This document shows positions 1 through 22,799 of a DNA stretch of 22,799 bases, piece by piece. Source of the stretch: Bacteroidia bacterium (GTDB lineage: Bacteria; Bacteroidota; Bacteroidia; Bacteroidales; VadinHA17). The notes under the pieces are model-generated. The model was not told the origin of the DNA. It saw only the letters and a list, made by a program, of their open reading frames with translations, and did no database searches. The position numbers and the translations under genes were made by a program. Within the stretch, counting starts at the first letter, position 1; each line of letters starts with the position of its first letter. The DNA is taken from NCBI GenBank assembly GCA_026391215.1, contig JAPLDX010000024.1, positions 1-22,799 on the forward strand. Reading direction: 5' to 3'.

Positions 1-24
1 TTTTCTTTTGTTTCAAAAACCTCA

Positions 25-1464
25 CTAATCCATAGAATGGATTTTTCGGACATTTTTCAAAAATCTTCTACTGAATAAGAAATAAAAAGGGATACCTATC
101 AATGTCAGTAAAAGTCCTATGAATGATTGTTCTGTGTGCTCCCAGATCTGAACTACCGTCAGGGAGGCAGCACAAACAAAGAATATTATCGGAACGAATG
201 GATAACCAAACATCTTCTCCTTTATTGTTCCATTCATTTTTAATTTGATGAGTGCCACTCCAAGCATCCCATAAAAGATATACCCAATAAAGATCACAAG
301 GTCAGTCAACTGATTAAAAGAACCTGAAAAGATAAGCAAGCAGGTCCAAATCATTGAATAGATTAGTGCAGCGACCGGAGTCTTAAATCGGGAATTTACC
401 CTTGCAGCATTTCGGAAGAAACATCCTTCCTGGGCCATTCTGAAATATTTCCTCGGTAAACTTATGATGTTGCTGTTAATGGCACCAAGTGTGCAGACAA
501 TAACAAGTATCAATACAAAACTTATTCCAAGTCTTCCCAGTAAGGCCCCGGCTACATTTAATGCTGCGACATCATTATCATTCAATAAGGCTAATACAGG
601 TAGAGTCAGCACATGGATATAAACATAGTTCGCTAGAACATAAATAATTATGGTTATCCCTATGCCTAAGGACAAAGCAAGTGGAATATTCCGTTTGGGA
701 TTTATAACTTCCCCGGTTACATTAGCAGCGAAAGTCCATCCTTCATATGCCCAGAGAGCGGCAACCAATATGACAAAAAAATTCTTTATAAAAGAGATTT
801 CGGTTACTGTTCCTGTATTATTAATTACTTCTGGATTTGAGACCGGATTTTGAACAGGAAGTACCAATCCGAGCAAAATAATGGACACGATCCCAAGTAT
901 CTTTAAAGAAGTTATTAAATTATTTATAAAGCCGCTCTCCCTTGTACCAATCGCATTTATTGCAGTAAGAATAACTACAGTAATTACGGCAACAATCTTG
1001 ATTCCAAAATCCCTGAAAGGGAAAATCTGACTTCCTACGGAAAATGTCTCCAGTGATTGTAACGGATTCGGTATTGTTATCACCTGGTCTATTGACTCAG
1101 CAAAAAGAAATGCAATCGCAGCACTGGCTCCTGTGCCAATGATCATGAAATCTGCCCACCCCGAAATAAAGGCAAAGAATTTTCCAAAAGCTATCCTGAA
1201 ATATTCATAGGTTCCTCCTGAATCCTCAGTAATTGATGCCAGTCCTCCCATAGTAAACGCACCCAAAAGACTTATTACCCCTCCAAATAGCCAGGCCAAC
1301 AGGATCCAAAATTCATTAAGATCCGATTTGGCCATAGGTATGATCTTCTGGAAAATTCCGCTTCCCACCAGCATTCCTACAACCAAAAGGGTAACGGTTA
1401 TCAAACCAAATTCTCTTTTCAGAGTATTTTGTTCAGGTGCCGTAATTTCTTCCCGGTATTTCAA
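25..1464 (-). CDS. APC-family amino acid permease (LAT/SteT-like)
   Basis: 479 aa with about 12 hydrophobic segments; LKREFG..VGMLVGSGIF (TM1), GGTYEY, WAYEGW..GEVINPKRNIP (TM6), FKTP motifs. TTG start. Confidence 0.9.
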   Translation of the reverse strand: MKYREEITAPEQNTLKREFGLITVTLLVVGMLVGSGIFQKIIPMAKSDLNEFWILLAWLFGGVISLLGAFTMGGLASITEDSGGTYEYFRIAFGKFFAFISGWADFMIIGTGASAAIAFLFAESIDQVITIPNPLQSLETFSVGSQIFPFRDFGIKIVAVITVVILTAINAIGTRESGFINNLITSLKILGIVSIILLGLVLPVQNPVSNPEVINNTGTVTEISFIKNFFVILVAALWAYEGWTFAANVTGEVINPKRNIPLALSLGIGITIIIYVLANYVYIHVLTLPVLALLNDNDVAALNVAGALLGRLGISFVLILVIVCTLGAINSNIISLPRKYFRMAQEGCFFRNAARVNSRFKTPVAALIYSMIWTCLLIFSGSFNQLTDLVIFIGYIFYGMLGVALIKLKMNGTIKEKMFGYPFVPIIFFVCAASLTVVQIWEHTEQSFIGLLLTLIGIPFYFLFSRRFLKNVRKIHSMD

Positions 1465-1470
1465 CTTTGC

Positions 1471-1584
1471 TTATAATTTTCTGGTTGGCAAATATGTCAG
1501 GGGGGAAAATTCATCACCTTTGTTATACTTCTTGCGGTAGGAGATGAAGATGTCGTAATTATATCCTTCAATGATGCTTGACAT
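1471..1584 (-). pseudogene. Truncated N-terminal remnant of a TIR-domain protein (37 aa)
   Basis: Manual translation from ATG 1584: MSSIIEGYNYDIFISYRKKYNKGDEFSPLTYLPTRKL*. YDIFISY matches the TIR first beta-strand motif (YDVFISY). Upstream TAAATTTG element at 1608-1615. Confidence 0.7.
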
Positions 1585-1607
1585 CTAATGTCTATTTATT
1601 TCATTAT

Positions 1608-1615
1608 CAAATTTA
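1608..1615 (-). promoter_or_regulatory. Bacteroidota -7 promoter element (TAAATTTG) upstream of the TIR remnant
   Basis: Exact TAnnTTTG match 23 nt upstream of ATG 1584. Confidence 0.45.
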
Positions 1616-1807
1616 CACCTTGTTTAGATCAAAGTCAATCTTCTTTCAGTCTGTGAGAAGGTGATAGTGTCCAAAAAATGTCGTGGGAAATCCGTCCTTC
1701 GTTGACCACTTCAAAAGACGGTCTAAAAACAATTAACTTATCAGACAACCACATCAAACTATTTTAGATGATGCTCTTGTTGGTGGAGGGATATTTCCAA
1801 TTCATTA

Positions 1808-1840
1808 TTTCGGCCAAAAACAACCCATTTTCGTCCAAAA
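1808..1840. repeat. Imperfect direct repeat with 21-bp period (TTTCGGCCAAAA / TTTCGTCCAAAA)
   Basis: Copies at 1808-1819 and 1829-1840, 11/12 identical. Confidence 0.5.
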
Positions 1841-1850
1841 CCTGGCGCAT

Positions 1851-1877
1851 AAAAAAAGACACTTTTTATAAGTGTCT
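1851..1877 (-). terminator. Intrinsic terminator downstream of tRNA-CAT
   Basis: Stem AGACACTT (1857-1864) / AAGTGTCT (1870-1877) followed by a T-tract on the minus strand (A run 1851-1857). Confidence 0.65.
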
Positions 1878-1888
1878 GATTTTCATTG

Positions 1889-1962
1889 TGGGCCCAGCTG
1901 GGATCGAACCAGCGACCCCCTGATTATGAGTCAGGTGCTCTAACCATCTGAGCTATGGGCCC
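1889..1962 (-). tRNA. tRNA with CAT anticodon, probably tRNA-Ile2 (lysidine) rather than Met
   Basis: GGGCCCATAGCTCAGATGGTTAGAGCACCTGACTCATAATCAGGGGGTCGCTGGTTCGATCCCAGCTGGGCCCA folds into a cloverleaf; anticodon arm CCTGA-CTCATAA-TCAGG; paired 1:72 and no GGG/CCC anticodon stem, so not initiator; resembles ileX-type tRNAs. CCA not encoded. Confidence 0.93.
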
Positions 1963-2035
1963 TCCGTTAAAACGGACTGCAATATTAAATATTTGCAGCT
2001 AATTATGCAAGAACCTTTTAAAAGATTCAAGCTTA

Positions 2036-2635
2036 TTACTTTTTCCTGAGATATGACATGAGAACATTGGCAGCTTCGTCCATATCGTGACCATAGGTTA
2101 GAATACCCGCCCTGTCTCCCGCCATGATGATTATTCTTTTTTCAATCACATCAGATTCACTGAAAAGTCGGAATATATCCTTTGCCAGGCCTATTGTTCC
2201 GTACTCCATTGACGGATTTGTTGTCGGCACCTTATAGATGAGTTCATTCCACAGGTCAATGCAATGTACGTGAACAACTGCCTGTGCTCCCGGATCGGCC
2301 AGGTATATAGCCGCATGGGTAAGGGATTCTGATGAAGCCTTTAATGGTCCGATGCATTGTACGGCATTATCGTCAATATTAAAGGAAAGGACTTTTACAT
2401 AATGTCCAGGTTCAAGCTCGGGTATTTCACCGGTCGCAGAACCCGTTATAATGAACTGGTTCCCGCCCTTTATTCTCATGCTTATATTGCCAAAACCCAC
2501 TCCGTTTTCATAGGCTCCGATAAGATCCATATTGTAAAGCACTTCCCTCCAGTAATTTATTATCTCATACTGTTCATCGGAAATAACAGGGCCGGACTGG
2601 CTCCAATGACAATTGAATTTTACTACCCCTTCCAT
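2036..2635 (-). CDS. Class II aldolase/adducin family protein (MtnB/Ald2/DrdA-like)
   Basis: GNISMR, FIITGS, SSESLTHAAIY, AVVHVH motifs; 1 nt downstream of mtnA. Confidence 0.85.
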   Translation of the reverse strand: MEGVVKFNCHWSQSGPVISDEQYEIINYWREVLYNMDLIGAYENGVGFGNISMRIKGGNQFIITGSATGEIPELEPGHYVKVLSFNIDDNAVQCIGPLKASSESLTHAAIYLADPGAQAVVHVHCIDLWNELIYKVPTTNPSMEYGTIGLAKDIFRLFSESDVIEKRIIIMAGDRAGILTYGHDMDEAANVLMSYLRKK

Positions 2636-2636
2636 T

Positions 2637-3740
2637 TTAATTGAATTTATCAGGAAACATTTTTTTAATATCTTTTTCTGCAGGTTTGCAAATGCCTTTT
2701 TCGGTAATAAGACCGGTAATATATTTTGCCGGCGTTATATCAAATCCATAATTTACAGCTTTGGTATTCTCTGGGCAGATAAGAACTGATCCTATCTTTC
2801 CCCCGGAAAAGCCTGTTACATTTTTCACTTCTTCAGGATCCCGCTCCTCAACTGTGATCTCTGTCATTCCATCACTTATTGAAGCATCAAGTGATGATGA
2901 GGGGAAGACTGAATAAAACGGTACATTATTTTCAGAAGCTGCAAGAGCTTTCAGATATGTTCCAATCTTGTTTGCCACATCCCCTTTGCTGGTCGTGCGG
3001 TCACTGCCGACCATAACAATATCTACCATCCCATGCTGCATAAGGTGTCCACCCGTATTATCAGAAATCAGTGTATGAGGAACACCGGCCTGTCCCAGCT
3101 CCCATGCAGTCAGCCTGGCTCCCTGGTTTAACGGGCGTGTTTCATCAACCCAGACATGAACAGGAATACCTTTCTCATGGGCAAGATATATTGATGATGT
3201 CACTGTTCCGTAATCAATGCACGCGAGCCAGCCTGCATTGCAATGGGTAAGGATATTTACAGGATTTTTAATTTTGCTTATTTCTTTAATAACTTCCAGA
3301 CCGTGAGTACCGATCTGCCGGCAATTTTCCTCTTCTTTTTCGCATATTTCAAGGGCTGCCTGAAGTGCTGTGGCGGAAAGGGAGTATTCCGGAACATTTT
3401 TATTAAGTTTTTCCATTATGTAATTAACTGCCCAGGAAAGGTTGACAGCAGTCGGCCGGCATGAAATAAGATATCTTGCAGCATTTTCAAGATGAAGGTG
3501 AGGATTTGTTGTGGCGGTCATTTCAAGCGTTGCAAGATATATGCCAAATGCGCCCGCGGCACCAATAACAGGAGCTCCGCGTATGATCATTTCTTTTATG
3601 GCATAGAAAATATCATCGACAGTGCGCATTTCCCTGATCTCAAAAAAGAACGGCAGCTTTTGCTGATCAATTGCTCTGACAATCTCCGGATTGGATTCAT
3701 CCAGCCAGATACTCTTATAGTTCTTACCGCCTACAAGCAT
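2637..3740 (-). CDS. mtnA: S-methyl-5-thioribose-1-phosphate isomerase
   Basis: DQQKLP, IRGAPVIG, RPTAVNL, LTHCNAGWLA, DETRPLNQGARLTAWEL, NKIGTY, FDITP motifs. Confidence 0.95.
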   Translation of the reverse strand: MLVGGKNYKSIWLDESNPEIVRAIDQQKLPFFFEIREMRTVDDIFYAIKEMIIRGAPVIGAAGAFGIYLATLEMTATTNPHLHLENAARYLISCRPTAVNLSWAVNYIMEKLNKNVPEYSLSATALQAALEICEKEEENCRQIGTHGLEVIKEISKIKNPVNILTHCNAGWLACIDYGTVTSSIYLAHEKGIPVHVWVDETRPLNQGARLTAWELGQAGVPHTLISDNTGGHLMQHGMVDIVMVGSDRTTSKGDVANKIGTYLKALAASENNVPFYSVFPSSSLDASISDGMTEITVEERDPEEVKNVTGFSGGKIGSVLICPENTKAVNYGFDITPAKYITGLITEKGICKPAEKDIKKMFPDKFN

Positions 3741-3760
3741 TAATTAAATTATTCCTTCAT

Positions 3761-3768
3761 CAAAATTA
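3761..3768 (-). promoter_or_regulatory. -7 promoter element (TAATTTTG) for the mtnA operon
   Basis: TAnnTTTG match 20 nt upstream of the mtnA ATG. Confidence 0.5.
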
Positions 3769-3841
3769 CTCAAATAAAAAATACAAACCCGAAAGGAATC
3801 AGTTTATATGAAAACAACCTTTTTGGACTTATCGACCAATT

Positions 3842-3883
3842 TATTCGAAAATTTTGAATACATTTTTTTATAGTTTAACTTTG
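3842..3883 (+). promoter_or_regulatory. tetR promoter (TTTG-N19-TAACTTTG) overlapped by a candidate TetR operator
   Basis: TTTG 3853-3856, TAACTTTG 3876-3883; near-palindrome TATTCGAAA-A-TTTTGAATA at 3842-3860 (one mismatch). Confidence 0.6.
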
Positions 3884-3919
3884 TAATCAGCAAAAACATC
3901 TTCTCTAAAAACTGAATAT

Positions 3920-4501
3920 ATGATTAATAAAGAGGAATTTAGAAGGAAAGTCATTATCACGGCAGGGGCAATTTTCAGCCGTTACGGATTCAAAAAAACG
4001 ACAATGGATGAAATTGCAAAAGGTCTGAAAATGGGTAAAAGTTCTATTTACTATTATTTTGAAAGCAAGGAAGAGATATTTGAAGCGGTTGTATTGCATG
4101 AAGCTAACATACTTAGAAATGAGCTGACTACGGCAATCAAATCAGTTGAATCGCCTGTTGAAAAATTGAAGAACTATGTCTTCGTTAGAATGAAAACGTT
4201 CGAAAAACTGTCAAATTACTATAATGCAATTTTTGACAAGAACCTTGATCATTTTGATTTTGTGGAGAATATACGCTCACGGTATGACCTTGAAGAGCTC
4301 GCAATTATAAGGCTGATCCTATATCACGGGGCAAGAAAGAAAGTTTTCAGTGTATCAAACAGCGAATACACTGCCCTGGCAATTCAAACAAGCCTGAAAG
4401 GACTTGAAGTTCCTTTGTTCTGGCAAAAGAAAGAGGTGAACATTGAAGACCGTCTGAATGCAATCCTTGATGTATTATTCCACGGGATACTGAAGAAATA
4501 G
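3920..4501 (+). CDS. TetR/AcrR family transcriptional regulator
   Basis: N-terminal HTH: FSRYGFKKTTMDEIAKGLKMGKSSIYYYFESKEEIF. Confidence 0.95.
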   Translation: MINKEEFRRKVIITAGAIFSRYGFKKTTMDEIAKGLKMGKSSIYYYFESKEEIFEAVVLHEANILRNELTTAIKSVESPVEKLKNYVFVRMKTFEKLSNYYNAIFDKNLDHFDFVENIRSRYDLEELAIIRLILYHGARKKVFSVSNSEYTALAIQTSLKGLEVPLFWQKKEVNIEDRLNAILDVLFHGILKK

Positions 4502-4503
4502 GA

Positions 4504-5310
4504 TCACCTTTTTATCTGTGTTCTTTTCTTTTGTTTCAGACTGTAATACAGCCATATAAAACCAAGAATAGTAAAAGGGATGCTCAGCCATTGTCCCATG
4601 TTGAGCTTCATTGAAGATTCAAAATCAACCTGATCTTCTTTCAGGAATTCAATAAAGAAACGTGCAACAAAAATGAGAATAAGCGTCAGGCTTATGAGCA
4701 TACCCTGGATATGTTCGCCTTTTTTTCTCCAGTAAAGCCATAAAAGAAGGCAAAAGATAAGCAGGTAAACAAGCGCCTCATATATCTGTGTAGGATGTTT
4801 TGGTGCAGTCTCTCCGTTCTGCAGGAAAACAAATCCCCAGGGAAGAGTTGTTTCAACCCCATAAATCTCTGAATTCATAAGGTTGCCCATTCTTATAAAG
4901 AAACCCGATAGTGCAACAACAATGGCAACACGGTCAATGGTCCAGGTGAAATCCTTTTTTGCATTTTTTGAAAAGAGCCATATTGATATTATTATGCCAA
5001 TTGCAGCACCATGGCTCGCAAGGCCGCCATGCCAGATTTTCAGTATTTCAACAGGATGTGCTAAATAGTAACCCGGTTCATAAAACAGGCAATGTCCTAG
5101 TCTTGCGCCGACAATGGTGCCAATGGCAACATAGACTGTCAGCTTATCAAGGAGCTCATCGCTCAGGTTCTCGTTTTTAAAGATCCTGCTCAGGATTATA
5201 TATCCAAACAGGAAAGAAGAAGCAAAAAGCAACCCGTACCATCTAACTGCAAATGAGCCAATACGGAATATTTCGGGATTGACATCCCACGGAATAACAA
5301 GTAAATTCAT
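4504..5310 (-). CDS. lgt: Prolipoprotein diacylglyceryl transferase
   Basis: RWYG, GARLGH, GGLASHG, RMGNLMNSE, HPTQIYE, RFFIEF, MGQWLS motifs. Confidence 0.97.
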   Translation of the reverse strand: MNLLVIPWDVNPEIFRIGSFAVRWYGLLFASSFLFGYIILSRIFKNENLSDELLDKLTVYVAIGTIVGARLGHCLFYEPGYYLAHPVEILKIWHGGLASHGAAIGIIISIWLFSKNAKKDFTWTIDRVAIVVALSGFFIRMGNLMNSEIYGVETTLPWGFVFLQNGETAPKHPTQIYEALVYLLIFCLLLWLYWRKKGEHIQGMLISLTLILIFVARFFIEFLKEDQVDFESSMKLNMGQWLSIPFTILGFIWLYYSLKQKKRTQIKR

Positions 5311-5333
5311 ACTCTGCCTGGTATTATGATTGC

Positions 5334-5341
5334 CAAAGTTA
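5334..5341 (-). promoter_or_regulatory. -7 promoter element (TAACTTTG) for lgt
   Basis: Exact TAnnTTTG match 23 nt upstream of the lgt ATG. Confidence 0.5.
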
Positions 5342-5459
5342 AAAATTTAATTTTAGAACGCATTCCGTGAGCAGAATACATTCAGGTTTTATTTGAATTA
5401 CCGGAATTTTCAATAAAAAAATATATATGTTTGTAATTCACAAAATCCAGGGTATATTG

Positions 5460-7250
5460 ATGAGCCGGGGCATATTCAAGCAGATACTTTTTGTTATTCT
5501 GGCCTACACCCTGATGGCCGGCTGTGCAAAAGTAAGCTCTCCTGCAGGCGGCCCCAGAGATAAAAGACCGCCTGTAATCGTCAAAAGCGATCCTGTCGCA
5601 GGTTCAAAATTCTTTACCGGGAATAAGGTTGAAATCACTTTTAATGAATATGTCGTCCTGGATAAAATAAACGAAAAATTCATGGTTTCTCCTCCCCTGA
5701 ATAAGAAACCCGAGGTATCGGTAAAGGGGAAGAGTATTGTTGTTGAATATGAAGATGAACTCAGGGACAGCACAACCTACTCATTTAATTTTCAGGATGC
5801 CGTTAAGGACCTGAATGAGGGCAATGTCTATGATAATCTACAGTTTGTTTTTTCCACGGGATCCGTGATTGATTCCCTATCTATTACAGGCAATGTACTT
5901 AATGCTTTTGTTCTGGATATCCCTGAAACACCACTGATACTTCTTTACAGGGATCTGTCACCTTCAGCGGTTAAGGACACTCTTCCTGATTATATATGCA
6001 GGGCCGGAAAGAATGGATATTTCCGGATAGACAATATACGGGAGGGCAAATACAACCTCTATGCCTTGAAAGACCAGGATAACAGCAGGAATTTTAATCT
6101 GTCGGATGAGGAATTGGCCTTCCTGGACATGCCCGTTGAAGTCTCTCCTGAAAAAAACTACCTTCCAGTGAAGAAGGATACAAGCAAAGTAAAAATCCTA
6201 AAGTCAAAAACTTCTGATACTATTACGATTAAAGGAGAATACAAGCTCATCCTTTTCCAGCATGAGAAAAAAAATCATTATCTGACTTCCTCTTCAAGGA
6301 ATATTTCTTATTTGCTAACCTATACACTTGCCCTGCCTCCTAAGGACCATGATTTTGAATTTTCAATCCCCGAAAGTGCGCCATCTTCATATTTTGTGGA
6401 AAGAAGCAGAAATAAAGACACTATTCAGGTCTGGCTTACCGACACTGCATTATACTCCAGGCAAGTAGTCAATACAATCGTCAGGTATCCCTTTACTGAT
6501 TCAACAGGAGCAACAATAAGCAAGGAGGACACAATTCCCATGCGCTTCGCAACACCCCGCTCACCAAGAACAATGGCAAAACCAGCTCGATATACCGTCA
6601 AAACCAATCTTTCGGCAGGTCCTCTCAGGCCCGGAGAGAAAATTGTTATTCAATCTCAGACTCCGCTAAGGCAGCCAGATACCTCACAGATCAGGATCTA
6701 TGAAGTTAAAGATACTGTTAAGATAAAAGTGCCATTCAGCTTTATAAAAGACAGCATAAATTCCTGCAGGATTTTCATGAATGTGAATCTTGCCCAGGGT
6801 AAAAATTATCTTTATATCGCTGATTCTGCTGCATTTGGCAACATCTATGGAGAATCAGCTGATTCTACGGGGACCAAGATTTCAATAAGAAGTGAAGAAA
6901 CCTTTGGAAAGCTTGTTCTGAACATCAAAGGCTATGAAGGCAGCAGAATAATCCAACTACTGGATAATAATGAAAAAATAGTCAGAGAAACACGGATGAG
7001 CAAGGATGGGAAGATTGAATTTCCACAGCTTGATAAAGGGTTATACAGGGTCAGGGTAATATATGATTTAAACAATGACGGAAAATGGACAACCGGTAAT
7101 TATAATTTTAAATTACAGCCGGAACCTGTCTCATTTTTTTCAAAAGAGCTGGAAATAAAGGAAAACTGGGTCAATGATGAGGACTGGGATATAAGTATTA
7201 AGAATTTTAAAAAGCTGAAAAACATACCCCGGCCAAGTCCGGGCAGATAG
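5460..7250 (+). CDS. Ig-like (Big_5) domain lipoprotein typical of Bacteroidota
   Basis: Lipobox MAGC followed by AKVSSPAGGPRDKRPP; ITFNEYV, FQDAVKDLNEGN, FSTG; DQDNSRNF and DLNNDGKWTTG...QPE. Start moved from 5427 to 5460 because a TATGTTTG promoter element (5426-5433) overlaps the first ATG and the signal peptide length fits better. Confidence 0.8.
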   Translation: MSRGIFKQILFVILAYTLMAGCAKVSSPAGGPRDKRPPVIVKSDPVAGSKFFTGNKVEITFNEYVVLDKINEKFMVSPPLNKKPEVSVKGKSIVVEYEDELRDSTTYSFNFQDAVKDLNEGNVYDNLQFVFSTGSVIDSLSITGNVLNAFVLDIPETPLILLYRDLSPSAVKDTLPDYICRAGKNGYFRIDNIREGKYNLYALKDQDNSRNFNLSDEELAFLDMPVEVSPEKNYLPVKKDTSKVKILKSKTSDTITIKGEYKLILFQHEKKNHYLTSSSRNISYLLTYTLALPPKDHDFEFSIPESAPSSYFVERSRNKDTIQVWLTDTALYSRQVVNTIVRYPFTDSTGATISKEDTIPMRFATPRSPRTMAKPARYTVKTNLSAGPLRPGEKIVIQSQTPLRQPDTSQIRIYEVKDTVKIKVPFSFIKDSINSCRIFMNVNLAQGKNYLYIADSAAFGNIYGESADSTGTKISIRSEETFGKLVLNIKGYEGSRIIQLLDNNEKIVRETRMSKDGKIEFPQLDKGLYRVRVIYDLNNDGKWTTGNYNFKLQPEPVSFFSKELEIKENWVNDEDWDISIKNFKKLKNIPRPSPGR

Positions 7251-7283
7251 ATTAAATACATTAATAATTAAAACTGATAAAAA

Positions 7284-8240
7284 ATGAAAAAAGTAGTTGC
7301 AGGTGTCGACATAGGCGGAACTAATACAAGGTTCGGTCTTGTTGATGAAAAGGGCAAGGTATTGTCTGAAAACAATTTCAAAACAACGGATTATCCAAAG
7401 ATCAATGATTTTGTTCAGGCACTGACTGCCGGAATAAAGAAATTGACAGCGGCTAATAAGGAGTTCAAGCTTGTGGGAATAGGGATCGGGGCCCCGGATG
7501 CAAATTATCACAGGGGAACAATTGAGCATGCACCCAATCTGGCATGGAAGGGCATTGTCCCGCTTGCTGATCTTATTAGAAAGAAAATCAATGTGCCTGT
7601 TGTTGTAACAAATGATGCAAACGCTGCGGCAATGGGAGAGATGATCTTCGGCGTTGCAAAAAAGATGAAGGATTTTATTGTTCTTACTCTTGGAACCGGC
7701 CTTGGCAGCGGAATAGTCATTGACGGCAAAATGGTTTACGGACACACCGGTTTTGCCGGTGAGCTTGGACACATGACAGTTGTCCCCGGAGGAAGGGAAT
7801 GTGGCTGCGGACGAAAAGGATGTTTTGAAGCATATGCTTCAGCTACCGGTCTTGTAAAGACAGTAATTGAGCTTATGAGCGAAATAAGGGATGAGAGCAC
7901 TCTGAGAGACATACCAACGTCAAAGCTTACCTCGAAGAAAATTGCCGAAGCAGCAGCCAAGAAAGATCCTATAGCTGTCAAGGCAATGAATAAAACGGCA
8001 GAAATACTCGGATTCGGGATCATAAATTCAATAGTATTCTCCAGCCCTGAGGCTATAATACTGTTTGGAGGACTTGCAAATGCCGGCGAAATGCTTTTTG
8101 CCCCAACAAGGAAATATCTCAAAGAGAACAACTATGTTCTTATGAAAGATACTGTTAAAATACTTCCTTCCGGAATTCCTGAAAGCAAGGGCGCTGTTAT
8201 GGGTTCAGCCGCACTTATCTGGAATGATCTGAAGAAATAG
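7284..8240 (+). CDS. ROK family sugar kinase (glucokinase-like), copy 1
   Basis: GVDIGGT, NDANAAA, TLGTGLGSG, GELGH, CGCGRKGCFE zinc motif; no N-terminal HTH. Confidence 0.93.
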   Translation: MKKVVAGVDIGGTNTRFGLVDEKGKVLSENNFKTTDYPKINDFVQALTAGIKKLTAANKEFKLVGIGIGAPDANYHRGTIEHAPNLAWKGIVPLADLIRKKINVPVVVTNDANAAAMGEMIFGVAKKMKDFIVLTLGTGLGSGIVIDGKMVYGHTGFAGELGHMTVVPGGRECGCGRKGCFEAYASATGLVKTVIELMSEIRDESTLRDIPTSKLTSKKIAEAAAKKDPIAVKAMNKTAEILGFGIINSIVFSSPEAIILFGGLANAGEMLFAPTRKYLKENNYVLMKDTVKILPSGIPESKGAVMGSAALIWNDLKK

Positions 8241-8291
8241 GAACTTGTTCCCGGCTGCCCTGTCAAAGGCAGGATAAAAATAAAGTAAACA

Positions 8292-8945
8292 ATGAAGGTC
8301 CTGGAAGTTAAAAAGATAGGATTCAAAATGCCGTATCCTGACCTCAGTGAGGTATCTGAAAAACTTGACCGACTGGAAACCAGGATACCTGCAGGTGAAG
8401 TCAACTGGGGAAATTTTCCATACAAGCCGGATGTGGCTTTTTCAATCGGGTATTCTGAAAATGAGCTTCTGCTTAAGTACTATGTCACTGAAAAGTATTT
8501 CAGGGCAGAAAAAACAGAAACCAACCAGGCGGTATACGAAGATTCCTGTGTTGAATTTTTTATATCACCGGGAGATGATGGAATTTATTATAACCTGGAG
8601 TTTAACGGAATTGGCACCTGCCTTATGGGAGCAGGAACTGACAGAAATAACAGGACCAGACTCACTACTGAACTTATTTCGAGAATAAGAAGGCTGACCT
8701 CTGCAGGCAAAAAGCCGGTTGCTGAAATCCCGGGTAAGTTTTTCTGGACAATAACAATCGCAATACCTTTTGAGGTTTTCCTGTATCATGATATCAAAAG
8801 CCTTAAAGGAAAAACCTTCAATGCGAACTTTTACAAATGCGGTGATAAACTCAGAATTCCGCATTACATTACCTGGAATCCGGTTAACACTGAAAAACCG
8901 GATTTTCATAGGCCATCATTTTTCGGACAACTGAGATTCGTATAA
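8292..8945 (+). CDS. CBM9-like (DOMON-fold) carbohydrate-binding family protein without a signal peptide
   Basis: VYEDSCVEFF, YYNLEFN, WTITIAIP, ANFYKCGD, PDFHRPSFFG motifs. Confidence 0.8.
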   Translation: MKVLEVKKIGFKMPYPDLSEVSEKLDRLETRIPAGEVNWGNFPYKPDVAFSIGYSENELLLKYYVTEKYFRAEKTETNQAVYEDSCVEFFISPGDDGIYYNLEFNGIGTCLMGAGTDRNNRTRLTTELISRIRRLTSAGKKPVAEIPGKFFWTITIAIPFEVFLYHDIKSLKGKTFNANFYKCGDKLRIPHYITWNPVNTEKPDFHRPSFFGQLRFV

Positions 8946-8986
8946 GAAATTGAAAAAAATATACCTTTAAATTAAATATTACTTCC

Positions 8987-10006
8987 ATGAACCTAAAAGA
9001 AGAAAAGTACAGCAAATTTGCTATTGTAAGGGAGATGATAGAAACCTCCGGGATAATCAAATCCTTTGAGCCAGATGTTTCAAGACGTTTCGTAAAGCCA
9101 ATAAAAGCAAAGAAAGGCTTATTCCTGACCGGCGAAGGCAGCAGCAGGATGTTTCCTGCAAAAAGGGCGATTTATTCATCGCTTAAGCAGGGATTCAAAA
9201 TGCCGGTAATAACAGAAGGATGTACCCAGGCAAGAGAATACAACCTTAAGGATTATGCTGTCTTTGCAGCATCAAATTCCGGGCAGACCAAGGAAGTAAT
9301 CCGGCTGGTCCTTGACCTGAAAAAGAAGAAACATGATCCAATTTTTGGATTAACTGCAAATAAAGCCACAAAACTTGAAGAATTTGCAGACGCTACGCAT
9401 ATCTTGTCATGCGGTAAGGAAAACGCCGTTGCTGCTACTAAATCGGTGGTTGAGCAGGCTCTGTTTTATGATTCCCTGATGAGAAACCTGGCTGGTGAGA
9501 AGATGAAAGGATTAAAGAGTCTCTCAGAACAAGTAGAGAAAGTTCTTACTGCAAAAATTGACGAAAAACTAATTGATCTTATCCGAAAAGCCGATTTCAT
9601 ATATTTTGCAGGCAGGGATAACGGAGTTGCAGGAGAGCTTGCTCTTAAGACCAATGAGATAACAAGAAAAAAATCAGCTTTTCTCGAAGGAACCTTTGCT
9701 CTTCACGGAATAGAAGAGGTGATGGACAAGGGCCAGGTCCTGATCTGGATTGATCCGTTTGATGTGGATCAGGATAAATTCCAGGAATGTCTGGTTAAAG
9801 GTGTGGGTGTAAATGTCATCGCTGTTTCGGCAAACAAAACCATGTTCCCGACTATCAACATTCCTGATGGCGGGCAATATGCTGAGTACGTTCAGCTGGC
9901 AGCCGGCTGGAATATTCTTATTGAAACGGGAATTGCTCTCGGGATCAATATTGATAAGCCGCAAAGGGCAAGGAAGGTTGGCAACGAATATGTGCCGGGG
10001 CAGTAA
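8987..10006 (+). CDS. Stand-alone double-SIS sugar-phosphate isomerase/deaminase (GlmS isomerase-domain-like)
   Basis: TGEGSS, SNSGQTKE, ENAVAATKS, ELALKTNE, HG and C-tail GINIDKPQRARKV; no glutaminase domain. Confidence 0.85.
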   Translation: MNLKEEKYSKFAIVREMIETSGIIKSFEPDVSRRFVKPIKAKKGLFLTGEGSSRMFPAKRAIYSSLKQGFKMPVITEGCTQAREYNLKDYAVFAASNSGQTKEVIRLVLDLKKKKHDPIFGLTANKATKLEEFADATHILSCGKENAVAATKSVVEQALFYDSLMRNLAGEKMKGLKSLSEQVEKVLTAKIDEKLIDLIRKADFIYFAGRDNGVAGELALKTNEITRKKSAFLEGTFALHGIEEVMDKGQVLIWIDPFDVDQDKFQECLVKGVGVNVIAVSANKTMFPTINIPDGGQYAEYVQLAAGWNILIETGIALGINIDKPQRARKVGNEYVPGQ

Positions 10007-10083
10007 CTGAAAAATCCTGAAATTCACTTTATTTAATTTGTTAGTGGTATATTTACATTTATAAGAGGTTTAGTCTGAAAGAA

Positions 10084-11055
10084 ATGGCAAAGAAAAATCT
10101 TGCGGTCGGCATTGATATTGGCGGAACAAATACGGTTTTTGGTTTTGTCGACAGGGAGGGCAATATTGTTGCAGAAGGCAGGATGACTACTTGTAATTAT
10201 GAGAAGGCTGAAGGATATATTGCTGCGCTATACGAAAAAATAATGCTTACCGGGAAAGAGATTAAGCAGGGATTTGAATTAAAAGGATTCGGTATAGGCG
10301 CCCCCATGGGAAACATAAACAAGGGGACAATTGAATACTCAGCAGCATTGCCATGGAAAGGGGTGATACCGCTTTCGGATATTTTTCATGCACACACCAA
10401 ACTGCCGGTTATTGTCACCAATGATGCGAATGCCGCAGCTGTCGGGGAAATGATCTATGGCGGTGCAAAAAAGATGAAAGATTTTGTTGTGATCACCCTG
10501 GGCACCGGCCTTGGCAGCGGTTTTGTCGTTGACGGGAAGCTGATGTATGGGCACGATGGTTTTGCAGGTGAAATAGGTCATACGCCTGTCCGCCCGGAAT
10601 CCTCTGACCGCGAATGCGGATGCGGTAAAAAAGGGTGCCTAGAAACTTATGTTTCAGCAACCGGACTTAAGAGGACTTTTATAAAAATACTTGCAGACAG
10701 CCGGCAGCCAAGTGAATTCAGAAAATACAGCTTTGATGCCATTAACGCGGAAATGATCTTCAATGCTGCAAAAAAAGGAGATAAGCTGGCAATAAGGGCT
10801 TTTGAAAAGACAGGTAAGATACTGGGATATAAGCTTGCTGAAGTTATTTCACACACCAGCCCTGAAGCGATATTCCTTTTTGGCGGACTTGCAATGGCTA
10901 AAGATCTGATTTTCAAACCGGCAAAAAAATATATGGAAGAGTATCTTCTCAGCATCTATCAAAATAAAGTCAAGCTCCTTCCTTCAAAACTGAATACAAA
11001 AAATGCTGCGGTGCTTGGAGCTAGCTCACTTGTATGGTCAAATATTGAATCATGA
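10084..11055 (+). CDS. ROK family sugar kinase (glucokinase-like), copy 2
   Basis: GIDIGGT, NDANAAA, TLGTGLGSG, GEIGH, CGCGKKGCLE. Confidence 0.93.
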   Translation: MAKKNLAVGIDIGGTNTVFGFVDREGNIVAEGRMTTCNYEKAEGYIAALYEKIMLTGKEIKQGFELKGFGIGAPMGNINKGTIEYSAALPWKGVIPLSDIFHAHTKLPVIVTNDANAAAVGEMIYGGAKKMKDFVVITLGTGLGSGFVVDGKLMYGHDGFAGEIGHTPVRPESSDRECGCGKKGCLETYVSATGLKRTFIKILADSRQPSEFRKYSFDAINAEMIFNAAKKGDKLAIRAFEKTGKILGYKLAEVISHTSPEAIFLFGGLAMAKDLIFKPAKKYMEEYLLSIYQNKVKLLPSKLNTKNAAVLGASSLVWSNIES

Positions 11056-11468
11056 TCCTGAAATTATTAATGACAAAACCGATGGCAAACTTCAGCGAAA
11101 TATTGAATTATATCCTTGGCGCCGTCTTTATAGTGATTGTTTTTTCTCTTACCTATGCATATCTGAAACCGCACCAGCTGCACAAAAGACGCTTAGTCTC
11201 CACCCTGCTGCTTAAGATCAGCTATTTGTTCTATCTGCTGGTTCTACTTATAGTTGTTTACCTGGCGGCCCTGGTAAAAGATGGCCTTGAGGATGTGTTC
11301 TTTGGTGTTGAATTCTTTGCATTCCTGGTAGTTCTTTTTGTTCCGACAATAGGTATTCTTGCAAGAAAACTGGCTCATTTCAGTAAGAAACGCGAAGGAT
11401 ATAATTATTTCTTTACCATAGTAAACATTCTTTCAACTATCCTGATTCTGATGATGTACTTTATATAA
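11052..11468 (+). CDS. Hypothetical small membrane protein (about 4 TM)
   Basis: Four hydrophobic stretches; ATGA overlap with the ROK stop codon; the true start may be downstream (e.g. 11082). Confidence 0.7.
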   Translation: MILKLLMTKPMANFSEILNYILGAVFIVIVFSLTYAYLKPHQLHKRRLVSTLLLKISYLFYLLVLLIVVYLAALVKDGLEDVFFGVEFFAFLVVLFVPTIGILARKLAHFSKKREGYNYFFTIVNILSTILILMMYFI

Positions 11469-11485
11469 AATTATTTTTCATATCG

Positions 11486-11493
11486 TAATTTTG
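11486..11493 (+). promoter_or_regulatory. -7 promoter element (TAATTTTG) for the acyl-CoA synthetase
   Basis: TAnnTTTG match 26 nt upstream of ATG 11520. Confidence 0.45.
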
Positions 11494-11519
11494 TTAATAT
11501 TAACTAATAACAGGAACCT

Positions 11520-13172
11520 ATGATCAAGGAACGTTTGGTTGGCTATATAGAACAAAGTATCAGGCAAAACTGGTCAATAGAAGCTTTGTCAAATTATAAG
11601 GAACCGGGTCTTACCTATAAGGAGATTGCTGAACAGATCCTGAAATTCCATATTTTCTTTAAGGAAATTGGAGTAAAGGAAGGAGACAAGATCGCTCTTG
11701 TAGGAAGAAACTCTGCGAAATGGTGTACAGTCTATCTTGCCACAGTGACCTATGGAGCGGTTATAGTACCAATTCTTCCTGATTTCAAGCCTGAAGACCT
11801 CATAAACCTCATTAACCATTCAGATTCACAGATTCTGATCGTTGATGACAAGATCTTTGAATTGCTGGATTGTGCCAAAATGCCGGAAATAACAGGGGTT
11901 ATTTCGCTTGATACCTTCAAGATGATAACCTCAGGTAACGCAAAACTGCAGGAGGCCTATTCATCGGTTGATAAAATATTCGTGCAGAAATATCCGGACC
12001 TTAAGCCCGAAGACATTAAATTCTCTGATATCTCCAACGATAAACTTGCTGTAATAAGCTATACAGGAGGGACCACAGGGTTTTCTAAAGGGGTCATGAT
12101 ATCACATAACAGCCTTGCAGCAAATGTTAGATTCGCCCAGACTCATATGCCCCTTAAACCCGGAGATCCCCTTGTTTCTTTCCTGCCCCTGGCACATACA
12201 TACGGGTGTGCTTTCGAATTTTTGTTCCCGTTTACATTCGGATGTCATATTACCATCCTGACAAAGACTCCTTCACCCCAGATCATACTCTCGGCTTTCG
12301 GGGAAATAAAACCCAGACTTATTCTTTCTGTTCCCCTTGTTATTGAAAAGATCTTTAAGAAACAACTGCTTCCGGTGATAAACAAGCCACTTATGAAGAT
12401 ACTGCTTGCAATACCGGGGCTGAATAAAATTCTTCACAAGAAAATTAAGGGTAAACTGACAAATTCATTCGGAGGAAGATTCAAGGAGATCGTTGTCGGA
12501 GGCGCTGCTTTTAATTCTGAGGCTGAACGGTTCTTTAAGAAAATAGGATTCAATTTTACTGTAGGTTATGGTATGACGGAATGCGGCCCGCTCATCAGTT
12601 ATGCCTCGTGGGATACCACCAAGCTGGGAGCATCAGGCCGTGCAATTGATACATTGGAAGTTACGATAGATTCTTCCAATCCCCAGAAAGAAATAGGTGA
12701 GATAATCCTTCGCGGTGAAAACGTGATGATGGGGTATTACAAAAATGAAAAAGCCACAAAGGATATAATAGACGAAAAGGGATGGATGCATACCGGCGAC
12801 CTGGGGATTATTGATAAAGAAGGAAACATTTTCATAAAGGGAAGAAGCAAGACAATGGTACTAGGCCCGTCAGGTAAAAACATATTCCCGGAAGAGATTG
12901 AAGCTGTAATTAACAATATGGATTATATTGTTGAGTCTCTGGTAATTATGGAAGATAATAAACTTATCGGACTGATCTATCCAGATTATGAAATGATGAA
13001 AAGGGATAATATCTCTGAAGAGCAGCTTTCAAAAATCCTGGAGGAAACCAAAAAATCGGTCAACGAACGGATCCCGGAATTCATGGCTGTAAGCAAATTC
13101 AGGGTGCATCCTGAAGAATTCGCAAAAACACCGAAGAGAAGCATTAAGAGATTCCTTTATACGAAAGAATAA
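11520..13172 (+). CDS. Long-chain fatty acid-CoA ligase (AMP-binding, FadD-like)
   Basis: YTGGTTGFSKG P-loop, SFLPLAH, GYGMTE, GWMHTGDLG, GKNIFPEEIE, KTPKRSIKR. Confidence 0.92.
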   Translation: MIKERLVGYIEQSIRQNWSIEALSNYKEPGLTYKEIAEQILKFHIFFKEIGVKEGDKIALVGRNSAKWCTVYLATVTYGAVIVPILPDFKPEDLINLINHSDSQILIVDDKIFELLDCAKMPEITGVISLDTFKMITSGNAKLQEAYSSVDKIFVQKYPDLKPEDIKFSDISNDKLAVISYTGGTTGFSKGVMISHNSLAANVRFAQTHMPLKPGDPLVSFLPLAHTYGCAFEFLFPFTFGCHITILTKTPSPQIILSAFGEIKPRLILSVPLVIEKIFKKQLLPVINKPLMKILLAIPGLNKILHKKIKGKLTNSFGGRFKEIVVGGAAFNSEAERFFKKIGFNFTVGYGMTECGPLISYASWDTTKLGASGRAIDTLEVTIDSSNPQKEIGEIILRGENVMMGYYKNEKATKDIIDEKGWMHTGDLGIIDKEGNIFIKGRSKTMVLGPSGKNIFPEEIEAVINNMDYIVESLVIMEDNKLIGLIYPDYEMMKRDNISEEQLSKILEETKKSVNERIPEFMAVSKFRVHPEEFAKTPKRSIKRFLYTKE

Positions 13173-13258
13173 CCCCTCGATCCCCATGAAGGGGGGCTAA
13201 AGGGCGAAAGAATAACCCCCCAACCCCCCTGAAGGGGGGCAAGAGGGAGAAAGAATAA
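13162..13258. repeat. 43-bp tandem REP-like hairpin repeat (about 2.25 copies)
   Basis: 13162-13204 and 13205-13247 are 37/43 identical, each with a C-run/TGAA/GGGGGG hairpin; GAAAGAATAA recurs three times at 43-bp spacing. Confidence 0.85.
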
Positions 13259-13277
13259 AATCTGAAAATAAAATTGG

Positions 13278-13949
13278 ATGAAGTTATATGCTGTGATAGT
13301 AGCAGGGGGTACGGGAAAGCGAATGCATGCGGAGATCCCTAAACAGTATCTTGAGCTTGCAGGGAAGCCTGTATTGATGCATACACTCGAAAAATTCAAG
13401 GCATTTGATGATAGTATTGAAATAATAACTGTTCTTCCGGAAAATCAACTGAGATTCTGGGGCGAGCTGCAGAAGAAATATTCATTTGACATACCCCATA
13501 CACTAGTCAAAGGAGGGAAGGCCCGTTTTTTTTCTGTCAGGAACGGATTAAAATTTGTTGAAACTCCCGGACTGGTAGCAATCCATGACGGGGTAAGGCC
13601 GTTTGTGTCCCTTGATACTATTAAAAGGTGTTTCGAAACGGCAGAAAAACTTGGCAATGCCATTCCGGTAATTTCGCCCTCGGATACTTTAAGAATAGTA
13701 AGCGACGAAGGAAGTAAAACCATTAACAGGTTGCAGGTAAAACAGGTTCAGACACCGCAGGTATTCAATGCAGAGATCATAAAAAAGGCATATCTTCAGG
13801 AATACCTGCCCGAATTCACCGATGATGCAACAGTTCTTGAAAGAACGGGCGTAAAGATCAATCTTGTTGATGGGAACCGGGAGAACATTAAGATAACAAA
13901 TCCTGAAGACCTGGTGATCTCAACAGCCCTGCTGCCTGTTGTCAACTGA
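13278..13949 (+). CDS. ispD: 2-C-methyl-D-erythritol 4-phosphate cytidylyltransferase
   Basis: AGGTGKRM..PKQYL, GGKARFFSV.NGL, IHDGVRP, VQTPQVF, TDDA, NIKIT. Confidence 0.95.
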   Translation: MKLYAVIVAGGTGKRMHAEIPKQYLELAGKPVLMHTLEKFKAFDDSIEIITVLPENQLRFWGELQKKYSFDIPHTLVKGGKARFFSVRNGLKFVETPGLVAIHDGVRPFVSLDTIKRCFETAEKLGNAIPVISPSDTLRIVSDEGSKTINRLQVKQVQTPQVFNAEIIKKAYLQEYLPEFTDDATVLERTGVKINLVDGNRENIKITNPEDLVISTALLPVVN

Positions 13950-13977
13950 TATTCTAAAAATAACAAAACATAACATA

Positions 13978-14742
13978 ATGAAAGCAAGAGCAATTTTTAT
14001 AATCGCACTGATGTTTATCTTTTCAGGTTGTGCTGAACTTCTGAATGTTCTTCAATCTGTCAGTGGTCCTCTGCCCTTAACTGAAACGGAAGTTATCAGC
14101 GGTCTGAAGGAAGCACTCTCAACTGGAGCGAAAAATGCTGCCGGAAAACTGGCTCTGGAAAACGGTTATTATGGAGATGCAGCCATGAAAATACTGCTTC
14201 CTGATGAGGCAAAAATAATCATTGATAATATTTCAAAGATTCCAGGAGGCGATCAGCTTCTGGAGGATGTCATCCTAAGAATAAACAGGGCAGCAGAAGA
14301 TGCAGCAAAGGAAGTTGCCCCTATTTTCGTAAACAGTGTCACACAAATGACCATACAGGATGCTTTCGGAATTCTCAACGGCGCCGATAATGCAGCTACG
14401 GCGTATCTGAAAAATACTACTTACAACAACTTATATAATCTATATAAGCCTAAAATACAGGCATCTACAGAAAAGAAGATTGTTGGTAATATTTCAACAA
14501 AAAGCTCATGGGAAACGCTTACAACAAAGTGGAACACAGTAGCCAATTCCATTGCCGGCAAACTGGCAAATTTGAAACCGGTAAACACTGACCTTAATGA
14601 TTATCTTACCAACAAAGCCTTAGCAGGAATGTTTTCAAAAGTTGAAGCAGAAGAGCTGAGAATAAGAAAAGATGTCTCTGCAAGGATTACTCCAATCCTT
14701 CAGAGAGTCTTTGGAAGTCTTGACACAAAAACAACAAACTAA
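13978..14742 (+). CDS. DUF4197-like lipoprotein
   Basis: Lipobox FSGC after ATG 13978; GLKEAL..G, NRAAEDA, IFVNSV..MTIQDA..IL.G..NAAT.YL, EELRIR...LQRVFG. Confidence 0.85.
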   Translation: MKARAIFIIALMFIFSGCAELLNVLQSVSGPLPLTETEVISGLKEALSTGAKNAAGKLALENGYYGDAAMKILLPDEAKIIIDNISKIPGGDQLLEDVILRINRAAEDAAKEVAPIFVNSVTQMTIQDAFGILNGADNAATAYLKNTTYNNLYNLYKPKIQASTEKKIVGNISTKSSWETLTTKWNTVANSIAGKLANLKPVNTDLNDYLTNKALAGMFSKVEAEELRIRKDVSARITPILQRVFGSLDTKTTN

Positions 14743-14757
14743 AGAGGGGAACAGAAG

Positions 14758-15885
14758 ATGTTTGAGAATAATATTCTGGATTTTCAAGGGCTTGAAGTAA
14801 AGGTATCTGACCACGCTAATGAGGGAATACTGGATATCCTGAGCCATGCCGTACAGGGATCGGAGGGTGGAATGAGATTCCAGCTTCAGAATATTCCTGC
14901 TCGTATTGAGGCTTATGGCAACCAGATCAGGTTTGTTTCGCTTTATAAAAAGAACAAAATCACCGGAACGGTAGGGGCATGCTTCCGGGTTTCAGGACAG
15001 GGAGCTCTCAGATATCCATCAACATATATCAGGTACCTGGCCATGCAGTCGACATATCAGTCAGAGATAAATTGGCGGAAGAGAGAGAAAGCAGTGATAA
15101 AGCAGGAACCGGATGATTCGTTCAAGCAGAAGACCCTGGAGATCTTCAGCAAGCCTCATATTCTGAAACTTCCTGGTGTTTTTGAAGAAGATAAGCATAT
15201 AATGTACGGCTTTATTGAAAGCATGAATGAAAGATCAAAAAACCTTGTTAATCAAGCCGGATATGAATACATAAGATCCTTTCTGACGGTTGCTTTCAGC
15301 CGCTTCTCACCAAAAGCTGATCAGCGTGTCTCTAAAATTGAAGATACCGGAAAGGCAAAGATGACCGACCTCCTTAACGATTTTTACAAAGACTATTCTT
15401 TCTTTGCAGCTGATTATGCTTTTTTTGAAAACAGATATTACGTACTGAAAGAAAACGGTGAAATCATTGCAGGCGCCTGCGCTATTCCCACTACTTATAA
15501 GGTTTATGATGTTCCGGGTATATGGGGATGGGTTATGATGAAAGTGCTACCTGTTACACCATATTATAAAAGATTATTTAAGCCGGGTGAATTCAGATAT
15601 CTTGTTTTTGATGCAATCTATTGTAAAAAGGGACGGGAATCAGTATTGGGTAGCCTTTTTGAGTCAGCCTGTGCTACTGAAGGATTTCATACCGGACTGA
15701 CATGGCTTGATGACCGTAGCGAGCTATATGATAAAATAAGGACAGAAGTCAAAATGGGTGCCCTTAACAGGATGCTTAACGCAAAACCGGGACTTGTCTA
15801 TACTAAATTCGTCAACCTTACAGACGAGGAAAAGGAACGTTTTTATGATGCCCCGGCATATATATCCGGATTTGACTTCTCATAA
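14758..15885 (+). CDS. Hypothetical protein, probable tandem GNAT-like fold
   Basis: 375-aa ORF with two GNAT-like beta segments (FVSLYKKNKITGTVGA..YIRYLAM..NERSKNL; YYVLKENGEIIAGACA). Fold call is tentative. Confidence 0.6.
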   Translation: MFENNILDFQGLEVKVSDHANEGILDILSHAVQGSEGGMRFQLQNIPARIEAYGNQIRFVSLYKKNKITGTVGACFRVSGQGALRYPSTYIRYLAMQSTYQSEINWRKREKAVIKQEPDDSFKQKTLEIFSKPHILKLPGVFEEDKHIMYGFIESMNERSKNLVNQAGYEYIRSFLTVAFSRFSPKADQRVSKIEDTGKAKMTDLLNDFYKDYSFFAADYAFFENRYYVLKENGEIIAGACAIPTTYKVYDVPGIWGWVMMKVLPVTPYYKRLFKPGEFRYLVFDAIYCKKGRESVLGSLFESACATEGFHTGLTWLDDRSELYDKIRTEVKMGALNRMLNAKPGLVYTKFVNLTDEEKERFYDAPAYISGFDFS

Positions 15886-15940
15886 AAATAAAGCCCGCAG
15901 TCGTCCAGATCCCGAGTACTCGGGAGGGACTTCGGAGGGC
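15884..15940 (-). terminator. Extended hairpin containing a perfect 16-bp palindrome; probable terminator or REP element
   Basis: TCCCGAGT|ACTCGGGA at 15910-15925, nested in GTCC/GGAC and GCCC/GGGC pairs; followed on the minus strand by TTTATTTTT. Confidence 0.6.
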
Positions 15941-15945
15941 GAAGG

Positions 15946-16013
15946 TGGGGCGTACTGGGATCGAACCAGTGACCTCTTGCCTGTCATCCGCCGGCTGGCG
16001 GACCGAAGCAGCT
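15946..16013 (-). pseudogene. Degenerate tRNA-Val(GAC) copy C: D-loop remnant + 16-nt hairpin + intact 3' half
   Basis: Minus strand AGCTGCTTCGG-TCCGCCAGCCGGCGGA-TGACAGGCAAGAGGTCACTGGTTCGATCCCAGTACGCCCCA; the last 41 nt are 34/41 identical to the 3' half of the intact tRNA-Val. Confidence 0.85.
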
Positions 16014-16019
16014 TATTTT

Positions 16020-16262
16020 TTAAGCCAACAGGGAACGAATAAATTCTCGCCCCCTGAATGATTTTAACTGTTTTTCACGAAGCAAAGCTTCTCTTTTTGT
16101 ATATAAAGTTTCAGAGTATTTTATAATCCAGGGCTTATATTTTGCTGTCCATCCTTTGTTCCGATTATCATTATGAGCTTTTAGCCGAGCCTCCGGATTT
16201 GCTGAATACCCAATATAAATCTTATCATAATCTGAAGAATATAATACATAAACAAAATACAT
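16020..16262 (-). CDS. Small stand-alone GIY-YIG nuclease (UPF0213/YhbQ-like)
   Basis: FVYVL...YIGYS motif pair, RLKAHN (conserved Arg/His), WTAKYKPW, EALLREKQLK (metal-binding Glu); 80 aa. Confidence 0.92.
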   Translation of the reverse strand: MYFVYVLYSSDYDKIYIGYSANPEARLKAHNDNRNKGWTAKYKPWIIKYSETLYTKREALLREKQLKSFRGREFIRSLLA

Positions 16263-16288
16263 TTTTTTAATATTTAGCGAGACTATTG

Positions 16289-16363
16289 TGGGTTGTACTG
16301 GATTCGAACCAGTGACCCCTACCCTGTCAAGGTAATGCTCTAAACCAACTGAGCTAACAACCC
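16289..16363 (-). tRNA. tRNA-Val(GAC), intact
   Basis: GGGTTGTTAGCTCAGTTGGTTTAGAGCATTACCTTGACAGGGTAGGGGTCACTGGTTCGAATCCAGTACAACCCA; full cloverleaf, anticodon loop TTGACAG. Confidence 0.95.
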
Positions 16364-16371
16364 ATAATTAT

Positions 16372-16432
16372 GAGGACGTTTTTTGCCTGTCATCCGCCGG
16401 CTGGCGGACTGAACCAGCTGAGCTAACGTCCC
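16372..16432 (-). pseudogene. Degenerate tRNA-Val(GAC) copy A: 5' part + 16-nt hairpin + anticodon, T-arm absent
   Basis: Minus strand GGGACGTTAGCTCAGCTGGTTCAG-TCCGCCAGCCGGCGGA-TGACAGGCAAAA-AACGTCCTC; GGGACGTT can pair with AACGTCCT. Confidence 0.8.
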
Positions 16433-16441
16433 GGTAATCAG

Positions 16442-16449
16442 CAAATGTA
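16442..16449 (-). promoter_or_regulatory. -7 promoter element (TACATTTG) for the tRNA/GIY-YIG block
   Basis: Exact TAnnTTTG match 9 nt upstream of the first base of copy A. Confidence 0.65.
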
Positions 16450-16520
16450 ATAATTTTTTTAATAATTCTACACAAAAACCGCTGGTATAACAATTCCTGA
16501 ATCAGGTAGTTACAAAAAAC

Positions 16521-16585
16521 GACTAAATAAATAGTCATTTTTCTTTAAAAATATTTGCATGACTATAAAAATAGTCATAGCTTTG
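16521..16585 (+). promoter_or_regulatory. blaI promoter with two palindromic operators (GACTA-N6-TAGTC)
   Basis: Operators at 16521-16536 and 16559-16578 (ATGACTAT-AAAA-ATAGTCAT); TTTG 16554-16557 and TAGCTTTG 16578-16585 with a 20-nt spacer. Confidence 0.8.
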
Positions 16586-16606
16586 TAATGAAGGATTGAT
16601 AATAAA

Positions 16607-16674
16607 ACGGCTCACGGCAAACGGCTTATATAATGATTATGGCCACATGCCGCGCACCGCACACCACAAGCCGA
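16607..16674. repeat. Two oppositely oriented heptamer-period arrays
   Basis: ACGGC at 16607, 16614, 16621; RCCR(C/A) at 16642, 16649, 16656, 16663, 16670. Confidence 0.65.
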
Positions 16675-16693
16675 TAACTTAATATTGATAATT

Positions 16694-17071
16694 ATGCAAT
16701 TAACTAAGGCAGAAGAACAGGTTATGCAGATTTTGTGGGAGATGGAGGAGGGACTAGTCAAAGATATCCGGGATCAGTTTCAGGATCCAAAACCCGCAAG
16801 AAATACTGTATCCACTGTAGTAAGAGTTCTTGAAAAGAAAGGTTTTATAGGACACAAGGCTTACAGCAATGTTCACAGCTATTTCCCGCTTGTTTCGAAG
16901 AACGAATACTCAAAAAAGCAGCTTTTCGGGCTTATGGAGAGTTATTTTGACAATTCGTTTCCCGCCTTAACATCATTCTTTGCAAGGGAAAAAGATCTGT
17001 CGGTAAAAGAGCTTGACAGGCTCCTTGATGAAACCAGAAAGGAATTAAAAAGAAACAAAAAGAGAAAATAA
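16694..17071 (+). CDS. BlaI/MecI/CopY family transcriptional repressor
   Basis: LTKAEEQVMQILW, NTVSTVVRVLEKKGFI, YFPLVS..EY, YFDNS; ATG at 16694. Confidence 0.95.
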   Translation: MQLTKAEEQVMQILWEMEEGLVKDIRDQFQDPKPARNTVSTVVRVLEKKGFIGHKAYSNVHSYFPLVSKNEYSKKQLFGLMESYFDNSFPALTSFFAREKDLSVKELDRLLDETRKELKRNKKRK

Positions 17072-19164
17072 TGGAAGCTTTTACAACTTACCTTTTAAAA
17101 TCAATTGTTTGGCTGACAGGATTTGCAGTGATCTATCTTCTGTTTTTACGGAATGAGCGATTCTTCCAGCTTAAGAGAGTATATCTGATTTTCGGAATAC
17201 TTGTCTCTTTGATTCTTCCGGTTATATCAGTTCATTACCTGGTAGATGTGCCTGCACCCGCAGTAAGCAATATCAATTTAGATCAGACAGAAATTTCTGC
17301 CTCAGTTAAGGCGGCCGGACCAATTACAACAAAATCATTCGATTACCGGATGATTTTACTTCTTCTCTATCTTTCAGGTGTTTTGTTCCTTGGATACAGG
17401 ATCATTCGCCACATTATATTACTTCGTAAAGCAATAGGAAAGGCAAAAATAAATAACAGGGACTCTGCAAAACTGGTCAGGATTTCAGGATTTCCCGCCT
17501 CATTCTCATTTTTTAATTATGTTTTTATCAATCCTTCAGTGGATGAGGCAGAAGTTGAAGAGATAATGAACCATGAGCTCGTTCATGTGAACCAGAAACA
17601 CTGGCTGGACCTCCTGCTTGCGGAGATGCTTCGTATGTTCCAGTGGATAAATCCTTTTGTATGGATTTATACAGGTTTTATCAGGCTGAACAATGAATAC
17701 CTGGCGGACAGGATGGCGCTGCAGCGCACTTCCAATCCGGCAAATTACAAGGCGACCCTTGTAAACCAGCTATTCAGCACTCCGGTGATCAGCCTGTCCA
17801 ACTCATTCAACTATTCACTTAACAAAAAACGATTTGACATGATGAAAAAAATAATCACATCGCCTTACAGGAAACTGAAGGTATTGTTAGTACTGCCGGT
17901 AATTGCAATTATTCTTTATGCTTTTGCAACACCGGAATACAGTTACATTCCTTCGTCAGAAAGTGCTATTAATCCTTTGACAATTTATGAAACACAACCG
18001 ATCATCCAGAAAGAAGTTAAAGGAATTGTGCTTAACAAGGAGGGAAAGCCTCTTGCCGGAGTTGTTATTATGAGTTCAGGTACTTCCGGAAATGCCCGCG
18101 GGACAGAGACCGGTGCGAATGGACAATTTACCATAACCGATGTACAGGATGAAGCATCACTAATGTTTTATCGCAGAGGGTACAAACCATTGACCCTTAA
18201 ACCAGATTTTGCATCCGAAATGAAAGTTACTATGGAAGTGGACCCTGAATATAAGGCACCCCTGGAAACAAGTACCAATACTCCCGGAATACCTACACCT
18301 CCACAGGAACTGGTTGTAATTGACGGCGTAATTTCAGAGAACTCCTATTTTGAAGTTATGAAGGAACTTGGTTATAACCTGGGTCCGGTTAAATCATTAT
18401 TCGGAAAAGAAGCAATAGATAAATATGGAGATAAAGGAATTAATGGAGTCCGGGAAATAACCACCAGGAAGAAAGCAATTGAAATGGGTCAGAAAGTTCC
18501 TTTGCCCAGGCTGGCGCCTGCAGATTATCCGACATTCCAAGGTAAACGATTCACCGGTTTTTCAGACTGGATTTGCACCCAGACAAAATATCCGGAGGCT
18601 GCAAAAACCAGAAATATTGAAGGTTGGGTCACTGTAAATTTCACCGTTGAACTGGATGGCTCTATGAGTGATATCAAATCAACACTGGGAGATCCGTTGC
18701 TAGTTGAGGAAATTAAAAGGGTGATCTATTCTGCTCCTAAATGGGATCCGCCACAGAATCCTGAAGTAGATTCTCCATTTAACTCAAGCGTCACTCTGGA
18801 ATTCAAACTGCCTGATAGGATTAGCAGGGATGAGCCATTTGTTGTGGTTGAACAGATGCCAATGTATCCGGGTGGTGATGTAGCACTATTATACTTCATT
18901 GAAAACAACACAAAATATCCGGAGGAAGCTAAAGCTCAAAAAATTGAAGGGAGAGTTATTGTAAGGTTCATTGTTAATACAGAAGGTTATACTGAGGGTA
19001 TTTCAGTAATAAAAGGAGTTCACCCCCTTCTTGATGCCGAAGCAGTAAGGGTAATAAGCATTATGCCAAAATTCGAACCAGGAATGCAGGGAGGCAAAGC
19101 AGTCAACGTATGGTATATGGCTCCGGTAAATTTTTTATTGACCAAAACCGATACGCCAAAATAA
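17071..19164 (+). CDS. BlaR1-like M56 peptidase fused to a carboxypeptidase-regulatory-like domain and two TonB C-terminal domains
   Basis: FSFFNYVF, HELVH (HExxH), WINPFVW, EYLAD, LNKKRFDMM; VKGIVLNKEGKPLAGV; two YPE.AK...IEG.V.V.F.V repeats. Confidence 0.92.
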   Translation: MEAFTTYLLKSIVWLTGFAVIYLLFLRNERFFQLKRVYLIFGILVSLILPVISVHYLVDVPAPAVSNINLDQTEISASVKAAGPITTKSFDYRMILLLLYLSGVLFLGYRIIRHIILLRKAIGKAKINNRDSAKLVRISGFPASFSFFNYVFINPSVDEAEVEEIMNHELVHVNQKHWLDLLLAEMLRMFQWINPFVWIYTGFIRLNNEYLADRMALQRTSNPANYKATLVNQLFSTPVISLSNSFNYSLNKKRFDMMKKIITSPYRKLKVLLVLPVIAIILYAFATPEYSYIPSSESAINPLTIYETQPIIQKEVKGIVLNKEGKPLAGVVIMSSGTSGNARGTETGANGQFTITDVQDEASLMFYRRGYKPLTLKPDFASEMKVTMEVDPEYKAPLETSTNTPGIPTPPQELVVIDGVISENSYFEVMKELGYNLGPVKSLFGKEAIDKYGDKGINGVREITTRKKAIEMGQKVPLPRLAPADYPTFQGKRFTGFSDWICTQTKYPEAAKTRNIEGWVTVNFTVELDGSMSDIKSTLGDPLLVEEIKRVIYSAPKWDPPQNPEVDSPFNSSVTLEFKLPDRISRDEPFVVVEQMPMYPGGDVALLYFIENNTKYPEEAKAQKIEGRVIVRFIVNTEGYTEGISVIKGVHPLLDAEAVRVISIMPKFEPGMQGGKAVNVWYMAPVNFLLTKTDTPK

Positions 19165-19204
19165 AGTTATTAGCTCTCAGCATATTAATAAAGTCAGACT
19201 AAGT

Positions 19205-19234
19205 AAAGGTGCGGTTCGGGGGCCGCACCTTTTA
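19205..19234. terminator. Probable bidirectional intrinsic terminator between convergent genes
   Basis: AAAGGTGCGG (19205-19214) / CCGCACCTTT (19223-19232) stem with A/T-rich flanks. Confidence 0.8.
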
Positions 19235-21304
19235 TTATTTCCGGATGAAAATAAAATCCCCACCCTCATCTCCAACATTTTGGATAACACCATATTGAGG
19301 CACATTGGGACTGTTGTTCATTACAGCCTGCTTGAAACTGCTGAACAGAATCTCAGAGGGGAGGAACCTTTCCTCGTTTTCATCAAGCCTCTCCACGAGA
19401 TATTTTATAAACATACTTTCATCAGGCACTTCCTGCAAAATGCCGCTTGTTATAGCTTTCCTGCTTGAGAGTTCATAGAGCTTCTCAATTCCCCTTGGTG
19501 TATCGGTGAAAGCAGCTCTTGATTTGAAAATGGCACCACTGAAGCATGCGTCAGCTATAAGGATTGTATGTTTTGTCTGAATACTTCCTATATCATCCCT
19601 TAAGGAGCTGTTGCTGTACCAGTTAACAGAATTACTTTTCAAAGCATCAGAAGGCAGCCAGTAACCCACTTTACCCTTTTCATCCCAGTTTCCATGGCCT
19701 GCATAGAAAATAAGCAGATTATCGTTGGGGGTAAGCTTTTTTTTGAAATTATCAAATGCCATAATTATCTCTCCCCGTGTAGGATTCTTGAGAAAGATAA
19801 CATGATCTTTTTCAAAGGTATATTTTGACAGAAGGACATTAAAAAGACTTTCAGCATCTTTTACAGGATTATCAAGATCCGAAATTTCATCACTCTGATA
19901 TTCATTTATTCCTATCAGGAGTGCATAATATTTACCTTTTGCTATTTCAGGAACATTTACACCAGGCACATTTGCATTGTCTGCTGTGCAATCAATAATA
20001 AGCTTCTGCTCATTCATAATTCCTTTATTATTGATTGCCACAAGGGCTATTATGTTCTCTCCTTTTACAAGATCATGATTGAACTGAAAAATTCCGCCTT
20101 CCGATAGTTTTATGAGATTCTTATCAATAAGGAAAGTATTTATTCCTACCGGATCTGAAACGCGGCCAACAATAAGAATGGAACTTTTGTCATGAGTAAC
20201 CCTTCCGCGTGTTGCGACAGGGGAAAAGATTTCCATCATGGCATTGTTCCTCAGAACTCCGTCTTTTTGTGGTTTAATAATTGGCTGATTATCAGAAGTT
20301 GTTGTTATTGTTGTTTTTTCTGTAGTGGCAATCCACTGTGTTTCATCAACACCGGACAGAACCCAGGTGTCAAGTTTTTCAGAATGAAGCGAAGCAGAAA
20401 TAAAATCCGGATGCAGCGGGGAAAATTCAGTCGTTAGAACAATCTGTCCCTGTTTGGCTGATTGTGACAGGATCTTGCCGGTGGCAGCGTCCCACAGAAT
20501 TATCATCTGATCGTGCCCTCCGCTCAGGAGATATTTACCATCAGGGCTGTAATCAATTGTCTGAACCCATTCTTTATGGCCTTTAAAAGAATTAATGATG
20601 TTAAGGTCAGGAACCGAGGAGGTATAAATCATTCCGTCATAACCGCAGCTGGCAATAACTGTGCCGTCAGGATTAAATTCAAGATCACGCACCCATCCGT
20701 TATGGATCTGCTTTGATTTAATAATACTCCAGCTGGTTGTATTCCAGAGAATTACAGTATTATCGCCTCCTCCCGAAGCAAGAATTTTTCCATCCGGGCT
20801 GAACCTGACCACATTGACATCCTTTCTGTGTCCTTTCAACTCGAACAACAGCGTATTCTGCTTTAAATCCCATATAAATACAGATTTATCAGTGCCTCCT
20901 GATGCAAGTAGTCTGCCATCAGGACTTATATCAAGAGTTTTAACCGGGCCCGTATGACCCTTTAAATTTCCTGCAATACTTGCAGCCTCAGGATTCCATA
21001 CTGTTATAATGTTATCTTCGCCGGCAGATACAAGGGCAGATTTATCAGGGGAAAAAACCGCTGCGTTCTGACGGCTTTTCAATCCGGTAAGAGTCTTGTA
21101 TATTGTCCCTTTTTCTGCATTCCAGATAATTACATTATTATCTGATCCGCTCGTTATTATATAATTTCCATCAGGAGTAAATGACGCAAAATAGATCTGA
21201 TGGTTTGCTTCGCCAAAAGTCTTCTTGACATTGAAGCCAAATTGGCCTGCGGCTGTTACCCAGATCCCGGATAAGACAGAAAATAAAATCAATCTGCGCC
21301 ACAT
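19235..21304 (-). CDS. Exported WD40 beta-propeller + Ig-like + caspase-family (peptidase C14) protein
   Basis: Signal peptide ending AAG-Q; seven xSPDG...SG..D..V.IW-type repeats; YALLIGINEY, LDNPVKDA, FYAGHG and DACFSG catalytic dyad. Confidence 0.92.
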   Translation of the reverse strand: MWRRLILFSVLSGIWVTAAGQFGFNVKKTFGEANHQIYFASFTPDGNYIITSGSDNNVIIWNAEKGTIYKTLTGLKSRQNAAVFSPDKSALVSAGEDNIITVWNPEAASIAGNLKGHTGPVKTLDISPDGRLLASGGTDKSVFIWDLKQNTLLFELKGHRKDVNVVRFSPDGKILASGGGDNTVILWNTTSWSIIKSKQIHNGWVRDLEFNPDGTVIASCGYDGMIYTSSVPDLNIINSFKGHKEWVQTIDYSPDGKYLLSGGHDQMIILWDAATGKILSQSAKQGQIVLTTEFSPLHPDFISASLHSEKLDTWVLSGVDETQWIATTEKTTITTTSDNQPIIKPQKDGVLRNNAMMEIFSPVATRGRVTHDKSSILIVGRVSDPVGINTFLIDKNLIKLSEGGIFQFNHDLVKGENIIALVAINNKGIMNEQKLIIDCTADNANVPGVNVPEIAKGKYYALLIGINEYQSDEISDLDNPVKDAESLFNVLLSKYTFEKDHVIFLKNPTRGEIIMAFDNFKKKLTPNDNLLIFYAGHGNWDEKGKVGYWLPSDALKSNSVNWYSNSSLRDDIGSIQTKHTILIADACFSGAIFKSRAAFTDTPRGIEKLYELSSRKAITSGILQEVPDESMFIKYLVERLDENEERFLPSEILFSSFKQAVMNNSPNVPQYGVIQNVGDEGGDFIFIRK

Positions 21305-21305
21305 G

Positions 21306-22052
21306 TTATAAATCTTTTGATTTGAGAAAGCTGAATCTTAATCCCGCTTCAGCGAGGAAAGCACCAAGATTCCCGTCAACATTATTTTCACGGGAATCAT
21401 ACGGGAAATTATTTTCATTTATAAAAATAATGTTGAATCCGGATGCGAACCAGAAAGCAACTTTATCATTTGGAGAATATTCAATTCCGATTCCCGGATT
21501 AATTCCAAATCCAAAATTCTTTTGCAGATATGGCCATGGTGAGTCATCACCCGGGTCATTCAGTCCAAAATCGATACAATCCTCCCAGTAACGATCCCTA
21601 AAAGGTGCTTTTGTGTAGTTTATGCTTAATCCGGCATAGAGAAACGGTCTGAACTTGTTCTGCGGAATAAGATATAATTTAGGTTTGACACTCAGGCTGA
21701 GGTTTAACAGACTCATTTCATTCAGACCTGAAGAAAGCATCGTTACCGAATCCTTCCAGACTTCGTACATCAACCAGTCATAGTCATCGATTACACAGTG
21801 CCATTTGGATGAATACATGACTCCGATTTCAGCAATAAGAGAAAACTTACTGCTAATATTGAACTGAACACCTGCTTCTACTGAAATACCCGGTTTATAC
21901 CAGGGCATCTGTTTCGGAACAGGATCTATTGTTTTATCTCCTAAAGTCTTGAAAGTGCCAATAGAAAAATTTATGCTTGCTTTTTGTTCGAACTGAGCAC
22001 TGACGGCTAATGAAAAGACAAGAAACGCGAGAATTAAACCATTTTTCTTCAT
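21306..22052 (-). CDS. Outer-membrane beta-barrel protein (OmpA/OmpW-like 8-stranded type)
   Basis: Signal peptide ending VSA-Q; amphipathic strands, RPFLYAGLS, FGINPGIGIEY, EAGLRFSF near the C-terminus. Confidence 0.75.
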   Translation of the reverse strand: MKKNGLILAFLVFSLAVSAQFEQKASINFSIGTFKTLGDKTIDPVPKQMPWYKPGISVEAGVQFNISSKFSLIAEIGVMYSSKWHCVIDDYDWLMYEVWKDSVTMLSSGLNEMSLLNLSLSVKPKLYLIPQNKFRPFLYAGLSINYTKAPFRDRYWEDCIDFGLNDPGDDSPWPYLQKNFGFGINPGIGIEYSPNDKVAFWFASGFNIIFINENNFPYDSRENNVDGNLGAFLAEAGLRFSFLKSKDL

Positions 22053-22157
22053 GATACAGAAATTTAGTTACACCCTTTCAAATAGCAAGTTACGCTAAAA
22101 AAATGTTACAAGCTTTTAAAAGAGTGAGAAATATAAAAGAGAACTGAGTTTTTAAAG

Positions 22158-22799
22158 CTACCTTCTTCTGAGGTCTTCAGGATTTAGTGTGATCAGATGC
22201 CCGATTGGTTTTCCATCTCTGTATGTGATAACTCGCAGAGTTACAGGGCCTCCTTCCGGAAGGTCAAACAGCCCGGTATATTTTGGTGAATATTTATCAG
22301 GCATGGCATCATCAACAGTATAATAAATATCAAGTCCGGGAGCTTCGCTTTCCATTGTAACAGTAATCTTCCCCTCCTTTATTCTTGATGAAATTATAGG
22401 ATCATACATTGCCCTGGAATAGTTGATTTCTGCAGCATCACTACGGTCAAATTGTATTTCGACGCGCCGTACAAAAACAGTCCATTCTTTCTTTTTATCA
22501 GGAGACCATAACACTTCAGACAGCGCCCATCCCCTCGGCCATGCCATATATTCTGCCTGTCTTAAAGTAGAAATCTGCTCTGTCCAGAGATTTCCCTGTC
22601 CGCCAAGGATATGTTTTGCATCAACGCCATCCGGAACAGGATTGAAACTGTAACATTTCTTTAATCGAAGACTTGCATAAATCGGAGGCTCTATTGTTGG
22701 TTCTCCCTGCTGGTAATCGAGATAGGCAAATGTAGTCGGCGTCATCACAACATCATGTCCCATTTTTGCAGCCTCAATGCCACCCTTCATGCCTCTCCA
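22158..22799 (-). CDS. GH20 beta-N-acetylhexosaminidase, C-terminal part (5' end lies outside the window)
   Basis: GHDVVMTP..AYLDY, ILGGQGNLWTE, YMAWPRGWALSEVLWS, then a chitobiase/Fn3-like IYYTVD...P domain. Confidence 0.9.
   Translation of the reverse strand, partial: WRGMKGGIEAAKMGHDVVMTPTTFAYLDYQQGEPTIEPPIYASLRLKKCYSFNPVPDGVDAKHILGGQGNLWTEQISTLRQAEYMAWPRGWALSEVLWSPDKKKEWTVFVRRVEIQFDRSDAAEINYSRAMYDPIISSRIKEGKITVTMESEAPGLDIYYTVDDAMPDKYSPKYTGLFDLPEGGPVTLRVITYRDGKPIGHLITLNPEDLRRR

What the first reader, a model, noticed from the sequence alone, without database searches (positions are those of the whole stretch)
15884..16449. GIY-YIG nuclease embedded in a tRNA-Val array between hairpin-substituted pseudo-tRNA repeats: candidate undescribed nuclease/tRNA-like element
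Seen, minus strand 5'->3': promoter TACATTTG; pseudo-tRNA A (16432-16372); intact tRNA-Val(GAC) (16363-16289); 80-aa GIY-YIG with catalytic motifs intact (16262-16020); pseudo-tRNA C starting about 6 nt after the stop (16013-15946); hairpin terminator. A and C share a 37-bp direct repeat (27 bp identical) 406 bp apart. In both, the 10 nt from the 3' D-stem to position 32 (AGCATTACCT in the intact tRNA) are replaced by TCCGCCAGCCGGCGGA directly before TGAC. A supplies the 5' 24 nt and C the 3' 41 nt of a different tRNA-Val(GAC) isodecoder. There is no integrase, transposase or intron. Known: GIY-YIG domains serve in homing, repair, restriction and Penelope elements; small stand-alone members are poorly characterised. 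Inference: a minimal selfish cassette that targets tRNA genes and spreads or amplifies through hairpin-marked repeats (analogous to REP/RAYT), carrying a working tRNA that compensates for the disrupted one. Alternatively the tRNA-like RNAs are cofactors, guides or inhibitors of the nuclease. I cannot confirm novelty without a literature or database search.
Basis: partly seen in the sequence, partly recalled or inferred. Interest (0 to 1): 0.85.

Follow-up and report, generated by a model that had tools for sequence, protein, structure and literature searches.

The report
Hairpin-tagged GIY-YIG cassettes inside tRNA genes
A tiny nuclease gene with its own 16-base palindrome sits inside a broken tRNA-Val gene beside an intact spare copy, and the same design recurs at many tRNA genes in several bacterial phyla, which suggests a small mobile element that I could not find described.

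Summary
On the minus strand lie a hairpin-substituted pseudo-tRNA (A), an intact tRNA-Val(GAC), an 80-aa GIY-YIG gene and a second hairpin-substituted pseudo-tRNA (C). A 37-nt direct repeat (35/37 identical) marks A and C, 406 bp apart.

It is not a one-off. Three of 5 small GIY-YIG paralogs in this genome lie 25-57 nt downstream of a tRNA. Two of the others are followed by a copy of that tRNA's 3' part with a GC hairpin in the T-loop. Of 150 full-length homologous ORFs examined, 101 have an intact tRNA within 320 nt and 113 a GC hairpin within 130 nt. Random windows give 22/2000 and 161/2000.

The hairpin type follows the protein clade. The window's palindrome lies beside 70 of 84 relatives from Bacteroidota, Ignavibacteriota, CPR phyla and others, next to Val, Met, Gly, Asn or Lys tRNA genes. 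Orthologous loci in the genus are empty, partial or full. Tandem arrays occur.

The palindromes are also dispersed REP-like repeats (0-72 per genome).

Best reading: an integrase-free selfish cassette (Slx1-like nuclease plus cognate palindrome) living in tRNA genes. Mobility and mechanism are inferred, not shown. I found no description in print.

The parts
16442..16449 (-). TACATTTG motif, about 10 nt upstream of pseudo-tRNA A. It fits the Bacteroidota -7 promoter consensus TAnnTTTG (consensus recalled, not tested).
   Evidence: Read directly. No tool here models Bacteroidota promoters.
16372..16432 (-). Pseudo-tRNA A. It holds the 5' 24 nt of a second tRNA-Val(GAC) isodecoder ('type 2'), then the 16-nt palindrome (16393-16408), then 10 nt of anticodon loop and 3' stem, then a short remnant that can pair with the 5' acceptor strand.
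   Evidence: (D3, D2). Not recognised as tRNA by ARAGORN or Rfam. An intact type-2 gene is seen in L045.
16288..16363 (-). Intact tRNA-Val(GAC), 'type 1'. It is one of two ARAGORN Val(GAC) calls in this assembly; the other, on C66, is unlike it and has an encoded CCA end.
   Evidence: ARAGORN, Rfam 66 bits, genome-wide tRNA list.
16020..16262 (-). 80-aa stand-alone GIY-YIG nuclease of the Slx1/UPF0213-like minimal type. It starts 25 nt after the tRNA, with no terminator between them.
   Evidence: Pfam E 3.1e-15. Invariant Y5, Y16, G18, R26, H30, E63, K67 in 21 homologs. AF2 pLDDT 95. Best folds are UPF0213, HIGLE and Slx1.
15945..16013 (-). Pseudo-tRNA C. It holds 11 nt of D-loop sequence, then the 16-nt palindrome (15987-16002), then the 3' 42 nt of the type-2 tRNA-Val(GAC). 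It begins 6 nt after the GIY-YIG stop codon.
   Evidence: (D1, D2). Its 3' part and trailer match the intact type-2 gene and trailer of L045.
15977..16013 (.). Direct repeat, copy 1 (37 nt: D-loop piece, palindrome, anticodon-loop piece).
   Evidence: family D2.
16383..16419 (.). Direct repeat, copy 2 (35/37 identical to copy 1, 406 bp away).
   Evidence: family D2.
15910..15925 (.). A second palindrome, TCCCGAGTACTCGGGA, just beyond C's native trailer. It is a member of a dispersed REP-like family, not specific to this locus.
   Evidence: 25 sites of this class in the own genome.

Best explanation
The locus holds a minimal, integrase-free selfish cassette. It consists of a Slx1/UPF0213-like GIY-YIG nuclease gene and its cognate 16-bp palindrome, lodged in a tRNA gene. 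Here the resident 'type-2' tRNA-Val(GAC) gene is split into A (5' part) and C (3' part). Between them lies a 406-bp unit carrying an intact replacement tRNA-Val(GAC) and the nuclease gene, bounded by a 37-nt repeat that contains the palindrome.

Proposed working (inferred, not shown):
1. The gene has no promoter of its own and is transcribed by read-through from the tRNA promoter.
2. The nuclease acts on the palindrome, or on dyad-symmetric tRNA-gene arms, as a structure- or sequence-specific nick or break.
3. That break stimulates recombination across the short tRNA-derived repeats.
4. A unit in circular or tandem form integrates by a Campbell-type crossover in the tRNA-derived arm. This leaves one intact tRNA and one hairpin-disrupted partial copy. 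It excises by the reverse reaction, and it expands into tandem arrays by unequal exchange.
5. The conserved tRNA sequence serves as a portable homology arm, so each lineage stays faithful to one tRNA species while moving between genomes.
6. The palindromes also occur as dispersed REP-like copies, which would make the nuclease the analogue of a RAYT.
For: Shown:
1. Three of 5 paralogs in this genome lie 25-57 nt downstream of a tRNA on the same strand. The genome has 39 ARAGORN tRNA calls in 3.39 Mb.
2. Of 69 homolog hits in 59 loci from 41 related genomes, 36 lie within 150 nt of a tRNA. Of the 51 with a tRNA anywhere in the locus held, 50 are on the same strand as it.
3. Of 150 full-length ORFs, 101 have an intact tRNA within 320 nt, 113 a GC hairpin within 130 nt, and 62 a hairpin abutting a partial tRNA piece. 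Random windows give 22/2000 and 161/2000.
4. Hairpin class follows the protein tree: 8 changes among 107 labelled tips, against 28-34 in 1000 shuffles.
5. 70 of 84 ORFs found across Bacteroidota, Ignavibacteriota, CPR phyla, Bdellovibrionota and Pseudomonadota-labelled MAGs carry the window's TCCGCC/TCCGTC palindrome within 130 nt. The neighbouring tRNA is Val, Met, Gly, Asn or Lys.
6. tRNA identity follows protein subclade: 27 changes, against 50-59 in shuffles.
7. The orthologous locus downstream of the 375-aa ORF varies. It holds one clean tRNA (L042), pseudo-A plus tRNA (L043), an intact type-2 gene plus a solo hairpin fragment (L045), or a full cassette (L052 and the window).
8. Tandem arrays exist: six near-identical 343-bp units in G003, and the last 121 nt of contig C82 repeat an earlier stretch with period 355.
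9. C's trailer matches the native type-2 trailer, as a Campbell-type product predicts.
10. Catalytic residues are invariant. The fold is closest to the structure-specific Slx1 nucleases.
11. The replaced or interrupted tRNA segments are whole arms, loop centres or short dyads.
Against: - No movement was observed. Only contigs, not reads, were available, so circles, excision and copy-number change could not be tested.
- The 17 paralogs in the CPR genome G079 are old: the only pair that aligned over more than 120 nt is 70% identical. There is no sign of a recent burst.
- Palindrome copy number is not tied to the cognate gene. G022 (27 copies), G014 (21) and G028 (14) gave no TCCGCC-clade GIY-YIG in the searches run there (window protein in all three; A1 profile in G022 only).
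- In G007 none of the 15 palindrome places sampled is near a tRNA.
- 49 of 150 ORFs have no intact tRNA within 320 nt, and two paralog clades, those of C42 and C88, mostly lack tRNA pieces.
- An 80-aa domain has no separate DNA-binding module.
- If the nuclease cut a circular donor at the palindrome, simple ends-in gap repair would erase the palindrome, so the exact chemistry remains unexplained.
- The loci are related to each other, and the genome contigs set was selected by similarity to the window protein.
Confidence: 0.55

Rival explanations
1. Classical homing endonuclease. The nuclease recognises and cuts the naive tRNA gene itself. The cassette is copied in by double-strand-break repair. 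The palindrome merely replaces, and so immunises, the target site in the occupied copy.
For: - Each protein subclade is faithful to one tRNA species.
- The hairpin replaces a defined 6-17-nt segment of the tRNA.
- In the window, the intact 'type-1' tRNA differs from the broken 'type-2' gene at 4 of the 10 replaced positions (read). This could make it resistant.
- Phage T4 SegB is a GIY-YIG homing enzyme in a tRNA cluster (PMC2330249, listing abstract).
Against: - An immunising scar need not keep one sequence, yet the same 16-bp palindrome is conserved across phyla while the tRNA and the position within it change.
- In most loci the intact neighbour is identical to the disrupted copy outside the hairpin, so it would remain a target.
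- In L013 the roles of the two isodecoders are reversed.
- The protein lacks the DNA-binding domains of known homing enzymes.
Confidence: 0.2
2. Domesticated host nuclease. A Slx1-like repair or processing enzyme is simply co-transcribed with tRNAs. REP-like palindromes accumulate independently near tRNA genes, and the partial tRNA duplications are by-products of recombination at those palindromes.
For: - The palindromes are dispersed repeats, mostly away from tRNAs and GIY-YIG genes, in G007 and in the own genome.
- Solo hairpin-disrupted tRNA pieces exist without a nuclease gene nearby (C18, C130, C131; L043, L045).
- The G079 paralogs are old and each sits at its own tRNA.
- Fusions of this family to tRNA methyltransferases are reported (PMC1564403, passages).
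Against: - Distribution is patchy: 26 of 41 related genomes have a match, with 0-7 matches each.
- The orthologous locus shows presence and absence.
- Whole gene units occur as tandem arrays.
- The palindrome lies within 130 nt of 70 of 84 ORFs across phyla, against 8% of random windows for any GC hairpin.
Confidence: 0.13
3. RNA-level system. The hairpin-bearing tRNA-like repeats are RNA partners of the nuclease (inhibitor, guide or cofactor), as in type III toxin-antitoxin loci where tandem RNA repeats precede an endoribonuclease.
For: - Arrays of 3-4 hairpin units lie upstream of the gene in several loci (L013, L016, L018, L024, L026, L078).
- Hairpin type co-varies with protein clade.
- A structural neighbour, plant HIGLE, is recalled to cut RNA (fold match; the activity is recalled, not checked).
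Against: - The hairpin lies upstream in some loci and downstream in others, at variable distance.
- Pseudo-copies are truncated at different points and cannot fold as tRNAs.
- The tRNA duplications are unexplained by this reading.
- There are no matches above cut-off to defence or toxin families.
Confidence: 0.06
4. Assembly artefact or chance repeat.
For: The genome is a 135-contig metagenome assembly, and such cassettes often lie at contig ends.
Against: - Contigs of three runs (one study) bridge the parts.
- The same architecture appears in many independent assemblies, including near-complete ones with 5-10 contigs (G003, G004) and an isolate record (L100).
Confidence: 0.01

Closest known systems
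REP elements and their RAYT transposases (REPtrons); recalled from the literature, no paper read here
   Same: Short GC-rich palindromes are dispersed through the genome. A small nuclease-type gene is flanked by copies of its own palindrome. The palindrome type goes with the enzyme clade.
   Different: RAYTs are HUH/Y1 enzymes of the IS200/IS605 type, not GIY-YIG. RAYT genes are not lodged in tRNA genes and do not come with partial tRNA duplications. Here the gene can be multi-copy (17 in a 1.5-Mb genome).
Free-standing GIY-YIG homing endonucleases, e.g. phage T4 SegB in the tRNA gene cluster (PMC2330249, abstract in listing; PMC13096335, abstract in listing)
   Same: A GIY-YIG catalytic domain. 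The gene lies among tRNA genes. SegB promotes inheritance, and reportedly amplification, of the tRNA region.
   Different: Seg enzymes are recalled to be far longer, with DNA-binding modules, and are phage-borne. No cognate palindrome and no hairpin-disrupted tRNA copy is described for them. The window protein is 80 aa of catalytic domain only and matches the intron-endonuclease NCBIfam model only weakly (16 bits against a cut-off of 56).
Slx1 / bacterial UPF0213 minimal GIY-YIG nucleases (PMC1564403, passages read; PDB 1ywl, 1zg2, 6seh, 7wme)
   Same: Nearest in sequence (1ywl, E 5.8e-5) and in fold. A minimal stand-alone domain without the C-terminal Asn. Slx1 is structure-specific and maintains tandem rDNA repeats, which resembles the tandem arrays seen here.
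   Different: Eukaryotic Slx1 has a RING domain and needs Slx4. The bacterial members were predicted to act in break repair. In the passages I read, no tRNA-gene context, palindrome or mobility was described.
Genomic islands that integrate into tRNA genes by tyrosine integrases (recalled)
   Same: Insertion in a tRNA gene, with a duplicated tRNA segment, so that one intact gene remains. Crossover sites favour dyad-symmetric arms.
   Different: No integrase in the window. The whole unit is about 350-450 bp, and a palindrome marks the disrupted copy.
GIY-YIG-encoding insertions in rRNA genes of CPR bacteria (PMC11270868, passages read)
   Same: GIY-YIG ORFs lie in insertions of structured-RNA genes that are not introns. 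The insertions lie mostly at the top or base of stem-loops, in the same CPR phyla.
   Different: Those are in rRNA, not tRNA. The passages I read describe no palindrome, no duplication and no intact spare copy. Supplements were closed, so overlap with this family could not be checked.

Membership tests
GIY-YIG nuclease superfamily (Pfam PF01541) | The GIY and YIG motifs, a catalytic Arg, a His/Tyr and a Glu on the alpha/beta GIY-YIG fold. | tested here: met
   Pfam E 3.1e-15, 56.7 bits against a cut-off of 22.6. Y5, Y16, G18, R26, H30, E63 are invariant in 21 homologs. AF2 model pLDDT 95, with three strands and helices. Folds match GIY-YIG structures.
Slx1/UPF0213 cluster of minimal GIY-YIG domains | A stand-alone domain, closest to UPF0213/Slx1 rather than UvrC/I-TevI, without the C-terminal Asn (criterion from PMC1564403). 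| tested here: met
   Best PDB sequence hits are 1ywl (5.8e-5), SLX1 homolog 7wme and 1zg2. Foldseek ranks 1zg2, 7wme and Slx1 above I-TevI and UvrC. Residues 64-80 hold no Asn.
Homing endonuclease of the I-TevI/Seg type | A catalytic domain joined to a DNA-binding module, and site-specific cleavage of an empty allele. | tested here: not met
   The protein is 80 aa with only the catalytic domain. NCBIfam intron-endonuclease model: 16.3 bits against a cut-off of 56. Cleavage cannot be tested with these tools.
REP/RAYT (REPtron) | An HUH/Y1 transposase-like gene flanked by its REP palindromes. | tested here: not met
   The enzyme is GIY-YIG, not HUH. The flanking and dispersed palindromes are present, so it resembles a REPtron but is not a member.
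Integrase-mediated tRNA-gene island | A tyrosine or serine recombinase gene within an element bounded by tRNA-derived att repeats. | tested here: not met
   No recombinase among the 21 window ORFs scanned with Pfam. The unit between the repeats is 406 bp.
Group I intron in a tRNA gene | An intron ribozyme inserted in the anticodon loop. | tested here: not met
   No intron family matched in 15500-16900 at E<=10. The hairpin is 16 nt and replaces stem sequence.
Type III toxin-antitoxin or a known defence system | A match to a known toxin or defence protein family, plus an RNA repeat array. | tested here: inconclusive
   PADLOC gives only weak partial matches (PDC-S14 at 1e-3, UzuA at 0.017). Repeat arrays exist in some relatives but not in the window.

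The most novel reading that the evidence does not exclude
This is a previously unrecognised class of integrase-free mobile elements. An 80-aa Slx1-like GIY-YIG nuclease and its cognate 16-bp palindrome colonise the dyad-symmetric arms of tRNA genes, and possibly rRNA genes. They keep the host alive by leaving or carrying an intact tRNA copy. They spread between phyla using the conserved tRNA sequence as a homology arm, and they seed the dispersed REP-like palindromes of these genomes. It would be a GIY-YIG counterpart of REP/RAYT, with the smallest autonomous mobile unit known (about 350-450 bp).
Probability: 0.35. Interest if true: 0.9.

Novelty: new variant of a known kind. Interest (0 to 1): 0.8.

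Why it matters
Bacterial stand-alone GIY-YIG proteins (UPF0213, Slx1-like) have had no assigned role since structural-genomics days. This work gives them a concrete, testable genomic context: tRNA genes, a clade-specific palindrome and partial tRNA duplications, seen in Bacteroidota, Ignavibacteriota and the genome-reduced CPR phyla. One 1.5-Mb CPR genome holds 17 copies.

If the cassettes are mobile, four things follow:
- They would be among the smallest autonomous elements known.
- They would be a new source of REP-like repeats.
- They would be a cause of tRNA-gene turnover, pseudo-tRNA arrays and contig breaks in metagenome assemblies.
- A compact nuclease with a defined 16-bp palindromic partner site would be a simple system for studying structure- or sequence-specific cleavage.

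Tried and rejected
- **Homodimer prediction** for the nuclease (to support binding of a palindrome): no verdict, score 0.20 against a mark of 0.42 (queue full; 72, 76, 81).
- **Reads.** Only Logan contigs of four runs of one study could be laid. The joints listed at 15973-16413 are short pieces (side 20-24 nt) with other letters between the sides. They look like ordinary tRNA-Val genes of other organisms and are no evidence of excision.
- **Count of TCCCGA-type palindromes across relatives:** the machine gave no answer and I did not repeat the call. That class was counted only in the own genome.
- **Phage collection:** only two Staphylococcus phage records, at 33% identity, so there is no sign of a phage vector.
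- **NCBIfam and PADLOC:** nothing above cut-off.
- **Considered and rejected:** integrase island, tRNA intron, assembly artefact and chance repeat (see the membership tests).
- **Ends-in gap repair of a circle cut at the palindrome:** rejected as the full mechanism, because it would erase the palindrome.
- **'The element always carries a different, resistant isodecoder':** rejected as a general rule. It holds for the Val(GAC) loci only.
- **Literature.** Nine searches found no description of this architecture: GIY-YIG with tRNA gene/hairpin/mobile; with downstream of tRNA/Bacteroidetes; with COG2827; with partial tRNA; with YhbQ; with REP-associated/palindromic; with Candidate Phyla Radiation; UPF0213 alone; and with tRNA pseudogene/truncated tRNA/remnant. 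The library holds only open-licence PMC papers and bioRxiv, and supplements were closed.
Full report
**1. What is in the window**

Reading the minus strand from 16449 to 15900, the order is:
- a TACATTTG motif;
- pseudo-tRNA A (16432-16372);
- an intact tRNA-Val(GAC) (ARAGORN 16288-16363; Rfam 66 bits);
- 25 nt of spacer;
- an 80-aa ORF (16262-16020), which is a GIY-YIG domain (Pfam E 3.1e-15);
- 6 nt of spacer;
- pseudo-tRNA C (16013-15945);
- C's trailer and a second palindrome (15925-15910).

A and C share a 37-nt direct repeat, 35/37 identical and 406 bp apart. At its centre is the 16-nt hairpin TCCGCCAGCCGGCGGA. The hairpin occurs exactly twice in the window, against 0.01 expected from shuffles. 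It has no other exact copy in the 3.39-Mb genome.

In both copies the hairpin replaces the 10 nt that run from the 3' D-stem to the start of the anticodon loop. Rfam does not see A or C even at E<=10. The rest of the window is ordinary housekeeping: permease, Lgt, ROK kinases, IspD and a BlaI/BlaR1-like pair. It has no recombinase.

**2. A and C are the two ends of a real second tRNA-Val(GAC) gene**

I searched 61 genomes of the genus with the neighbouring 375-aa ORF and inspected 20 loci.
- L045 has, at the same place, an intact 'type-2' tRNA-Val(GAC). Its 3' part and trailer equal C and C's trailer, and its 5' 24 nt differ from A at one base. A solo hairpin fragment follows it, and there is no nuclease gene.
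- L042, the closest relative (82% aa identity in the flank gene), has only one clean 'type-1' tRNA between the same flanking genes.
- L043 has an A-like piece plus type 1, without a nuclease gene.
- L052 (the same place as L015) has an A-like piece, type 1, a GIY-YIG gene and a hairpin-disrupted type-1 3' piece.
- Fourteen of the 20 loci showed no tRNA within the 1.5 kb held downstream of the ORF.

The locus is therefore polymorphic for every stage: empty, scar and full. In the window the whole module is inverted relative to these relatives.

**3. The pattern repeats within this genome**

The genome has 5 small GIY-YIG paralogs and 39 ARAGORN tRNA calls.
- Three paralogs lie directly downstream of a tRNA on the same strand: Val-GAC at 25 nt, Leu-TAA at 41 nt and Arg-CCT at 57 nt.
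- One is convergent with tRNA-Asn, about 216 nt away.
- One has no tRNA nearby.

Behind the Leu and Arg paralogs lies a copy of the 3' part of that same tRNA with a long GC hairpin inserted in the centre of the T-loop. Contig C82 ends inside a second unit: its last 121 nt repeat 3528-3648 with period 355. The unit is therefore tandem or circular in the reads.

**4. The pattern repeats in relatives and in other phyla**

- With the window protein, 26 of 41 related genomes had matches, 0-7 per genome, and several were in tandem.
- In the 59 loci I held, 36 of 69 hits were within 150 nt of an ARAGORN tRNA and 42 within 300 nt. Of the 51 hits with any tRNA in the locus held, 50 were on the same strand as it.
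- A scan of one genome per species found 154 relatives. The best 80 loci come from Bacteroidota, Ignavibacteriota, many CPR/Patescibacteria phyla, and MAGs labelled Bdellovibrionota and Pseudomonadota.
- I pooled the full-length ORFs, dropping hits shorter than 180 nt or with internal stops. Of 150, 101 have an intact tRNA within 320 nt, 113 have a GC hairpin within 130 nt, 62 have a hairpin abutting a partial tRNA piece, and 49 have both that and an intact tRNA.
- As a control, 2000 random 240-nt windows of the own genome gave 22 with a tRNA and 161 with such a hairpin.

The general layout is one or more partial tRNA copies interrupted by a hairpin, one intact copy of the same tRNA, and the nuclease gene between or beside them. 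The intact tRNA is upstream in 26 of 67 ORFs of the relatives set and 18 of 86 of the genome contigs set. It is downstream in 7 and 38.

**5. The hairpin belongs to the protein; the tRNA is the host site**

- On a FastTree of 149 ORFs, hairpin class changes 8 times among 107 labelled tips, against 28-34 in 1000 shuffles. Related sequences share labels, so this overstates independence.
- The stronger point is this: 70 of 84 ORFs of the window's clade, across all the phyla listed, have the TCCGCC/TCCGTC palindrome within 130 nt. Most often it is the perfect 16-bp palindrome with an AGCT centre. The adjacent tRNA, meanwhile, is Val-GAC, Met, Gly-CCC, Asn or Lys, and the position of the hairpin within the tRNA differs.
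- Other clades carry other palindromes: the TCCCGA...TCGGGA, CCTGCC...GGCAGG, TTCCGC...GCGGAA and TCACGC...GCGTGA types.
- tRNA identity in turn follows protein subclade: 27 changes against 50-59 in shuffles, n=95.
- The central four bases occur in both orientations, even within one locus (L015).

**6. Where the hairpin goes**

In 21 disrupted copies both flanks map to one tRNA. In these the hairpin does one of the following:
- it replaces the whole anticodon arm (Val-TAC, Pro-GGG);
- it replaces 8-11 nt on the 5' side of the anticodon loop (Val-GAC, Gly, Lys, Asn);
- it replaces 10 nt on the 3' side of the anticodon loop (Met);
- it replaces part of the T-arm or T-loop;
- it is a pure insertion in the D-loop (Arg).

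L014 has lost its whole D-arm to the hairpin. Several replaced segments are themselves short dyads, for example 3-nt arms around a 4-nt centre in Val type 2, Gly and Met. This last point was noticed after the fact and rests on few independent cases.

**7. Arrays**

G003 is a 10-contig assembly. It has a solo hairpin piece, an intact tRNA-Pro(GGG), and then six near-identical 343-bp units. Each unit holds Pro 45-75, a terminator, the GIY-YIG gene, Pro 13-27 and the hairpin. The last hairpin is followed by Pro 45-75 and a different, presumably native, trailer. Several loci have 3-4 tandem units of '5' tRNA part plus hairpin' upstream of the intact tRNA.

**8. The palindromes are also dispersed repeats**

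- The pattern TCCGCC-N2-6-GGCGGA occurs 0-72 times per genome in the 41 relatives. The reversed-pattern control gives 0-2.
- In G007, which has 72 copies, I sampled 15 places (17 copies). None is near a tRNA, and most sit at the centre of longer imperfect palindromes in intergenic DNA.
- Genomes with many copies but no cognate-clade gene in the searches run exist: G022, G014 and G028 (window protein in all three; A1 profile in G022 only).
- The own genome has 25 TCCCGA-class palindromes, one of them in the window. Three are solo hairpin-disrupted pieces beside tRNA-Pro(CGG), tRNA-Gly(CCC) and tRNA-Pro(GGG) with no nuclease gene nearby.
- A 1.5-Mb CPR genome (G079) has 21 palindromes and 17 small GIY-YIG genes. 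Ten of the 17 lie within 135 nt, on the same strand, of nine different tRNA genes. The paralogs are old: the only pair that aligned over more than 120 nt is 70% identical.

**9. The protein**

- Y5, Y16, G18, R26, H30, E63 and K67 are invariant in 21 homologs.
- The AlphaFold model is confident (pLDDT 95).
- Nearest solved structures are bacterial UPF0213 proteins, plant HIGLE and Slx1. I-TevI and UvrC rank lower.
- It has no domain beyond the catalytic one.
- The 2006 survey of the superfamily places such proteins in the Slx1 cluster and predicts a repair role. In the passages I read it does not mention tRNA genes, apart from a TrmH fusion (PMC1564403).

**10. Interpretation**

The shown facts fit a selfish cassette made of the nuclease and its palindrome that lives in tRNA genes. 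One model accounts for most of them: a unit in circular or tandem form that crosses over with the resident tRNA gene within the tRNA-derived arm. It explains:
- both orientations;
- the retained intact tRNA;
- the retained hairpin in the partial copy;
- the native trailer behind the partial copy (seen in the window and in G003);
- the arrays;
- the clean 'empty' loci.

In the window, the 406-bp unit bounded by the 37-nt repeat is what such a circle would be.

What the nuclease cuts is inferred only. The conservation of the palindrome across changing tRNAs favours the palindrome or dyad-symmetric DNA. The fidelity of subclades to one tRNA is also compatible with classical homing. I put 0.55 on the cassette model, 0.2 on classical homing, 0.13 on a domesticated nuclease with bystander repeats, 0.06 on an RNA-level system and 0.01 on artefact.

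**11. Novelty**

Nine literature searches found no description of this architecture. The nearest reports are:
- GIY-YIG ORFs in non-intron insertions of CPR rRNA genes (PMC11270868, passages);
- T4 SegB (listing abstract).

The library is limited to open-licence papers and preprints, and supplements were closed. The claim is therefore 'not found', not 'not in print'.

**12. Limits**

- Most genomes are metagenome assemblies, and some stretches read N.
- The loci are phylogenetically related.
- The genome contigs set was chosen by similarity to the window protein.
- My hairpin and fragment detectors use fixed thresholds and miss imperfect stems.
- No raw reads, no RNA data and no experiment bear on activity.

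Noticed in passing
window 15910-15925; own genome contigs C9, C16, C18, C24, C65, C84, C88, C104 and others: TCCCGAGTACTCGGGA and close variants form a dispersed REP-like palindrome family, with 25 sites of the class in this genome. They often sit at the centre of longer imperfect palindromes.
   Followed up: partly
own genome C18:34823, C131:12196, C130:38652: Solo pieces of '5' tRNA part plus TCCCGA-type hairpin' lie just beside intact tRNA-Pro(CGG), tRNA-Gly(CCC) and tRNA-Pro(GGG). No GIY-YIG gene is nearby. They could be scars or non-autonomous units.
   Followed up: partly
window 15886-16684 compared with L042, L043, L045: The whole tRNA-Val module between the 375-aa ORF and the BlaI-like gene is inverted in the window relative to three relatives.
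   Followed up: no
L109, L115, L119, L139, L140, L146 (CPR records): tRNA-Asn(GTT) genes next to the cassette are split at 34/35 by roughly 190-320 nt. This looks like an intron in the anticodon loop.
   Followed up: no
G079 (genome of locus L124): A 1.5-Mb Patescibacteria genome carries 17 small GIY-YIG genes and 21 copies of the palindrome. That is an unusually high load for a reduced genome.
   Followed up: partly
window 16521-16578: Two 18-nt repeats (GACTA-N-TAGTCAT type), direct and inverted, lie upstream of the BlaI-like repressor gene (16685-17071) and are conserved in L042. They are probably its operators. The next gene (17071-19164) joins a BlaR1 M56 peptidase domain to two TonB C-terminal domains.
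   Followed up: no
window 19235-21304 (-): A 689-aa protein joins WD40 repeats to a caspase-like Peptidase_C14 domain.
   Followed up: no
own genome C66:3195-3270 and C39:9003-9101: C66 has a second tRNA-Val(GAC) with an encoded CCA end and a very different sequence, possibly foreign or from contamination. The 99-nt 'tRNA-Asn' that ARAGORN calls on C39 looks like a false call.
   Followed up: no
L025/L040 (G025:C3): A tandem region holds two GIY-YIG copies 623 bp apart and several tRNA-like units that ARAGORN reads as odd anticodons (Phe-AAA, '???'). These are probably rearranged tRNA copies.
   Followed up: no
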